The notes under the pieces are model-generated. The model searched no databases, was not told where the DNA came from, and saw nothing but the letters and a program-made list of their open reading frames with translations. A stretch of 59,966 bases of DNA from a virus (lineage: Duplodnaviria > Caudoviricetes), in the IMG/VR virus record IMGVR_UViG_3300020476_000002, positions 1 through 59,966 of that record; one strand, 5' to 3'. Shown here piece after piece: positions 1-59,966 of this stretch (positions are counted from its first letter, which is position 1; the number at the start of each line of letters is the position of its first letter). The position numbers and the translations under genes are program-made.

Positions 1-1353
1 GAATGGCATGTCCGTGACCCGTTGACAGCGTATCCGGCAACCCTTCTCGGTGTGGACGATATGCGTCCCCGAGATGTCGTGTTCGCTTACGAACGTCCCC
101 TCGGATATTTGCGTTCCATGTATCCCGAAACTGCTCGCATGTTCCAAGGTGACAGTGGTGCTGGTGAAGACCAGGGCATCGAAATGATCGAATACGTTGA
201 CGGTGAAGAACAAGTCCTCATCGCTATGCGTGGCCCAGTGAAAACCGGGCTGTTTGGTACCGCCCCGAACTCTGACGAAAACATTGTTGTCGAGTTGGAA
301 CGGGCACCGAACCCTCTTGGGGAATGCCCCGTTGTGTGTGCCGAACGAATCAGTCTTGACGATTCGCAAGGACAGTTCGACGGCATCCTCGGCATGTATC
401 AGATGCAAGCCCGTTTGATGGCGCTTGAAGTTATCGCAGTTCAGAAAGGCGTGTTCCCTGACACCTGGCTGATAGGTCGTCAAGGGGAAACCCCCCAAAT
501 TGTGAACCCTGCTGATGGACTCACCGGTGAGGTTGGTGTGATTCGTGGCGGTGAGCTGCGTGACATGCAAATGCAACCCGGTTACATGACGAACCCTGCG
601 ATTGACCGGTTGGAACGTGCCCAACGATTGACGGCTGGTATCCCCCCAGAGTTCGGTGGGGAATCAACAACGAACATTCGTACCGGTCGCCGAGGCGATG
701 CCGTACTTTCCGCAGTTGTTGACTTCCCGGTGCAAGAAGCGCAACGCATCATGGCTCGTTCCTTGCAGGAAGAAAACGAAATCGCTATCAATATGTCAAA
801 AACGTATGCCGGGAACAAAGGCAAATCGTTTTATGTCACAACGAAAAACGCTAAAGGCCGAGTCGATTACGTCCCCAACACCAACTTCGATTCCACAGAC
901 AACGTAGTGGTCTACTCCCAAGCGGGAGCCGACATCAACAACCTTGTCATCGGTGGAGGTCAACGAGTTGGGATGGGCACCATGTCGAAACGCTCATTCA
1001 TGGCTATCGACCCACTGGTCGAAGACCCAGAGTTTGAACATGACGCTGTGGTCGCAGAACAACTTGAACAGGCATTGCTGGCATCTATCCAGCAGCAAGC
1101 CTCCGAAGGTGTTATCCCACCAGCCGATCTTGCTCGCATCATGGAACTGGTTTCCACGAACCAACTCGAATTGGTTGAAGCTGTGGAGAAAGTGCAGAAA
1201 GAGGCACAGGAACGGCAAGCGGAACAAGTTGACGCTGCTGCACCTGAAGCGCAACCCGGTTTGGCTGCACCAGGTATGGGAGCCGAGTCTCGATCAATCG
1301 CTGCACCTCCCGGTGGTGGCGGTGGTTTAGGTGAACTGCTTGGGGCGTTGTGA
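1..1353 (+). CDS. portal (head-tail connector) protein, phage A copy, 5'-truncated
   Basis: Frame is open from base 1 (EWHVRDPL...). Highly similar to 36207..37970, which follows the terminase. Confidence 0.8.
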   Translation, partial: EWHVRDPLTAYPATLLGVDDMRPRDVVFAYERPLGYLRSMYPETARMFQGDSGAGEDQGIEMIEYVDGEEQVLIAMRGPVKTGLFGTAPNSDENIVVELERAPNPLGECPVVCAERISLDDSQGQFDGILGMYQMQARLMALEVIAVQKGVFPDTWLIGRQGETPQIVNPADGLTGEVGVIRGGELRDMQMQPGYMTNPAIDRLERAQRLTAGIPPEFGGESTTNIRTGRRGDAVLSAVVDFPVQEAQRIMARSLQEENEIAINMSKTYAGNKGKSFYVTTKNAKGRVDYVPNTNFDSTDNVVVYSQAGADINNLVIGGGQRVGMGTMSKRSFMAIDPLVEDPEFEHDAVVAEQLEQALLASIQQQASEGVIPPADLARIMELVSTNQLELVEAVEKVQKEAQERQAEQVDAAAPEAQPGLAAPGMGAESRSIAAPPGGGGGLGELLGAL

Positions 1354-1466
1354 TGCCCCGTAAAGGTAAAGGCACGAAAGTCATAAATTTCAAACCTGTC
1401 GCATCTTCTCAGGATTGCGCGGTGTGCGGCTACCCGAAGAAATGGAAGGTCCACAATCATGGCTGA
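1353..1466 (+). CDS. 37-aa microprotein with CxxC...HxH
   Basis: TGATG coupling to the portal stop. MPRKGKGTK matches the N-terminus of 37970..38368. Not in the ORF track. Confidence 0.5.
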   Translation: MPRKGKGTKVINFKPVASSQDCAVCGYPKKWKVHNHG

Positions 1467-1797
1467 CGCAGGGTACAGGGGACAGGCTTACGGTAAAGCC
1501 AAAGAACAAGAAGAAGCGCTTTCTGCGGTTCCAATGGAAGCCGGTATGGGCGCTGTCCCTCCGGCACCGATAATTCCTGGCGGGGAAGGCGACATGACTC
1601 GCCCTAGTCAATACCCGCAGCAATCAATTATGGCTCCTGCTGCTCCTATGCCTAGATCAGAGCAACCTCAAACCAGTGAAAACGTGGCACGCATTTTGCC
1701 GTCACTTTTACCTCTCGCATCTTCACCTTACGCTTCTCCTTCGACTCGACGCATCGTTCGAGCCATGCAAGCGATGGTCCCTAGACAGGACCAGTAG
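1459..1797 (+). CDS. Pro-rich virion-associated hypothetical protein
   Basis: GQAYG..EQEEA motif is shared with 37970..38368, in the syntenic position. Confidence 0.65.
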   Translation: MADAGYRGQAYGKAKEQEEALSAVPMEAGMGAVPPAPIIPGGEGDMTRPSQYPQQSIMAPAAPMPRSEQPQTSENVARILPSLLPLASSPYASPSTRRIVRAMQAMVPRQDQ

Positions 1798-1799
1798 TT

Positions 1800-4700
1800 G
1801 TGGGACTGTGGAACTTTATTTACAAAATCAGCAAAGGTGCTTTTAACACTGGTGTCCAAAGTGTTGACTTTGTTACCGACATCGCACAGGAAGCGTTACC
1901 GGGTCGCGACGAATACGAAGGCAGCGGGATAGCTGACACCATTTGGGGATCATTCAACGACAATGTTCTTGGCGAAGGTGGGGTGATGCAGTCCGCTATC
2001 GGACCTGAAGGTGTTGGGGGCACCATCATTGGAGCAATATCTCCCGCAGTACGCAAACCGATAAAAAGTGTGATCGACCCCACTTTTAAGGCTGCCACTA
2101 TTGCCTATAAACACGCGATAGATCGTCCTTTGGGGACGCTTATGACGATTGCTTCTGTTGCTGACAGTTCCGGTGAAGGCACACACAATGAGTACGAATT
2201 TGAAGGTGGATTAAGTAACTGGCTTAACACTGAAACGTGGGCGCATGCTTGGGATATTTCAAACAGTCAATCTCTCGGCCAAGCCTTGTCGCTTGCTGTT
2301 GGAACGAAAGACATTCTCGACAAAGACGAAGTAGACAAGTGGGAGGGCACGTCTATGCACCGTTTGGCGTCGGGGACCACAGACGCATTGTTTACTATTA
2401 TTTACGATCCGTTCTACCAAATAGGTGTCCCCACTAAAGTTTTTGCTCCCGTAATTGGTGACGTTGCGCGACATCATCGTAGGGTGGCTGGTGCAGGAAC
2501 GCATGTCACCGAAAGCGCCGGGTTTGCGCGTTTAACGAAAGACATTGCTGCTATCGCTGATGAAATGGTTGAGGGTCGCACCGCAGCAGCGTCAGGTGCG
2601 GGCCGCACTCTGGCAGCAGGGTTGCGTGCCAGCGCAGACGAAGCCAAAAAGACTCTCCAAAAAGGTGTCGATGAGACTGGTCAAAAATTAGATGGTGCCG
2701 CCAAAGACGAGCTTCAGGGAATAATCGATGAAGCAGATCGTTTAGAGGACTTGGCATCCGCTCCCCTTGGATTCAGCGAAGGCTATTACAAGGGGCTACC
2801 CACACCTGACGACCTAACTCTTATAGACGAGTTAGCGACAAAAGTCCACCAAAAACACAAGCATATAAAGGGTTTCACCCCGGATGTTGCTTACGCTGTA
2901 GCCGCTGCCCCAACACTCGAAGCGCAACAACTGGTGTTTCGTTTAGCGATGGGAAATGCTGAAGCGTTGCAGCAAGTCAGAAACTTGGCTGACGAATGGG
3001 CTGGTTTGATGCAACAAGGTGGCCTTGTGGATCGCATGGTCACTATCCAAAAGCAAATAGATAGCCTGACTGACAGCATCGCTTCGCCTGGGTTGCAACA
3101 AAAGTTGAGAGCAAACCTGAACAGGCAAGTCATGGCTTTAGAAAAAGAAGCCGCTGATCTGTTAAGAGGGATGCCCCAAGGTCTTACCGGTTTAGGCGTT
3201 TTTAACGCTGCTTTCTCAATTAAGGGTCAACGCTTGGCTGCGTTGGCTCCTCGTTTCGCTGATGAAGTAAGCGTTGACGCTGTTGATGCTGCGTGGGGAG
3301 CATTAAACGACTCTCCCCGTCTGGTTTCTGGTGTTGCCGATGAAATCCTTGGACCAATCCTGGCGGAAACAGCGAGTAGCAACCGACTGGTCGTGGGGTC
3401 TTTAAGGGAAGCACCCAAGATAGGTATTGTAAGACATTTGGGGTACGGGGCCGCATCCTTTATGAGCGAAGTGCCAATGCTGGGGCCAGCCGGGTTGCGG
3501 GTGGTCAATGTGTTTCGAGAAAAAACTGCCCAGCAGATGATGATTTGGGATGACGTTGACCAAACCTTCAACCAGTTTGAACGCATGTTGCGTGACGCAA
3601 GTCGAGTCACCCACAAAGGCAGATCTCTTGTAGAAGAAGCCGGTGTCAATGTTGACGAAGTGTTAGGTAACTGGGTTAAATCTTCACAGCATCAACGTAA
3701 GGCCATGTTTGAAAACATTGTTGATGACTTGAATGATGGTGTCATAAAACTTTATGCAGATGAACTTCTTGAGGGTATCGACGCAGACACTTTGAAATCC
3801 CAGCCTTTGAGTCCTAAACGAATGAGGAAAGCGTTGGATGAAGCGGAAGGAGTCTTGCGAGGGCAAGCCGAAAACGCAAGAGTGTATGGCAACCGGGATC
3901 TCCAATTTGATTTAGCTGACACCGATTTCAATATCACTCGACGCTACATAGAAAACTTGACCCCCCAACAGCTTCGCCAAGCGTCACTTGTTCCCCGGTA
4001 TGACGCAATCGCCACAGTGATGAAACACAGCGCTATCCGCAAATTCATGGGGCGAGGCGCTGAATTCGGTGACGAGTTTATGATGGCATGGAAAAAGTCT
4101 GTGCTGCTGCGTCCGGCGTGGCCGATTCGTGTTCTTTCTGACGAACTGTTACGTTCGGCTGCTGCGCTTGGCGGTATGCACACTATGAGGGGAACATTCG
4201 CAGGTTTCAATGATCTTCGTACCGCCTGGTTCAAAAAGAATGGTGAAGATGTGATGGCCCCTGTCATCGCCAAGATGCGGGACGATCTGAAAGTCGGGGA
4301 CGAACTATCTGACGGGGACTTGTATCTCCAGTATGAAGCAAAGCACGGCGCTAAAGCGACAGAAAAGTTGACACGCAACGCCATCAACGACGCTTACGGC
4401 AGGGACCGTATCCGCAGAAGGGGACTCTTTACCACCGGTGTGGGGTTGTTTGCATTAGGCCCAGGTGGGGCGTTGGCTTCCGCAGCTCTTTACAGTTTGT
4501 ATGCTCGACGCACAATGTCTTCTTTGGCTCGCCGGGAAGTTGCTGCACGGTTTTATAGTGAGGTTCGAGGGGTAGCTAAGAAACAATTTGATGAAGCTGA
4601 AGCGGCGATAAGGCAGTCAGTGAAAGAGGGGGTGAGGACTCCTGAAGAAGCCGCCAGGTTGCTTAACAATTTGAAGCATCGGAAAGATCTTGCGGAAACG

Positions 4701-7313
4701 CAAGCTCGTACCCTTAAACAGCAGTTAGAGCATTCTGTTCTTAGAACTCCGAAACGTAAAGACGCAGATCTTACAGAGAAATACGATTTGCCTGAGGAAT
4801 ACTCAGAGATGATTACCAACTTTGATCGAGTTGGTGAACTGATGCACCAAGCCCGTGTCGGCGGATATTACATGGGGGGCTACCAGTTTGCGAACGAGTT
4901 TGGGGACACTCCTTTCGCTGTTCAAATGAACAAGCAAGCATTGTCGTCTAGCCGGTCTACTCGTGGCGCATATGAAACAGTGGGGAGTGCCACAAAAAGA
5001 AACTATGAAAGTCAGATAGTCGGAGGGGAATATCGGCTTCACAAGTTTGACCAAAACAGGAAAGCCTTTGTTGAGGCGTATGACCGCACGGTCAATTACC
5101 AGTTCAAACCGCATTTGCTTGACGACACAATGCCCCAAGAGTTCCAAATGTTTACTCAAATGTTTTGGCAAGGCAGAAGCGATGCTGAAATAATTGCGTG
5201 GCTGAAAACTCGGCAGGGTTCCAAACTCGAAGAAGCCATGCCCCGCCATTTCGGTAAAGAACAAAACATAGAGCAATGGGTAAACGCTGTTCGCACACAA
5301 ATAGACAACTATGTTCCCAACACCCCAGAGTTTGCTTTAGTGCGACAGAAATTGGCTGAAGGTAAAGACATCAGTTGGGTCAACGACATTGTTCCCATCT
5401 TGAACAAGAACTACGGCGGAGTGAATGCTGGTGTCAAAGCAATACACCAGTTAGAAGGTGGTAGATACGCTGAGTTTGGGATAGTCCACGGGGCAAGCGG
5501 GGCAATAGCCGACGCTGTAATAACGAGACAACTTATCCAACGAGCAACCAAACAGATAGATAGCTGGATGGAGTCCCTCGGAACGATGACTGTGGACAAC
5601 CTGTCACGCAGCACCGTGTTCTCAGGGGTTTACCGAAACGAACTTGCCCGGTTAGTGCAAACGTACAGAAGGAGCGACGGCACTTATCGCATAACTGACG
5701 TACAACTGAAAAGCATTGAGAACGCTGCTCGGCGTGTCGCACTTGATGAGACTCGCAAATTGCTTTACGACCTGGCGGAACGCACCCGTTTCGGAGAAAT
5801 GGTCGGAATGCTCATGCCGTTCTACAGCGCATGGCAAGAAGTCATCACCCGCTGGGCCGGACTCGCCGTACAAAACCCCGTGTTCGTGGCGAGGGGTGCC
5901 CGATATTTTCAAGCCATCAAAGGCGAAGACGAAGAAGGCAACTCCAATTTCGTGATCCGTATGCCAGAAGGTCTGCTTGGAGCCGAAATAGCGGGACAAC
6001 CGGTGTTCGGGAAACTCGGCACCCTCGGGTTTACTTCCCTGAAACTGCATCCCGACTCGATTTCAATGATCTCTGCGGGACTACCAGGGTTCGGTCCCAT
6101 CGTCACAATAGCGGCAAGTGAATCTGTTATCGCACAGCCCTCCCTGCAAGAATCTATGGATTGGTTGCTTCCTTACGGCGCATCGGAGGGCACAGGTGTT
6201 TTCCATCGCATGTGGCAGCAGGTTGAGCCGACGTTTCTGCGTCGTATGGAAGGCGCATATTTCGACGTACCGGAACGCCAAAAAATGTTGGCCCAAGTAG
6301 CCATTGACTTGGCAGCAGAATATGAAGGGTTAGGCGAGAAAATCAACACCCCTGAGTTAGAGAAAGAGTTTGTTGACGAAGCGATCCGCCGCACCGAAGA
6401 CATCTTAAAGATTCGGGCACTCGCCGGGTTGGGTGTCCCGTTCGCTTTCCAAGTCCAGTCCCCATATCACGCAGTCATAGAGGACTACCGAAAAGTCACC
6501 GAGGAAGACGGGTTTGATGCTGCAACCACTTGGCTGCTAGCTAATCACCCAGAGTTGTGGGCAATTACGGCTCGACGGACAATGGTGCAAGGTGTTGCGT
6601 CCGCCACATTGGAAGGTGACGCAAAGTATCGGGAACACAAAGACTTCGCTGACGCTCACCCAGAAATAGGGGACTTCATTATCGGCAAGATCGGTGCCGA
6701 CGATGTGCAGTTTGAGTTCAACTATGCGGTCTACAAATCTGAGATAGCCGAAGGTCGTCGGGTGCGTGCCACCCCCCAAGAGATTCTGCGGAAACCACAA
6801 GAGAACAAGGGGTGGGCTGAGTGGCGTGAAGCGAAGAACCTTGTGTATGAGGAACTGGCACGTCGCGAACAAGCGGGTGGTTCAGCCAGTTTGGGGGCGA
6901 AAGCCAACAACGATTTACAGATGCTTATGGATCGAGTGAAGTTGAAAGTAGCTCAGGATAATCCTGGGTGGTGGGAAGCGTACAACGAAACGTATGACCA
7001 GCTTCATCAGGCCAAAGTTATGGACGGTTTCCGTGCTTTGATTAAGTCTGAAGACTTCCAGTATCGCCCCGAAATTCCGTTACTTGACGAGTATTTTGAG
7101 GCTCGTGAACTCATTGAAAAAGAATTAGAACGTCGAGGTAATGCTAGCGGCGAAGCAGATGCGTATTCTTTAGGGTATCGCACTAACGCAGACCTCGAAC
7201 AGTTGTGGGATGCTATAAGGGTGAAGTTGCGTAACAACAATGACTTTATAGAAATCTTTGACCGGTATTTCGAGAATGACACGATTGACAAAAAGACATG
7301 GGTAAGCAGGTAA
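1800..7313 (+). CDS. large internal virion / DNA-ejection-type protein (A, 1837 aa)
   Basis: Long ORF after the portal. Conserved blocks shared with 38365..47112 (IDRPLG, LYDLAER, AWQEV, DVQFE, EDFxYRPEIP). Function inferred from size and position. Confidence 0.65.
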   Translation: MGLWNFIYKISKGAFNTGVQSVDFVTDIAQEALPGRDEYEGSGIADTIWGSFNDNVLGEGGVMQSAIGPEGVGGTIIGAISPAVRKPIKSVIDPTFKAATIAYKHAIDRPLGTLMTIASVADSSGEGTHNEYEFEGGLSNWLNTETWAHAWDISNSQSLGQALSLAVGTKDILDKDEVDKWEGTSMHRLASGTTDALFTIIYDPFYQIGVPTKVFAPVIGDVARHHRRVAGAGTHVTESAGFARLTKDIAAIADEMVEGRTAAASGAGRTLAAGLRASADEAKKTLQKGVDETGQKLDGAAKDELQGIIDEADRLEDLASAPLGFSEGYYKGLPTPDDLTLIDELATKVHQKHKHIKGFTPDVAYAVAAAPTLEAQQLVFRLAMGNAEALQQVRNLADEWAGLMQQGGLVDRMVTIQKQIDSLTDSIASPGLQQKLRANLNRQVMALEKEAADLLRGMPQGLTGLGVFNAAFSIKGQRLAALAPRFADEVSVDAVDAAWGALNDSPRLVSGVADEILGPILAETASSNRLVVGSLREAPKIGIVRHLGYGAASFMSEVPMLGPAGLRVVNVFREKTAQQMMIWDDVDQTFNQFERMLRDASRVTHKGRSLVEEAGVNVDEVLGNWVKSSQHQRKAMFENIVDDLNDGVIKLYADELLEGIDADTLKSQPLSPKRMRKALDEAEGVLRGQAENARVYGNRDLQFDLADTDFNITRRYIENLTPQQLRQASLVPRYDAIATVMKHSAIRKFMGRGAEFGDEFMMAWKKSVLLRPAWPIRVLSDELLRSAAALGGMHTMRGTFAGFNDLRTAWFKKNGEDVMAPVIAKMRDDLKVGDELSDGDLYLQYEAKHGAKATEKLTRNAINDAYGRDRIRRRGLFTTGVGLFALGPGGALASAALYSLYARRTMSSLARREVAARFYSEVRGVAKKQFDEAEAAIRQSVKEGVRTPEEAARLLNNLKHRKDLAETQARTLKQQLEHSVLRTPKRKDADLTEKYDLPEEYSEMITNFDRVGELMHQARVGGYYMGGYQFANEFGDTPFAVQMNKQALSSSRSTRGAYETVGSATKRNYESQIVGGEYRLHKFDQNRKAFVEAYDRTVNYQFKPHLLDDTMPQEFQMFTQMFWQGRSDAEIIAWLKTRQGSKLEEAMPRHFGKEQNIEQWVNAVRTQIDNYVPNTPEFALVRQKLAEGKDISWVNDIVPILNKNYGGVNAGVKAIHQLEGGRYAEFGIVHGASGAIADAVITRQLIQRATKQIDSWMESLGTMTVDNLSRSTVFSGVYRNELARLVQTYRRSDGTYRITDVQLKSIENAARRVALDETRKLLYDLAERTRFGEMVGMLMPFYSAWQEVITRWAGLAVQNPVFVARGARYFQAIKGEDEEGNSNFVIRMPEGLLGAEIAGQPVFGKLGTLGFTSLKLHPDSISMISAGLPGFGPIVTIAASESVIAQPSLQESMDWLLPYGASEGTGVFHRMWQQVEPTFLRRMEGAYFDVPERQKMLAQVAIDLAAEYEGLGEKINTPELEKEFVDEAIRRTEDILKIRALAGLGVPFAFQVQSPYHAVIEDYRKVTEEDGFDAATTWLLANHPELWAITARRTMVQGVASATLEGDAKYREHKDFADAHPEIGDFIIGKIGADDVQFEFNYAVYKSEIAEGRRVRATPQEILRKPQENKGWAEWREAKNLVYEELARREQAGGSASLGAKANNDLQMLMDRVKLKVAQDNPGWWEAYNETYDQLHQAKVMDGFRALIKSEDFQYRPEIPLLDEYFEARELIEKELERRGNASGEADAYSLGYRTNADLEQLWDAIRVKLRNNNDFIEIFDRYFENDTIDKKTWVSR

Positions 7314-7320
7314 AGCAACG

Positions 7321-8088
7321 ATGGATATAGCCCAACTATTTGCTTCTATGGGGTTGACCGCTAACACCGAAATTGTTAATGGGCAAGTGGTCGTTCTAGG
7401 TGAAGGCCCCATTACTTACGAAACCGGAATGGTAGAAAGCGCCCAAGGTCAAGGCCCTGCCCGTTTTGAAACCGAAATTGAAGTAGCAGGCGACAAGTTC
7501 ACCGAAGACGACCTCCGAGAATACATTGTCGGTTTACAACCCGACGAACTACTCACATTACAGCAGGCACTATTCTCCGAAGGCTACTACGGCACCATCG
7601 AAGACATCACCGAAATAGAAGACCCCATCAAAACCGGTCGAGCGTTGCAAGCAGTTGCCCGCGACGCTGCTCTCACCTACCAGCAGGGTATAACTCCAGG
7701 GATGGAAGGTGTCCCAACTTTAGAAGACCGGTTCGCTGAGTTCACTATCGAAGATCTGAATACAGCTAAAGACGAGTATTTACAAAAAGAGGAACAGCCT
7801 ACGATTCGTGTGATGCCGTCTTCAGCGGTTGACCGTATGGTTGAAGAAACCTGGCGGAAACTTCTTGGCCGTAAACCTACAGCGGAGGAACGTCGAGCTG
7901 CGTTTGGTGCGGTTCGTGCAGCCCAGATCGCTGGTGGTAACGCTATGCAGCAAGGCGGAATTGTTGAGTCGGTTGATGTGACTGGTCTTTTAGCTGGTCA
8001 GGCGGAAGCGGCTGATCCTGCCAGGGCTGAGGCGATGTCGTTGTCAAGTAGTGCGGCGACTCTTAAACGGGTGTTAGGACTCAGGTAA
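7321..8088 (+). CDS. putative internal virion protein
   Basis: 255-aa ORF syntenic with, and weakly similar to the C-terminus of, 47114..48613. Confidence 0.55.
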   Translation: MDIAQLFASMGLTANTEIVNGQVVVLGEGPITYETGMVESAQGQGPARFETEIEVAGDKFTEDDLREYIVGLQPDELLTLQQALFSEGYYGTIEDITEIEDPIKTGRALQAVARDAALTYQQGITPGMEGVPTLEDRFAEFTIEDLNTAKDEYLQKEEQPTIRVMPSSAVDRMVEETWRKLLGRKPTAEERRAAFGAVRAAQIAGGNAMQQGGIVESVDVTGLLAGQAEAADPARAEAMSLSSSAATLKRVLGLR

Positions 8089-10664
8089 TGGCAAGTGACG
8101 CAGAAGAAGGAAACGTAGACGGAGGGGCACAGTTTGGAGAATCGTTTGCCCCTGTAGTTAATGCTTTAGAAAGCGCATACAACGCTTGGATGAGGGCAGA
8201 TAAGCAATATAACGATTATGTAAATGAAAAATTCAGTGAAGCTTTTGATTTAATTGCTGACGCTGGTTTAACGGTTGCCGATGTTGTTAAGGGAAGAACG
8301 GCAGCAGCTCTAGGGATTGGTCAAGGGGCATTTAACTGGATTAAAAACCAAGCGTCAGACTTGCTGGAAGGTGAGGACACTCCGGGCAGCGGCAGCGCTC
8401 AAAACTTAGAACGCCTTGAAACTCTCTATGAAGAAGCTAAAGAAGATTTAGAGAAACGTAAAACAACTGATGAGCGTCTTGGAGCGGTAGAGCTTCGGGA
8501 ACGCCAAACTCCGTTTTTGCGGGAGCTAGATCTTTTAGACGGAGAACTTTTAGATCATCAACAAGCGTTACAAGATGCTCAAGGTCGTATCGACAACTCA
8601 GTAAAGGAAGTGCGTTCTTTAACAAATCAGAAGAAACAGGCTGAGGCTTGGCAGCGAGAAGCCCTCCCTTCATTCTTTATCCCGGCTTCTGACAGCGGGA
8701 GAGCAGAACTAGTAAAAGAATGGAATGATGCGGCGAGAGATCTGTTCGGGTTCAGTTTGGTTGACGAAGCCGAATACCTTACTTCGGGGCGTTCGTTAGG
8801 TTCTGAAGCTGAAAACATTAGAGATCTTTTTGCAGAAGAACTTGCCAGACTTGACGACGAAATATCTTCGCAAGAAACTTTTACTGCTGATGGCAGGGAT
8901 GAGCTTTCTGAAATTCAGAGGGATATTAGGTCAACTGAACGTGACATAAATTCAACCAATTTTGAATTAGAGAATCTTTCCGAAACTGATACGCAAGCTT
9001 TTGAAGATCGTTTAGATCAAGCCCCTGATCTTGAAGGGTTGTCATCGCGGGAGAAACAAGAAGCGATTGTTTCTTGGATGATGGACGGAGGGGATAGCGG
9101 TCTTTCTTACGAAAGCGAGTTAGAAGATCTCCTTGAAGATGAAACAGTCTTTAAGGCACCGTTACGCAAACTTGTAGATGACAACAAAGATCGTTTAACT
9201 AGGGAACGTATTTCGTCGGGGGATCGGTTGAGCCGGGACACGACAGGTTCCCCCGAGGCTCGCCGTCGAGCAGCGGTAACAGACCGAGAACGCGAAGTTG
9301 AAGATGTAGATGAACCGTTTTCTCCTGAAGCGGTACGGCGACAAGCAGCCCAAGAAGGAGATCTTCTAACTCGCTACCGTCGTGAACGAGCGGCAGAACG
9401 TGAAAGTTCTTTCATAAATGATCCCAGTCAGCGGGGGCGTACAGATGTGTTCGCTGAAGATACCGAACCGTTTTCCCCTGAGAGGATGCGACAAGCACGC
9501 CCGGACCTGGGTGAACCTATTTCTCGGCGCATGGTTGGCGCTGGTGTTGGTGGCCCGTTAGAAGCAGGGGAGCGTGACAGGTTTACTAGCCCATTTGTAG
9601 AAGAAGAAGAAGAAACTGTTGAGATTGTTGAAGACGAGGGGGATGCCGACACCACCACCACTACTACGGCTACTGATGACGACACCACTACCACCACTAC
9701 GACTACTGATGGCAACGCTGATGCCGACGCTGATGCCGACGCTGATGCTGACCTTACGTCTGATGCGACAGCCACATTCATTCTCGAAAACTTTGGGCTA
9801 ACCAGTTTCTTCCTCGACCGCGACGACATGCTGATCCTCAACCCCGAAACTGGGGAAGAAGTCAACGTCTTGCAATACATTGAGGACACCGGCAAAACAA
9901 ACGACGAAGAAGTCTTAGGGCTAATCTCCCAAACCAAATGGTACCAAGACACCGGACCTACAGCTCGTGCCTTTGAAAGAGAATGGTCAATGGAAGGCGA
10001 GGCTGGCCGTAAAGAACTGCTTGACGAAACGTCTGACATCATTAGCCGTGAAGCTAAAAAGATTGGGTTGACGTTAAGCGAAGAAGATCTTTACGCTTTG
10101 TCGTTTAACGCCAAGATGATGGGGATGGATAGTTACGAGATCCGTCAAGAGTTCGTAGATAACTGGGAGTTGTCGTTCGATTCGGAAGCGGTGCAGTCAG
10201 GCAATATCGCTGCGTTACGCAACAAAGTGAATCAGACTGCCGGGAAATACATGCTTCTTATCGGTGATGACGCTTTAGCTGCTGCCGCTGAGTCACTGTA
10301 TTTAGGGGAAGCGACACTGGATGGAATTGAGGCTGGTTTCCGTAACCAGGCGATTGAGCAGATGCCGGAGCTTGGTGGTCTTATCAAGCAGGGTTATACC
10401 CCCGAAATGTATTTCTCGTCATATAAGACGCAGGCTGAACGGTTGTTGGAACGCAAGATTGATTTCATGGGTGATGACCGCAATATGTTTATCAACCTTA
10501 TGGGCGGCCAGTCGGATGATACTTATATTCAGAAGCCTTTGACGTTGACTCAGGCGAACCGCTATTTCCGTGGTTTGGATGAGTGGAAGTATACGAGGAA
10601 CGCTACTCAGGAGGCGCGTGGTATGGCTGACCAGGTTGGTCGGATGTTTGGAGCGGTGGCGTAA
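8088..10664 (+). CDS. putative internal virion protein with coiled-coil N-terminus and acidic/Thr linker
   Basis: 858 aa, TAATG-coupled. The C-terminal ~300 aa resemble 48613..49629 (end GRMFGAVA vs GKALGLVAP). Confidence 0.6.
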   Translation: MASDAEEGNVDGGAQFGESFAPVVNALESAYNAWMRADKQYNDYVNEKFSEAFDLIADAGLTVADVVKGRTAAALGIGQGAFNWIKNQASDLLEGEDTPGSGSAQNLERLETLYEEAKEDLEKRKTTDERLGAVELRERQTPFLRELDLLDGELLDHQQALQDAQGRIDNSVKEVRSLTNQKKQAEAWQREALPSFFIPASDSGRAELVKEWNDAARDLFGFSLVDEAEYLTSGRSLGSEAENIRDLFAEELARLDDEISSQETFTADGRDELSEIQRDIRSTERDINSTNFELENLSETDTQAFEDRLDQAPDLEGLSSREKQEAIVSWMMDGGDSGLSYESELEDLLEDETVFKAPLRKLVDDNKDRLTRERISSGDRLSRDTTGSPEARRRAAVTDREREVEDVDEPFSPEAVRRQAAQEGDLLTRYRRERAAERESSFINDPSQRGRTDVFAEDTEPFSPERMRQARPDLGEPISRRMVGAGVGGPLEAGERDRFTSPFVEEEEETVEIVEDEGDADTTTTTTATDDDTTTTTTTTDGNADADADADADADLTSDATATFILENFGLTSFFLDRDDMLILNPETGEEVNVLQYIEDTGKTNDEEVLGLISQTKWYQDTGPTARAFEREWSMEGEAGRKELLDETSDIISREAKKIGLTLSEEDLYALSFNAKMMGMDSYEIRQEFVDNWELSFDSEAVQSGNIAALRNKVNQTAGKYMLLIGDDALAAAAESLYLGEATLDGIEAGFRNQAIEQMPELGGLIKQGYTPEMYFSSYKTQAERLLERKIDFMGDDRNMFINLMGGQSDDTYIQKPLTLTQANRYFRGLDEWKYTRNATQEARGMADQVGRMFGAVA
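9640..9751 (+). repeat. coding low-complexity repeats (poly-Thr and Asp-Ala)
   Basis: accaccactactacg-type and gctgatgccgac-type repeats encode TTTTTT..DDDTTTTTTT..ADADADAD. Confidence 0.8.
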
Positions 10665-11953
10665 TGGTTGTCGAAAACCCAATCAGCGAAGACTTTGCTG
10701 CGAATGTATCTGGTTTGTCTCGTTCGCAGAAGCGTGAGCAGGTCAAACAAGAGCAGCGTGAGCTTAACGTAGCGTTGGCGGCTGCGGGGAAATCGCTGAT
10801 TGCTGTTGATGGCATTGTTGGTCCTGAGACTGAGGGGGCGCGGGTCACAGTTGCTGCGTTAGACGACGGTACTGGTGACGGTACTGGTGACGGTACTGGT
10901 GACGGTACTGGTGACGGCGGGGCACAGAAAGAACCTGCCGACAATGTTCAGGACAAAGAGGGGAATTGGCTTTATATCCAGAACGCTGCGGGGGCTTGGT
11001 ACAACAATCCCGCCTTCATACATGAAGAAGAAGACGAAGAAGAAACTGAAACCGAAAAAGAAACACGGCTGGCATTAGAGGCAGAAAAACAGAAAGCCAT
11101 AAACCTCCAGTTGGAGAACGACGCTTTACGACTCGCAGGCCAAGAAAGCAGCACAGACATACTCGCAGATCTCGTTCAACGCTACGGGCTACCCAGCACC
11201 ATCACTGACTTCCTCACAGAACAAATGATCGCAGGGGAATCAGAACTAGGTATAGCCCAAAAAATTAGGGCACGCCCCGAATACGCTGCCAGGTTCCCCG
11301 CAATGGCAATACGTCGAGGGCTTAACCTTCCCACTATCAGCGAATCCGAATACATCGGGTTGGAACGCAGTTACCGGTCGATCATGCGGGCAGCAAACCT
11401 GCCTGCCAACTTCCATGACGGACCAGAAGACTTTACGAATCTCATTTCTGGGGACGTATCGGCCCAAGAGTTTCAGCAGCGAGTGACGTTGGCTGAGTCG
11501 GCACGCGACACCGCCAACCAAGACATCATCACCGAACTTCAAGACAACTATGGTCTTACCACAGGTGACATTACCGCTTACTATCTTGACCCTAAAGCGG
11601 CACAAAATGTGTTTGAAGACCGCCGCAAGTTTGAAGCAGCGGGACTGTCGGTGGCGGCTACACAAGCAATCGGTGAAGGACTCGAAGTTAAGACTGCAGA
11701 AGCGTTGCAACGTGAAAACATCCAGCGTAGGGAAATCCAGTCACGCCTCGGCCAGCGAGCCGGTCTAACCGAAGACCTCCTCGGCAGCGAAGGCATGAGT
11801 GCCACACAGGTAGCTGAGGCAGAGTTTGGGTTGGATGTGGATGAAGCAACCAGGTTACGTCGCCTCAGAGAAGCACGTTTGGCCCCCATGATGGGTGGCG
11901 GAACTGCCCTCACCACAGCCAAAGGTATTACAGGTTTGGGTGCTGCACAGTAA
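10664..11953 (+). CDS. putative internal virion protein with a PG_binding_1-like motif
   Basis: VDGIVGPET motif. Homologous to 49629..51071. Confidence 0.6.
   Translation: MVVENPISEDFAANVSGLSRSQKREQVKQEQRELNVALAAAGKSLIAVDGIVGPETEGARVTVAALDDGTGDGTGDGTGDGTGDGGAQKEPADNVQDKEGNWLYIQNAAGAWYNNPAFIHEEEDEEETETEKETRLALEAEKQKAINLQLENDALRLAGQESSTDILADLVQRYGLPSTITDFLTEQMIAGESELGIAQKIRARPEYAARFPAMAIRRGLNLPTISESEYIGLERSYRSIMRAANLPANFHDGPEDFTNLISGDVSAQEFQQRVTLAESARDTANQDIITELQDNYGLTTGDITAYYLDPKAAQNVFEDRRKFEAAGLSVAATQAIGEGLEVKTAEALQRENIQRREIQSRLGQRAGLTEDLLGSEGMSATQVAEAEFGLDVDEATRLRRLREARLAPMMGGGTALTTAKGITGLGAAQ
10865..10917 (+). repeat. 12-bp tandem repeat GACGGTACTGGT x4 (encodes DGTG)
   Basis: Four perfect units plus a partial unit, read directly. 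Confidence 0.95.
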
Positions 11954-11957
11954 CCAC

Positions 11958-11986
11958 TGGATTCCCCAGACTCGGTTATGTATAGT
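11958..11986 (+). promoter_or_regulatory. putative sigma70-type promoter for scaffold/capsid (A)
   Basis: TGGATT-17 nt-TATAGT, positionally equivalent to the promoter at 51068. Confidence 0.5.
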
Positions 11987-12084
11987 GGAAAGCGTTGATC
12001 GGCCCCACGTTGGGCGAGCTGTTTAACACCCCCTCCATCTCCAGTTCCACCGCTGGGATGCGTACCAGGATAGGTGAGTGACAT

Positions 12085-12561
12085 ATGACAGATTCCGACT
12101 CCACTTTCGGTGAAGAAGGTTCTGACAGCCCAACCGAGTCGAAACCGAATTGGCGACGAGACTTAGAGAACCGTGCGAAGGAAGCTGAAAGCCAGCTTGC
12201 GGAAGCGCAATCGAAGTTGAGTGGCTATGAGCGGCGTGACGTTTTTAGGTCAGCAGGACTTGATCTTGAGGACCGGCAAGTAAGCTATTTCGTTAAGGCT
12301 TACGATGGTGAAATGGACGCAGAAGTTATCCGTGCAGAAGCGGAGTCTGCTGGGTTCATTGGATCGAATGCTTCGGCATCCAGTCCTTCACCGATGATGC
12401 GTGACGCACTCGACGCCGAACAGCGTATTGCTGCTGCTGGCGAAGGTGGTGACCCGGTGTCACAAGCCGACCTGAACGCTCGTATAGCGTCAACGAACAA
12501 CCCGGAGGAACTCCGGTCGTTGATGGAGAGTGAAGGTTACCTGTGGGGTGCTGCTCAGTAA
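12085..12561 (+). CDS. capsid scaffolding protein (A)
   Basis: Acidic coiled-coil protein immediately before the major capsid gene. Homologous to 51191..51673. Confidence 0.7.
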   Translation: MTDSDSTFGEEGSDSPTESKPNWRRDLENRAKEAESQLAEAQSKLSGYERRDVFRSAGLDLEDRQVSYFVKAYDGEMDAEVIRAEAESAGFIGSNASASSPSPMMRDALDAEQRIAAAGEGGDPVSQADLNARIASTNNPEELRSLMESEGYLWGAAQ

Positions 12562-12604
12562 TCGGCTAGCTAACAGTGGAGTCCCTCACCCTTAGGACTT
12601 CACA

Positions 12605-13543
12605 ATGGCCTATACAGGCACAGGGGACGTTTCCTCTGATACGGCGGCGTTTCAGCAACTTGCTTATTTCGCTTTCCGTTCCCAACCAGTGTTTGACATG
12701 GTTGCTGATGTGCGCTCAACCGCGCAAACCCATAACGGGGCATCAGTCCAGTTCAACATTTATGACAATATGGCTCAGGCCACTTCAGCTCTGACTGAAA
12801 CGTCTGACGTTACAGCGGTTGCCCTTGGCGACTCGACTGTCGTTGTTACTCTCGCAGAGTACGGCAACGCAGTCATCACCACAGCGAAGCTGCGTGGCAC
12901 ATCATTCTTGAATGTTGATGCTGACGCTGCGAACATCATCGGTTACAACATGGTTGATTCCATGGATAAAGTTGTTTCTGATGTCGCTAACGGTGGCTCT
13001 AACGTCATTTATGGCGGCGATGCTACTGCCCGTAACGAACTTGTGGCGGCAGACGTAATCACCGCAGACTTGGCACGTAAAGCTGTAGCCGAACTTCGTA
13101 CAGCTAGTGCGCCTGGCTTTGAGAATGGCAACTACATGGGCATCGTTCATCCCGATGTCGCTTATGACCTCCGCAGCGAAACCGCAGTAACCGACGTAAT
13201 CGCATTCCAGATCCGTCAAGACAGCGCCGGTGTTCGCAACGGCTCCATTGGCGTGTTCGGTGGTATCGAGTGGATTGAGAACCCGCGTGCGGGTCTTATC
13301 GCAGATGGCGGTGCGGGTACGTGCGACGCATATCAAACTTTGGTTTGTGGTCGCCAAGCTCTTGCCAAAGCGTTCAGTCGTGCTCCTGGCTTCGGGGAAG
13401 ACCCAAGCGTCGTGTTCGGTCCTGTGACCGATACTCTGCGCCGGTTCCACCCGGTTGGCTGGTATCACCTTGTCGGCTATGGCCGATTCCGTGAGGCTTC
13501 GATGCAACGTATCGAAACTTCATCCAGCATCGGGACTAACTAA
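12605..13543 (+). CDS. major capsid protein (N4-gp56-like family), A
   Basis: 312 aa with EYGNAV, HPDVAYDL and DTLRRFHPVGWY motifs. Preceded by the scaffold and followed by a hairpin. Confidence 0.85.
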   Translation: MAYTGTGDVSSDTAAFQQLAYFAFRSQPVFDMVADVRSTAQTHNGASVQFNIYDNMAQATSALTETSDVTAVALGDSTVVVTLAEYGNAVITTAKLRGTSFLNVDADAANIIGYNMVDSMDKVVSDVANGGSNVIYGGDATARNELVAADVITADLARKAVAELRTASAPGFENGNYMGIVHPDVAYDLRSETAVTDVIAFQIRQDSAGVRNGSIGVFGGIEWIENPRAGLIADGGAGTCDAYQTLVCGRQALAKAFSRAPGFGEDPSVVFGPVTDTLRRFHPVGWYHLVGYGRFREASMQRIETSSSIGTN

Positions 13544-13558
13544 TAGTTAGCGCCTGAA

Positions 13559-13607
13559 GGCTTGGGGGGGTCGGGTTCCCCCTTTCCCCGGCCCCCCCAT
13601 CAAAGCC
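13559..13607 (+). terminator. GC-rich hairpin after major capsid gene
   Basis: GGGGGGGTCGGG / CCCGGCCCCCCC stem. A counterpart lies at 52722..52769. Confidence 0.65.
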
Positions 13608-13635
13608 TGCTACTCTTGCTGTAAAGTGAGGATGT

Positions 13636-13761
13636 ATGCCTAAAGTTGGTTCAAAACATTTCAGTTACTCCACGGCTGGCCGTAAAGCTGCCCGTGCCTA
13701 TGCGTCAAAGACTGGCAAAAAGGTGACGAATACTAAAAAGAAAAAGCGGGGCAAAAAGTAA
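13636..13761 (+). CDS. 41-aa basic microprotein
   Basis: MPKVGSKHFSYSTAGRKAA... with GAGG RBS. Homologue at 52788..52886. Confidence 0.6.
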   Translation: MPKVGSKHFSYSTAGRKAARAYASKTGKKVTNTKKKKRGKK

Positions 13762-13844
13762 TGGCCGGTAACAGTCAAACCGACGGAAACGTCACGATTC
13801 GGCCCAAACCCATAACTGGGACCGGAGGAGCTAAACGTGGCTAG
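13761..13844 (+). CDS. 27-aa microprotein
   Basis: TAATG-coupled. VTIRPKPITGTGGAKRG is conserved at 52867..52941. Confidence 0.45.
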   Translation: MAGNSQTDGNVTIRPKPITGTGGAKRG

Positions 13845-14280
13845 TGGCCTTTTCTGTTTGCCAATGGAATACAACCTGGAGCAGACAGCGAACTTTAATA
13901 TCGATTTTAATGACACGACTGCTGATCGTTTCAAATGCATGTTGACGACCAGCTCGTACACACCGAACTACAGCACCCATTCGATTAAGTCTGATGTGAC
14001 TAACGAGGTGTCTGGTACCGGTTACACCGCTGGTGGGGAGTCGTTGACTTCTATCACGTTCGCTACGAGTGGGGGAACGATTACTTGGGATGCGGCGGAT
14101 GTCGAGTGGACTTCGAGCACGATTACTGGTGCTCGTTACGCTGTGATTTATGACGACGATCTCACTAATAAGCCTTTGATTTGTGCTATTGACTTCGGTG
14201 GAGATTTCTCTACCACATCTGGTACGTTCAAAATTACTTGGAATGCAAGCGGAATCTTTACGCTTGACTTGACCCCGTAG
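13837..14280 (+). CDS. virion structural protein (beta-rich)
   Basis: GGAGG RBS and GTG start. Very similar copy at 52934..53377. Confidence 0.7.
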   Translation: MASGLFCLPMEYNLEQTANFNIDFNDTTADRFKCMLTTSSYTPNYSTHSIKSDVTNEVSGTGYTAGGESLTSITFATSGGTITWDAADVEWTSSTITGARYAVIYDDDLTNKPLICAIDFGGDFSTTSGTFKITWNASGIFTLDLTP

Positions 14281-14289
14281 GAGTAGATA

Positions 14290-15054
14290 ATGGCAATCCC
14301 CACTTCTGGGTATCCCACCACTCTTGACGACACGAATGCGACACCTGGCGCAACGGTTGAGTTTCCTCAACCAAGTTCGTCAACGGATTTGGATGCAACG
14401 AACGTCGAGCATGATTTGTTGCACACGAATCTTTCTTTGGCAATCGTGGCGTTACAGACGAAACTGGGGATCACTGACTCTAACGCTTCGGCGGATAAAC
14501 TTCTCGTAGGAAGTGGTGCTTCGACTACTGCGTGGACTTCTACGCTTCCCAGTGTCGGTTTCGGCACAGACGGCTCAGGTGTAGACGTAACATTTTATTC
14601 GGCTACCGCAGGCGACTCGATGCTGTGGGACGCTTCGGACGAGAAGCTGGTTATCACTGGTAGCGACGGCCAGAACGCTTTAGAAGTTCCAGATGGCAAT
14701 GTTTCGGTTACCGACCAACTCACAGTCTCCGGTGGGCTGGTTGCACCACTCCAAATTAATGCTCAGACCGGTACGACATATACGTTGGTTATTGGGGATG
14801 CCGGGAAACTGGTTACTTCTTCTAACGGGTCGGCGCAAACTATTACGGTGCCGCCGAACTCGTCGGTAGCGTTTGCTGTTGGCACTCAGATCATTGTTCA
14901 AAACATCGGCTCGGCTAATGCAACGCTGGCTCAGGGGTCTGGTGTCACTATTCAATCTAAGGATTCTAATAAGGAGATTGACGGTCAGTACGCTGCGGCG
15001 ACGCTGATTAAAACGGCAACTGATACTTGGTCGCTTATTGGTGCTCTGAAGTAA
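14290..15054 (+). CDS. putative tail fibre / appendage protein
   Basis: AGGAG RBS. C-terminal INAQTGTTYTLVIGDAGKL...WSLIG domain of the kind seen in fibre proteins. Confidence 0.6.
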   Translation: MAIPTSGYPTTLDDTNATPGATVEFPQPSSSTDLDATNVEHDLLHTNLSLAIVALQTKLGITDSNASADKLLVGSGASTTAWTSTLPSVGFGTDGSGVDVTFYSATAGDSMLWDASDEKLVITGSDGQNALEVPDGNVSVTDQLTVSGGLVAPLQINAQTGTTYTLVIGDAGKLVTSSNGSAQTITVPPNSSVAFAVGTQIIVQNIGSANATLAQGSGVTIQSKDSNKEIDGQYAAATLIKTATDTWSLIGALK

Positions 15055-15929
15055 TGCCTGTACGTCCAGTCGATCACGGCATTGTTTCTGCTTCTGGTGC
15101 TGGTGGTGCTGAAATAACGGGAGGTAACAGTTACGACAGCCAAGGTGACGGCTACATATATGAGGAGTTTACTTCGTCGGGAACTGCGACTGTTACTGGT
15201 GATTTGACTGTTGACCTGATTGTTGTTGGCGGCGGTGGCGGTCTTAGCAACAGCGCTCAGTATAATAGAAACTCGTTCAGCGGTGCCGGTGGCGGTGGCG
15301 GTGTTCTTTTAGCCACAGGTTTAGCTGTAACAGCAGGAGATTACACCGTAACTATTGGAGCGCTTGGTTCCAACGGTGCAAGCGCAAGCCAGTATGGGAC
15401 TAATGGGGGTACATCAGTCGTTGAAATTGGTGGCGTTCGGTGGACCGCTTCTGGCGGTGGTTTCGGCGGTTGGGGCGGCGACTATTACGCCGGTAACGGA
15501 AATGCTGGTTCAGCCGCCGACACCTCAAACCCGAACAGTCTGTCGGGAGTCCAAAGCTCTGGCGGCGCTAGCGGTGGCTCTGGTCTATGGTCTGGGTACA
15601 CAGGTGCAACTGCAGGTTCAGGTGCTAGTTCTTACAATACTGGGGGTAATGGGGGAGCAACGGTAACTTTGCATTCTGGCGGTAATGGTGCTGGTACTGA
15701 CTGGTACGGATCACCCGGTGGTGGTGGCTCTGGTACCGGTAATGCCGGTTCTAAACCGGGTGGTGGCGCAGGAGAAACGTGGAATAACTTTGAGTCAGCT
15801 TCTGACGTTTACGGATCAGGTGGAACTGCCACTGGAACAGACAGCGCAGGTACCGGTTACGGTAAAGGCAGTTCTTGGTCGAATGGTAACGGACAAGCAG
15901 GTGTTGTAATTTTTAGGTGGGCTGCATAA
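15054..15929 (+). CDS. glycine-rich tail fibre / receptor-binding-type protein
   Basis: Likely ATG at 15054 (TAATG). Contains VVGGGGG and GAGGGGG motifs and ends GVVIFRW. Confidence 0.7.
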   Translation: MPVRPVDHGIVSASGAGGAEITGGNSYDSQGDGYIYEEFTSSGTATVTGDLTVDLIVVGGGGGLSNSAQYNRNSFSGAGGGGGVLLATGLAVTAGDYTVTIGALGSNGASASQYGTNGGTSVVEIGGVRWTASGGGFGGWGGDYYAGNGNAGSAADTSNPNSLSGVQSSGGASGGSGLWSGYTGATAGSGASSYNTGGNGGATVTLHSGGNGAGTDWYGSPGGGGSGTGNAGSKPGGGAGETWNNFESASDVYGSGGTATGTDSAGTGYGKGSSWSNGNGQAGVVIFRWAA

Positions 15930-16258
15930 TGCGGTTATTCGCTGAAGTTAATTCAGAAAATATTGTTGTTAATGTTGCTCTGTTTGAAGATGATAAAACA
16001 CCTGTCGATTTAGGGTGGACAGGGTGGTATGAAACAGCAGAAAATATCCGTAAAACTGTAGCTGGTCCCGGCTCGACGTTTGTTCCAGAAGCAGACGGTT
16101 ATCCTCTTGGATTGTTTTACCAGCCATGTCCGCACGAAACTTGGGTATTAGACGCTAATTATGATTGGCAACCTCCAACACCCAAACCAGAAGGAAACTA
16201 TATATGGGACGACGAAACTAATAATTGGGTTGAGGTATTTCCTCACGAGGAAGAATGA
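15929..16258 (+). CDS. small fibre-associated protein
   Basis: TAATG-coupled. WQPPTPKP..YIWDD..NW pattern typical of genes following Gly-rich fibres. Confidence 0.65.
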   Translation: MRLFAEVNSENIVVNVALFEDDKTPVDLGWTGWYETAENIRKTVAGPGSTFVPEADGYPLGLFYQPCPHETWVLDANYDWQPPTPKPEGNYIWDDETNNWVEVFPHEEE

Positions 16259-17067
16259 ACATCGTTGATGCCCCCGGCAAAATTACTGCCGGACGGCCAC
16301 TCAAACCCTTCGGCATAGTTGTCCACCATACCGCCTCCAACCGCAACGCCGACCCCGACAACGTGATCGCAATGTGTGTACGAGGCGTCAACAAGGTACC
16401 CGGACCTTTATACAACTACCTCATAAAACGTGATGGCACCATTGTCAAGTTGACGGCTGAGAATGTGAAAGCTAACCACGCTGGCCGTGGTTTACAGTCA
16501 GTGTTGACACGAATGCAGCAGAATAAGCCTGTTACGGGTAACGCTTCGAGCGCCGGTAAGATCAGCGCCAACTCTCGTTTAATAGGTGTTTCAATTATTA
16601 ATGACGGGTTAGGGGAAGATGTACCCGAGGCACAGATGGACGCACTTGTAGATTTGTGCGCCTTTCTGTGTGACGGACACAACTGGAACCCCGACTGTGC
16701 TGTGATAGGCCATAAAGAATGGACTTCACGCAAAGTTGACCCCTCGTTTTCTATGCCAGAACTACGTTTAATGGTTCATCGACGCATGATTACATCAGTC
16801 CCAACAATGACTTTACCTAAAGAACCAGAAGACGGACTTGTTCCATTCCCCGGAACACTCCGCAAAGGCTCACGCAGCCAAGCAGTTGTTCATGTTCAAC
16901 GAGTAGTAGGAGCTTTAGCCGACGGAATATTCGGGCGTGGTACACTCGCCAAAGTAAAACAATGGCAGCGAGCTAAAGGGCTTGTTGCAGATGGCGTGGT
17001 TGGTCCAAAAACTTGGGCTGCTATGCAGATACGGAGACAAGAAGTTGTTCAACCAGCGTTTTATTAA
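16255..17067 (+). CDS. endolysin: N-acetylmuramoyl-L-alanine amidase plus peptidoglycan-binding domain
   Basis: VVHHTAS, NHAG and GHKEWTSRKVDP amidase_2 motifs. C-terminal ADGIFG/ADGVVGPKTW. Confidence 0.9.
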   Translation: MNIVDAPGKITAGRPLKPFGIVVHHTASNRNADPDNVIAMCVRGVNKVPGPLYNYLIKRDGTIVKLTAENVKANHAGRGLQSVLTRMQQNKPVTGNASSAGKISANSRLIGVSIINDGLGEDVPEAQMDALVDLCAFLCDGHNWNPDCAVIGHKEWTSRKVDPSFSMPELRLMVHRRMITSVPTMTLPKEPEDGLVPFPGTLRKGSRSQAVVHVQRVVGALADGIFGRGTLAKVKQWQRAKGLVADGVVGPKTWAAMQIRRQEVVQPAFY

Positions 17068-17248
17068 AGATTCATTAGAGCGTGGAATCTCTACCTTTGC
17101 TCAGGCATGGGCTGCAGCTATGGCTGTACCCGGACCTGACTGGGGTGATTCCTTGAAGATCGCCGGAGTTGCGGCGCTTATCGCTATTGCCAAGGCTGTT
17201 GCTGCCAGAAAAGTGGGTGACCCTGAAACGGCATCAGTCACTAGTTAA
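17045..17248 (+). CDS. holin (r1t-like)
   Basis: ERGISTFAQA motif and two hydrophobic helices. Overlaps the lysin. TTG start inferred from the 56139 copy. Confidence 0.75.
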   Translation: MFNQRFIKDSLERGISTFAQAWAAAMAVPGPDWGDSLKIAGVAALIAIAKAVAARKVGDPETASVTS

Positions 17249-17264
17249 GAAATGAGGTTGTTCT

Positions 17265-18131
17265 GTGACGCAATATCGTCAGTCGGGGGTTACATATAGG
17301 GAATCGGGTGTCGCTTATGCGTCGCCTACAACTATTACCCCGGCGACGATTGCGGCCACAGCAACCATCCCTACTAATTTCCAGTTTGAGTATCGTCAAT
17401 CTGGGCAGGCTTACAGAAACAGTTACGACTATCGTCAAGCGCTTATATCTGGCAACGTTTATTTAGTTGAAGTTACACCGGCGGCTGTCGCTGTTACTAC
17501 ATCTATTACAGCTACTGGTGGTATACCGATCACGGTTAGTCCGGCAACTATTGCTGCTGTTGCGGCTGTACCCGGCCCCACTTTAACAGTCAACTATGTT
17601 GACATCGATCTAGTAGATGTTCGGGCTTTCGCTGCAGTTCCTTCTCCCACAATCACAACCGGTATCATCCAATACCCAGCAACCATTACGGCTACTGCTG
17701 GAGTTGACCCCATTATTGGTGTCAACATTATTGAGCCAGAGACCATTGCTTGTACCAGCCAAGTACACACTCCGACTCTTATGTCGAATCCTGTTCCGGC
17801 AACAATAACTGTTGACGGCACATGCAACGATGCTCACCAAATGTACAGGTTCTATCCGGGGGCAGAAGCTCTTGTTCCACCTGTCGGGTTACGCAACAAA
17901 CCAACTCCGGCAGCGTACGCATTAGCTCGACATTATTCTCCACGGGACAGGGCACGAAACTTATTTATTATTAATAACACATCAGTACAGGATTATCTTC
18001 CCGTAGATACCACAACCGTTACACGCTGGCTTCTTGGCGGTCACTTCCCACCATCAGACTTGACTCCAAGTGAGATAGCATTACTAGACGCCAGTGGTTT
18101 CCCCATTGACGTAGGAGCAGGAGTTACTTAA
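17265..18131 (+). CDS. virion structural protein with YRQSG and PATI repeats
   Basis: 288 aa. Homologue at 56354..57220. Confidence 0.6.
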   Translation: MTQYRQSGVTYRESGVAYASPTTITPATIAATATIPTNFQFEYRQSGQAYRNSYDYRQALISGNVYLVEVTPAAVAVTTSITATGGIPITVSPATIAAVAAVPGPTLTVNYVDIDLVDVRAFAAVPSPTITTGIIQYPATITATAGVDPIIGVNIIEPETIACTSQVHTPTLMSNPVPATITVDGTCNDAHQMYRFYPGAEALVPPVGLRNKPTPAAYALARHYSPRDRARNLFIINNTSVQDYLPVDTTTVTRWLLGGHFPPSDLTPSEIALLDASGFPIDVGAGVT

Positions 18132-18529
18132 TGCCCATATATGTTTACCGTTGTCTTGACTGTGGATTGGCACATGAGATTCGTCATGGATTTGATGAAA
18201 CTTATAGTGGTCATTGTGATGGTTGTATGGGAGTTGTCCGTAAATATTTTGGTGAAGTGCACATATCTGCATCAGCTACACCTACTCGTGGGGTGCATGA
18301 TGGAAAAGAAATCGATTGGGCTGGGACTAAAACTAAAGAACGAGAAAAAGAAAAAGATATGGAAGCCTATAAACGACTCCGATCTGAAGGTCTTCACCCC
18401 CCGTCTATTGACGGTGCTGCGAACCTCGAATCTCGTGCCGGTAACAAATGGGAAGTTAAAGCAGGGCATATCATTAACGATAAGAATCGCAAAAAGGCTG
18501 AATCGCAGATACAGGAGATTCTCGAATGA
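18131..18529 (+). CDS. FmdB-family zinc-ribbon protein
   Basis: MPIYVYRCLDCG...CDGC pattern. Confidence 0.8.
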   Translation: MPIYVYRCLDCGLAHEIRHGFDETYSGHCDGCMGVVRKYFGEVHISASATPTRGVHDGKEIDWAGTKTKEREKEKDMEAYKRLRSEGLHPPSIDGAANLESRAGNKWEVKAGHIINDKNRKKAESQIQEILE

Positions 18530-19473
18530 GCACACAAGTATGGGTTGATGAAGTTCGTGACATGCTTCTTTCGGGTTATGTGGAAGACTTAGACGTTATT
18601 ACTGGAGACGTTTTGGTAGGAGCTTCACAAATATTTGTTCAAGGCTATGCGTCTTCTATTGTTAAGGGTGTTGTTATAGAAGTAAATGCTGAGTTGATGT
18701 ATGTTCTTCAGGTTACTTCGACAACTATTGACGTATTGCGTGGTTATGGTGGATCAACAGCAGCGGCTCATACCGCTAACGACATTGTTCGTGTGTCACC
18801 CAAGTTCCCGACACACCGTATTGTTTCCTCAATCAATGATGATCTGGCAGATATTTCGTCACCGGCTCATGGTATGTTCCAGATACGTACCACTACCTTT
18901 ACTTACAACGGTGGGGTAGCTGGCTACAACTTGGATACAAGTGACGGTGATGGTGGCTATTATCCTGTTGATTCTATTTATGAAGTAACACATGCAGCAG
19001 TTGGTGTGTTAGCCAATGAACCTGAAATAATTTCGTGGCGACTGAAACGAGATCGAGCTACTGGTTCGTTTGCTAGCGGTAATGCTTTGATTCTTTATGA
19101 TGGTGCAGTACCCGGCAGAACAGTAAGAGTTCTATACAAGTCTCCCCTCACACCGGTAGATACCACAGATCTGACAAAGGATCGTTCCCTTACAGGGCTA
19201 CCAACTACCGCCTATGATCTACCAACACTTGGTGCAGCTATGGCGTTGATGACCACACGTCCCATCAGACGTGAGTTCCTCGACGCACAGGGCACGTCAC
19301 GCATGGCCGAAGAGGTACCCCCCGGAGCTATCTCAGCGTCCTTCAGGGACCTTATGGGGCGGCGTAAGGAAAGACTGGAATCTGAGTCTGCACGGTTAGC
19401 TGCCCAATACCCACAACAATGGCCTCGTCATTCGGCTGTTCGTAGCCACCAATGGGGCTATGCACCGAGATGA
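18526..19473 (+). CDS. putative tail adaptor (tubular protein A-like)
   Basis: Precedes the nozzle-like gene. Homologue at 57610..58542. Function inferred from synteny. Confidence 0.55.
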   Translation: MSTQVWVDEVRDMLLSGYVEDLDVITGDVLVGASQIFVQGYASSIVKGVVIEVNAELMYVLQVTSTTIDVLRGYGGSTAAAHTANDIVRVSPKFPTHRIVSSINDDLADISSPAHGMFQIRTTTFTYNGGVAGYNLDTSDGDGGYYPVDSIYEVTHAAVGVLANEPEIISWRLKRDRATGSFASGNALILYDGAVPGRTVRVLYKSPLTPVDTTDLTKDRSLTGLPTTAYDLPTLGAAMALMTTRPIRREFLDAQGTSRMAEEVPPGAISASFRDLMGRRKERLESESARLAAQYPQQWPRHSAVRSHQWGYAPR

Positions 19474-21401
19474 GTTTCAACGCCGAGTCGTTGCCGATTG
19501 AATTAAACGGCGTTTCTTATCTTGTAGATACGGCTGAGTATCGACGAACAACTGTTCCTGTTTCACGTCAACAACGAGACAACAGCAGGGAACCCGGCGA
19601 AAATACTTTAGATACAACAGGTGCATGGGTACGTTCCCAAACCGATTGGTCTTATGGGGCTGGTCAACTCTATTTAGATAACGAAGACTCAGACCGGCGA
19701 CGATTCTATGAATCTGTTGGTGTTGATATTTGGACTCGGGGACAAATCACGTTGCTTCCTATCGCTGAAACCCCCGGCGCATTACCGGCAACATCATTTA
19801 TTGCAGGTGAAATACTTGTTCACCGAGTAGTTCAGGATTCTACTGGCACAGAATATTTGTATGTTGCTAACGGCACAACACTTTCTCACACCTCTGATCC
19901 GTTAGCTGGGAGTCCTACTTGGACCAGCATCACTGTTGGAGGGACCACGACCAGCATTACGAGTGATGGTACAAACATTTATCTTGGTTTCGACGGTGTT
20001 ATCGTTGCAGAAAAATCTGTGATCGGTAGTAGCTCAACTGCGACTTTCGGTTCACTCGATCCGAACATTATTAAAGTTGCGGCAGGACGTTTAATCGCTG
20101 CAGAAGGCAACACTATTTATGAATTGGATGCCGCCGGAGCGAAAGCCGCATCATCTTTAGATTATTCTTTGCCGTTGGCTTCAAGTGTGTGGGTAGATGT
20201 GGACGCATGTCCCAACGGTATCTATGCTGCAGCAAACACAGACAACACAGGAACCGTATATTTTATTAGCGTCAACTCAACCGACGGCACACTAGTCACC
20301 CCAATAGTTGCAGGTTCTCTACCTCGTAACGAATCCATTAACGCAATCCTTTCTTATGGACCTGTTCTTTGTTTAGCAACATCACAAGGATTTCGTACTG
20401 CTCTTATCGATGTTGAATCTGGTGGTGTAACAATCGGTTCAGTTATAGACACAGGTGGAGAAGCATACTCACTTGAAGCTGATGGTCGTTTCGTTTGGTG
20501 GGGTGGTGCTTACGGAAATCTTTTTCGTGCTGACCTTACCCGGTTCACTGACACTCTTGTCCCTGCTTATGCTTCGGATCTTGTATCTTCTGTGTCTGCT
20601 ACAGCTACAGATTTGGTTGGCAGCATGACCCGTGTCAATAATGCTGGTAACCCTAAAATGTTTTTTGGTGTAAAGAAAGCATCCGCCGCTGCCATATTAC
20701 AAAACGAATCTAAAGACAATACAAGAGTCGCAAGTGGGACCATGAACGCAGGTGAAATAACTTGGTCAACAGTAGCCCCCAAACTTTTACGTTCAGGTGT
20801 TATCGATCTTGACCGTTCCCAATTCGAACGGTCATCAATTGACTACAGACAGACAGGTATTGCTTATGATCAAACTGGTTACGAATACAGATTTGGTGTC
20901 CCCACATCTGAAGCTGCCGGTGAGATCCGTTTAACTGCCACAAATAATGCTGACGTTAGTGCAACTCTTTTAGACATGGCGACCCAAGTACCACAAACAT
21001 TTGATTTCGGTACAAGCACAGATACAGCTATCTCGTTTGACCTTACAGTCACACTGGTACGGGGAACAAGTGACGCTACAATAGCCCCAATCCTTCACGA
21101 CTGGCAGCTAACTGCAGTTGCAGTACCCCGACGCATTGACGAAATAATTATTCCCATAGTTCTTCGACGAGATCTTCTTACCTCTCGCAATTCAGGTGCC
21201 CCAATTTCTTTAGTAGCAGGCAACACCTTTTCTAATCTTCGAACACTAATGGAGAACGGTACTGCTGTTAGTTATAAAGAAGGAACACGAACAGATACTG
21301 TCACCATTGAAAGATTAGAAATGCAACCTGAACGTCTATCCGACGATGGATCATGGTGGGAAGGTACTCTATTGGCAAGGCTACTTACTGTTCCAGTTTG
21401 A
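19470..21401 (+). CDS. putative tail nozzle (tubular protein B-like, beta-propeller)
   Basis: ATGA overlap start, QTDWSYGAGQ motif, beta-rich. Homologue starts at 58539. Confidence 0.6.
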   Translation: MSFNAESLPIELNGVSYLVDTAEYRRTTVPVSRQQRDNSREPGENTLDTTGAWVRSQTDWSYGAGQLYLDNEDSDRRRFYESVGVDIWTRGQITLLPIAETPGALPATSFIAGEILVHRVVQDSTGTEYLYVANGTTLSHTSDPLAGSPTWTSITVGGTTTSITSDGTNIYLGFDGVIVAEKSVIGSSSTATFGSLDPNIIKVAAGRLIAAEGNTIYELDAAGAKAASSLDYSLPLASSVWVDVDACPNGIYAAANTDNTGTVYFISVNSTDGTLVTPIVAGSLPRNESINAILSYGPVLCLATSQGFRTALIDVESGGVTIGSVIDTGGEAYSLEADGRFVWWGGAYGNLFRADLTRFTDTLVPAYASDLVSSVSATATDLVGSMTRVNNAGNPKMFFGVKKASAAAILQNESKDNTRVASGTMNAGEITWSTVAPKLLRSGVIDLDRSQFERSSIDYRQTGIAYDQTGYEYRFGVPTSEAAGEIRLTATNNADVSATLLDMATQVPQTFDFGTSTDTAISFDLTVTLVRGTSDATIAPILHDWQLTAVAVPRRIDEIIIPIVLRRDLLTSRNSGAPISLVAGNTFSNLRTLMENGTAVSYKEGTRTDTVTIERLEMQPERLSDDGSWWEGTLLARLLTVPV

Positions 21402-21410
21402 TAAGGGTGT

Positions 21411-22166
21411 ATGGCTAAGATTCTTTTCTTCGACATTGAAACTGCACCCAACATGTCTTACGTGTGGGGTCAATGGCAACAAGATGTTATCGACCACGTA
21501 CAAGAGTGGTACATACTGTGCTTCTCTTACAAATGGGAAGGCCAAAAGAAAACACACGTAGTTTCACTCAACGACTTTGATCTCTACTCCGAAGATTTAG
21601 AAAATGATTTCAATGTTGTCCACAAACTCTGGGAACTATTAGACGAAGCTGACATCGTTATTGGCCACAACTCAGACGCATTCGATATAAAGAAAGCTAA
21701 CGCACGATTCGTCTACCATGATTTCGGTCCTCCGAGCCATTACCACACCGTTGATACATTAAAGATCGCACGACGACATTTCAAATTTAATAGCAATAGA
21801 CTTGGACATCTCGGAGAACACCTTGGACTTGGGGGTAAAGAAGTCACAGGAGGATTTCAAACATGGGCAGGATGCATGAGAGGTGACGCTAAAGCATGGG
21901 CAACCATGAAAAAATATGCTAAACAAGATGTCGATTTACTTGTCGATGTTTATGAACGATTGCGTCCTTGGGCTACAAACCACCCAAATAGAAACGTCAT
22001 CGACCAAACCACGTTCGCTTGCCCAACGTGCGGCAGCAACAGGCTGCATAAGCGTGGTGTTAGGCAGACACGCACACTGACCTACCAGCAATACCAATGC
22101 CACCGCTGTAAAGCGTACTGTAGAGAGCGGTTGGCGCAACAAGTTGAACGACCTGAAGTTGTTTAA
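21411..22166 (+). CDS. DEDDy 3'-5' exonuclease (RNase_H_2-like) with C-terminal zinc ribbon
   Basis: FDIET, GHNSDAFD and YAKQDV Exo I-III motifs; CPTC...CHRC. Confidence 0.85.
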   Translation: MAKILFFDIETAPNMSYVWGQWQQDVIDHVQEWYILCFSYKWEGQKKTHVVSLNDFDLYSEDLENDFNVVHKLWELLDEADIVIGHNSDAFDIKKANARFVYHDFGPPSHYHTVDTLKIARRHFKFNSNRLGHLGEHLGLGGKEVTGGFQTWAGCMRGDAKAWATMKKYAKQDVDLLVDVYERLRPWATNHPNRNVIDQTTFACPTCGSNRLHKRGVRQTRTLTYQQYQCHRCKAYCRERLAQQVERPEVV

Positions 22167-22330
22167 TATCCGTTGTACCTAGCAGGTAATGTGCGTTCCA
22201 TATCTGGTGCAAGAATACGTTTCTTACATTTACGGCAACGACATTCACCAACAACATACTTAGCTATAGTGCCGTGCTTTTTGAAGTCTTTCTTTTCCCA
22301 ACGGATGTGACCAAGGTCATCAGTAAACAT
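22163..22330 (-). CDS. 55-aa HGT..Y..CRCxxC zinc-binding protein
   Basis: Hand translation MFTDDLG...KHGTIAKYVVGECRCRKC. TGATG-coupled to the upstream ORF. Confidence 0.6.
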   Translation of the reverse strand: MFTDDLGHIRWEKKDFKKHGTIAKYVVGECRCRKCKKRILAPDMERTLPARYNGY

Positions 22331-22500
22331 CAGTAATCTTCAGGATTAGAAGCATCGTCCTTAAATAGATGGGCTACACGATCGGCTTCCTCTTTGCTAC
22401 GGAACCATTCCCGTATTTGTCTATCGCATAGAACTGCATACCCTCTAACTGTTGGGCCTCCAACAATTCGAGCAGGTATTTCTTCGACTGTTATTTTCAT
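22330..22500 (-). CDS. 56-aa hypothetical protein
   Basis: Hand translation MKITVEEIPARIVGG..., with AGGAG RBS and an upstream extended -10. Confidence 0.6.
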   Translation of the reverse strand: MKITVEEIPARIVGGPTVRGYAVLCDRQIREWFRSKEEADRVAHLFKDDASNPEDY

Positions 22501-22530
22501 GGCTACTCCTAACCACGTTCCCTTAATTTT

Positions 22531-22539
22531 ATTTTACCA
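22531..22539 (-). promoter_or_regulatory. extended -10 element TGGTAAAAT
   Basis: TGn-TAAAAT about 30 nt upstream of the ATG at 22500. Confidence 0.45.
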
Positions 22540-22557
22540 CGCTTAGTGAGTATTAGG

Positions 22558-22605
22558 GCAGGATGCTGAGGGAAGAAAGGAGAGAAACACCCCCAGCATC
22601 CTGTT
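22558..22605 (-). terminator. hairpin ending the leftward recombination operon
   Basis: CAGGATGCTG / CAGCATCCTG perfect 10-bp stem right after the 22613 stop. Confidence 0.65.
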
Positions 22606-22612
22606 ACCGGGT

Positions 22613-23020
22613 CTATTGAACCGGCTTGCCCTTACTTCTGTACTGTGTTTTCAGTTCTCTCATTCTTTCAGCGTTCTCTTTTATAGATAACGATTCTCTC
22701 TTCGCTAACTCTAGTGCATCACTAGTTGCTGAGATGGAAGCAATGTTAGTGGTTTGTTTCTCTGTTTCCTCATGCTTCTCTTTAATTTTTCTGAGTGCTG
22801 TTTCAAACGCTGCTTCACTGAAAGCCCAAGTCACATCTAACGCTTCGTAACATTCCTCTAAGGTCCAGCCAGCATGATGAGCTATCTCTACCACGTGCCG
22901 TATTTTGGCTGGCTTGGCTAACGGTTTTTTCTCCTGTTCTTTCCACCACTGATTGAGCATTTGGGTGGTGTCAGTAAAAGCTGGTTGTTTTTTCACATTC
23001 AGTTTGATTACTTCCCCCAT
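22613..23020 (-). CDS. hypothetical protein
   Basis: 135 aa with AGGAG RBS, within the operon. Confidence 0.6.
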   Translation of the reverse strand: MGEVIKLNVKKQPAFTDTTQMLNQWWKEQEKKPLAKPAKIRHVVEIAHHAGWTLEECYEALDVTWAFSEAAFETALRKIKEKHEETEKQTTNIASISATSDALELAKRESLSIKENAERMRELKTQYRSKGKPVQ

Positions 23021-23360
23021 GTATTCTCTCCTTAATTAGTTGGGCGAAACTGTGTAACTCCATTACAACATAAGCACCACCGGTTCCAAAGTTCCGGCGC
23101 TTCACTAAAGCTGCACCAAATTTTGCGTCTGCATTAATCCTTTCCTGTTCTGTTTCTTTCATTATTTCAGATAAGGACGAGAGGGCATCCTTCCTGTTTT
23201 TGCATTCGAATACAAACTCAGGTAAGTCAACGCATCGGATGTCCCCCACGTCCTTAATTCCGACAAGAGGTAGGCGCATAAACTCTGAACCTATGTAGCG
23301 TTGAAGATACCGAACGCATTCAGTTTCCCACGCAGTCCCCTTCTGTTTGGATTTACTCAC
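22971..23360 (-). CDS. Holliday junction resolvase (Hjc-like PD-(D/E)xK)
   Basis: KQKGTAWE...DVGDI...FECKN motifs. Confidence 0.8.
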   Translation of the reverse strand: MSKSKQKGTAWETECVRYLQRYIGSEFMRLPLVGIKDVGDIRCVDLPEFVFECKNRKDALSSLSEIMKETEQERINADAKFGAALVKRRNFGTGGAYVVMELHSFAQLIKERIHGGSNQTECEKTTSFY

Positions 23361-23641
23361 TGATCACTAATCTCCGGTGGGAGTTCGAAGCCAAGGTAAG
23401 GTTCTTCTACGTGTTCTTGATAGAAATCAAAACTTGTTTGAAGAAGAAATGACATTGCTTGCATCAACTTATTGTTCTCATCCATTTGTCGTTCCGAAGG
23501 ATGATGTTCAAAAGATTCAATGATTTGTGCTGCTCGCATTTCAAACCTAGTAGAAAAATCAGTAGGTACAACGACAGTTATTATTGATAGTTGATTATCC
23601 AACACTGGAACTATAACGCTTGGAAGGTTTTCTTCATCCAT
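23357..23641 (-). CDS. hypothetical protein
   Basis: Translationally coupled on both sides. Confidence 0.6.
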   Translation of the reverse strand: MDEENLPSVIVPVLDNQLSIITVVVPTDFSTRFEMRAAQIIESFEHHPSERQMDENNKLMQAMSFLLQTSFDFYQEHVEEPYLGFELPPEISDQ

Positions 23642-24033
23642 TAAAATGGTTCCTCATCGTCAGCAAATGCAGCTTGAACAGTTTCAACTGCTTGTGCTGC
23701 CACATTACCACGATCATTTCCTTTCGGATACCAACGATATGATGGGCCACCTTCGTCTGCGTAAAGACAAAGTTTGCTGCGTTTCTCACCTTCTTTTGAT
23801 TCCCACTTGTCTTGTTTCATGCGACCAATAAACATGACACGACTACCCTTAGGTATCTCAGCCATACGTTCGGCTAGATCACCGAAACATTTCACATCAA
23901 ACCAGTGAGTTTCTTTCGTGTCATCACGCCCCGTTGTTACAGCTACTGGAACAGTAATGAATGCGTTACCTGACTTGGCGTAACGCAACACCAAATCCGT
24001 ACCAACATTACCTGCTATAGATATATTACTCAT
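23641..24033 (-). CDS. ssb: single-stranded DNA-binding protein
   Basis: OB fold (IAGNVGTD, THWFDVKCFGDLAE, KGSRV) and acidic tail DDEEPF. Start moved to MSNISI. Confidence 0.9.
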   Translation of the reverse strand: MSNISIAGNVGTDLVLRYAKSGNAFITVPVAVTTGRDDTKETHWFDVKCFGDLAERMAEIPKGSRVMFIGRMKQDKWESKEGEKRSKLCLYADEGGPSYRWYPKGNDRGNVAAQAVETVQAAFADDEEPF

Positions 24034-24448
24034 TGCTTTCTTCCTCTCTCTTTTCGAGAATATCTGCGAGAACATAGTTCCCGTCATGTTTATGCCAGAG
24101 ATGCAGACCTAAGCCCAACCTCATCGCACATCTTTTAATACCGTCCGACGCACACGCCTTCAGCCTTGCTCCATCCGTCTTCCAATTGTTCGGATTCTCG
24201 CACTCACCAACCTCTTGTATCGAGGTAGTTCGTCCATCAACATCAACAGTAAGAGTGCAGAGGCAACCAGTAAGAGTACCGTCAGCATCCCGAACAAGAG
24301 TGTCAATAGCAAAATCATGTGGACCTACTATTCCTAATAAGAATTGCGACACAATACCGTGTGGTACATAGGATGCCGCAAATTTTCCCGGTTTAGTTTC
24401 AATGAACTTCTCCGAGAATGGTGTTGCTAACTTACTTAACTGACTCAT
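24026..24448 (-). CDS. Rad52/Sak-like single-strand annealing protein
   Basis: ASYVPH...LKACASDGIKRCAMRLGLGLHLW motif. Confidence 0.8.
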   Translation of the reverse strand: MSQLSKLATPFSEKFIETKPGKFAASYVPHGIVSQFLLGIVGPHDFAIDTLVRDADGTLTGCLCTLTVDVDGRTTSIQEVGECENPNNWKTDGARLKACASDGIKRCAMRLGLGLHLWHKHDGNYVLADILEKREEESNE

Positions 24449-25262
24449 CAGTCTCCTTTATTACTAAATCGATAATGTCTAATATGTTTACGTCGCCATG
24501 CTGTTCACAGATATCAAAGTGAGGACAGTAATTACATTCCCACGGAATCTCTGTGCTCCACCATGATCTCAACCCTTCAGGTATTACACCACTAGTCAAA
24601 TAGTTCTTAGCCATTTGAGCGTGCTGCTCCAAGAAATAAGTAGTAGCAACAGAAATAGATGTGTCGCTCTCATCAATTGGATCGTAGATACTGTAATACC
24701 ATTCAACCATGTCACCGGCACGAGCACTATCTTTCCAACGAGAAGGCGTCGCATCAGTACAGACATACACAAGATGTATCTCTGTCAGCCCCAGCGCTAT
24801 GGCATATGCACACGCTTGGAATAGATGCTCTTCCTTCGGGCCTTCCCTTCTCGCTTTACGGAACCCGTAGTTACGCATGGTTTTAATTTCTAAGACAGTT
24901 CCTTCACGACGACTTGGGTTGTTATGAGATGCATGATAAACACCATCAGCATGACCTGAAGTCATAACGTCAGGCATACTTACAGGCACTTCGCATTCAA
25001 AGTTAGGCACCTTGTCATTGAATGCCTGTTGTATGTGGTCATGCATTGTGTTGCCAAACTCTCTAGCAACATACCCATTGACAGCGTTCTCCCCAGCATC
25101 AACCCGAGGCACACCCATCCCATCGAACACCTGTTTCCTATCACACGTGGTGATATTAGATATTCTCAGGAACGATCCGTCTGCCGTTGGCTTGTTCTCT
25201 GGGTGCCGTATGTATTCACGAAGAGCTAGCTCCGCTGGACCCCGGCCCGTTTCGTACTGCAT
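24432..25262 (-). CDS. Cas4-like PD-(D/E)xK exonuclease
   Basis: N-terminal Cys, GNTMHD, GHADG..LEIKT, QACAY and CNYCPHFDIC Fe-S-type motif. Confidence 0.8.
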   Translation of the reverse strand: MQYETGRGPAELALREYIRHPENKPTADGSFLRISNITTCDRKQVFDGMGVPRVDAGENAVNGYVAREFGNTMHDHIQQAFNDKVPNFECEVPVSMPDVMTSGHADGVYHASHNNPSRREGTVLEIKTMRNYGFRKARREGPKEEHLFQACAYAIALGLTEIHLVYVCTDATPSRWKDSARAGDMVEWYYSIYDPIDESDTSISVATTYFLEQHAQMAKNYLTSGVIPEGLRSWWSTEIPWECNYCPHFDICEQHGDVNILDIIDLVIKETDESVK

Positions 25263-25288
25263 TGTTCTCCCTTTCAAGGTTCAGTTTA

Positions 25289-25438
25289 TCAGTTCCCTCG
25301 GGCCTCATCAATGCGGCGATCCCAATAATCTGATTCAGCAATCGCTCTAGCTTCCTCGATTTCCTCATCAGTGTGCTCATCATCCCAATCTGGTGGTTCC
25401 ATTGCATCATACTGGGCCTCTGCCATTTCAAAACTCAT
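25289..25438 (-). CDS. 49-aa acidic protein
   Basis: Hand translation MSFEMAEAQYDAMEPPDWDDE..., with ATGA overlap and GGAG RBS. Confidence 0.55.
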   Translation of the reverse strand: MSFEMAEAQYDAMEPPDWDDEHTDEEIEEARAIAESDYWDRRIDEARGN

Positions 25439-25857
25439 CCTTCTCCTCCTATTTCTCGGTCAGGAACATAAAGCATTTCCTCTTCATCATGCTCCCAATA
25501 TTGGTGATAATACTCAGCGGTTGAACGCCACATATACTGCGGACCAGCATGACGTTCCTTTCTTCTTGACAACCGAGTCTCTTGCCTATTGCATGATCCA
25601 CACACAACAGGTTCAATCATCCCGGCTTTTTGTGCTCGCTTCATTAATGGACCTAAGAGTCGAGCATTATCTAACTTGACTCCCATCTTTTCCAATTCAA
25701 TGTGAACTTCATCAGTGGTCCATGCTTGCCACGGCCCATTTTTGATTACACATTTCTTGATTGCCATTTTTGCAGCACGCTTCTGGGATGGACGGGCAGA
25801 AGTTTCTACCCGTGCCATCCCTATGTCACGTTGCTGCTGTCCCTCATTCCCCGACAT
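25435..25857 (-). CDS. hypothetical protein (possible winged-helix with CxxC)
   Basis: 140 aa in the operon; contains RHAGPQYMWRS. Confidence 0.6.
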   Translation of the reverse strand: MSGNEGQQQRDIGMARVETSARPSQKRAAKMAIKKCVIKNGPWQAWTTDEVHIELEKMGVKLDNARLLGPLMKRAQKAGMIEPVVCGSCNRQETRLSRRKERHAGPQYMWRSTAEYYHQYWEHDEEEMLYVPDREIGGEG

Positions 25858-26110
25858 AGCTGCGAGCCATATTGTACAAGGCTTTAGCTACAGCGTTAAT
25901 GAAAGCATCATCATCAGGGTCAACAACTGCTGACTCTGCATATTCCTTGATGTAATGCTCGATATCGTTTTCTATAACAGTGGTAACGATATGTTCTACC
26001 TCACCACTGTCTCGGATTACATCAGCACAGATATCACCCACGATGTCACAAAAAGTTCCATCGTTAGCAAAATCGTGTGTGTTTATTTCTACTGTTGCTT
26101 CTATACTCAT
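25844..26110 (-). CDS. acidic hypothetical protein
   Basis: AGGAG RBS, 88 aa. Confidence 0.6.
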   Translation of the reverse strand: MSIEATVEINTHDFANDGTFCDIVGDICADVIRDSGEVEHIVTTVIENDIEHYIKEYAESAVVDPDDDAFINAVAKALYNMARSYVGE

Positions 26111-26122
26111 TTTCTTTCTCCT

Positions 26123-26338
26123 TTATTTATTTCTTGCTTGAAGTATTTGCTCCCGAGTAAATGCATCATGTTCCACCATTGGAGTATCACGCTTTGTTCC
26201 TCTCTTATTTTTTGTTGCCTTATCTTCTTTCCTGAAAACACGCCAAGCTTCACGGCAACCAGCGCACCGGCACCCATTGCTATAAAAATTTGCTGACGGT
26301 TTCCCTTTACAAGAAGCTCTTTGATTAGCCAAAGTCAC
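26123..26338 (-). CDS. Y..GCRCxxC zinc-binding protein
   Basis: FYSNGCRCAGCREAW motif, a type common in actinophages. Confidence 0.65.
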   Translation of the reverse strand: MTLANQRASCKGKPSANFYSNGCRCAGCREAWRVFRKEDKATKNKRGTKRDTPMVEHDAFTREQILQARNK

Positions 26339-26341
26339 ACC

Positions 26342-26575
26342 TCATTGGTCCATCAAATCCTTTATCATGCTGTCAAGATCACCTTCAACATGTGTCAACA
26401 ACTCATGCACTTCGTGAAGACGACCCTTTAAGATTGTTAGGGGAACGTGAAGATACAGTTCACCCTCGACTTGCTCCTCCGTATACTCTTTCTCTAACTC
26501 ATCACGCCGAGCTTGAAGGTACGCCATAATATTTTCAGCAGTAATCAAATCGTGATTACCAATTGTCTTATTCAC
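26342..26575 (-). CDS. hypothetical protein
   Basis: GTGA overlap with the upstream gene. Confidence 0.55.
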   Translation of the reverse strand: MNKTIGNHDLITAENIMAYLQARRDELEKEYTEEQVEGELYLHVPLTILKGRLHEVHELLTHVEGDLDSMIKDLMDQ

Positions 26576-27582
26576 GACTGCTCTCCTACCAAAATCTTGG
26601 CAGCCTTCTCAGTCATCGGTAACTTCCCGAACATCACATTGGCATCATGCCTACGGGCACGTTCCATGCTGCTATTCACACCCTTAACTGATTTATCTTT
26701 CTGCTCCCATGCTTGAACAGCCATGAGTGCACCCCACTTGGTGTTACGCACACTAGCTATATCCTCGTCACGACGGAATCTGTGATTCAAGTCTGATTTC
26801 ACGTTACGCCAACGAGTTAACTGATTGTAATAGCCCTGATGTGATTGAGTATTGCTTCTCCACCACGGCTCTTCAGGTCCACTACCAATGAGATTGATAA
26901 CTAATCCATCCCATTGTTCATCAACGAACTCTTCGTTAGCCATACGTTCAATCTGTTGCTTGTATGTTTCATGTCTTTCATAGCTATCACACAATGCTTG
27001 AACAGCTTCTTGCATCATGCCTTGGGGATCACCCATCTTCTTAAACTTGAAGATAGCGTTCTTATCCAAGATGTTTAGCTTGAAAGTATTCGCACACACA
27101 ACAGCCCGTGCAGACTGAGTAGCAATTAACGGAATACTTTTGTCATGTCCGTTACCAATGTTGAACATCGATTCAACTCTTGACCAACCGGGAATTTCTA
27201 TATCTTCCTTGAACTTCAGAGACACATAACCAACAGCACCATGATCATAGGTACCAACTGATTCGATAGCCTCTACCAGTCCAGTATCGATAAGCAATCC
27301 AGTTAATTCATCAGCCATAAACCGATGTTGAACTATTCGGTATCGATTACTTACTTCAGCATGAGCATATGGATAGTTGACCATCTTTAAGACCTGTCGA
27401 TCCGAAAGTAATTCAGCTACTCCATGATGCTCAATGAGTATCGGTGTACGTTCAACCTCAGACCAGTCAAAGGCTTCACGAGCTTTCTCCCAATCAATAG
27501 GTCCAACGGTACCCATTCCATGCCAAGCAGCCTTACGATATAAGGCATGTTCAGCATCTAATTTTGTCATCCTATGTGACAT
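26572..27582 (-). CDS. DUF932 / LGT_TIGR03299-like phage-plasmid protein
   Basis: AWHGMG, NGHD, VVCANT and TKWGALMAV motifs. Confidence 0.8.
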   Translation of the reverse strand: MSHRMTKLDAEHALYRKAAWHGMGTVGPIDWEKAREAFDWSEVERTPILIEHHGVAELLSDRQVLKMVNYPYAHAEVSNRYRIVQHRFMADELTGLLIDTGLVEAIESVGTYDHGAVGYVSLKFKEDIEIPGWSRVESMFNIGNGHDKSIPLIATQSARAVVCANTFKLNILDKNAIFKFKKMGDPQGMMQEAVQALCDSYERHETYKQQIERMANEEFVDEQWDGLVINLIGSGPEEPWWRSNTQSHQGYYNQLTRWRNVKSDLNHRFRRDEDIASVRNTKWGALMAVQAWEQKDKSVKGVNSSMERARRHDANVMFGKLPMTEKAAKILVGEQS

Positions 27583-27850
27583 CTAATTCCCCTTGTTTAT
27601 TGTTAGCTATTTGTTCTTCAACTTGTTTATTTATTTTGGCCCAATCTTTTTCTCCGATATTGCTGATTGTTAAATTGCCAAAAGATACAGTCCATGTTTT
27701 GTCACTATCAAAATAACTAGCCCAAACATAAGACTCTTTGTCTGGATGCATCGCAACAGACACAGTTAATTTACTGTCGTTGTAAAGATATTCTCTGCGT
27801 TCTTCGCACGCATCATTAACAACAGTTGTACTTATCCTAACATTTTTCAT
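27572..27850 (-). CDS. hypothetical protein
   Basis: ATG at 27850 with AAAGGG RBS. An alternative TTG start is at 27910. Confidence 0.55.
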   Translation of the reverse strand: MKNVRISTTVVNDACEERREYLYNDSKLTVSVAMHPDKESYVWASYFDSDKTWTVSFGNLTISNIGEKDWAKINKQVEEQIANNKQGELDVT

Positions 27851-27950
27851 TACTTTCCCTTTCAATTTGAGATCTTCAGGAGAGGGGATGGTGCCCCATA
27901 TCTGAGACAATCCTTATCCCCTCTCCCTTTCTTGCGACCTTTCAGGAAAT

Positions 27951-27959
27951 ATTATACCA
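27951..27959 (-). promoter_or_regulatory. extended -10 promoter TGGTATAAT
   Basis: Consensus TGn-TATAAT, followed by an 11-bp-stem hairpin (27879..27926). Confidence 0.55.
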
Positions 27960-27963
27960 GCAA

Positions 27964-27994
27964 TAAATACCAAACCCCTTCGGGCTTGTATTTA
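27964..27994 (-). terminator. hairpin downstream of the pentamer array
   Basis: AAATAC-AAGCCC-GAAG-GGGTTT-G-GTATTT followed by ATTG. Confidence 0.5.
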
Positions 27995-28029
27995 ACACAG
28001 GATTAAGCTTCCAAAAGGTCACGTTTTCG

Positions 28030-28235
28030 GTCACCATAACAGGCTGACCTTGGCCCTGAGCACCAATACGATACGTTGCTGCCTAGACTTTCCGGTGCTG
28101 CCACTGAGTGACACTCCCCACCACGCCCAAGCTGGGCATTCCGCGACACTCCCCACCTTTCCGGTGCTGCCATGACGCTGCCTACCGCAGGAGACCCTAG
28201 CTTTCCGCACTATGCCCAAGCCCGCCCTTCCGTGT
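28030..28235 (-). ncRNA. phased GGH-NN pentamer array, candidate guide-RNA array
   Basis: 32 of 36 in-register pentamers start with G, 19 with GG, and none has G at position 3. A 16-nt direct repeat TGGCAGCACCGGAAAG recurs at 69-nt spacing. Confidence 0.7.
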
Positions 28236-28243
28236 CCTATATT

Positions 28244-28687
28244 TTATAACTCGTCTATAGCTAGACGCACATTCTCAAACTCATCGAATGCGGTTACTCG
28301 ATCACTCAAATTACGGAACCGAGTCTTATACATTGCAACAACCTGAGCACGCTGATCCGTGTCATTCATTGCAACCTCGACAGATACATACCCTTTTTCT
28401 TTTACGGGCTGCACCATCGCAGGAATTTTTACTTTCTTTATCCCATTACTAGGATGATCGTAAGTAACAGTAATTTTATAGTTAGCAATCAACGCACGAG
28501 CTTGCTGCAACCTGTACTTATCTGCTGCTGATGTATTATCCCAATCAAAATGCTTATGTAACACATGCTTAGGATCACGAGCAACTTCAACCACTGTCTC
28601 TGGTTGAACCGTCCCATACGTTGATTCAATATCTTCTAAAGCTATAAGAGTTTCAGAAGGATTCGTTTTAACTATCGAATGTTCCAT
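28244..28687 (-). CDS. partner of the Cas7-like gene, unknown function
   Basis: LHKHFDWDNTSAADKYRLQQARALI motif. Starts 1 nt after the RAMP-like stop. Confidence 0.7.
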   Translation of the reverse strand: MEHSIVKTNPSETLIALEDIESTYGTVQPETVVEVARDPKHVLHKHFDWDNTSAADKYRLQQARALIANYKITVTYDHPSNGIKKVKIPAMVQPVKEKGYVSVEVAMNDTDQRAQVVAMYKTRFRNLSDRVTAFDEFENVRLAIDEL

Positions 28688-29380
28688 TTATATTTCCTCA
28701 TATTTCGCTGGATCTAATGTGAATTGACCATACATACCAGTGTTCGACTGCGGTGAAGCTGGCCTCCATTCACCAACACCTCCCATACCTGCTGCTTCAA
28801 CAAGAGTATGGATACCTTCGAAATCAATTTGTGTAGGAATATATCTGACAGTCAATGTCGCTGACCATTCAGGATATGTAGCTCTCCATCGCAGATCAGC
28901 AGTTCCTTGCCCAACCCGAACAACATCTTCTCTACTTTCAGGCACCCCAATGATAGGTACAAGCTGATTCTGACCGAAGCCTTCAACGTAAAGCGCCGTT
29001 CTTAAACCGACCAACGTCACTTCCTTACCAAACAAACGGGAAGCACCAACAATCGCAGCCTTGAATCCAACAGCAGGGAAACCATCAGTTACCCCACTGG
29101 CCTTCTGAATATCGTCATCCAAAATATATCGAGAATCATTAAACGATTTCTCTGGATTACGAGGTGGTTTCTTTGTCTTAACACCCGGTGTTGTCATTAA
29201 CGCAGCCTTATTAGCAAACCGATTAACAATCAAAGGCGTAACACCTTTAATATAAATATCAACCGACGCCCGAGTAATCTTTTTCAAGCTCATCGCAGGC
29301 AATTCATGCTCAATAACAACTGGCTCAGGTTGTTTCACCTCAACTATTTTTTTCGTTGAAGTTGCTTTCTTTGTAGCCAT
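28688..29380 (-). CDS. solo Cas7/RAMP-like protein
   Basis: IKGVTPLIV first strand, FPAVGFKAAI helix, C-terminal Gly loop GMGGVGEWRP..GMYGQF; AGGAG RBS. Confidence 0.7.
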   Translation of the reverse strand: MATKKATSTKKIVEVKQPEPVVIEHELPAMSLKKITRASVDIYIKGVTPLIVNRFANKAALMTTPGVKTKKPPRNPEKSFNDSRYILDDDIQKASGVTDGFPAVGFKAAIVGASRLFGKEVTLVGLRTALYVEGFGQNQLVPIIGVPESREDVVRVGQGTADLRWRATYPEWSATLTVRYIPTQIDFEGIHTLVEAAGMGGVGEWRPASPQSNTGMYGQFTLDPAKYEEI

Positions 29381-29452
29381 AACTTTCTCCTTTATTTCAT
29401 TTAAGATCTATAAACGTCGCACCATTATTGGATACAACAACAAGCTAAAGAC

Positions 29453-29553
29453 GGGTGTCGATACCGGTTTGTGGTAGATCGAACGTGTCTACCTAGCAGA
29501 TCTCTATGAGTGCTGGTCGCTTTAATCACTCAGCAAATCCAGTATCGAATCCC
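29453..29553 (-). ncRNA. tRNA-like cloverleaf (non-canonical)
   Basis: Long closing stem, D-arm-like GCTGAGTGATTAAAGC, CTCATAG-containing loop, T-arm-like GGTAGA-CACGTTCGA-TCTACC. Confidence 0.4.
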
Positions 29554-29605
29554 AAGGAACCACACCAGTCTGGAAGGTGACTGATGTGGAACCTTTGGAC
29601 TCGAC

Positions 29606-30214
29606 CTAGGCGTAAAGCCCTTCTGAACGGTCGATTACCAATGCGTTCGTAGACATGTTCTCTACGGTACGGTTAATGTGTGCATCCAAGAGAACGCTTG
29701 CCTTGTTTTCACGCAACGCAATCTCTGTAGCCTTCTGATTTTCAAGACGTGAGAATGCCATCAACTCCCAATTCACCATCGGGCGACCAACATTACCACC
29801 ACGTGAGTAGTACTGAAGATCTGACGTAACGATGTCACCAATAGCGTTCTCAACTCGACGCCATGCTTCAACGTTGCTGTGATCTCGAACCCAAACTGTG
29901 TGATCCCACACGCCCTTCGCAGTCTCAGTCTTACCAACTGGGAACAGGACGATGCGATACTCAATAGACTCTGGGTTACGAACCTCAATGCCATTCTCTT
30001 TGCATGTCTCAATGTATTCTTTAGACACGGCCTTATCGTTAGCCCTGAACCACGTAGGTAGTGCAGTACTATCGTTGTAAGATGCGCTGAACTCTTGGAT
30101 CAGAGTGTCTGCGAGCACCATGTCACGCCAACCATCAGTCATCAATCCAAGATTGGATTCACGAACGAAGTTAACTATGTCGTTGCCGAGTAGCTCGGCT
30201 TTAGTTGCAGCCAT
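29606..30214 (-). CDS. hypothetical protein
   Basis: 202 aa with GAGG RBS. Confidence 0.7.
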   Translation of the reverse strand: MAATKAELLGNDIVNFVRESNLGLMTDGWRDMVLADTLIQEFSASYNDSTALPTWFRANDKAVSKEYIETCKENGIEVRNPESIEYRIVLFPVGKTETAKGVWDHTVWVRDHSNVEAWRRVENAIGDIVTSDLQYYSRGGNVGRPMVNWELMAFSRLENQKATEIALRENKASVLLDAHINRTVENMSTNALVIDRSEGLYA

Positions 30215-30346
30215 TACTGGCCTCTCTTTCTTTGTTTAAGCGACGTATCGCAGCAATATTTGCTAAGCCACGTCGCACTGTTTCTGGATCTAATCGCCAG
30301 ATTTGTTGTTTGTAGACCTCACGGACTACACGATCTCGTCTCGGCA

Positions 30347-30564
30347 TCAGAAGTGGCTCCCGTGTAGGGAGCAAGCGGCTTCGTCTTCCTCGGTGATTGG
30401 CAGGTCGTTCTCTAGGCAGCGCCGCAGCTTGTAGCAGGTGCAGTCAAGCTGGTAGGCGAAGCCGCTCTCTTCTTCTGAGCGGTAGCTTTGGGGGTCGCCC
30501 CAAACTGTGATCCAGAAGAGTTCTTCTGTTCTGGTAGCGAGCCGCTGTAGGTCGCGGCTTATGC
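30347..30564 (-). CDS. -1-frame extension of the 30807 gene (frameshift product or indel-split gene)
   Basis: Protein-like frame with no start of its own. Slippery C_CCA_AAA plus a hairpin at the junction. Confidence 0.4.
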
Positions 30565-30807
30565 TTTTGGGTCTGCGTCCAAGTCTCGGTAAACGATCGT
30601 GGTCTTGATCGAGCCGTAGTGAACGTTGTTTTCGTAGTTTGGAGTGTCGCCGTAGCTCTCGCGGAGCTTCCTTTGCAGTTCCGCAGTTTTCTTGCGGCCA
30701 CTCTCGTCGCATTTTGTGATGCGGGCCTTCCATGAGACCTGAAGTTCGGAAAATCCCTTCAGTTCAATCCATTCGGCCCATTCGGTCCGAAGCATTTTGG
30801 TTCTCAT
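30559..30807 (-). CDS. 82-aa hypothetical protein, first gene of the leftward arm
   Basis: Strong AGAAAGGAGG RBS before the ATG at 30807. Confidence 0.7.
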   Translation of the reverse strand: MRTKMLRTEWAEWIELKGFSELQVSWKARITKCDESGRKKTAELQRKLRESYGDTPNYENNVHYGSIKTTIVYRDLDADPKA

Positions 30808-30840
30808 GTGGTCCCTCCTTTCTCGTTGACAAGAGGTGGA

Positions 30841-31003
30841 TAACATGAGCCAGAGCCTTTAGGCCGAAGCCGGAAACCAACCGTGGGGAAGAAAGTTTCC
30901 AAAAATTCATGCGTTTGGGACAACCCGAATACTTGGAGGGTTGGCCCGAAATTTTGGAAAGTTTCAGGGGTCCCCCGGTTTGTTTTCGGGATGGCTCATG
31001 TTA
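30841..31003. repeat. long imperfect inverted repeat (rod-like structure)
   Basis: TAACATGAGCCA / TGGCTCATGTTA outer stem plus three nested stems. Confidence 0.75.
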
Positions 31004-31904
31004 AGCGAACGCTAACGCAAGCGAGGTTTCCCGAGGCTTCAGCCGACAGGAAACCCGGTGAAGTCGAGAGCGTGCTGGCTCTGGGCAACGAGATGGAGGG
31101 GCCACGAAGAACAAATGCGAGGCCAGAATGGGACAATGGATCAGAACGGGAGGGACCGGACTCAGGCCGAATGGAAGGCCACGCTACAAAATGTGACGGT
31201 GGCCCAAGAAAACCGCGAGAACAGCAAGCACAGCCTGCCTTGTCCTCGTACACAGAGCCGGCGACTCCAAACCGAAACAACGCACACGGAACGACGACCA
31301 TGATCGCCGAGACTAGCGACGCAGCACAAAGCAAAGCCGAACCTTCTGGATCACAGTCAGGGCTACCGCTACTTGGGCCACGGCACAAAGACGGCGTGAC
31401 CGGCACAACACCAAACAACAAACAAGACGTGTATGTCTGGCTGGGTGTGTGTGGGGGGGTGTGGTGTGTGGTCTTAGGCCCCTCGCCTCGTGTAGCAGGC
31501 GCACGAGCGAAGCGAGGCGATGTCTGCGACAGCAGGCAGCGCTACCCCCGAAGAATGAGGGGGGCGCCTGCGGTTGTTTGTACTGCAGATCAGTAGACGG
31601 TAAGGGGTGATGTGCCGAGACACCCGTCTTTACATAGATGATTATCGGTGTTTTGGTGTGTTTGGTTCAGTTGTTGTGCTGTGGGTGGTTTTGTCCTTGG
31701 TGTCCTCCGAGTGTTGGGGCCTCTCTTGCCTTGACCTAGCCTCGCTGTGCTGGTCGCTCTATGCCCCCCTGTGGTGTGGGCCGTCGTGTCTGGACATAGA
31801 GTCAGATGCCCCTCTGACGGGCGATCGGACCGGTGTTAGCGGCGAGTGCATTTGTACTGTATCATGTCGGGACGGGGGATCGAACCTATTTTGGAGATAA
31901 TGTA

Positions 31905-32342
31905 ATGGCAAAACTAGATAGAAGAAGTCCTAGCGCAGGTCCGGGTGATAATCGGCCACGTGGTGACGACGTAGTAGAGATTCCGGGGGATACTAATTAT
32001 CTTTTTGCGCTTTTCCCTCATCCAGCGACAGAAACTCGTACAGAACGTAGTGAACGGTTGTATGGGACTACGCTGCGACATGAAAACACTGGGCCTTACC
32101 GAAGTTCAGATCCCGGTCACTTTTATCAGGAAGGCCCCGGTAGGGGTAAGGGGAAGATAGTGAGTTCCACTAGTTCTCCGGCTGGCAAGTTTTCTATGCG
32201 TCACAAGTATCAGGCAAAAATCCAAAACGAGTTACGGGAAACGTATGGGGCGAGAGATTCGATTGGTGGGTCTTTACGGAAAAGTGGGCATGGAGTACAC
32301 GAAGGTGATGTGTCCATGAATAATCCACCCGAGTACAGGTAA
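31905..32342 (+). CDS. hypothetical protein
   Basis: ATG at 31905 after GGAG; first gene of the rightward arm. Confidence 0.6.
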   Translation: MAKLDRRSPSAGPGDNRPRGDDVVEIPGDTNYLFALFPHPATETRTERSERLYGTTLRHENTGPYRSSDPGHFYQEGPGRGKGKIVSSTSSPAGKFSMRHKYQAKIQNELRETYGARDSIGGSLRKSGHGVHEGDVSMNNPPEYR

Positions 32343-32346
32343 GATT

Positions 32347-32640
32347 ATGGCTAGAGGAAGAAAAGCACCTTCTCCATATAAACTCCCTCAGGGGAGTGAT
32401 TACGAGGTCTTCGATCTTGAATTCCTTATGTATGGGAATCAGGCTTTGGCTAAAGGCCATTCTTTGAGTGGTATCGCAGCGCATAATAAACGGCTTGCCG
32501 AGCAAGGTTTTACCCGTGGGGTTAACGCTGCTGATGTTTCTATGAATAATGCTCCTCACCCGAGGGTAGATACTCCTGTGAGTAGAGGGAGAGGATCGAA
32601 GAAAAGGGCAACAAAAAATACGAAAGGTAAAAGACCCTAA
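32347..32640 (+). CDS. basic hypothetical protein
   Basis: 97 aa, tightly packed. Shares DVSMNNxP with the upstream protein. Confidence 0.6.
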   Translation: MARGRKAPSPYKLPQGSDYEVFDLEFLMYGNQALAKGHSLSGIAAHNKRLAEQGFTRGVNAADVSMNNAPHPRVDTPVSRGRGSKKRATKNTKGKRP

Positions 32641-32780
32641 TGGCTTTTGACGAACTTGACGATAATGAAGAAGCTGCACGTATACGGATGCAAGAAGAAG
32701 CCACCGACCATATTTTTCGGTTGATGGACGGTGACGGCAACCAGTCCCGTATCAACGATGGGCAACCATCGGCCTCTTAA
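32640..32780 (+). CDS. 46-aa acidic protein
   Basis: TAATG-coupled; hand translation MAFDELDDNEEAAR... Confidence 0.5.
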   Translation: MAFDELDDNEEAARIRMQEEATDHIFRLMDGDGNQSRINDGQPSAS

Positions 32781-32786
32781 TTTACG

Positions 32787-33065
32787 ATGACAATCGAAGA
32801 TGTAGCTGAAAGAGCAGATGTTTGGTCTGAGGCAATCAAAAAGATTGTGAAATCTATTGCTGCTGCTGGTGTTGCGCTTGCGACCGGCATCGCAGCCCTT
32901 TTAGCGTGGTGGCCTTCGGGGGATTCCTCTGAAGAAACTCCGCCTTTGTTACAAGGAACAGGATATGGTCCACAGTGTTCTCAGCTTTACAATACAATCG
33001 ACCATAACTGGACTGAACAACAATGGTCGGTGTGGGAAAAACTACGAAAAGATTTAGGTTGCTAG
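32787..33065 (+). CDS. membrane-anchored hypothetical protein
   Basis: Hydrophobic helix IAAAGVALATGIAALLAWW. Confidence 0.6.
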   Translation: MTIEDVAERADVWSEAIKKIVKSIAAAGVALATGIAALLAWWPSGDSSEETPPLLQGTGYGPQCSQLYNTIDHNWTEQQWSVWEKLRKDLGC

Positions 33066-33074
33066 GAGGGAATT

Positions 33075-33281
33075 ATGCCAAATTCAGAATGCCCGAATTG
33101 CAATTGTGAATCATGCCCATGCAGTTGTAATCATTGCGACTGTTGTGGACATATGGACGGTTTGGAAAAAAAATTCAAACTTTCGATGTGTGCAGGACAA
33201 GGATTCAAGATTCGTCCTATCGTTAGAACATACCGATACGAAAAATATCATGTTTTACCGAAAGAAAGAGTTTTTAAGTAA
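33075..33281 (+). CDS. Cys-rich, metallothionein-like protein
   Basis: AGGAGG RBS; CPNCNCESCPCSCNHCDCC. Confidence 0.55.
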   Translation: MPNSECPNCNCESCPCSCNHCDCCGHMDGLEKKFKLSMCAGQGFKIRPIVRTYRYEKYHVLPKERVFK

Positions 33282-33724
33282 TGGCTGACGACCTTGAACA
33301 AGACTTCAAACAAATAAAAATAAGTCGGCTCACCCTCGGACTCATAATGTCTGTAGCAGTTACTTCTGGCGTCATCGTGTGGAACGCCGCCCAAGTAGCA
33401 GGCCGAATAGGAGAACTTGAAGACACAGTAAACCGAGTCGAACAAGACATGGGAGAGTTGCAAATCGAAACCGACCCCACAATCCTCCTCAGACTCGACT
33501 CATTAGAAGAAAAAATCGACGAGCTTGCCGATATGGACCACAATGTGGAACTTACGTCCCGTATCGTGGAACTCGAAGACTGGATTGAAGAACTTGACCG
33601 TGACAACGGTGAAGAACTGCGCTGGGAATTAGATGATTTGCATCATCGGTCGTGGGCTTTCGAAGAAACACTTCGTAGTCGCACATGGGGGGACGAGATG
33701 TTGCGAGAATTCTTAGGGTGGTAA
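33281..33724 (+). CDS. membrane protein with coiled coil
   Basis: One transmembrane segment followed by acidic heptads. Confidence 0.6.
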   Translation: MADDLEQDFKQIKISRLTLGLIMSVAVTSGVIVWNAAQVAGRIGELEDTVNRVEQDMGELQIETDPTILLRLDSLEEKIDELADMDHNVELTSRIVELEDWIEELDRDNGEELRWELDDLHHRSWAFEETLRSRTWGDEMLREFLGW

Positions 33725-33727
33725 CCC

Positions 33728-33970
33728 GTGAAGGTCTGGATCGACCAAGATCTTTGTACCGGTGACGGACTGTGTGCAGAAATATGTCCTGAAGTTTTCG
33801 TTATGCGAGATGACGGGCTTGCCTATGTGCAAGAAAACGGTCACGTGTTCGACGATCCGGGGGGTGCGTTTGGGTTAGCGAACTTCAAAGAAAGTGAATT
33901 AGAAGCTGTTATCGAATCAGCAGAAGAGTGTCCGGGGGAATGCATATATATTGAAGTAAGTTCTGGATAA
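33728..33970 (+). CDS. fdx: single-cluster ferredoxin (actinobacterial type)
   Basis: MKVWIDQDLCTGDGLCAEICP...EECPGECI (CxxDxxC...CP). Confidence 0.9.
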   Translation: MKVWIDQDLCTGDGLCAEICPEVFVMRDDGLAYVQENGHVFDDPGGAFGLANFKESELEAVIESAEECPGECIYIEVSSG

Positions 33971-34263
33971 TGGTTATTTACGGTTGCAATTGTGAAGAAG
34001 AAGAATGCATTTGTCACTTCTACCATTACGACTGTGCTTGCGATCATTGCCCTGACTGTGCAGACGACTGTTTCTGTTTCGATTATGCAGAAGAAATAGC
34101 CGGATCAGACGATATAGAACCTATGACTCTTATGGAAATTTTTGAACAACACCCCGAATTGTTAGGGGAACGTTTAGATGAAGTGTTACTTGATCCTTTC
34201 GAGGATGACGAAATAATTGAATGTGATTTAGAGAACCCAGATATTTGTGAATCGTGCCAATAA
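33970..34263 (+). CDS. Cys-rich acidic protein
   Basis: Ten N-terminal Cys; C-terminus ECDLENPDICESCQ. Confidence 0.6.
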   Translation: MVIYGCNCEEEECICHFYHYDCACDHCPDCADDCFCFDYAEEIAGSDDIEPMTLMEIFEQHPELLGERLDEVLLDPFEDDEIIECDLENPDICESCQ

Positions 34264-34272
34264 GGGGCCACA

Positions 34273-36204
34273 ATGCCATCAGGTAAAGCAACAACTGTAG
34301 AAAAATGGGCTGACTATCAGGCGTTTCGCCGTCAAGGTAAGTCTTTGTATGCTTCAGCCAAAGAATGCAATCTTTCCTATCATGCGTGTCGAGATGCCGA
34401 AAACGGTAAAGCCCCAAGAAACTATATTGCCGCCCAAGAAGCACTCGGCAAAACAATTCAACCGGAGGTACCCCAATATGATGACCTTTGTCCCGAAGCG
34501 CAGGCTGCTTACGATAATATCGAAATCTTTGCGAAAAGGTATTTTGGGATTATTTTACAACCATGGCAAATTGAAGCAACAGAACGGATCATGGCTCTTA
34601 TCGAAACAGAATACGAAGAGTATGCCGTAATAAACGCCCCACCCGGATCAGGTAAATCAACTTTCTTTGCCAAAGTTCTGCCTGCATGGGCAACTGTACG
34701 CAATCGTGCCATCCGTGGCATGATCGGATCTTCCACACAACGACTAGCTGAATGGTATGCACGCCGATTACGAGCCGAACTTGACCGAACGCACCCAGTT
34801 TTAGCTGAACTTAATGATGTCCGACTTGGATTAGCTGTTGATGCTGAAGCCACACTCCAAGATGACTTCGGAATGTTCAAACCAGACTCATCAGAGATTT
34901 GGCGTGCCGAAGCGTTCACCGTTTTACAAGCCAACGACCAGCCACTTTCCCAGAAAGAACCCACATGGTCTGCGTTTGGAATGGACTCAGGGTTCCTTGG
35001 TGGTAGATTTGATCTTGTAATCTGGGACGACGTGTACGACCCACGCAAAATGCGTAACGCTGAAGCCCGTGAAGATATGCGAAGATGGTGGGATGAAGTT
35101 GCAGAAACGAGACTTGAACCCGGAGGACTCCTTGTTCTCCAAGGACAACGTATGTCCGCTGACGACATTTACCGGTACGCACTCGATAAGGTCGCGCCCC
35201 CCGACGAAATTGAGTTGGAAGATTTTGATCCCGAAGATGCTCCTGAAGAGTGGCGCAAATATAGTCACATCAAATATAAAGCGCATTATGAAGAACTATG
35301 CACGGGCGATCCCGAAAACCACAAGCCCAGTGGGGAACCTTGGCCCAGAGGATGCCTACTATACCCACGGCGTTTACCTTGGCGACGATTACGTCACATT
35401 AAAGCACAAACACCAGACCGATTCGAAGTCTTATTCCAACAAGAAGATGTAAACCCTGCGAATGCGTTAGTAGATCCCCTTTGGGTTAGTGGCGGAACAG
35501 GTAACGACGGTGTAGAACACCCCGGTTGTTGGGATAACGACCGAGGGTTATGGGAATTACCCCAAAACGTGAGCGGCGACATGTTTGTTGTCGCCACAGC
35601 AGACCCTTCTCCTGCGAATTATTGGGCAATTCAATGCTGGGCCTACAATCCTGAAACCGAATTCCGGTATTTGTTGGAATCATATCGACGCAAAATGGAT
35701 GCCCCCAGTTTCCTTGACTGGAACCACGAAAATCAAATGTTTACTGGTATAGCCGAAGAATGGTGGCAAATCAGTTACGAAATGGGTCGCCCCATCACCC
35801 ATTGGGTCATAGAAGCAAACGCTGCACAAAAATTTATTTTGCAATATGATCATTTTAGAAGATGGTCTGCATTAAGAAATGTTCAACTTGTTCCGCATTA
35901 CACACACTCTCGCAACAAAGGCGACCCCAAATATGGGGTGCAGATGCTTGCGCCGTTATGGCGTGTTGGCCGAGTGCGTTTGCCGGGTAGACAAAACAGT
36001 GAAGCACGCCCCCATTCGCTACTTTTGGTCAACGAAGTAACTCGTTGGAACCCTGAAGGTACTGGTGCACGCACAGATGACTGTGTTATGGCACAATGGT
36101 TCCTAGAACATAACTTAGAGAAGTTGTTTACACCTAGTATTATCAATAGTCGTCAGTGGCGTCCATCGTGGATGTCTGCTGAAGCTGAATCAGTTTTGAG
36201 GTAA
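34273..36204 (+). CDS. terL: terminase large subunit with N-terminal HTH-like extension
   Basis: LQPWQ, Walker A APPGSGKS, Walker B LVIWDD, nuclease ADPS and DDCVMA. Confidence 0.9.
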   Translation: MPSGKATTVEKWADYQAFRRQGKSLYASAKECNLSYHACRDAENGKAPRNYIAAQEALGKTIQPEVPQYDDLCPEAQAAYDNIEIFAKRYFGIILQPWQIEATERIMALIETEYEEYAVINAPPGSGKSTFFAKVLPAWATVRNRAIRGMIGSSTQRLAEWYARRLRAELDRTHPVLAELNDVRLGLAVDAEATLQDDFGMFKPDSSEIWRAEAFTVLQANDQPLSQKEPTWSAFGMDSGFLGGRFDLVIWDDVYDPRKMRNAEAREDMRRWWDEVAETRLEPGGLLVLQGQRMSADDIYRYALDKVAPPDEIELEDFDPEDAPEEWRKYSHIKYKAHYEELCTGDPENHKPSGEPWPRGCLLYPRRLPWRRLRHIKAQTPDRFEVLFQQEDVNPANALVDPLWVSGGTGNDGVEHPGCWDNDRGLWELPQNVSGDMFVVATADPSPANYWAIQCWAYNPETEFRYLLESYRRKMDAPSFLDWNHENQMFTGIAEEWWQISYEMGRPITHWVIEANAAQKFILQYDHFRRWSALRNVQLVPHYTHSRNKGDPKYGVQMLAPLWRVGRVRLPGRQNSEARPHSLLLVNEVTRWNPEGTGARTDDCVMAQWFLEHNLEKLFTPSIINSRQWRPSWMSAEAESVLR

Positions 36205-36206
36205 AA

Positions 36207-37970
36207 GTGAAAACGGTCGAAGAAATTATATCTTTATACACGACACGTTCACGGGTCAACGATAGTGCAAAACAAAAAATGCGTGAAATCCGAGACTACT
36301 ACAACGGCGATGTTGTCGTACCTCTCCCCGAACTTGATACTGATGAACGATCTGCGGTAGCAAACCTTCTTTCACAAGGTTTAGATCAAACAGCGATGCG
36401 GATTGCGTCAACGAGTCCCGATATTTATTGTCCTCCCACAGATCCCCGAACAAAAAAAGCACGAGACAACGCCAACATTCGGCGTCAAGCATTATTCGGA
36501 TGGTGGGAACACAGCCGAATGGATCTCCAATTGTCGAAACGTGCCCGACATCTCATCGGGTTTGCCCATACCTGTGTCCAGTTACGATTCAACCGTCAAC
36601 TCGGTGCACCCGAATGGCATCTGCGTGATCCTCTTTCCACATATCCGGCAACAATGCTCGGCGTTGACGACATGCGTCCCCGAGACATTATTTTTGCTTA
36701 CAGCCGACAACTTGGTTGGCTACGCCAAATGTATCCAGAAGCTGCACAAAAATTTAGTGGAGATGGTACTGCAACCGAAGACGAACCAATCGATCTTATC
36801 GAATACATAGACGGCGAAGAACAAGTTCTTATAGGGATGAGAGCACCAGTCCAAACAACCATGTGGGCTGTACCCAAACCCACAGAAAACAAGGCGCTAG
36901 TCGTTGAACTTGAACGGGTTCCCAATTTTTTAGGAGAAACACCCGTAGTTTGTGCTCAACGCATCAGTCTCGACGGATCACAAGGCCAATTCGACGGCAT
37001 TCTCGGCATGTATCAAATGCAGGCCCGACTTATGGCTCTCGAAGTTATCGCTGTACAAAAAGGTGTGTTCCCAGATACGTGGCTTGTGGGGCGTGCCGGA
37101 GAAACCCCCCAAATAGTGAATCCTTCCGATGGACTTACCGGCGAAGTTGGCATAATCCGAGGCGGCGATCTGAAAGACATGCAAATGCAACCCGGATACA
37201 TGACAAATCCGGCAATTGACCGGTTAGAACGGGCGCAACGTCTTACCGCTGGAATCCCACAAGAATTCGGTGGGGAATCCACTTCCAATATTCGGACAGG
37301 TCGCCGAGGTGACGCCGTGTTGTCTGCAGTTGTGGATTTCACTGTCCAAGAATCTCAACGAATCATGGCACGATCACTCCAAGAAGAAAACAAATTAGCG
37401 ATCAGCATGTCGAAAGCATATGCCGGTTCACGTAAACGCAGTTTTTATGTCAGCACCAAAAATGCGAAAGGTCGAGTAGATTATCGACCAAATGAAAACT
37501 TTGATTCGACTGACAATGTGGTTTCTTACTCGCATCCGGGTGCTGATATTAACAACCTTGTCATTGGGGGCGGTCAGCGTGTTGGTATGGGTACTATGTC
37601 GAAGCGTTCGTTTATGGCTCTCGACCCATTGGTCGATGACCCAGAATTCGAACATGACACAGTAATCGGTGAACAACTAGAACAAGCATTGCTTTCTTCT
37701 GTGCAACAACAAGCAGCAGAAGGAGTGATTCCTCCCGGCGACCTTGCCAGAATCATGGACCTTGTTATGCACAACAAAATGGAATTAGCTGGGGCTGTAG
37801 AAAAAGTTCAGTTAGAAGCACAAGAACGCCAAGCCGAACTCGTTCCGGCAGGTGCACCAGCAGCCCAACCCGGATTAGCTGTACCCGGTGCAGGTGCAGA
37901 ATCACCAGAAATGTTACCCCCGGCTGCACCACCTGAACCTAGTCTCGACGAACTATTGGCAGGTCTATAA
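36207..37970 (+). CDS. portal protein (B)
   Basis: 587 aa directly after terL. Homologue of 1..1353. Confidence 0.8.
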   Translation: MKTVEEIISLYTTRSRVNDSAKQKMREIRDYYNGDVVVPLPELDTDERSAVANLLSQGLDQTAMRIASTSPDIYCPPTDPRTKKARDNANIRRQALFGWWEHSRMDLQLSKRARHLIGFAHTCVQLRFNRQLGAPEWHLRDPLSTYPATMLGVDDMRPRDIIFAYSRQLGWLRQMYPEAAQKFSGDGTATEDEPIDLIEYIDGEEQVLIGMRAPVQTTMWAVPKPTENKALVVELERVPNFLGETPVVCAQRISLDGSQGQFDGILGMYQMQARLMALEVIAVQKGVFPDTWLVGRAGETPQIVNPSDGLTGEVGIIRGGDLKDMQMQPGYMTNPAIDRLERAQRLTAGIPQEFGGESTSNIRTGRRGDAVLSAVVDFTVQESQRIMARSLQEENKLAISMSKAYAGSRKRSFYVSTKNAKGRVDYRPNENFDSTDNVVSYSHPGADINNLVIGGGQRVGMGTMSKRSFMALDPLVDDPEFEHDTVIGEQLEQALLSSVQQQAAEGVIPPGDLARIMDLVMHNKMELAGAVEKVQLEAQERQAELVPAGAPAAQPGLAVPGAGAESPEMLPPAAPPEPSLDELLAGL

Positions 37971-38368
37971 TGCCACGCAAAGGCCGAGGATCAAAAACTC
38001 AACCTGTTCAAACGGAAACGGGACAAGAATATGGGAGTGCGCTTCAACAAGAAGAAGCGCAGATGGTTCAACCACTCCCGTTAAACGTTGACCCAGCGGC
38101 CCGAGAATTCGGTCCAAGGCGGCCTCGCCCAACTGCCGGTCAAGCAGGTGACCCGTTTCGGAGGACAGATCGTCCCGGTCAACCAATCGCTACACTTCCA
38201 TCATCAGGTGTTGCACCACCGTTGCCACCGGAACGTGCCCGTGCTCTTCCCCCCGTTTTACATATTTTTTATGCGATGGCTAATAGTGCTTACGCAGATC
38301 CAGACATGCAGGACGTGGTTCGTCGAATGGAAGGCTTCGTTCCTACAAAATATGATCAAACGCTATGA
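37970..38368 (+). CDS. Pro-rich virion-associated hypothetical protein
   Basis: TAATG-coupled; GQEYG motif. Confidence 0.65.
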   Translation: MPRKGRGSKTQPVQTETGQEYGSALQQEEAQMVQPLPLNVDPAAREFGPRRPRPTAGQAGDPFRRTDRPGQPIATLPSSGVAPPLPPERARALPPVLHIFYAMANSAYADPDMQDVVRRMEGFVPTKYDQTL

Positions 38369-41300
38369 GTATCGGCAGTCGCTTCTATGAGATTGCGCGA
38401 ACCCCGTTTGTTTTTACATCGAAAGCCGTCGATTTTTTTGCTGATGGTTTAACCCATATACCCGAAACATACAGACAGAGTGAGGGTTCTTCGTTAGAAC
38501 GAATGACGTATGCGCCGATTCGTTCATGGTTCGAATCGTTCAAAGACAATGTTGCTGGGCAAGCGTCAGTAACGAACGACATGACACCGGGCGACAGTAT
38601 GTTCGGTATGGTCATGGGACCCAAAGGTCTTATCGGAGCGACCGTTGAAGCCATCCCTGAATGGGTTGGCCCGATTCCGGTACGAAAAGTTGGTGGGGTT
38701 ATTTGGACTCCGTTTCTTGAAAATATGCAACGGGTGTACAAATACGGGATTGATCGTCCGCTTGGGTTTTTAGCAACTATAGGTAATGTGTGGGGACTTG
38801 AAACTCAGGGCGAAACAGAAGACAGCGGATTCAATTTGCCTTTCACTGGAGGAGTGGTAGGACAAATTCCGGGTGTTAGAAACGTGTTTCAGGGAAAACC
38901 AGAGGACGCACCGCAACGTCTAGCAAATATGATTCCGGGTAACTGGCAACAAGACGACTATGACGCCGTGACACTCAACTTGGACACATACAAAGATGTG
39001 TGGGATGTCACCGAATCTCGAAGCGCTGGGCAAGCAATAATTTTGTCGCAACAAAACATAGACATTTTTGATCCGGTATCGGTACAAGATTTCGAAGGCA
39101 CTCTTTACTATCAGATGGCTTCAGGTACTATTGACTTGTATCTCAACTTGGCAGGCGACCCCGGTTATCTTGCAGTTAAAGGTGTGAAGCTGGGTTACGG
39201 ACTTAGACAAGCCCGATTACAGTATGCTCAAACTGGTGAATTTCGGTTGCCGCCGAACACGGTACGGGCACCGTTTTCGTTGTCGGATGTTCGTGGGAAA
39301 CGACGTAACGCTCGTGACCGTGACGAAGCTGCATACCAAAACTTGGGTTGGACTCCTAAATGGTTGAAGAGTCCTGCCAGTAATGCGTCTGTTCAAGAAG
39401 TAGCGACACAGCGTCCTTACTTGGAAGTTAAACAAGCTGTTCAAGATCTTGTGTATCGAACACGTGAGGAGCTTGGTTACGGTGTTCGTGGCGTTGATGA
39501 GGCACAACCTCAATATGTCGCTAATGAAATAGGCGTATTCTATGATAGACGTTCAGGACACGTAGGAAAGTCGAGAGAAGCTAGACGTGCCGAATTGGAA
39601 GGGAGCCGCAAAAATGAGGTAAGAGATACTGCGGAACGCTTAGAAGAAAACACAGATTACAATCTTCACCTAGACCGTCAGCTTTATGAAATTGGAGAAG
39701 GCTCCCGACCAAAATCTAAACTTCCAAAAAAGATGACGAAAGCTCAACTCATTGATTGGATACTTGACAGAGAATTCAGAGTTGAAAAAGGCCCCAGAAT
39801 TCTGTCCGATGTAGAGGACCTTGACCCTGTTTATTTGACAAGCGGCGAAGGAGCAGTAACCGAATTAGCTGCTCTACCTGACGACCCAATTATGATGACC
39901 GGACAAATCGATCAGCTTATGGTTCGTATCGGTGAAGAACTTGATGCGTTGCAAAAAGAATTCGGTAGTTTTGATAGAGATCAAGTTATAGCAAATATTT
40001 TAGAGGACACTCCTTACAACACTCTTGACGATATTGCTGACGCATTAGATGACCTTTGGGATCGTCGTCAGTCTGGAGGAGTGGACTCCGAAATTGATTC
40101 GGGGCAAATGCCTTTAGAGGAATTATATGAGGCGCTTGAACTAACAAGATTTGGAGACAGCCCAGATTTCCCAAACACTTTTTTCTTGGACGACGAAGCG
40201 ATACGGGGATTAGGTCTTGATCCTGCAGACGGTCCTGTACCGGTTACTGCGTCGATGAACACTCCAAGTGAATTATTTGACACTCAGGGGTCCCCCGGAA
40301 TAATTTTTGCCGACGAGGCTGACAGAATACCGGCATTACTTGATTATCTAGGTATGGATGGCGCTGCCGCAATAAGCAACTTTGATCGGATTACAGGAAA
40401 TGTTGGAGGAGGACAGAAATTAGTAAACTGGGTGGAACGTGTTTTAGATCTGGAAGACGCTAGATATGCAGACCCGGAGGGTCAAGAATTTCGTGCTGCA
40501 CAACAAAGAGTAGATGCAGCCCGCGGAGAACTTGAAGAACTAGTCGAACCAATATCTCGACGCATCGACGACTGGGATCAGTTCGACGATTTCGCTGATA
40601 TGACTAGTGCGGCTGAAGCCAATTATGTTGACATCAATCAATACCCACTTTTCTGGTTAGACAATCTTTTGAACCAGATCGAACGTCCTCTAAGTACCCG
40701 AGAAGGTTGGGCACGTCCACGGTTCGATCAGTATTTTGCTTTCTGGGGCGTGGGTTTAGATTCGCCAACGATACAACGAATCTTAAAAGAAAAAAGAATT
40801 ATTGAGCTTGAACGTCTCCAAGGAACTGTCACCCAAAAACTCGCAGCTTTCGACCAAGCCACTGTCCGTGTCATGGAACTCAAACAAGATCCGCTTCTAC
40901 TTGGTGGAACAGCAGACAACCCTGTTTTCGTACCACCAACAAAAACCCCAACAGAAAAATTTATTGACGTACTCGCATTAAAGATAATGAATGCAGGAAA
41001 AGCAGGAAAACTGGGACAGAAATGGCGCAGGATGCCTCACGATCAGGCATACCAGCGTGCAAAAATATGGGCGACGTTAGCGAATACTGGTCCTGTTGAT
41101 TCAACGTCGTGGCTGCCGTTCGACAATTTTTTGAAATTAGAAGTTGGTGCGCCTGCAGCTAGACAAGCAATGGAAAGCCAAGCACATTTTTTGGCGGCGA
41201 TGTTTGGCGGTGGAGACTTCCAAGGTTTCAAGTTTTATCTTCGCCGCTATGCGACAGTGAACGAATCGATTAAACAGATACAACGTGCTCTTGCTTTTTA

Positions 41301-44300
41301 TGGTGACCCGGAGTTGCGTGCACATGCAGTTCCTTCACCTGAAGACATACAAAATCCACGTTATGTTGATGGCCCTATTGAGGTGACAGAGGCAGGCGAG
41401 TGGAGTACCGCATATACGACACCGGAACAACAGTTAACAGAACTGGCTACTGTCCCCTTCGAAAATATTGAAAGCTACAAACAACTCGGTGAATACAAGA
41501 TCCGTGTATTACAACAAGAACTCGCCTTTCTGAATCGAAAGTTTCAGGCAGAAATTTCGTCCATGTCAACGAAAATGCGTGCCTATTTCGATGAATTCGA
41601 TCCAGAGTTAGATACCGAGTGGCATTTCAGAGACGACATTGAAGCCAACCAAGGATCACAACCTTCAATCGGGTTTGAAGACATAGAAGATTTTGTTGTT
41701 CCTCAAATGGGAACTCCCGAGTTTGACAACTTCATTTCCCAACTCAACCAACTTGACCAAATGCCGTGGAACGCAATTCTCAACGTCAAAGAAGATTTAC
41801 TGAAAACACTTATCGAAGAGCAACCTCAACTGTTCTCTGGACCAGACAAAATTCCGGGGACTGTTCCGAAGTATCAGGAAGTAGTGAAAGGTTCAGAAAG
41901 TCTTATCCAAGTAACAACCGACCAGATTTTGGATATGACTGGTATTCCGCTGTCACCAACTGGGATGCTTCCTTATCTTGGTGCCCCTAACCGTCTTGGG
42001 TTTAGCGCACGTACTTTTGTAGAAAGATCTGAACGTTACAACAACTTTGCACGTTCACGTGCTGTGCGTGTCATTGTTGACAAAGTTGCCCAAGGACTTG
42101 TTGACTGGCGTAATCCTTCTCACGCTTACATTCAGGTTGAGCGAATGATGCGAGATTTTGAACGTCTTGCAGATAAGGATGGTGTTCCTTTAACTGAGAA
42201 GTTGAGAGAATATTATCGGATAGGTTGGCAAGAAACTGATGTTGAGGCAATAGCTAGAGGAGCACCGGAAGGTGTACCGAATGCTTACGATGGTTTTGTA
42301 ATAGACGAAGTTTTGGCTGAACTGTTAAACAAAACTGATGACCCGATAGCGATGCGTCACCTTTTCGAAGACGTGTCTCAACGAATGCTTGACATAGTTG
42401 TTGATGCTTACGCAGATATTCGTGATCCGATAACAGGTAAACGAATTATTGATAACCACAAAGTTGTCCAAATTTTGCGTGGCGATATGTCTGCGGCAGA
42501 CGATCTATTGAAAACGTCGGCTGAACGTCAAGACCGAATGTTCGGAAACGGTGATGTTACAACAGTCGAATGGATTAACGACGGCGAAAACATTAGACGC
42601 CATATCCCGATTATGCCATCCCAAGTCCAACACACATCAATCGTTCCACGATTCGACATGTTCCAACGCCTCGTCAACATTGTTGGTGATGACTACAAAA
42701 CAATTCTTGATGCCGATGGAAATCCGCAACGTATCCATCTTGGGAAATCTCGTGCACAGGTTCGGGTTGCTCGCCGGTTTATGTCAACAGCGTGGAAGCG
42801 TGGGGTGCTGCTAACTCCTCGTTGGCAGATGGTTGTCAATATTGATTCGATGTTGCGGACAATGGCTCATGTTGGGACTGCGGCAACGGTTGGCCGTTTG
42901 GGTAATCGTATGGATACGTTGCAGGCACGTTGGTTGCGTAAGAGTGGAGTTGATGTTACTCGTCTTGTAGCTGACGAAGTTGCTGCCCGAATTGACGCAG
43001 ATGGGATTTTAACCCCAGAGCGAGTTTTAGGTGAAATAGAACGTAGGTATCCAGAATTAGAATATTTAGAAGGTGGTTCAATTACTGATTTGGCTAATGA
43101 TCCATTAATCCGTGACATGATTACTAAGCCTGAAGACGCGATTAATAGTATGCGTTTACAAATAGAATATGATGCGGGTAATCCGAAATATTTTGTAAGA
43201 AATCTGAAAAGAGAATTATCTGAGGAACAACTTGACGAATGGGGCGCAAATGTTATCGAAGAATTAGAAAAGCGAGAAAGAGGGGAAACTCCTCAGCCTG
43301 TTGAAGTTGATCGTACTGTTTCAGTAATGAATTTGATTGACGAGGTTTTAGATGAATTCCTAATGGGGTATAGTCGGGAATTCGGGACACGGGGAAGATC
43401 GTCTTATAAAGAACCTGAGGCAATACATATGGATGCCAAAGGTGGTGTCAAACTACCTGAAGGTACTCAGCCAGATGTGATGAGTTTGGAATTAGATGAT
43501 GCTTTCCGCAGAATGGAAATGGGGGGAATGAATTATGACAAATGGATCAGCGCTGATTCCCGTATGGGTCGTTCTCGGGGTTCTCAATTCGTAGAAAACG
43601 TTCAACAATATAACCGTTTAAGAGAATTTGCACCTGACCATCCGGCGCTAAAAGAAACTTTTGATGAACTCGTTGAAGGTGTCATCGACAGTGAATACGC
43701 TCGTGGTCGAAGGATGCGTCGAATTGGGTTAACAACCGGTGTCGGACTTTTCTTTGGCGGTCCAGTCGGAGCCGCAGTCGCCGGACTCGCATACAGCAAA
43801 TATTCACGTAACAGTTTGCAGGCGTTAGCCCGACGCACAATCGCAAACGATTATGCACAAGCTCTCAGACTTGAAGCCTACGACAGTTTGAATCGTTTAG
43901 AAAAACTGGACGAAGCTGTGCTTCGTGGCTATATGCCCGAAGATTTTCGGATTCGTGACTTCGAAGCGCTTACCCCTGACGAACTAATGATGTTAGACAT
44001 GGGGTATGAAGTCGCTGAAGTTCTCGGACAAGCCGCAAAAGACAGACGTGAAGCTGCACGACTCATCTCTACTCGTGCCGATTTCATAGATGATTATCAA
44101 CGAAACGTTGTTGACGCTTTCCGAGCAGACCAACCAGAACTCGCTGGACGTTTCGACGAAGCTGCAGAAATACTTGGCGACGCAGGATACGGTCAAACAC
44201 AATTCGGAAACGTTTCTATCGACAATGCGTGGGGCGACATACCACAATTACAAGAAGTTTGGGAACGTGTTAATAGCGCTAACGCTACAGCCCGTTCAGT

Positions 44301-47112
44301 TTGGGCTGAAGAAACAGCAGCGATTCGACGTTCAGAACGTAGCCACGCAACACAACAATACGACGTGGAAGTTATTTACGAACAGGAAGCGTTTGTTGCT
44401 TCTTGGAATGAATACATAGCTCACCACGCACAACCCCAAGGTCCAGCTTCAGGTATCCCTCATCGTGATTTTATGCGTCCTTTTTGGGAAGGAAAAAGCG
44501 ACGGCGAAATTTTTGGTTGGTTGCAGCGTGAAGGAGCAGATGTTCTTGAACGGTTACCAGAACAGTGGCAGACACCTGAAGGTATGCGGCAACTTATAGA
44601 GAGTGTGCGTTATGAAACAGACACTCTTGTACCTAACTTGCCTGAGTTTGTTGAGGTTCGAGCGAAGCTAGCTAGGGGTGAGTCTGTTCGCTGGGATGCT
44701 GATATGGCTCCTGTTTTGGAACGATTGAAACGGGATCAAGATGAATATTTAGATATTAGTCCCGGTGGTTTAGATCCAAAAGCCTTAGAAGCTGACTTAG
44801 CTGAAACAATAAAGTTACGGGACGAACATAACCAGCTATGGGAAGACGTTGAAGCTGGTAGGCGAGAAATGCCTGACTTCGAAGATGGCTCTTGGACGAA
44901 CGTAGCAGCAAATCTTGATCAAGCTATTGACAATATTCAACGGAATTTAGAAGAAATTGCAGCAGGCGGAACAAGAATGACAGACCGTCTGAGTTTAGAA
45001 GAGTTTGCTGAAGGAGTCCCTCCAATGGGGGCACGGTACAGCGAACAAGGCGGACTTTTTGCTACTCGATACCAACTTGAAAAAGAATTCCCGAATGCTA
45101 CTGGTATCGAAATAAATAGACGCATACGACAAATGTCAATGATTGAACGTTTACGCATAGCAGGAAAAGCCCAACTGTCACGCGAAGTTCTTGAAGCTAA
45201 CGGACCCGGTATTGGAAACAGTTATTGGAACTCGCTAGTTGACTTTGGTAAAAGTATCGGTACCTCCGACTACATGGACGCCATACAAGAAATATCAATG
45301 CGGAAACGTGCAGTCCAACTCATCGACAACTTCGTTACCGACAGATTCGAAAACCTGACAATGGTAGAAGATGTGATATCACGTGGCACCATGTTCGAAG
45401 CAGTATACGAACGAACAATGGCCGAATACCTCCAACGACACCGCAACCCAGACGGCACCTACACAATCAACGGCAACCAACTCGCAACAATCACAGAAAA
45501 GTCACGACAACAAGCCCTATTCGAAACAAAAAATGTTCTCTACGACTTAGCGGAACGTTCACGTTTCGAAGAACTCATGGTCGAATTGATGCCATTCCTC
45601 GGCGCATGGCAAGAAGTTGCCTCTCGTTGGGTGGGCCTCGCCGCAGCCAACCCCGTGTTCGTTGCACGTGCCCTTCGTCCTTGGTATCTACTCACCTCAG
45701 AAGACGAGCATGGTCAAACCAAATTGGTGTTCAAACTTCCTCCAGTGTTTGACACAAGTGTCGCCGGATTCAAACTCTTCGGTCCCATCTCGATGCTCAC
45801 CAAAGAAAACGTTGACCTGAAACTTTCGTCTGCTTCGATGATTGGTGCGCTACCCGGTACTGGTCCACTGTTCTCGTTCCTAACAACTGAACTTGTTATA
45901 CAGGTTCCAGAAATGTCTGAGTTTGTTGACTGGGCATTACCATACGGTTACGCCGAAGGCGGCAACGCTGTCTCTAGGTTCCTTAACGTTCACGCACCTT
46001 CATGGGTGCGAAGCGGACTGCAGCAAGCCGGGATGGATACGAATAGTCGGGCAGCGACAGCAGCCCGAGTCACTCTTGACTATCTTTCCGAACTACACGA
46101 GAACGGTGTCATGGTTGGTGATAGTGCTGCTGAACGACGTGCACTTGACGAAGAAGTTGAACGTCGAGTCAAAATGATATATGGCATGAGAATGTTCCGG
46201 TCTTTAGCAGTCCCAGTTTCATTCAGGCAACAGTCACCTTATTGGGCAATCATCTCAGAGTTCCACAAAATGGAAGATGAGCATGGTGCCGAGATCGCAG
46301 ACTACTGGTTGTTAGAAAACCATCCCGATCTTTGGGCATACACCGGACGCAAATATGCTACCAATGGTGTTGTCGCAGGAACTCTTGAAGGTCACCAAAA
46401 ATATTTGGCGCATCAAGAATTCGCTGATCGTTACCCAGAAGTAGGTGGATTTGTTACTGGTGCAGTTGGGGCGATAGATGTCCAGTTTGAATACAATCGT
46501 GCTGTTCGTGATGAAGAAATTCGGTCAGGGCGTAAAGAGTATTTAGATCCGGGGGGAATTCTTACCGAATCATCGGAGTCTATTGGTTGGCGTGAGTATC
46601 GGGTATTCAGAAACTCTCTTGATGCTGAACTTCGTTTGCGTGCAGATTCTGGTGGGTCAGCAAGTCTAAACGCTAATTCTAATTTTGATTTAAAAACAAA
46701 GAAAGATCAGTTTGTCGCTGAGTTAAGTAGACTCAATCCGATTTGGGCATCCGAATTCAATGACATCGGAAACTTCCAAACACAAGGCAGAATCCTTCAA
46801 GCGTTCAGAGAAATAGTGGCTAGCGAAGATTTTGCTTATCGACCTGAAATTCCTGTTATCGAAATGTTCCTTACCTTGCATGACGGTATCGGCCAAGAGA
46901 TGGTTACTCGTGCCAACATTGAATCCAACTCCAATTACCTTCTTCTTTCATACAAAAAGAATGATGATCTGAGACAACGCTGGGAAATTGGGGTGTTGAG
47001 TATTCTTCGGTACCCAGACTTTGGTCCGATCTATGATAGGTATTTTAGTAAGATGGAAAGTATATCTACCCAAAATCTCCCACGCCGACTTGAATTAGTG
47101 GAAGCGACTTAG
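38365..47112 (+). CDS. giant internal virion / ejection-type protein (B, 2915 aa)
   Basis: Homologous blocks to 1800..7313, with large insertions. Confidence 0.65.
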   Translation: MSIGSRFYEIARTPFVFTSKAVDFFADGLTHIPETYRQSEGSSLERMTYAPIRSWFESFKDNVAGQASVTNDMTPGDSMFGMVMGPKGLIGATVEAIPEWVGPIPVRKVGGVIWTPFLENMQRVYKYGIDRPLGFLATIGNVWGLETQGETEDSGFNLPFTGGVVGQIPGVRNVFQGKPEDAPQRLANMIPGNWQQDDYDAVTLNLDTYKDVWDVTESRSAGQAIILSQQNIDIFDPVSVQDFEGTLYYQMASGTIDLYLNLAGDPGYLAVKGVKLGYGLRQARLQYAQTGEFRLPPNTVRAPFSLSDVRGKRRNARDRDEAAYQNLGWTPKWLKSPASNASVQEVATQRPYLEVKQAVQDLVYRTREELGYGVRGVDEAQPQYVANEIGVFYDRRSGHVGKSREARRAELEGSRKNEVRDTAERLEENTDYNLHLDRQLYEIGEGSRPKSKLPKKMTKAQLIDWILDREFRVEKGPRILSDVEDLDPVYLTSGEGAVTELAALPDDPIMMTGQIDQLMVRIGEELDALQKEFGSFDRDQVIANILEDTPYNTLDDIADALDDLWDRRQSGGVDSEIDSGQMPLEELYEALELTRFGDSPDFPNTFFLDDEAIRGLGLDPADGPVPVTASMNTPSELFDTQGSPGIIFADEADRIPALLDYLGMDGAAAISNFDRITGNVGGGQKLVNWVERVLDLEDARYADPEGQEFRAAQQRVDAARGELEELVEPISRRIDDWDQFDDFADMTSAAEANYVDINQYPLFWLDNLLNQIERPLSTREGWARPRFDQYFAFWGVGLDSPTIQRILKEKRIIELERLQGTVTQKLAAFDQATVRVMELKQDPLLLGGTADNPVFVPPTKTPTEKFIDVLALKIMNAGKAGKLGQKWRRMPHDQAYQRAKIWATLANTGPVDSTSWLPFDNFLKLEVGAPAARQAMESQAHFLAAMFGGGDFQGFKFYLRRYATVNESIKQIQRALAFYGDPELRAHAVPSPEDIQNPRYVDGPIEVTEAGEWSTAYTTPEQQLTELATVPFENIESYKQLGEYKIRVLQQELAFLNRKFQAEISSMSTKMRAYFDEFDPELDTEWHFRDDIEANQGSQPSIGFEDIEDFVVPQMGTPEFDNFISQLNQLDQMPWNAILNVKEDLLKTLIEEQPQLFSGPDKIPGTVPKYQEVVKGSESLIQVTTDQILDMTGIPLSPTGMLPYLGAPNRLGFSARTFVERSERYNNFARSRAVRVIVDKVAQGLVDWRNPSHAYIQVERMMRDFERLADKDGVPLTEKLREYYRIGWQETDVEAIARGAPEGVPNAYDGFVIDEVLAELLNKTDDPIAMRHLFEDVSQRMLDIVVDAYADIRDPITGKRIIDNHKVVQILRGDMSAADDLLKTSAERQDRMFGNGDVTTVEWINDGENIRRHIPIMPSQVQHTSIVPRFDMFQRLVNIVGDDYKTILDADGNPQRIHLGKSRAQVRVARRFMSTAWKRGVLLTPRWQMVVNIDSMLRTMAHVGTAATVGRLGNRMDTLQARWLRKSGVDVTRLVADEVAARIDADGILTPERVLGEIERRYPELEYLEGGSITDLANDPLIRDMITKPEDAINSMRLQIEYDAGNPKYFVRNLKRELSEEQLDEWGANVIEELEKRERGETPQPVEVDRTVSVMNLIDEVLDEFLMGYSREFGTRGRSSYKEPEAIHMDAKGGVKLPEGTQPDVMSLELDDAFRRMEMGGMNYDKWISADSRMGRSRGSQFVENVQQYNRLREFAPDHPALKETFDELVEGVIDSEYARGRRMRRIGLTTGVGLFFGGPVGAAVAGLAYSKYSRNSLQALARRTIANDYAQALRLEAYDSLNRLEKLDEAVLRGYMPEDFRIRDFEALTPDELMMLDMGYEVAEVLGQAAKDRREAARLISTRADFIDDYQRNVVDAFRADQPELAGRFDEAAEILGDAGYGQTQFGNVSIDNAWGDIPQLQEVWERVNSANATARSVWAEETAAIRRSERSHATQQYDVEVIYEQEAFVASWNEYIAHHAQPQGPASGIPHRDFMRPFWEGKSDGEIFGWLQREGADVLERLPEQWQTPEGMRQLIESVRYETDTLVPNLPEFVEVRAKLARGESVRWDADMAPVLERLKRDQDEYLDISPGGLDPKALEADLAETIKLRDEHNQLWEDVEAGRREMPDFEDGSWTNVAANLDQAIDNIQRNLEEIAAGGTRMTDRLSLEEFAEGVPPMGARYSEQGGLFATRYQLEKEFPNATGIEINRRIRQMSMIERLRIAGKAQLSREVLEANGPGIGNSYWNSLVDFGKSIGTSDYMDAIQEISMRKRAVQLIDNFVTDRFENLTMVEDVISRGTMFEAVYERTMAEYLQRHRNPDGTYTINGNQLATITEKSRQQALFETKNVLYDLAERSRFEELMVELMPFLGAWQEVASRWVGLAAANPVFVARALRPWYLLTSEDEHGQTKLVFKLPPVFDTSVAGFKLFGPISMLTKENVDLKLSSASMIGALPGTGPLFSFLTTELVIQVPEMSEFVDWALPYGYAEGGNAVSRFLNVHAPSWVRSGLQQAGMDTNSRAATAARVTLDYLSELHENGVMVGDSAAERRALDEEVERRVKMIYGMRMFRSLAVPVSFRQQSPYWAIISEFHKMEDEHGAEIADYWLLENHPDLWAYTGRKYATNGVVAGTLEGHQKYLAHQEFADRYPEVGGFVTGAVGAIDVQFEYNRAVRDEEIRSGRKEYLDPGGILTESSESIGWREYRVFRNSLDAELRLRADSGGSASLNANSNFDLKTKKDQFVAELSRLNPIWASEFNDIGNFQTQGRILQAFREIVASEDFAYRPEIPVIEMFLTLHDGIGQEMVTRANIESNSNYLLLSYKKNDDLRQRWEIGVLSILRYPDFGPIYDRYFSKMESISTQNLPRRLELVEAT

Positions 47113-47113
47113 T

Positions 47114-48613
47114 ATGGCCGACCCTGAAGAAACAGAAGTTGATGCAGAAACTAAAGAGGCTTTAGCAGACGAGTTGCTTTACGGCCAAGTAGCAACTGAT
47201 AATGAAAGGTTACGTGGTATTGAAGCAGAAATTCAGGCAGAAATAGCAGGTTTCGGACTTGACATGGAAGCAGTTTTCAGTGTGGAAACAGCTATTAGTT
47301 TAGCTATTACTGCTGCCTCAGCTATTTGGGGACCAAAGTGGGCATTAGTTGTAAGTGCCGCGACGTTGGGGGGAATGGTTCTTAACTGGTTTGGCCTAGA
47401 TCATGAAATGTCTGCAGGAGAAATAGTCAATCAAGAGAAAGACGATAGTGAACCTGCAGCCGCAATCCCAGTGGCGAATGCAGCCCAAGCAGAAGTAGCG
47501 ACCAGAAGCGAAGCAGGCACTCTCAAAAATGCAGACGATCTTGCGGCAGCATACCGTGATGTAGCAACTAAAGCAGGGGTAACGGAAGAAGAAGCTCAAT
47601 TCGAAGTTCAACAAGCCTTGTCACAACAGGTAGGCGAAATGCAATACGGTCAAGACGACCCGAGAGGCAGCACAACATCGCTTCTTAATGACGCTTTCGT
47701 GATGAACACAATGAAACCCGGCACGTTTGCTTTTAACACCGCATATCTTCCCTACGATAAAGGCGGTGTGCGACGTACACGCATAAACAAATTTGATCTT
47801 CCCGGTATGTTAGGTACCGAAGATATGGCGTTCTATGCTTACCGTCCCCTAGTTATGCCGGGTACCGGACTTCCTCGATCCTCAAAATTTGAGGATGTGG
47901 ATGTGTTAGGATTTCGTTGGGAAGTTGATCCCAATCTCCAAAAACAAGGATTCGAATTCAATCGAATAGTTGAGCAAGATGTTCCCGTCACTGTGTCCGA
48001 TGTCATGGCGATTTACGATGAACAGCCCGAAGAGTCGCAGCGTCTTATCGCTCAGGGTTTAGCTTTGGGTGATGGGATAACGTCGTGGACATACGGGATT
48101 CTTGGTGACCGAATGTATACAGATCCTGATGCAATATATGATCGGGATGTGGTCCAAAGATCTTTAATGAATATGTCTGATGCTGCCATATACCAAGCAT
48201 CAAGACTTGTCGGAGGGTTCTCTGAACTTGATGACCGTTTTATTCCTAAGGGTTTAGATGCCCCGGTTCCGATTGAAAATTTCCAAAATGATTTATTCGA
48301 TCAAGCAGTTAAGGCTGGTCGTGTTGCCCAAATCAATAGGGATCATGGTCGTCAAATGGCTCGGGATGTGTTGATTGGGTTGACTGGGCGACGCAATGTG
48401 GGTGGTTTTATGAATATGGTCGATCAATGGACTAAAGAAATCCAGTTGGAAAACATCGGGGTAAATATTACGGGAGCAGAATTTGAGGCTGGTATAACGG
48501 CTCGTGCTTTGGAAGCTGTAGATGAAGGCGAGTTACCTGAAGTTGAAGCTGGGATAGCTGCGGTTGATAAAGCTACTGCTGGTGCAATATTGGCGAGAGC
48601 GATGGCCCAATAA
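47114..48613 (+). CDS. putative internal virion protein with hydrophobic hairpin
   Basis: 499 aa with N-terminal hydrophobic segments. Syntenic with 7321..8088. Confidence 0.55.
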   Translation: MADPEETEVDAETKEALADELLYGQVATDNERLRGIEAEIQAEIAGFGLDMEAVFSVETAISLAITAASAIWGPKWALVVSAATLGGMVLNWFGLDHEMSAGEIVNQEKDDSEPAAAIPVANAAQAEVATRSEAGTLKNADDLAAAYRDVATKAGVTEEEAQFEVQQALSQQVGEMQYGQDDPRGSTTSLLNDAFVMNTMKPGTFAFNTAYLPYDKGGVRRTRINKFDLPGMLGTEDMAFYAYRPLVMPGTGLPRSSKFEDVDVLGFRWEVDPNLQKQGFEFNRIVEQDVPVTVSDVMAIYDEQPEESQRLIAQGLALGDGITSWTYGILGDRMYTDPDAIYDRDVVQRSLMNMSDAAIYQASRLVGGFSELDDRFIPKGLDAPVPIENFQNDLFDQAVKAGRVAQINRDHGRQMARDVLIGLTGRRNVGGFMNMVDQWTKEIQLENIGVNITGAEFEAGITARALEAVDEGELPEVEAGIAAVDKATAGAILARAMAQ

Positions 48614-49629
48614 TGGTTAATGTAGGCGAAATTCCGGGCACTATTGAACAAGAAATTGATCAGACAATGGTCGAATCTTTGAAAGATCGTCCTCTCGAAC
48701 CTGATCTTGTTACTTTTGGTTTCGAATCGCTGATTGGTGATCCGACTGCCCGAGTTGAATTTGGTGGTCAGAAATGGAATATCTACGATCTTGTTCTTGC
48801 TAATCCTTACGAGTTTGATCTGAAAAGTGATAGTGGGATTCAGTCAATGCAGTTGTGGGTTAACAAACTTTATGCCAGCACAGAGCATTACCGCAATAGT
48901 GAGCAAGGACGTGCGCTTCGTAAAGAAGAATGGTATAAAGCTGGCGATGACAGCGACGAATTAACGACACGCCAAAAAGATCTCATCTCAGATCTTGTTG
49001 AAAAGGTCGAAGAAATTGCTGCGTTAAGCAACCTTGGTTGGGGCGAAGACGAGATCAACGAATTTGCTTTAGATGCTTGGCTAGCTGGTTGGACTGAAAC
49101 AGATGTAGATAAAATTAGGGATCTGATTAGCGAAGACGATGATCTGGAATTCGGGATTGATGCACGACCGGGTAGCGACATCGCCGCAAACGTAGCCAAT
49201 ATCAATGAAAAATTACGGCAACACCTTATGGACCCATCCCAAATGGATGAAGGCTGGGTTGAAGATGCGTCACGCCGCATATATCGGGGTGAAACTACTT
49301 TAGATATTTTGGCAACAGAGTTAGCTGAACAATCAGCAACTCTTTACCCCAACTTCGCTGACCGTATCCGTGCAGGGGTTGCCCCAACAACTATTCTTAG
49401 CAGCTATAACCCTATCTTTAGAAACGTGTTCGGGTATACCCCATCGTGGGATGGTTCGGAACGTGAAATGGGAATGACTTTAGGTAACGATCCGGCTGTT
49501 CTTTCTGGCGCGAACTTCGCTCATTATCTTCGTACTACCGATAAGTACGATAGATCTGAGGCTGGTCTTAATAGAGGATATGATTTGATGCAGACTATGG
49601 GCAAGGCTTTAGGACTGGTGGCACCGTAA
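48613..49629 (+). CDS. putative internal virion protein
   Basis: Resembles the C-terminus of 8088..10664. Confidence 0.55.
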   Translation: MVNVGEIPGTIEQEIDQTMVESLKDRPLEPDLVTFGFESLIGDPTARVEFGGQKWNIYDLVLANPYEFDLKSDSGIQSMQLWVNKLYASTEHYRNSEQGRALRKEEWYKAGDDSDELTTRQKDLISDLVEKVEEIAALSNLGWGEDEINEFALDAWLAGWTETDVDKIRDLISEDDDLEFGIDARPGSDIAANVANINEKLRQHLMDPSQMDEGWVEDASRRIYRGETTLDILATELAEQSATLYPNFADRIRAGVAPTTILSSYNPIFRNVFGYTPSWDGSEREMGMTLGNDPAVLSGANFAHYLRTTDKYDRSEAGLNRGYDLMQTMGKALGLVAP

Positions 49630-51071
49630 TGGCTTTGGAAGATCCAGTAAATTGGGCTGCAAACGAAGCTGGGTTGTCTACCTCCCAGAAGCGTGCAGCT
49701 GCACGTGAAGTAATAAAACAAGAGCAACGTGACCTTAACGAAGCCAATGCAGGCAAAGTTGATGCGGATGGGAACGTTTACGTTCCTTTGGTTGTTGACG
49801 GTATCGTTGGTCCAAAGACTCAGGGCGCTAGAGATTTTGTCCCTGTTGAGACACCGAGTAGCACCGACGGTCCTTCGCAGACAGAAGGGATACCGGAATA
49901 CGCTAAGGCTCGCGAAATTTTAGGGATGACCGACGAACAAATTATTGCCGGTATCCATGACGGAAGCCTGCACCCCGATCAAAAAAATTATCCCGGCGTA
50001 CCCAATCATCCGCTAACTGGACCGCAACCGGGTCCGGGGCAGATATGGAACTTCAACCCTAATGCTACAAACCCAGAAGATTATTGGCAAATAATCGACG
50101 AGTACGGTCCCGGTAAAGACGGTAAAGGCGATGAAGATAATGAAGATGATCGTGGGGAAAATGCTTGGTTGTCGTACCAAAAAGAAAGAGGTATCGCTAG
50201 TACGAAAGCTATGATGCGAGGCTTTCTCAACCAGTTCGGGCTTGGTGGTGCAGTCAATCCAGACGGTAGCGTAAACCCAGACTTAACTAAATGGGCGTTA
50301 GGTATGTCCGAAACAGGGCTTGATGGTGACGCAATCGTTTTCGAAATGCGATACGGAACCGATCCAACAGTTCGAGCCGCTTATGACAGTGTATTTCCGG
50401 CAATGGCAGAACGACGCAAGAACGGTTACTCGGCTATCACCGAAGCAGAGTACATAAACCTTACCCGTGGCTACACTCAGATTGCTACAGCAGCAGGTAT
50501 AGATCCCGATTTCTTAGCTGGGGAAGGTAAAACGGTTGCCGCTGACGGTATTACTGCGTTAATAGCAGGCGATGTGTCTCTCGCAGAATGGCGTGACCGG
50601 GTAGATCTTGCAGAATGGTCAGTAACTACTGTAGATCCCAATGTTAAAGGCATTCTCCAAACAACTTATGGGTACACAGATCAGGATTTAGTGATGCATT
50701 TCCTTAATCCGAAACTTGCAGCGAGTGTTAAGAAAGCACAACAAGATGTTGGTGGTGCAAAAATTATTTCTGCTGGGGTAACTGCGATTGGTGATACGTT
50801 GAGCCGGTCTTTCGCTGACTACGCATACGGGCAAGACATCCAAGGACGTGAAGTTACTGCTGGACTTAGCCCATATGGGGCGTTGACAGGTAGCACTCTT
50901 TATGAAGAAGGAATGACCGCAGACGAAATTGCTTGGGGGCATTTCGGAGATTCCGAACAACGTGACGTATTGCGACGTGAAAGAGCACGACGTTCATCTC
51001 CGTTCCAAGGTGCCGGTGGTTTAGCTGCCACATCTGAAGGTATTATTGGTGCTGGCGCTGTCAGTAATTGA
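49629..51071 (+). CDS. putative internal virion protein with a PG_binding_1-like motif
   Basis: VDGIVGPKT; homologue of 10664..11953. Confidence 0.6.
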   Translation: MALEDPVNWAANEAGLSTSQKRAAAREVIKQEQRDLNEANAGKVDADGNVYVPLVVDGIVGPKTQGARDFVPVETPSSTDGPSQTEGIPEYAKAREILGMTDEQIIAGIHDGSLHPDQKNYPGVPNHPLTGPQPGPGQIWNFNPNATNPEDYWQIIDEYGPGKDGKGDEDNEDDRGENAWLSYQKERGIASTKAMMRGFLNQFGLGGAVNPDGSVNPDLTKWALGMSETGLDGDAIVFEMRYGTDPTVRAAYDSVFPAMAERRKNGYSAITEAEYINLTRGYTQIATAAGIDPDFLAGEGKTVAADGITALIAGDVSLAEWRDRVDLAEWSVTTVDPNVKGILQTTYGYTDQDLVMHFLNPKLAASVKKAQQDVGGAKIISAGVTAIGDTLSRSFADYAYGQDIQGREVTAGLSPYGALTGSTLYEEGMTADEIAWGHFGDSEQRDVLRRERARRSSPFQGAGGLAATSEGIIGAGAVSN

Positions 51072-51096
51072 CACAAACATAGCGGTATGCAATAAT
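51068..51096 (+). promoter_or_regulatory. sigma70-type promoter for scaffold/capsid (B)
   Basis: TTGACA-17 nt-AATAAT with TGn extension. Confidence 0.65.
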
Positions 51097-51190
51097 TGGT
51101 TTGTTGGTCGGCCCCGTATGGGCGAGCTAGCCACAAAATTTCCATCCAAAGTACCACCGCTGAGGATGCGTTTACATAGGTGAGTGACAT

Positions 51191-51673
51191 ATGACAGACA
51201 ATGACTCCATTGGAAACAATGTAAGTGATTCTGGCAGTTCAACCGAATCGAAACCAAACTGGCGACGAGATCTGGAAAATCGTGCTAAAGAAGCAGAAGA
51301 TAAAGCTGCGGCTTTAGAAGATCAGCTTTCGTCTATTCAGCGACGTGATACGTTTCGTTCAGCAGGACTTGATCTTGATGACGCACGTACCAAGTATTTC
51401 GTGAAGGGCTATGAAGGTGAACTCGATGTTGAAGCTATCCGTCAGGAAGCTACAGCAGCAGGGTTCTTGGGTGCTGCTGATGCTGCACCGACAGCCCAAA
51501 ATGCTGCGTTTAACGACATGTTAATTGCAGAGCAGCGAATACAAGCGGCTGGTGAAGGCGGAGATCCGGTGTTACCACCTGATTTAGACGCTCAGATTAG
51601 ATCAACAGAAAACGAAGATGAACTTCGTGCGTTGTTAGAGTCGAATGGTATTATGTGGGGCGCAGCTACCTAA
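51191..51673 (+). CDS. capsid scaffolding protein (B)
   Basis: ESKPNWRRDLENRAKEAE is shared with 12085..12561. Confidence 0.7.
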   Translation: MTDNDSIGNNVSDSGSSTESKPNWRRDLENRAKEAEDKAAALEDQLSSIQRRDTFRSAGLDLDDARTKYFVKGYEGELDVEAIRQEATAAGFLGAADAAPTAQNAAFNDMLIAEQRIQAAGEGGDPVLPPDLDAQIRSTENEDELRALLESNGIMWGAAT

Positions 51674-51714
51674 TCCTTTTTTGAATCTGTGGAGTCCCAA
51701 ACATTGGACTCACA

Positions 51715-52704
51715 GTGGCTTATACACCACCACTTTCTTTAACTAACCCGACCGGAACCGGTCAACTAACGAACCAAGTAACTACGGCTTTCGAACAGAT
51801 TGCTTATTTTGCTTTGCGTTCACAGCCTCTTTACGAGATGATTTGTGATGTTCGTTCAACTGCACAGAGCCACAATGCGGCAACTGTTCAGTTCACGTTC
51901 TATCCAAACATGGATCAGGTTACTGGGACGCTTACTGAAGCTACAGACGTTACGCCTGTTGCTCTTAGTGACTCCAAAGTAGATGTTGCGTTGAACGAGT
52001 ATGGTAGCTCGGTCATCACGACTGCTTTGATTCGTGGCACATCATTCTTGAATGTTGATGCTGACGCCGCCAACATCATTGGTTACAACATGGTCGATTC
52101 AATCGACAAAGTTGTTTCTAATGTGCTTATGGCTGGCACTAACGTCTTGTATTCCAAAGGAACACAGGCAACACGCCCAACTTCTCGTGTAACAGTCGGG
52201 GATGATGCAACATTTGATGCTAATGTAGGTCGTGAAGCTGTAGCAGCGCTTCGTGGCGATTCTGCTCCCGGTTGGGAAAACGGAAACTACATGGCGATCA
52301 TTCACCCGGATGTTTCCTACGATCTTCGTGGAGACACAGCGGTAACTGACGTTATCCAATACCAACTGTACCAAGACGGTGCACCGATTCGTGCAGGCTC
52401 GATCGGCACATTCAACGGCATCAACTATATTGAGAACCCTCGTGCTCCCATATTGGATGATGCTGGTGTTGGTGGTGCAACCAACGTTTACCAGACTCTT
52501 ATCTGTGGTCGCCAAGCTGCGGCGAAGGCTTTCAGCCGTGCGCCGGGATTTGGTGAGCAACCAAGCATTGTGTTCGGTCCTGTGACTGACACGCTGCGCC
52601 GGTTCAACCCTGTGGGCTGGTATCACCTTGCTGGATGGTCAATCTTCCGGCAGGAATGTATGCGACGAGTTGAATCGTCGTCATCTATAGGCGACAACAC
52701 CTGA
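51715..52704 (+). CDS. major capsid protein (N4-gp56-like family), B
   Basis: Homologue of 12605..13543; DTLRRFNPVGWY. Confidence 0.85.
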   Translation: MAYTPPLSLTNPTGTGQLTNQVTTAFEQIAYFALRSQPLYEMICDVRSTAQSHNAATVQFTFYPNMDQVTGTLTEATDVTPVALSDSKVDVALNEYGSSVITTALIRGTSFLNVDADAANIIGYNMVDSIDKVVSNVLMAGTNVLYSKGTQATRPTSRVTVGDDATFDANVGREAVAALRGDSAPGWENGNYMAIIHPDVSYDLRGDTAVTDVIQYQLYQDGAPIRAGSIGTFNGINYIENPRAPILDDAGVGGATNVYQTLICGRQAAAKAFSRAPGFGEQPSIVFGPVTDTLRRFNPVGWYHLAGWSIFRQECMRRVESSSSIGDNT

Positions 52705-52721
52705 TAGTTGTTGCTCACTGA

Positions 52722-52769
52722 GGTGTAGGGGGGTCGGGTTTTCCCCCTTTCCCCGGCTCCCCTGCTTCC
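52722..52769 (+). terminator. GC-rich hairpin after major capsid gene (B)
   Basis: GTAGGGGGGTCGGG / CCCGGCTCCCCTGC stem. Confidence 0.65.
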
Positions 52770-52787
52770 TCTGCTATCATTTCAACC

Positions 52788-52886
52788 ATGCCTGTCGTTA
52801 ACGGAAAAAAGTATCCTTATACCGCTAAAGGTAAAAAGGCTGCTGCTGCAGCAAGAAAGAAAAAGAATGCAAAAGCCAAACGGTGA
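52788..52886 (+). CDS. 32-aa basic microprotein
   Basis: MPVVNGKKYPYTAKGKKAAAAARKKK; homologue of 13636..13761. Confidence 0.55.
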   Translation: MPVVNGKKYPYTAKGKKAAAAARKKKNAKAKR

Positions 52887-52941
52887 TGTAACGATTCGGC
52901 CCAAACCCATAACTGGGACCGGAGGAGCTAAACGTGGCTAG
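52867..52941 (+). CDS. 24-aa microprotein
   Basis: MQKPNGDVTIRPKPITGTGGAKRG; homologue of 13761..13844. Confidence 0.4.
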   Translation: MQKPNGDVTIRPKPITGTGGAKRG

Positions 52942-53377
52942 TGGCCTTTACTGCCTGTCAATGGAACAAAACTTAGAACAGGTAACTAATTTTCAAATTG
53001 ATTTTAATGATACGACTGCTGATCGTTTCAAATGCATGTTGTCTACAGCTTCGTGGACACCGGCTTACAGCACAATGTCAGTTAAGTCTGATGTGACTCA
53101 CGAGGTGTCTGGTGCCGGGTATACCGCTGGTGGGGAGTCGTTGACTTCTGTCACGTTCGCTACGAGTGGGGGAACGATTACTTGGGATGCAGCGGATGTG
53201 GAGTGGGCTTCGAGCACGATTACTGATGCTCGTTACGCCACCATTTATGACGACACGCTCACTAATGATCCTTTGATTTGTACTATTGATTTTGGTGGAG
53301 ATTTTTCTACTGTGTCTGGTACGTTCAAAATTACTTGGAATGCAAGCGGTATCTTTACGCTTGACTTGACCCCGTAG
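52934..53377 (+). CDS. virion structural protein (beta-rich)
   Basis: Close homologue of 13837..14280. Confidence 0.7.
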   Translation: MASGLYCLSMEQNLEQVTNFQIDFNDTTADRFKCMLSTASWTPAYSTMSVKSDVTHEVSGAGYTAGGESLTSVTFATSGGTITWDAADVEWASSTITDARYATIYDDTLTNDPLICTIDFGGDFSTVSGTFKITWNASGIFTLDLTP

Positions 53378-53386
53378 GAGTAAATA

Positions 53387-54148
53387 ATGGCAATCCCAGC
53401 TACCGGGTATCCCACAACTCTTGATGACACGAATGCTACGCCTAGCGCAACGGTTGAGTTTCCTCAACCGAGTTCGTCAACGGATTTGGATGCAACCAAC
53501 GTCGAACACGACATTTTGCATACGAATCTGTCGAAGGCCATTGTCGCTCTCCAGACGAAACTGGGGATCACCGACTCTGATCCCTCTTCTGGAACAATAT
53601 TGCAGGGTACGGGTTCTGGGTCTGAGTGGTCTTCTACACTCCCCAGTGTCGGTTTCGGCACAGACGGCTCAGGTGTAGACGTAACATTTTATTCGGCTAC
53701 CGCAGGCGACACGATGCTGTGGGACGCTTCGGACGAGAAGCTAGTTATCACTGGTAGCGACGGCCAGAACGCTTTAGAAGTTCCAGATGGCAATGTTTCG
53801 GTTACCGACCAACTCACAGTCTCCGGTGGGCTGGTTGCACCACTCCAAATTAATGCTCAGACCGGTACGACATATACGTTGGTTATTGGGGATGCCGGGA
53901 AACTGGTTACTTCTTCTAACGGGTCGGCGCAAACTATTACGGTGCCGCCGAACTCGTCGGTAGCGTTTGCTGTTGGCACTCAGATCATTGTTCAAAACAT
54001 CGGCTCGGCTAATGCAACGCTGGCTCAGGGGTCTGGTGTCACTATTCAATCTAAGGATTCTAATAAGGAGATTGACGGTCAGTACGCTGCGGCGACGCTG
54101 ATTAAAACGGCAACTGATACTTGGTCGCTTATTGGTGCTCTGAAGTAA
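53387..54148 (+). CDS. putative tail fibre / appendage protein
   Basis: C-terminal two-thirds near-identical to 14290..15054. Confidence 0.6.
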   Translation: MAIPATGYPTTLDDTNATPSATVEFPQPSSSTDLDATNVEHDILHTNLSKAIVALQTKLGITDSDPSSGTILQGTGSGSEWSSTLPSVGFGTDGSGVDVTFYSATAGDTMLWDASDEKLVITGSDGQNALEVPDGNVSVTDQLTVSGGLVAPLQINAQTGTTYTLVIGDAGKLVTSSNGSAQTITVPPNSSVAFAVGTQIIVQNIGSANATLAQGSGVTIQSKDSNKEIDGQYAAATLIKTATDTWSLIGALK

Positions 54149-55023
54149 TGCCTGTACGTCCAGTCGATCACGGCATTGTTTCTGCTTCTGGTGCTGGTGG
54201 TGCTGAAATAACGGGAGGTAACAGTTACGACAGCCAAGGTGACGGCTACATATATGAGGAGTTTACTTCGTCGGGAACTGCGACTGTTACTGGTGATTTG
54301 ACTGTTGACCTGATTGTTGTTGGCGGCGGTGGCGGTCTTAGCAACAGCGCTCAGTATAATAGAAACTCGTTCAGCGGTGCCGGTGGCGGTGGCGGTGTTC
54401 TTTTAGCCACAGGTTTAGCTGTAACAGCAGGAGATTACACCGTAACTATTGGAGCGCTTGGTTCCAACGGTGCAAGCGCAAGCCAGTATGGGACTAATGG
54501 GGGTACATCAGTCGTTGAAATTGGTGGCGTTCGGTGGACCGCTTCTGGCGGTGGTTTCGGCGGTTGGGGCGGCGACTATTACGCCGGTAACGGAAATGCT
54601 GGTTCAGCCGCCGACACCTCAAACCCGAACAGTCTGTCGGGAGTCCAAAGCTCTGGCGGCGCTAGCGGTGGCTCTGGTCTATGGTCTGGGTACACAGGTG
54701 CAACTGCAGGTTCAGGTGCTAGTTCTTACAATACTGGGGGTAATGGGGGAGCAACGGTAACTTTGCATTCTGGCGGTAATGGTGCTGGTACTGACTGGTA
54801 CGGATCACCCGGTGGTGGTGGCTCTGGTACCGGTAATGCCGGTTCTAAACCGGGTGGTGGCGCAGGAGAAACGTGGAATAACTTTGAGTCAGCTTCTGAC
54901 GTTTACGGATCAGGTGGAACTGCCACTGGAACAGACAGCGCAGGTACCGGTTACGGTAAAGGCAGTTCTTGGTCGAATGGTAACGGACAAGCAGGTGTTG
55001 TAATTTTTAGGTGGGCTGCATAA
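54148..55023 (+). CDS. glycine-rich tail fibre-type protein
   Basis: Translation identical to 15054..15929. Confidence 0.7.
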   Translation: MPVRPVDHGIVSASGAGGAEITGGNSYDSQGDGYIYEEFTSSGTATVTGDLTVDLIVVGGGGGLSNSAQYNRNSFSGAGGGGGVLLATGLAVTAGDYTVTIGALGSNGASASQYGTNGGTSVVEIGGVRWTASGGGFGGWGGDYYAGNGNAGSAADTSNPNSLSGVQSSGGASGGSGLWSGYTGATAGSGASSYNTGGNGGATVTLHSGGNGAGTDWYGSPGGGGSGTGNAGSKPGGGAGETWNNFESASDVYGSGGTATGTDSAGTGYGKGSSWSNGNGQAGVVIFRWAA

Positions 55024-55352
55024 TGCGGTTATTCGCTGAAGTTAATTCAGAAAATATTGTTGTTAATGTTGCTCTGTTTGAAGATGATAAAACACCTGTC
55101 GATTTAGGGTGGACAGGGTGGTATGAAACAGCAGAAAATATCCGTAAAACTGTAGCTGGTCCCGGCTCGACGTTTGTTCCAGAAGCAGACGGTTATCCTC
55201 TTGGATTGTTTTACCAGCCATGTCCGCACGAAACTTGGGTATTAGACGCTAATTATGATTGGCAACCTCCAACACCCAAACCAGAAGGAAACTATATATG
55301 GGACGACGAAACTAATAATTGGGTTGAGGTATTTCCTCACGAGGAAGAATGA
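55023..55352 (+). CDS. small fibre-associated protein
   Basis: Translation identical to 15929..16258. Confidence 0.65.
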   Translation: MRLFAEVNSENIVVNVALFEDDKTPVDLGWTGWYETAENIRKTVAGPGSTFVPEADGYPLGLFYQPCPHETWVLDANYDWQPPTPKPEGNYIWDDETNNWVEVFPHEEE

Positions 55353-56161
55353 ACATCGTTGATGCCCCCGGCAAAATCACTACCGGACGGCCACTCAAAC
55401 CCTTCGGCATAGTCGTACACCACACCGCCTCCAACCGCAACGCCGACCCCGACAACGTAGTCGCCATGTGTATACGTGGAGTCAACAAAGTCCCTGGTCC
55501 TCTCTACAACTATTTGATTAAACGTGACGGCACGATTATGAAACTCACGGCTGGCAACATCAAAGCCAACCACGCAGGCCGAGGCTTACAGTCCGTCCTG
55601 ACTCGTGTCCAGAAAAACCTTCCCGTGACAGGCAACGCAGCCGCACCAGGAAAGATCAGCGCGAACTCCCGCTTCATTGGGGTGTCAATTATTAACGACG
55701 GTTTGGGTGAAGATGTGCCCGAAACACAGATGGACGCATTGATTGATTTGTGCGCCTTTCTGTGCGACGGACATAAATGGAACCCGGACGCAGCGGTGAT
55801 AGGACACAAGGAATGGACTTCTAGGAAAGTCGATCCCTCGTTCTCGATGCCTGAGCTGCGGGTAATGATCCGTCGCCGCATGGTTACGTCTGTTCCCACA
55901 ATGGTTTTACCGAAAGAACCTGATGACGGCTTGGTGCCGTTTCCTGGGACACTTCGGAAGGGGTCACGTTCGGCTGCTGTAAAGTTTATGCAGGAACGCA
56001 TAGGTGCAACAGCGGATGGTATTTTTGGACGAAACACGAAAGCACAATTAATTAGATGGCAGCGAGCCAACGGGCTTGTTGCCGACGGCATATGCGGCCC
56101 CCAGACGTGGGGTCGTCTTCAACTGAAAAGGAACGACATTGTTCAACCAGCGTTTTATTAA
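55349..56161 (+). CDS. endolysin: amidase plus peptidoglycan-binding domain
   Basis: Same motifs as 16255..17067, with a more diverged binding domain. Confidence 0.9.
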   Translation: MNIVDAPGKITTGRPLKPFGIVVHHTASNRNADPDNVVAMCIRGVNKVPGPLYNYLIKRDGTIMKLTAGNIKANHAGRGLQSVLTRVQKNLPVTGNAAAPGKISANSRFIGVSIINDGLGEDVPETQMDALIDLCAFLCDGHKWNPDAAVIGHKEWTSRKVDPSFSMPELRVMIRRRMVTSVPTMVLPKEPDDGLVPFPGTLRKGSRSAAVKFMQERIGATADGIFGRNTKAQLIRWQRANGLVADGICGPQTWGRLQLKRNDIVQPAFY

Positions 56162-56342
56162 AGACTCTTTAGAGCGTGGAGTATCCACGTTCGCACAAGC
56201 ATGGGCCGCAGCTATGGCTGTACCCGGACCTGACTGGGGTGACTCCCTAAAAATTGCGGGGGTCGCTGCTCTCATCGCTATCGCTAAAGCTGTTGCTGCT
56301 ACACGGGTAGGGGACTCCGAATCGGCATCTCTTAGCAGCTAG
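56139..56342 (+). CDS. holin (r1t-like)
   Basis: ERGVSTFAQA motif; two hydrophobic helices. Confidence 0.75.
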   Translation: MFNQRFIKDSLERGVSTFAQAWAAAMAVPGPDWGDSLKIAGVAALIAIAKAVAATRVGDSESASLSS

Positions 56343-56353
56343 GGAGATGGGTT

Positions 56354-57220
56354 GTGGCAACGCAATATCGTCAATCAGGAGTTGTATATAGGGCATCGGG
56401 CGTCGCTTATGGGACGCCTACAACTATTACCCCTGCCACCATTGCGGCCACAGCAACCATCCCCACCGATTTCGAGTTTGAGTATCGCCAAACTGGGCAA
56501 GCGTACCGAAACAGTTACGACTATCGTCAAGCCCTAATTTCAGGCAACGTCTATCTGGTTGTTGCTACCCCGGCCACGGTCGCTGCCACCACTTCGATCA
56601 CGGCGACCGGTGGAATACCGATCACGGTATCTGTTTCAACTATTGCTGGTGTAGCAGCGTTACCTGGCCCCAGTGTAACAGCCAACTATGTAGACGTTGA
56701 AGAAGTAGACCTTAGCGCTGTAGCAGCGTTACCTGCCCCCACGATTCTGACTGGGGCGTTAATGACTCCAGCCACGATTGCTGGGGTCGCAGCGTTACCC
56801 GCCCCCACCCCCGAAGTCGAGGTGATCGCCAACCATGTCAGTGGCACCGGCGCTGTCCCAGAGCCGACACGGGAATGGCATGTCCTCCCAGGCACTATTA
56901 CTTGCACCACCACGATGGGTGAAGAACAGGTTTACACGCTCCTCGAAATGCCGTTCACAATGACCCTTCCCCCTGTCGGTTTACGGCAGGACGCTACCCC
57001 TGCGGCGTATGCGTTACGACGCCACTACGCCCAGGAGAAGAAGGGAACGAACCTGATAATTGTCAACGGCACTTCCATTCAGACGTTCCCTCCAGCGGAC
57101 TGGTCAACTGTGACAAGATGGATATATGGGGGACATGCGTCCCCGAAGGACTTAACGTCCTCTGAAATAGCGTTGTTGATTGCTAACGGATATTCGATTG
57201 ATGTTGGAGCTGGAGCCTAA
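56354..57220 (+). CDS. virion structural protein with YRQSG and PATI repeats
   Basis: Homologue of 17265..18131. Confidence 0.6.
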   Translation: MATQYRQSGVVYRASGVAYGTPTTITPATIAATATIPTDFEFEYRQTGQAYRNSYDYRQALISGNVYLVVATPATVAATTSITATGGIPITVSVSTIAGVAALPGPSVTANYVDVEEVDLSAVAALPAPTILTGALMTPATIAGVAALPAPTPEVEVIANHVSGTGAVPEPTREWHVLPGTITCTTTMGEEQVYTLLEMPFTMTLPPVGLRQDATPAAYALRRHYAQEKKGTNLIIVNGTSIQTFPPADWSTVTRWIYGGHASPKDLTSSEIALLIANGYSIDVGAGA

Positions 57221-57610
57221 ATGCCTGTTTATGTTTACCGTTGTTTAGATTGCGGCCTCACTGTTGATGTACGCCACAGTTTCGATGAAACGTATGGCGG
57301 TGTGTGTGAAGGATGCGACGGACCTGTTCGCAAGTATTTCGGCAATGTCCAGTTCGCACCATCGGCTACTCCTAGCCGGGGAAACATTGACTGGGGAGTA
57401 TCGAAACGTAATGAAAAAAACAAAGACGCAGACATGGCCGCGTATAAGCGACTCCGCTCTGAGGGCTTGCAGCCCCGTTCTATTAACGGGTCTTCCCATC
57501 TTGAGAAACATGCAGGAACAGCGCATGAGATCACAGCAGGCCAAGTCCTCTCTGAAGACGGACGGAAACGTAAAGAGGCGGCCCTCAACGAAGTTCTTGG
57601 GAGCACCTGA
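57221..57610 (+). CDS. FmdB-family zinc-ribbon protein
   Basis: MPVYVYRCLDCG...CEGC. Confidence 0.8.
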   Translation: MPVYVYRCLDCGLTVDVRHSFDETYGGVCEGCDGPVRKYFGNVQFAPSATPSRGNIDWGVSKRNEKNKDADMAAYKRLRSEGLQPRSINGSSHLEKHAGTAHEITAGQVLSEDGRKRKEAALNEVLGST

Positions 57611-58542
57611 TGACAGCACAAGTATGGATTGATTCGACAAGAGACATGCTTTTGTCGGGCTACGTCGAGGAACTTGACGTTATTACTGGAGACGTTTCAG
57701 CAGGAGCTTCAGAAATAATTGTTCAAGGCTACGCATCTTCTATCGTTAAAGGTGTTGTCATCGAGATCAATGCCGAGCTGATGTATGTTCTTCAGGTCGC
57801 TTCAACAACCATTTCAGTATTGCGTGGCTACGGTGGCTCTACTGCAGCGGCTCATACCGCTAACGACATTGTTCGTGTGTCCCCCAAGTTCCCCACTAAC
57901 CGCATCATTTCTTCACTCAACGACGATCTCGCTGACCTGTCAGCCCCAGGTCAAGGGTTGTTCCAAATGAAAACCACGAGCTTCACATACAACGCTGGGG
58001 TGGATGGCTACGATTTGACGGGGTTGACTTCCGCTGAGATCGACTCGATCTATTCGGTGACGTATGCCGACATTGGGACTGAAGCTGCGGAGCCTGATGT
58101 GTCGTCGTGGCGGCTTCGCCGTAACCGTGACACCGCTTCGTTTTCTAGTGGGCTTGCTTTGATTCTTTACACTGGTGCGTGGCCGGGACAAAAAATAACG
58201 GTCATGTATAAGTCGCCGTTCACTTCTATCACTGACGGCACTACTGCCCGTTCCACTGTGGGGTTGGCTACCACCGCCTACGATCTTCCCCCTCTTGGGG
58301 CTGCGATGGCTTTGATGACGACCACACCGATACGTCGAGAGTTCCTTGACGCTCAAGGCACGTCCCGTATGGCAGACGAGGTGCCTCCTGGCGCTATCTC
58401 TGCGTCGTTCCGTGATCTGATGGGGCGGCGGCGTGCCCGTGTCGAAGCTGAAGCGTCACGTCTTGTTTCCCAGTATCCACAGTTGTGGACTCGTAACTCA
58501 GCTATGCGTCCGACCGCTCAATGGAGCGGGTTCACGTCGTGA
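57610..58542 (+). CDS. putative tail adaptor
   Basis: Homologue of 18526..19473. Confidence 0.55.
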   Translation: MTAQVWIDSTRDMLLSGYVEELDVITGDVSAGASEIIVQGYASSIVKGVVIEINAELMYVLQVASTTISVLRGYGGSTAAAHTANDIVRVSPKFPTNRIISSLNDDLADLSAPGQGLFQMKTTSFTYNAGVDGYDLTGLTSAEIDSIYSVTYADIGTEAAEPDVSSWRLRRNRDTASFSSGLALILYTGAWPGQKITVMYKSPFTSITDGTTARSTVGLATTAYDLPPLGAAMALMTTTPIRREFLDAQGTSRMADEVPPGAISASFRDLMGRRRARVEAEASRLVSQYPQLWTRNSAMRPTAQWSGFTS

Positions 58543-59966
58543 GTTTTAATGCCGAATCGTTGCCAGTTGAACTGGATGGTGTGTCCTATCTTGTGGACGC
58601 ACGCCAGTATGGGCGCACTACGGTTCCGGCGTTACGTGAACAGCGTGACACGAGTGGCGAAGCCGGTGAGAACGCTTTAGATACGAGCGGTGCGTGGACT
58701 CGCTCTCAAACAGATTGGAGTTACGGTGCTGGTCAAACGCATTTTGATTTGGCTGACAGTGATCGTCGCAGGTTCAACACTTCTGTGGGCGTTGATGTCT
58801 GGACGAAAGGCGAAGCCACACTTCTCCCCATCACCGAAACAGGGGCCAACACCCCGACATTCACGACGGGTGACATAATCACTGAACGGGTAACGAACGC
58901 TGCTGGCACCGAATACTTGTATGTTGCCAACGGCACAAGTCTTTACCTTTCCTCCAACCCGGCGGCTGCGAGTCCCACCTGGACCACCATTACTGTCGGG
59001 GGGACCACGACCAGTATCACGAGTGACGGCACGAACGTCTATCTCGGTTTTGACGGCGTTATCGTCGCAGAACAATCCGTGATCGGTAGCAGTTCAACTT
59101 CGGCTTTCGGTTCACTCGATCCGAACCTCATCAAAATTGTTGCCGGTCGTGTCATCGCAGCAGACGACAACGCTATCTATGAACTGGATGCTGCCGGAGC
59201 GAAAGCCACTTCTTCTCTCGACTATTCTCTGCCGTTGGCTTCAAGTGTGTGGGTGGATGTGGACGCTGGACCGGGCGGTATTTATGCGGCAGCGAACACT
59301 GAAGAAACTGGAGCCGTGTATCACATTGGGGTTAGTTCCACTGACGGTACTCTCACCACTCCCACTATTGCCGGTGAACTTCCTCGCGGTGAAAAGATTA
59401 ACGCCATCCTGGTGTATGGTCCTGTGCTGTGTATTGCCACGAACAAGGGGTTTCGTACAGCTCTGATTGATACGAACTCAAATGGGGTAACGATTGGTCC
59501 GGTGATCGAAACTGGTGGGGAAGCCTACGAGTTGGAGGCTGATGGACAGTTTGTTTGGTGGGGATCAGGGTACGGTAATACTTTTCGTGCAGATTTGACT
59601 CGGTTCACTGACACTCTCGTCCCTGCTTACGCCTCAGATCTCATCAGCGCCGCCTCAGCGAGCGCCGCAGATCTCGTTAAGGGGGTTACCCGTCTAAACA
59701 ATGGCGGTTCGCCTAAGCTCTTTCTGGGCGTTGTGAGCGGAGGTGCGGCAGTCCTGCAGCGTGAGTCTCGTACTGGTGTGAAAGTTGCTAGTGGGACACT
59801 CAACATTGGTGAATGTTCGTGGTCAACTGTGGCACCGAAACTGTTGCGTTCCGTCACTGTCCGCCAAGACCGCGCCCAATACACATTCGGGGAAGTGGAC
59901 TACCGGGCAACAGGCATAGACTACCGTCACTCCACCTACGAATATCGAGGCGACCCTCTTTCAAGT
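58539..59966 (+). CDS. putative tail nozzle, 3'-truncated
   Basis: GTGA overlap start; MSFNAESLPVEL..QTDWSYGAGQ; runs off the window end. Confidence 0.6.
   Translation, partial: MSFNAESLPVELDGVSYLVDARQYGRTTVPALREQRDTSGEAGENALDTSGAWTRSQTDWSYGAGQTHFDLADSDRRRFNTSVGVDVWTKGEATLLPITETGANTPTFTTGDIITERVTNAAGTEYLYVANGTSLYLSSNPAAASPTWTTITVGGTTTSITSDGTNVYLGFDGVIVAEQSVIGSSSTSAFGSLDPNLIKIVAGRVIAADDNAIYELDAAGAKATSSLDYSLPLASSVWVDVDAGPGGIYAAANTEETGAVYHIGVSSTDGTLTTPTIAGELPRGEKINAILVYGPVLCIATNKGFRTALIDTNSNGVTIGPVIETGGEAYELEADGQFVWWGSGYGNTFRADLTRFTDTLVPAYASDLISAASASAADLVKGVTRLNNGGSPKLFLGVVSGGAAVLQRESRTGVKVASGTLNIGECSWSTVAPKLLRSVTVRQDRAQYTFGEVDYRATGIDYRHSTYEYRGDPLSS

What the first reader, a model, noticed from the sequence alone, without database searches (positions are those of the whole stretch)
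28030..29380. Candidate non-CRISPR RNA-guided system: solo Cas7/RAMP-like gene, partner gene and phased pentamer array
Seen: a two-gene minus-strand unit (230 aa and 147 aa, 1 nt apart), followed within ~10 nt by a ~200-nt non-coding tract with strict 5-nt phasing, then a hairpin. The 230-aa protein has IKGVTPLIV, FPAVGFKAAI and a terminal GMGGVGEWRP..GMYGQF. Established: these positions correspond to the first strand, the IPxSxxKG helix and the Gly-rich loop of RAMP/Cas7 backbone proteins, which polymerise on RNA with a fixed nucleotide step. No cas1/2/3/5/6/8/10 gene and no CRISPR array is recognisable in the window. Inference: the protein filaments on the array RNA, one subunit per pentamer, binding the constant GGH and presenting the variable NN to a nucleic-acid target, for example to silence competing phages. 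This resembles my recollection of recently reported phage 'VIPR'-type systems (GGY/NN RNAs), which I cannot verify here. This array is a more degenerate GGH variant.
Basis: partly seen in the sequence, partly recalled or inferred. Interest (0 to 1): 0.95.

Follow-up and report, generated by a model that had tools for sequence, protein, structure and literature searches.

The report
Marine phage VIPR guide-RNA system
A marine phage carries a small relative of CRISPR called VIPR: one RNA-binding protein, a helper protein and an array of five-letter repeats that most likely guide the protein to rival DNA. The kind was first described in 2026, so this is a new example and not a new kind.

Summary

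The tract 28240..28034 has the strongest 5-nt G periodicity in the whole 60-kb phage (0 of 20,000 shuffles reach it). It parses into four abutting units of 14, 14, 4 and 10 pentamers. The pentamer is G (89%), G (51%), not-G (98%), N, N. Each unit starts with GGCAG and overlaps the previous unit by 1 nt.

In 62 of 74 related loci a like tract lies beside vipr on its strand. A homologue of the 147-aa partner occurs in 69 of 75 loci. The -1 register step is the commonest step across the clade (391 of 672). It fits the 'staggered arrays' named in the VIPR preprint.

The partner is unrelated in sequence to SUSP1 Vap1 and looks weakly winged-helix-like. No cas gene or CRISPR array was found. No target and no RNA evidence were found.

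Verdict: a new member of a known kind. The scan's index holds no look-alike on other DNA.

The parts
28688..29380 (-). vipr: a 230-aa minimal RAMP protein. Residues 1-36 are a low-confidence Lys-rich N-terminus. The RRM core starts at strand 38-46. Helix 1 is 103-116 (FPAVGFKAAIVGASRLF). The thumb hairpin is 148-169 and carries R166. The G-loop is 198-207 (GMGGVGEWRP).
28244..28687 (-). vap-like accessory gene, 147 aa, starting directly after the vipr stop codon. Conserved motif LHxxF(E/D)WDDxxAAxxYRLxQARxLI. Residues about 6-108 are weakly winged-helix-like.
28171..28240 (-). vrRNA unit 1: 14 pentamers (70 nt). The invariant G is present in 12 of 14 and position 3 is never G. Guide dinucleotides (positions 4-5): AG AC AG GG TG AT GC AA AG CT GC AG GC AT.
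   Evidence: In relative L073, 27 of 28 guide letters are the same.
28102..28171 (-). vrRNA unit 2: 14 pentamers. It starts with the junction GGCAG-CACCG-G and shares its first G with the last G of unit 1 (1-nt overlap). The invariant G is present in 13 of 14.
   Evidence: Homologous units exist in L073 and L075.
28083..28102 (-). Unit 3: a truncated unit of 4 pentamers (the junction GGCAG-CACCG-GAAAG plus one more). It is probably a remnant, because it falls below the 9-16 repeats reported for vrRNAs.
   Evidence: The repeat range comes from the preprint's Results.
28034..28083 (-). vrRNA unit 4: 10 pentamers starting GGCAG-CAACG. The invariant G is present in 8 of 10. Its first 8 guide dinucleotides are identical in the window and in all three relatives that reach this far.
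   Evidence: unit listing. blastn identity 87-90% over 28083..28044.
27971..27988 (-). Terminator-like stem-loop (7 pairs, 4 of them G-C) followed by a T-rich tail. It is the likely 3' end of the vipr-vap-array transcript.
   Evidence: It is one site, against 1.2 expected in shuffles, so it is only a consensus match.

Best explanation
The locus is a phage-borne VIPR (Viral Interference Programmable Repeat) system.

Shown here:
- The 230-aa protein is a homologue of the solved SUSP1 Vipr and has a Csm3/Cas7-like RAMP fold.
- It is followed by a conserved accessory gene.
- On the same strand there is a non-coding array of pentamer repeats. One G is nearly invariant, the next base is G about half the time, the third base avoids G, and the last two bases vary freely.
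- The same three-part layout recurs through the protein's family.

Inferred from the published SUSP1 work:
- The operon is transcribed through the array.
- Vipr protomers bind one per pentamer. The thumb and G-loop hold the G-(G)-H bases (R166, E204, W205, R206), and the two variable bases are left free.
- The 14-, 14- and 10-pentamer units then read 41-, 41- and 29-bp stretches of double-stranded DNA as NN-x-NN-x.
- The filament blocks transcription of a rival phage, satellite or prophage.
- The winged-helix-like partner helps at the DNA.

My own inference:
- Units abut with a 1-nt overlap at a GGCAG junction. The -1 register break may mark where one filament ends and the next begins.
- The family's Gly200, in place of SUSP1 Cys173 in the pyrimidine pocket, may be why A is tolerated at position 3.
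For: Protein:
- Among PDB sequences, the A1 profile matches only 'SUSP1 Vipr protein' (E 3.1e-8).
- hhalign against SUSP1 gp039 gives Prob 97.0, E 9.2e-11 over 59 columns spanning thumb and G-loop.
- In that alignment R166, W205 and R206 are identical to SUSP1 R138, W178 and R179, and E204 replaces D177. The structure preprint names these residues as the contacts to the two guanines. R166, W205 and R206 are invariant in the 43-sequence alignment and E204 is nearly so.

Array:
- The logo over 215 pentamers of 21 units in the window and three close relatives gives G 191/215, G 110/215, G only 4/215, then two variable positions.
- Unit spacings are 5k-1 nt: 69, 69, 59, 59, 64, 49, 74.
- The tract does not fold better than shuffles (z -0.68), as expected for a protein-bound repeat.
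- SUSP1's known arrays are the top signal of its genome by the same measure (4.36 against a background maximum of 1.22).

Co-occurrence:
- 62 of 74 related loci reach power 3.0 on the vipr strand, 31-1519 nt from the gene and never inside it. Only 2 of 74 do so on the other strand.
- A partner-gene homologue occurs in 69 of 75 loci.
- -1 register steps account for 391 of 672 steps.

Context:
- The window is a 96%-complete virus record.
- No cas genes or CRISPR array were found.
- The locus is present in marine metagenomes of 12 studies.
- In full-length contigs of two other runs, none of the 14 differences over 1501 nt falls in 28034..28243.
Against: - No target was found.
- No listed RNA run holds the locus, so transcription, processing and binding are untested.
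- The repeat is weaker than canonical GGY. The second G is present in only 51% of pentamers, and the window's best 100-nt power (2.93) falls just under the 3.0 threshold I applied to relatives.
- There is no invariant structured tail after each repeat tract, unlike SUSP1.
- The window has N53 where most of the family has H. That position appears to match SUSP1 H17, but only through a non-significant alignment stretch.
- Between close relatives, scaffold positions did not change significantly more often than guide positions (56/258 against 28/172, Fisher p 0.17).
- DNA silencing has been shown only for type II systems. This clade's type could not be assigned, because figures and supplements were not visible.
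Confidence: 0.88

Rival explanations
1. It is a VIPR-family ribonucleoprotein with a different output from DNA silencing. It might bind or cleave RNA as type III Csm3 filaments do, or tune the phage's own gene expression instead of attacking a rival.
Against: The guanine-contact residues of the DNA-binding SUSP1 Vipr are kept. The best self-match in the phage genome is 19 of 28 guide letters, which is at the level of shuffled guides. The preprint states that all six vap families appear to be involved in DNA interaction.
Confidence: 0.08
2. The genes are real, but the array is a decaying or decoy remnant. The degenerate pentamers no longer load Vipr productively, or they serve only to soak up a competitor's Vipr.
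For: The second G is present in about half of the pentamers. Unit 3 has only 4 pentamers. The period-5 power is lower than in SUSP1 (2.93 against 4.36). Decoy and solo vrRNAs are described for satellites and phages (abstract and passages seen).
Against: The same degenerate logo holds in 21 units of four phages, with position 3 avoiding G in 211 of 215 pentamers. Unit lengths stay multiples of 5. Guide letters of units 1 and 4 are kept between phages whose proteins differ by about 12%. The array is unchanged in strains that differ elsewhere in the locus. vipr and vap are intact.
Confidence: 0.03
3. The 5-nt periodicity is a chance or DNA-level feature (a curved or G-rich element, or a short ORF) unrelated to the neighbouring genes.
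For: Two mechanical ORFs of 56 and 62 aa overlap the tract.
Against: None of 20,000 shuffles reached the signal. Relatives differ by unit-sized steps of 5k-1 nt, not by codons. Tracts lie beside vipr on its strand in 62 of 74 loci.
Confidence: 0.01

Closest known systems
Type II VIPR of Escherichia phage SUSP1 (vipr gp039, vap1 gp038, four vrRNAs; PDB 36pp). Source: preprints 10.64898/2026.04.26.720920, .720927 and 2026.10.15.759431.
   Same: It has a small single-RRM RAMP with thumb and G-loop. The Arg, Trp and Arg contacts to the guanines are identical and Asp is replaced by Glu. It is a two-gene minus-strand operon of similar sizes: 195+146 aa against 230+147 aa. Pentamer arrays sit on the same strand beside the genes. 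It is phage-encoded with no cas genes.
   Different: Detectable sequence similarity covers only the C-terminal 59 aligned columns (31% identity). The repeat is G-(G)-H-N-N, not GGY-NN. Here the units abut with a 1-nt overlap and a GGCAG junction. In SUSP1 each vrRNA has its own leader and a hairpin or pseudoknot tail. There is no upstream vrRNA here. The accessory protein is unrelated in sequence. The host is unknown and marine.
'Staggered' VIPR arrays with 1-nt overlapping vrRNAs (legend of fig. S18 of 10.64898/2026.04.26.720920). The figure was not visible, and the text does not list this architecture among those confirmed by sRNA-seq.
   Same: Units are multiples of 5 nt long and the end of one unit is the start of the next. 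The -1 step is the rule across this Vipr clade.
   Different: I could not see which VIPR type or which loci the figure shows, so identity with that class is inferred from the legend alone.
Non-canonical VIPR repeat variants: NNNGG, YNNNG and NNNNG (Methods of .720920); GAC/NN, CAC/NN, WGT/NN and TGH/NN (10.64898/2026.10.21.760802, passages).
   Same: A period of 5 nt, a fixed part plus two variable bases, and a Vipr-like fold next door.
   Different: The logo here has one strong G, a half-conserved second G and 'not G' at the third position. It matches none of the named patterns exactly. It is closest to a weakened GGY.
CRISPR type III and type VII backbone proteins Csm3/Cmr4/Cas7 (for example 6xn3_F and 6ifn_E).
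   Different: Sequence identity is 11-16%. The step is 5 nt, not 6. There is no CRISPR array, no cas1/2/5/6 and no Pfam RAMPs match in the genome. The published VIPR target is double-stranded DNA read discontinuously.

Membership tests
VIPR system | Sequence homology to an experimentally proven Vipr. | tested here: met
   The only PDB hit of the family profile is 'SUSP1 Vipr protein', E 3.1e-8. hhalign Prob 97.0, E 9.2e-11.
VIPR system | Residues that hold the two guanines (SUSP1 R138, D177, W178, R179). | tested here: met
   They align to R166, E204, W205 and R206. Their roles were read. H17 appears to match N53, but only through a non-significant alignment stretch.
VIPR system | A tandem pentanucleotide array of at least 4 units of YNNGG or a related consensus, beside vipr. 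| tested here: met
   Units of 14, 14, 4 and 10 pentamers start 3 nt after the vap stop, on the same strand. The criterion was read.
VIPR system | The canonical scaffold: GG invariant and a pyrimidine at position 3. | tested here: not met
   The second G is present in 110 of 215 pentamers. Position 3 is A in 59, C in 75, T in 77 and G in 4 of 215. The preprints admit related consensus patterns, so this does not exclude membership.
VIPR system | An invariant structured 3' tail after each repeat tract (described for type II). | tested here: not met
   Units abut directly at GGCAG junctions. The tract folds no better than shuffles. The preprint lists other architectures, including staggered arrays.
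VIPR system | An adjacent accessory vap gene. | tested here: met
   The 147-aa gene abuts vipr and is conserved in 69 of 75 loci. It is not homologous to vap1. Which of vap2-6 it is, if any, could not be tested.
VIPR system | No CRISPR array or cas genes in the locus, and a mostly viral setting. | tested here: met
   0 matches to six Cas Pfam families in the whole record. No CRISPR-like repeats. The window is a virus record, 96% complete.
VIPR system | vrRNAs are expressed and co-purify with Vipr. | not testable with these tools
   No listed RNA run holds the locus.
VIPR system | Guide NN letters match a natural DNA target under the 1-nt skip rule. | tested here: inconclusive
   Exact scans with runs of 9-10 units found nothing in IMG/VR. 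One chance-level hit was found in genomes. The best seed extension was 23 of 28. Searches that allow mismatches across whole collections were not possible.
CRISPR-Cas class 1 (Cas7/Csm3 backbone) | A CRISPR array of 25-40-nt repeats with spacers, plus cas1/cas2 and other cas genes. | tested here: not met
CRISPR-Cas class 1 (Cas7/Csm3 backbone) | RAMP fold of the backbone subunit. | tested here: met
   The Pfam RAMPs and DevR models do not match.

The most novel reading that the evidence does not exclude
In this large Vipr clade the guides are not separate RNAs with tails. They form one continuous transcript in which every unit is shifted by -1 nt at a short GGCAG junction. That frame break alone may end one Vipr filament and seed the next, so several independent guide filaments would form on one RNA without a processing enzyme. 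The scaffold would be read mainly through a single guanine, because Gly replaces SUSP1 Cys173 in the position-3 pocket. The partner would be a new winged-helix-like Vap family that is needed at the DNA. This would be a distinct way of building a multi-guide VIPR, so far only predicted in print, and it occurs in an abundant marine phage.
Probability: 0.2. Interest if true: 0.65.

Novelty: new member of a known kind. Interest (0 to 1): 0.5.

Why it matters
VIPR was reported only in 2026 as a minimal way of finding DNA with a discontinuous RNA code, and as a possible forerunner of CRISPR.

This locus adds a well-delimited natural example from a marine phage seen in metagenomes of 12 studies. It comes with exact unit boundaries, guide letters and a repeat logo for a clade that differs from the studied SUSP1 type. 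The scaffold is degenerate, the units abut with a -1 step, and the accessory protein is different.

The clade-wide -1 step (391 of 672 register steps) gives a concrete, testable rule for the 'staggered' architecture, which the preprint does not list among the experimentally confirmed ones.

The same gene pair occurs, annotated as hypothetical, in Mycobacterium and Gordonia phages that can be grown in the laboratory. That offers a direct route to experiments.

Tried and rejected
Target search, all with positions 4-5 of each pentamer joined by one free base:
- Local scan of the window and all loci held, in 5 registers and 4 skip lengths. The best non-self score was 21-22 of 28, and skip 3 only finds the array itself.
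- A later scan of 1.7 Mb gave units 2 and 4 at the level of shuffled guides (19 against a maximum of 20; 16 against a maximum of 17).
- Exact scans of IMG/VR with units 3-12 of unit 1 and unit 2 gave 0 and 0 hits. Units 4-12 gave 0 and 0. The version of unit 2 shared by L073 and L075 gave 0.
- A genome-contig scan with units 4-13 of unit 1 gave one hit, in a Terracidiphilus MAG. About one hit is expected by chance, by my estimate from the 596 Gb stated for the collection. The flanking units matched 2 of 8 letters, so I rejected it.
- 8-unit seeds of unit 1 gave 20 and 19 stretches. After extension the best score was 23 of 28, in L101, L113 and L115, which are one phage (96-100% identical). About 0.5 such extensions are expected among 39 seeds. 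The site lies in a small ORF with the free base at codon position 2, not at the wobble position. I rejected it as chance.

The period-5 power is 1.3 on either strand. A strict caller found one other run, against 2.9 expected. A relaxed caller found a 2-segment array at 31352..31253, but 10 such arrays were observed against 11.4 in shuffles. There is no GGCAG junction motif there. It is not distinguishable from chance.

Upstream tRNA-like element (note e1-6284405). ARAGORN and Rfam found nothing. blastn homology to L073 and L074 stops 13-29 nt upstream of the start codon. No sigma-70-like site was found in 29381..29605.

Guide against scaffold substitution rates between relatives: not significant (p 0.17).

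Partner protein. No Pfam match, no PDB sequence match and no Foldseek match at E 0.001 or better. The Atlas gave only unnamed viral clusters and one auto-named DUF4494, which I did not confirm.

Vipr-Vap complex prediction: no verdict.

RNA evidence: no RNA holder is listed. The runs laid were DNA contigs only.

Type assignment (I-VII, vap1-6): not possible. The figures are not held and supplements are closed. They may show that this clade, and its mycobacteriophage members, are already classified.
Full report
WHAT IS THERE.

On the minus strand, ORF 29380..28688 (230 aa) is followed without a gap by ORF 28687..28244 (147 aa). Three nucleotides after the second stop codon a G-rich non-coding tract begins.

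The period-5 Fourier power of G over 28100..28243 is 2.66, against at most 0.38 at eleven other periods. None of 20,000 shuffles reached it. The nine best 150-nt windows of the whole 59,966-nt sequence, on either strand, all lie in this tract (2.24-2.97, against 1.66 for the best elsewhere).

As a positive control I applied the same measure to phage SUSP1, fetched as NC_028808.2. Its published vrRNA arrays come out on top: 4.36 against a background maximum of 1.22.

The window is an entire IMG/VR virus record, estimated 96% complete.

THE LITERATURE.

A full-text search for 'VIPR', 'phage' and 'RNA-guided' and one for 'vrRNA' and 'Vipr' returned four 2026 preprints.

- 10.64898/2026.04.26.720920. 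I read the abstract, all of Results, Methods sections 18 and 20, the Discussion, and passages found by search.
  - VIPR is a Vipr RAMP protein, usually with one accessory vap gene.
  - vrRNAs carry 9-16 YNNGG repeats. The NN bases read double-stranded DNA with one skipped base per unit.
  - Natural targets are satellites and prophages.
  - Seven types and vap1-6 are defined.
  - Repeat variants NNNGG, YNNNG and NNNNG exist.
  - Array variants include 'staggered arrays with overlapping vrRNAs'. These are not among the architectures the text lists as confirmed by sRNA-seq.
- 10.64898/2026.04.26.720927. I read the abstract and section 5. One protomer binds per repeat. G1 is held by H17 and D177, G2 by R138 and W178, and Y3 sits in a pocket that includes R179 and C173.
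- 10.64898/2026.10.15.759431. I read the abstract, section 17 and passages. It covers how guides are called and scored, and reports that SUSP1 needs both vipr and vap1 against its satellite.
- 10.64898/2026.10.21.760802. I read passages only. It reports 99 period-5 clusters, 21 of them with non-canonical pentamers next to Vipr-like folds.

Figures are not held and supplements were closed.

THE 230-AA PROTEIN IS A VIPR.

- It has no Pfam match and belongs to PHROG 4652 of unknown function.
- The family is large. 830 clusters at 90% identity have E of 0.001 or better among 1,191 candidates. Among representatives at 50% identity, 2,277 have E of 0.001 or better.
- A profile of 43 members (A1) matches exactly one PDB sequence at E up to 1: 36pp_D, 'SUSP1 Vipr protein', E 3.1e-8.
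- hhalign of A1 against SUSP1 gp039 gives probability 97.0 and E 9.2e-11 over 59 columns covering the thumb and G-loop.
- In that alignment R166, W205 and R206 equal SUSP1 R138, W178 and R179. E204 replaces D177 and G200 replaces C173. All of these but E204 and G200 are invariant in A1, and those two are at least 90% conserved.
- The AlphaFold model (pLDDT 87.4, pTM 0.80) finds Csm3 chains first in Foldseek (E 9.3e-5; 38 matches at E 0.001 or better).
- Pfam's RAMPs and DevR models do not match anything in the genome.

THE ARRAY.

Read with the near-invariant G last in each pentamer, the tract is four abutting units:

| Unit | Coordinates | Pentamers | Invariant G present |
|---|---|---|---|
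| 1 | 28240..28171 | 14 | 12 of 14 |
| 2 | 28171..28102 | 14 | 13 of 14 |
| 3 | 28102..28083 | 4 | 4 of 4 |
| 4 | 28083..28034 | 10 | 8 of 10 |

Units 2-4 each begin with GGCAG followed by a CxxCG-like pentamer. The first G of each is also the last G of the unit before it. Spacing is therefore 5k-1 nt.

Three close relatives from marine metagenomes reach the array: L073, L075 and L076 (87-97% protein identity). A fourth, L074, stops before it. The three have 5-6 units each with the same junction. Their spacings are 69, 69, 59, 59, 64, 49 and 74 nt, with exceptions of 78 nt and of ill-defined first units.

I built a logo over 215 pentamers of 21 units, leaving out the first two pentamers of each unit. 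In VIPR numbering the positions read as follows:

| Position | Composition |
|---|---|
| 1 | G in 191 of 215 |
| 2 | G in 110 of 215 |
| 3 | G in only 4 of 215 (A 59, C 75, T 77) |
| 4 | Variable, C-poor |
| 5 | Uniform |

Further points on the array:
- The RNA folds no better than shuffles (z -0.68).
- Rfam and ARAGORN find nothing in the window.
- A terminator-like hairpin follows at 27988..27971.
- Unit 1 keeps 27 of 28 guide letters in L073.
- The first 8 guide dinucleotides of unit 4 are the same in all four phages.
- Overall, the excess of scaffold changes over guide changes is not significant (p 0.17).

THE FAMILY CONTEXT.

I examined 74 related loci: 69 from IMG/VR, phages Mattes and ODay, and L073, L075 and L076. 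L074 was left out because its downstream flank is short.

- 62 of 74 have a 100-nt window with period-5 G power of 3.0 or more on the vipr strand. Of these, 51 lie downstream and 11 upstream, 31-1519 nt from the gene and never inside it. Only 2 of 74 do so on the opposite strand.
- Of the 12 below the threshold, three have almost no flank on one side (L015, L050, L051).
- The window's own maximum is 2.93, so it would narrowly miss this threshold. It is still 1.6 times the highest background value in the window (1.79).
- Duplicated loci were not removed.

A jackhmmer search from the 147-aa protein found a homologue in 69 of 75 loci, always on the vipr strand and mostly directly downstream.

Along the arrays I counted the register step between successive in-phase blocks. 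It is -1 in 391 of 672 cases. Steps of +1 (111) and -2 (112) mostly occur as pairs that sum to -1, which arise because both G positions are detected. There were 42 steps of 0 and 16 of +2. So the 'staggered' build is the rule in this clade.

tblastn against 50,697 phage records found 33 records: 27 Mycobacterium, 5 Gordonia and 1 cyanophage. In all 30 listed rows the gene is annotated as hypothetical.

THE 147-AA PARTNER.

- It belongs to PHROG 15946 of unknown function and has no Pfam match.
- A word-based search found three close homologues.
- Its conserved motif is LHxxF(E/D)WDDxxAAxxYRLxQARxLI.
- The model has pLDDT 87.3.
- No Foldseek match reaches E 0.001 or better.
- It shows no similarity to SUSP1 Vap1 (Prob 0.3).
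- The preprint says the vap genes of types II, VI and VII are predicted DNA binders. I cannot say which type this is.

WHAT IT IS NOT.

Cas1, Cas2, Cas6_C, Cas5d, DevR and RAMPs each gave 0 matches in the record, while each matched 2-7 of 14 control genomes. No CRISPR-like array is present.

ECOLOGY AND VARIATION.

The stretch is held by 20 listed runs from 12 studies, all marine or seawater metagenomes. Eight of the runs may be the source sample. None is RNA.

In full-length contigs from two other runs there are 14 differences over 1501 nt. None falls within 28034..28243, and the nearest are at 28033 and 28028. About 2 would be expected there, so this is only consistent with constraint.

TARGET.

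No target was found. The details are under Tried and rejected. Only exact runs of 8-10 units could be searched in the big collections, so a target with scattered mismatches would have been missed.

HOW IT MOST LIKELY WORKS.

Shown here: a Vipr homologue, a conserved partner gene, and a same-strand pentamer array with conserved scaffold positions and free guide positions. This layout recurs across the family, in a complete phage without cas genes.

Inferred from SUSP1: transcription through the array, one protomer per pentamer, guanines held by R166, E204, W205 and R206, guide dinucleotides read against double-stranded DNA with a 1-nt skip, and silencing of a rival element with help from the partner protein.

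My own inferences: the -1 junction delimits filaments, and Gly200 relaxes position 3 from Y to H.

VERDICT.

This is a genuine VIPR locus. It is a new member of a kind described in 2026, in a clade with staggered arrays, a weakened scaffold and an accessory protein unlike Vap1. The scan's own index holds no look-alike on other DNA.

Noticed in passing
L001 (Mycobacterium phage Mattes NC_051681.1) 2074-3549; L002 (Gordonia phage ODay MW534375.1) 2501-3766: Cultivable actinobacteriophages carry the same vipr-vap pair, annotated as hypothetical proteins (Mattes gp52/gp53, ODay gp19/gp20). Strong period-5 arrays lie in the gap upstream of gp52 (Mattes, power 5.13) or between gp19 and gp20 (ODay, 4.78). 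In Mattes the locus sits in the immunity region, beside repressor, Rha-like and excisionase genes.
   Followed up: partly
L003-L076, arrays beside vipr: Across this Vipr clade successive in-phase blocks of the arrays are offset by -1 nt (391 of 672 steps). Some loci show 6-10 such steps in a row (L004, L010, L033, L061). One locus holds an array of about 1.6 kb (L024, 4116-5728).
   Followed up: partly
window 30200-32350: A stretch of about 2 kb is richer in G+C (0.53-0.59 against 0.485 overall). It has only overlapping, low-complexity mechanical ORFs on both strands and no convincing gene. Weak period-5 G signals (about 1.3) occur on both strands near 31131-31360 but are not separable from chance.
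   Followed up: partly
window 29381-29605: The 225-nt intergenic region upstream of vipr has no period-5 tract, no tRNA or Rfam match and no sigma-70-like site. It is not conserved in relatives L073 and L074 beyond 13-29 nt from the start codon. So the operon's promoter is unidentified and there is no upstream vrRNA like that of SUSP1.
   Followed up: partly
window 26572-27582 (minus): A 336-aa DUF932 protein (Pfam E 1.2e-21; PHROG 1221) lies downstream of the locus after a 112-aa ORF. Its relation to the VIPR genes was not examined.
   Followed up: no
window 56650-56807: Three copies of a 23-nt repeat are spaced 69 and 66 nt apart. Both spacings are multiples of 3, so this is probably a repeated protein segment and not a CRISPR-like array.
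   Followed up: no
window 28092-28128: In one metagenome run the assembled contigs break inside the array, between the two copies of the GGCAGCACCGGAAAG junction. Arrays of this kind may therefore often be split in short-read assemblies (table 8).
   Followed up: no

What the first reader, a model, noticed from the sequence alone, without database searches (positions are those of the whole stretch)
28030..28235. Fine structure of the array: two 13-pentamer units with a constant GGCAG-CACC-GGAAA junction
The minus strand parses as ACAC | GGAAG GGCGG GCTTG GGCAT AGTGC GGAAA GCTAG GGTCT CCTGC GGTAG GCAGC GTCAT GGCAG | CACC | GGAAA GGTGG GGAGT GTCGC GGAAT GCCCA GCTTG GGCGT GGTGG GGAGT GTCAC TCAGT GGCAG | CACC | GGAAA GTCTA GGCAG | CAAC | GTATC GTATT GGTGC TCAGG GCCAA GGTCA GCCTG. 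Hand count: position 1 is G in 32/36, GG starts 19/36, position 3 is never G, and positions 4-5 vary. The phase breaks only at 4-nt linkers after GGCAG, giving a 69-nt unit (repeats at 28157..28172 and 28088..28103). An internal 13-mer recurs 35 nt apart, in phase. Inference: the junction is a processing or handle motif that releases individual guide RNAs, and unit 3 is a collapsed remnant.
Basis: seen in the sequence. Interest (0 to 1): 0.85.

Follow-up and report, generated by a model that had tools for sequence, protein, structure and literature searches.

The report
Staggered VIPR guide-RNA array in marine phage
This stretch is the guide-RNA array of a phage VIPR system, a CRISPR-like RNA-guided DNA silencer first described in 2026, and its constant junction is the boundary between neighbouring guides, so it is a real but already known kind of element.

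Summary
The minus strand 28235..28040 parses exactly as written: G at position 1 in 32 of 36 pentamers and never G at position 3. No dinucleotide shuffle comes close (32 conforming pentamers against 19.0±1.7; 0 of 2000 shuffles reach it).

The tract follows a two-gene cassette. The 230-aa protein is a Vipr-type RAMP: its family profile matches the solved SUSP1 Vipr protein (E 3.2e-8) and its fold resembles Csm3/Cas7. The same pentamer arrays lie beside its homologues in 67-80 of 80-84 related viral loci, always on the gene's strand.

This is a VIPR system (bioRxiv 10.64898/2026.04.26.720920). The "4-nt linker after GGCAG" is what that paper calls a staggered array, with a 1-nt overlap between neighbouring vrRNAs. 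This scan has found VIPR arrays before on other genomes.

- Thirteen pentamers is not a fixed unit; relatives have 9-17.
- The stretch after the last junction is a fourth, decaying guide with orthologues in three relatives.
- The motif here is relaxed (G-N-H-N-N), and there is no 3' tail.

Processing at the junction is inferred, not shown. No target was found. Verdict: new member of a known kind.

The parts
28688..29380 (-). vipr gene: 230-aa Vipr-type RAMP protein (phrog_4652, no Pfam or NCBIfam family)
   Evidence: The profile of 37 homologues matches PDB 36pp_D 'SUSP1 Vipr protein' at E 3.2e-8, over the thumb Arg and the G-loop. The AF2 model has pLDDT 87.2. Foldseek's best matches are Csm3 and type VII Cas7, with 35 chains at E<=0.001. 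There are 830 homologues and none carries a Pfam domain. Family scans.
28244..28687 (-). vap-like accessory gene: 147 aa, phrog_15946, class not assignable
   Evidence: A homologue sits next to vipr in 68 ORFs from 84 related loci (jackhmmer) and in 28 phage records. The model has pLDDT 88.3. No fold match reaches E<=0.001; the best is a winged-helix WH1 domain at E 0.11.
28232..28243 (-). Leader directly after the vap stop codon, ending in a degenerate junction-like motif before the first guide
   Evidence: Read from the sequence. It is conserved in L084, L086 and L087. In more distant relatives a full GGCAG plus 4 nt precedes the first guide.
28167..28231 (-). Guide 1: 13 pentamers ending in GGCAG
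   Evidence: It is orthologous to the first unit of L084, with all 26 of 26 NN bases identical and the 5 differences all at pentamer positions 1-3.
28163..28166 (-). 4-nt G-free linker (CACC); equivalently a 1-nt overlap between guides
28098..28162 (-). Guide 2: 13 pentamers ending in GGCAG, with an in-phase internal 13-mer repeat
   Evidence: It is orthologous to unit 3 of L086 (23 of 26 NN bases identical) and to unit 3 of L084.
28094..28097 (-). 4-nt linker (CACC)
28079..28093 (-). Mini-unit of 3 pentamers: a first pentamer plus the two terminal handle pentamers
   Evidence: It is absent at the orthologous place in L084. Mini-units recur family-wide and in L027.
28075..28078 (-). 4-nt linker (CAAC)
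28031..28074 (-). Guide 4, decaying: six in-phase pentamers, then a 1-nt deletion and a mutated terminal handle
   Evidence: It is orthologous to L086 unit 4, L084 unit 4 and L087 unit 5 (83% identity over the 6 pentamers). In contigs of three other runs, base 28033 differs and brings the last pentamer closer to GGCAG.
27961..27988 (-). Terminator-like hairpin with a T-rich tail that closes the cassette
   Evidence: The hairpin is conserved with some covariation in L084, L086 and L087.

Best explanation
The tract is the vrRNA (guide RNA) array of a phage VIPR system of the staggered, tail-less kind. It is most likely transcribed with vipr and vap from the minus strand and ends at the terminator near 27988.

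The array holds two intact guides of 13 pentamers, one 3-pentamer mini-unit and one decaying 9-pentamer guide. Vipr protomers are expected to bind one pentamer each. They would hold the constant bases (here G, mostly G, then non-G) and expose the two variable bases, which read double-stranded DNA with one skipped base per repeat.

Every guide ends in a constant ...T-GGCAG. The next guide starts one base out of phase: four G-free bases, or equivalently a shared G. I infer that this one-base-short step stops the Vipr filament from continuing in register. Each unit would then be loaded as its own ribonucleoprotein, and the exposed junction would be where the transcript is cut or trimmed.

Shown here: the periodicity, the junction, its conservation across relatives, and the homology of the protein. 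Taken from the papers: filament binding and the 1-nt skip rule, shown for the SUSP1 system. Inferred: transcription, cleavage at the junction, and the filament-stop mechanism.
For: Periodicity and parse:
- The parse and the permutation tests hold.
- It is the only such tract in the window when scored with a matrix built from relatives alone.

Protein:
- The family profile hits SUSP1 Vipr at E 3.2e-8. Window R166 aligns to the thumb R138, and window E204-W205-R206 align to D177-W178-R179, the residues the structure paper says hold G1 and G2.
- The fold is RAMP-like.

Association with the gene:
- 124 arrays were found in 67 of 80 viral loci, all on the vipr strand and none on the other.
- A relaxed detector finds an array in 80 of 84 loci.
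- Arrays lie downstream of vap, upstream of vipr, or between the two genes.

Junction:
- GGCAG-to-GGCAG distances are 4 modulo 5 in 5 of 5 cases in L086 and 5 of 6 in L087.
- Family-wide, 269 of 341 4-nt steps read GGCAGG[CT], and 175 of 241 step-to-step distances are 4 modulo 5, with peaks at 54-74 nt.
- The linker has no G at any of 80 positions across 20 junctions.
- The same layout appears at about 40% Vipr identity.

Variable positions:
- Information per pentamer position is 1.37, 0.39, 0.34, 0.23 and 0.01 bits over 241 pentamers.
- Orthologous guides keep their NN bases: 26 of 26 and 23 of 26 identical.

Other:
- Contigs of three other runs show no difference anywhere in 28040..28235.
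- The literature describes VIPR, 9-16 repeats per vrRNA, staggered arrays with 1-nt overlap, and alternative consensus motifs.
Against: - No RNA data exist for this locus, so transcription, guide ends and processing are all unobserved.
- The published paper did not confirm staggered arrays by sRNA-seq.
- The constant motif is weak here. G at position 2 occurs in only 20 of 36 pentamers and A at position 3 in 12 of 36. In SUSP1 the Y3 pocket is reported to exclude purines. The residue aligned to the G1-contacting His is Asn in this protein.
- No target was found under the 1-nt skip rule in the window or in the 1.34 Mb of fetched loci (counting both strands). The best match was 19-20 of 26, against a null maximum of 20.
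- The excess of substitutions at positions 1-3 between orthologous guides is only marginal: 75 against 35, p 0.048, with non-independent pairs. One pair goes the other way.
- The single-sequence match to SUSP1 Vipr is weak (E 0.12). Only the family profile is significant.
Confidence: 0.8

Rival explanations
1. The array is one long scaffold RNA that is not cut into guides. The one-base-short junctions would be hinges or register resets inside a single long Vipr filament or chain of filaments.
For: No processing data exist for staggered arrays. There is no hairpin, ribozyme or Rfam family at the junctions. The tract as a whole is not more structured than shuffles (z -1.3).
Against: Unit sizes of 9-17 pentamers match the published 9-16 repeats of single vrRNAs. 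The legend of fig. S18 speaks of boundaries of individual processed vrRNAs. Units are gained, lost and reordered independently between close relatives.
Confidence: 0.1
2. The array is a decaying relic that no longer works. The weak GGY motif, the mini-unit and the broken fourth guide would be signs of erosion.
For: Only 19 of 36 pentamers start with GG, and A sits at position 3 in 12 of 36. Guide 4 has a 1-nt deletion and a mutated handle. No target was found.
Against: The same relaxed motif, with an intact GGCAG junction, is shared by relatives down to about 40% Vipr identity, so it is a property of the clade and not local decay. vipr and vap are intact. Guides 1 and 2 keep their NN strings across relatives. 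The array is unchanged in contigs of three other runs.
Confidence: 0.07
3. The tract is not a guide RNA. It would be a small protein-coding ORF, a double-stranded DNA protein-binding site or a G-quadruplex-forming element.
For: ORFs of 56 and 62 aa overlap it. In Mycobacterium phage Pippy the equivalent array is annotated as a hypothetical protein. The strand is G-rich.
Against: No reading frame is open in all four close relatives. Units differ by 5n+4 nt, not by multiples of 3. The period is 5, not 3. All 124 arrays share the strand of vipr, which a symmetric DNA site would not require. The avoidance of G at position 3 and the free positions 4-5 fit Vipr binding and not a quadruplex.
Confidence: 0.03

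Closest known systems
VIPR staggered vrRNA arrays (bioRxiv 10.64898/2026.04.26.720920, main text and legend of fig. S18; the figure itself was not seen)
   Same: A Vipr RAMP gene and an accessory gene lie next to intergenic arrays of 5-nt repeats in a phage. Neighbouring guides abut with a 1-nt overlap, so the end of one marks the start of the next. That is exactly the 5n+4 spacing seen here.
   Different: I could not see which VIPR type or which organisms the figure shows. Here the constant trinucleotide is relaxed to G-N-H. A constant T-GGCAG terminal pentamer and a G-free 4-nt linker are defined. Mini-units occur.
Type II VIPR of Escherichia phage SUSP1 and a Pseudomonas fulva prophage (same paper; structures in 10.64898/2026.04.26.720927; PDB 36pp)
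   Same: The proteins are homologous, sharing the thumb Arg and the (D/E)-W-R G-loop. Both have pentamer guides of 9-16 repeats and a two-gene locus.
   Different: SUSP1 vrRNAs each carry a conserved 3' tail of about 40 nt with a pseudoknot and have strict GGY. Here only 4 nt separate the guides, there is no tail, and A is allowed at position 3. Protein similarity is confined to about 50 residues at the sequence level.
Non-canonical VIPR repeat motifs (NNNGG, YNNNG, NNNNG in 10.64898/2026.04.26.720920; WGT/NN, TGH/NN in 10.64898/2026.10.21.760802)
   Same: The constant trinucleotide is degenerate while the 5-nt period and a Vipr-like neighbour are kept.
   Different: The motif here (G 0.90, G 0.56, non-G 0.98) is not one of those named in the passages I read. 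I could not compare it with their supplementary logos.
Class 1 CRISPR crRNA with a Cas7 backbone
   Same: A RAMP protein polymerises along a guide RNA with periodic base flipping. Constant handles flank variable guide segments. There are n+1 junction motifs for n guides.
   Different: The period is 5 nt, not 6. Pairing is non-contiguous. There is no repeat-spacer array, no cas1, cas2 or cas6, and the system is phage-encoded. It is not a member of this family.

Membership tests
VIPR system | A Vipr protein: a minimal RAMP with an RRM core, G-loop and thumb, homologous to described Viprs | tested here: met
   The profile of 37 homologues hits PDB 36pp_D 'SUSP1 Vipr protein' at E 3.2e-8. The single sequence hits the same region at E 0.12. 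Foldseek finds Csm3 and type VII Cas7, with 35 chains at E<=0.001.
VIPR system | A tandem 5-nt repeat tract (GGY/NN or a related consensus, at least 4 units) in the intergenic DNA flanking vipr, on the same strand | tested here: met
   36 pentamers directly after vap on the gene strand. 0 of 2000 shuffles reach the observed parse. The consensus is relaxed to G-N-H-N-N.
VIPR system | Constant positions conserved and NN positions hypervariable across guides | tested here: met
   Information per position is 1.37, 0.39, 0.34, 0.23 and 0.01 bits over 241 pentamers in 4 genomes. Positions 2 and 3 are much weaker than in canonical GGY.
VIPR system | A minimal locus with a vipr-accessory (vap) gene, carried by a virus | tested here: met
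   A homologue of the 147-aa gene sits beside vipr in 68 ORFs from 84 loci. The window is a whole virus record. The vap class (vap1-6) could not be assigned.
VIPR system | vrRNAs are expressed and bound by Vipr | not testable with these tools
   No listed run holding the stretch is on record as RNA. This needs sRNA-seq and a pull-down.
VIPR system | Guides match DNA targets under the 1-nt skip rule | tested here: inconclusive
   Only the window and the fetched loci (1.34 Mb counting both strands) were scanned. The best match was 19-20 of 26 NN bases, within the null (maximum 20 in 40 shuffles). Public collections were not searched.
VIPR staggered array | Adjacent vrRNAs overlap by 1 nt, so unit-to-unit spacing is 5n+4 | tested here: met
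   The window has spacings of 69 and 19 nt. L086 meets it in 5 of 5 cases and L087 in 5 of 6. Family-wide, 175 of 241 distances meet it.
Type II VIPR (SUSP1 clade) | Each vrRNA ends in a conserved 3' tail of about 40 nt with a pseudoknot | tested here: not met
   Guides are separated by 4 nt only. The conserved element downstream is a terminator module, which in L084 and L087 lies beyond an inserted gene.
CRISPR-Cas | A repeat-spacer array with long direct repeats, plus adaptation and processing cas genes | tested here: not met
   There are no such repeats in the region. The neighbouring genes have no Cas families. The period is 5 nt.

The most novel reading that the evidence does not exclude
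In this marine clade Vipr may recognise little more than a G at position 1 and a non-G at position 3. The arrays would dispense with any tail or ribozyme. The one-base-short GGCAG junction would itself be both the filament stop and the cut site, so that guide boundaries are set by phase alone. The mini-units would be scars of recombination between junctions, which would be the way guides are lost and shuffled, much as CRISPR spacers are lost between repeats.
Probability: 0.3. Interest if true: 0.55.

Novelty: new member of a known kind. Interest (0 to 1): 0.35.

Why it matters
VIPR is a very recent class of RNA-guided DNA recognition, and only the tailed type II form has been dissected. This locus adds a marine-phage example of the staggered, tail-less architecture, which the describing paper did not confirm by RNA sequencing.

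The comparison with relatives gives a concrete and testable definition of the guide boundary: a constant T-GGCAG, four G-free bases, and 5n+4 spacing. It also shows that the constant trinucleotide can be much looser than GGY. Both points are useful for annotating such arrays and for designing minimal multi-guide constructs.

None of this changes the known principle.

Tried and rejected
- **tRNA/tmRNA scan and Rfam:** nothing at gathering score. One meaningless lncRNA hit at E 0.74 in the permissive scan.
- **Folding:** the MFE of the tract is not unusual on either strand (z -1.3 and -0.6), so a compact structured RNA was dropped.
- **DNA similarity:** blastn of the intergenic region against phages found no match. 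A single-protein scan of viral contigs with the 147-aa protein found no relative.
- **Fourier power:** a plain period-5 power of G with 65-75-nt windows did not single out the tract. Only a 100-nt window did, because G occupies several phases. I replaced it with autocorrelation, a dynamic-programming parse and a relatives-only matrix.
- **ORFs:** the ORFs overlapping the tract were rejected as genes.
- **Target search:** the 1-nt skip rule gave nothing above the null in the window and fetched loci. I did not search public collections, because that would have meant typing a pattern joined from the guides' dinucleotides.
- **RNA evidence:** no RNA holder listed.
- **Laid contigs:** contigs of four DNA runs showed no array polymorphism. 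The assembly break of X9 inside the array is not interpretable.
- **vap fold search:** no significant match.
- **His/Asn trend:** the trend against motif looseness is not controlled for relatedness, so I do not use it as evidence.
- **Supplements:** figures and supplementary files of the papers were not available, so I could not assign the VIPR type (I-VII) or the vap class.

Full report
**1. The observation**

All the hand counts hold: G at position 1 in 32 of 36 pentamers, GG start in 19 of 36, and no G at position 3. The 16-nt junction repeat (spacing 69) and the 13-mer repeat (spacing 35) are both exact.

The 5-nt period is not a composition effect:
- G autocorrelation peaks at lags 5 and 10. 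It is reached by 2 and 3 of 2000 dinucleotide shuffles.
The observed value is 32 (0 of 2000).
- A pentamer matrix built only from three relatives scores this tract 31.3 bits. Nothing else in the window, on either strand, scores above 12.0.

**2. Surroundings**

The window is a whole 59,966-bp virus record. The tract fills most of a 333-nt gap that follows two abutting minus-strand genes: a 230-aa gene (28688..29380) and a 147-aa gene (28244..28687). A terminator-like hairpin lies at 27988..27971.

The tract is a GC-rich island, 60-65% against about 42% around it. It contains no tRNA and no Rfam family. It is not more structured than shuffles.

**3. Relatives**

The two genes travel together in 27 Mycobacterium phage records and in Gordonia phages. 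In Gordonia phage ODay the gap between them is a striking run of NNGGC pentamers. In Mycobacterium phage Pippy the same kind of run lies just upstream, partly under an annotated hypothetical protein.

The 230-aa protein has 830 homologues and none carries a Pfam domain. I fetched 80 viral loci with a profile of 37 of them.
- A simple detector found 124 arrays in 67 of these loci. All are on the strand of the gene and none on the other.
- A relaxed detector finds an array in 80 of 84 loci.
- Arrays lie downstream of the 147-aa gene (61), upstream of the 230-aa gene (33), between the two (9), or elsewhere downstream (21).
- A homologue of the 147-aa gene is adjacent in 68 ORFs from 84 loci.

**4. 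What it is**

The AF2 model of the 230-aa protein (pLDDT 87.2) resembles Csm3 and type VII Cas7 backbone subunits. The family profile matches the solved 'SUSP1 Vipr protein' (PDB 36pp) at E 3.2e-8. The match aligns the window's R166 and E204-W205-R206 with R138 and D177-W178-R179. The structure paper says these residues hold the two guanines of each repeat.

- 10.64898/2026.04.26.720920 (Results, the type-classification method, and legends found by search) describes phage-borne Vipr proteins, a vap gene, and vrRNAs of 9-16 GGY/NN pentamers that read DNA with one skipped base per repeat. [quoted passage not shown]
- 10.64898/2026.04.26.720927 (sections 5 and 6) shows one protomer per repeat in a helical filament.
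- 10.64898/2026.10.15.759431 (abstract and passages) and 10.64898/2026.10.21.760802 (passages) add solo vrRNAs and non-canonical motifs.

The locus meets every defining feature I could test. It does not have the tail of about 40 nt that type II vrRNAs carry.

**5. Fine structure**

Four close relatives came from one metagenome scan. Three of them include the array. They show the same design with different guide sets: units of 9-15 pentamers, each ending in GGCAG, then four bases, then a pentamer that mostly begins GGA.

Across 20 junctions:
- The four linker bases never include G (0 of 80 positions).
- T precedes GGCAG in 16 of 20.

GGCAG-to-GGCAG distances are 4 modulo 5 in 5 of 5 cases (L086) and 5 of 6 (L087). 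Relatives at about 40% protein identity keep GGCAG plus four bases around guides of 9-17 pentamers. They also have a GGCAG before the first guide, so n guides are flanked by n+1 junctions.

In the canonical GGC family:
- 341 four-nt steps were found, and 269 read GGCAGG[CT].
- Shifts of -1 (gaps of 4 or 9 nt: 498) far outnumber shifts of +1 (gaps of 6 or 11 nt: 118).
- 175 of 241 step-to-step distances are 4 modulo 5, with peaks at 54, 59, 64, 69 and 74 nt.

The last G of GGCAG doubles as position 1 of the next pentamer.

**6. Corrections to the parse**

Thirteen pentamers is not a constant. The seven pentamers after the last linker are the start of a fourth guide (28074..28031), orthologous to a 9- to 11-pentamer guide in L086, L084 and L087. 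In the window it carries a 1-nt deletion and a mutated terminal pentamer. Contigs of three other runs differ at 28033, which brings that pentamer closer to GGCAG.

The 3-pentamer unit is a first pentamer plus the two handle pentamers. L084 lacks it at the same place. Such mini-units account for 36 of 241 distances family-wide, and L027 has a one-pentamer example. A collapsed guide is a fair reading.

**7. Which positions vary**

It is not. Over 241 pentamers in four genomes, position 1 is G in 90%, position 2 is G in 56%, position 3 is G in 2% (A in 26%), and position 5 is uniform.

Orthologous guides tend to keep their NN bases. Guide 1 and its L084 orthologue share 26 of 26 NN bases, while all 5 differences fall at positions 1-3. 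Guide 2 and L086 unit 3 share 23 of 26. Over all 13 orthologous pairs the excess at positions 1-3 is marginal (75 against 35; p 0.048; the pairs are not independent), and one pair runs the other way.

**8. Mechanism**

- Shown here: the architecture, its conservation, and the homology of the protein.
- Taken from the papers, for SUSP1: filament binding, exposure of the NN bases, and 1-nt-skip DNA recognition leading to silencing.
- Inferred: the cassette is one transcript ending at the terminator, the one-base-short step prevents a filament from running on in register, and the exposed G-free linker is where the RNA is cut or trimmed.

**9. Against and limits**

- There is no RNA evidence.
- The paper states that only the hammerhead and single-vrRNA layouts were confirmed by sRNA-seq.
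- The constant motif is loose, with A at position 3 in 12 of 36 pentamers, although the SUSP1 pocket is said to exclude purines.
- No target was found in the little DNA I could scan.
- The VIPR type and vap class could not be assigned without the supplements. The 147-aa protein has no significant fold match.

**10. Verdict**

This is a genuine and well-observed vrRNA array of a staggered VIPR system: a new member of a kind described in 2026, found by this scan before on other genomes. Its modest added value is a sharp comparative definition of the guide boundary and an example of a relaxed, tail-less clade in marine phages.

Noticed in passing
Unrelated places in the window score the same or higher (10.1 and 12.0). 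By this measure it is not distinguishable from noise.
   Followed up: partly
window 27905-27976: Many short contigs from other runs pile up on these roughly 70 nt just upstream of the next gene, and then run on into unlike sequence. Depth rises to about 155 in X13. This looks like a promoter or leader module shared among different phages.
   Followed up: no
L002 1997-2240 (Mycobacterium phage Pippy) and L003 2770-2982 (Gordonia phage ODay): Cultured actinophages carry long canonical NNGGC arrays next to the vipr/vap pair. In Pippy the array lies largely under an annotated 'hypothetical protein' (gene 47), which is probably a spurious ORF call.
   Followed up: partly
L004-L087, residue aligned to N53 of the window's 230-aa protein: Loci whose Vipr has His at the position aligned to the G1-contacting His of SUSP1 have more canonical arrays (G at position 2 in 9.0 of 12 pentamers; 55 loci). 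Loci with Asn there have looser arrays (6.4 of 12; 16 loci). This is not controlled for relatedness.
   Followed up: partly
L084 2740-2935 and L087 1150-1340: In two close relatives a small gene is inserted between the array and the terminator module. By eye its product resembles the Cys-rich 71-aa ORF at window 26123..26338. The module has apparently moved between positions.
   Followed up: no
window 28092-28128: The two contigs of run X9 stop inside guide 2, at 28092 and 28128, although both are otherwise identical to the window. This is an assembly break of unknown cause.
   Followed up: no
L018 5337-5394, L037 5416-5473, L027 1455-1512: The last unit of these three arrays is nearly identical between them. 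It is the only one joined by a 3-nt linker rather than 4 nt (spacing 58). It may be a conserved terminal guide or a cap element.
   Followed up: no
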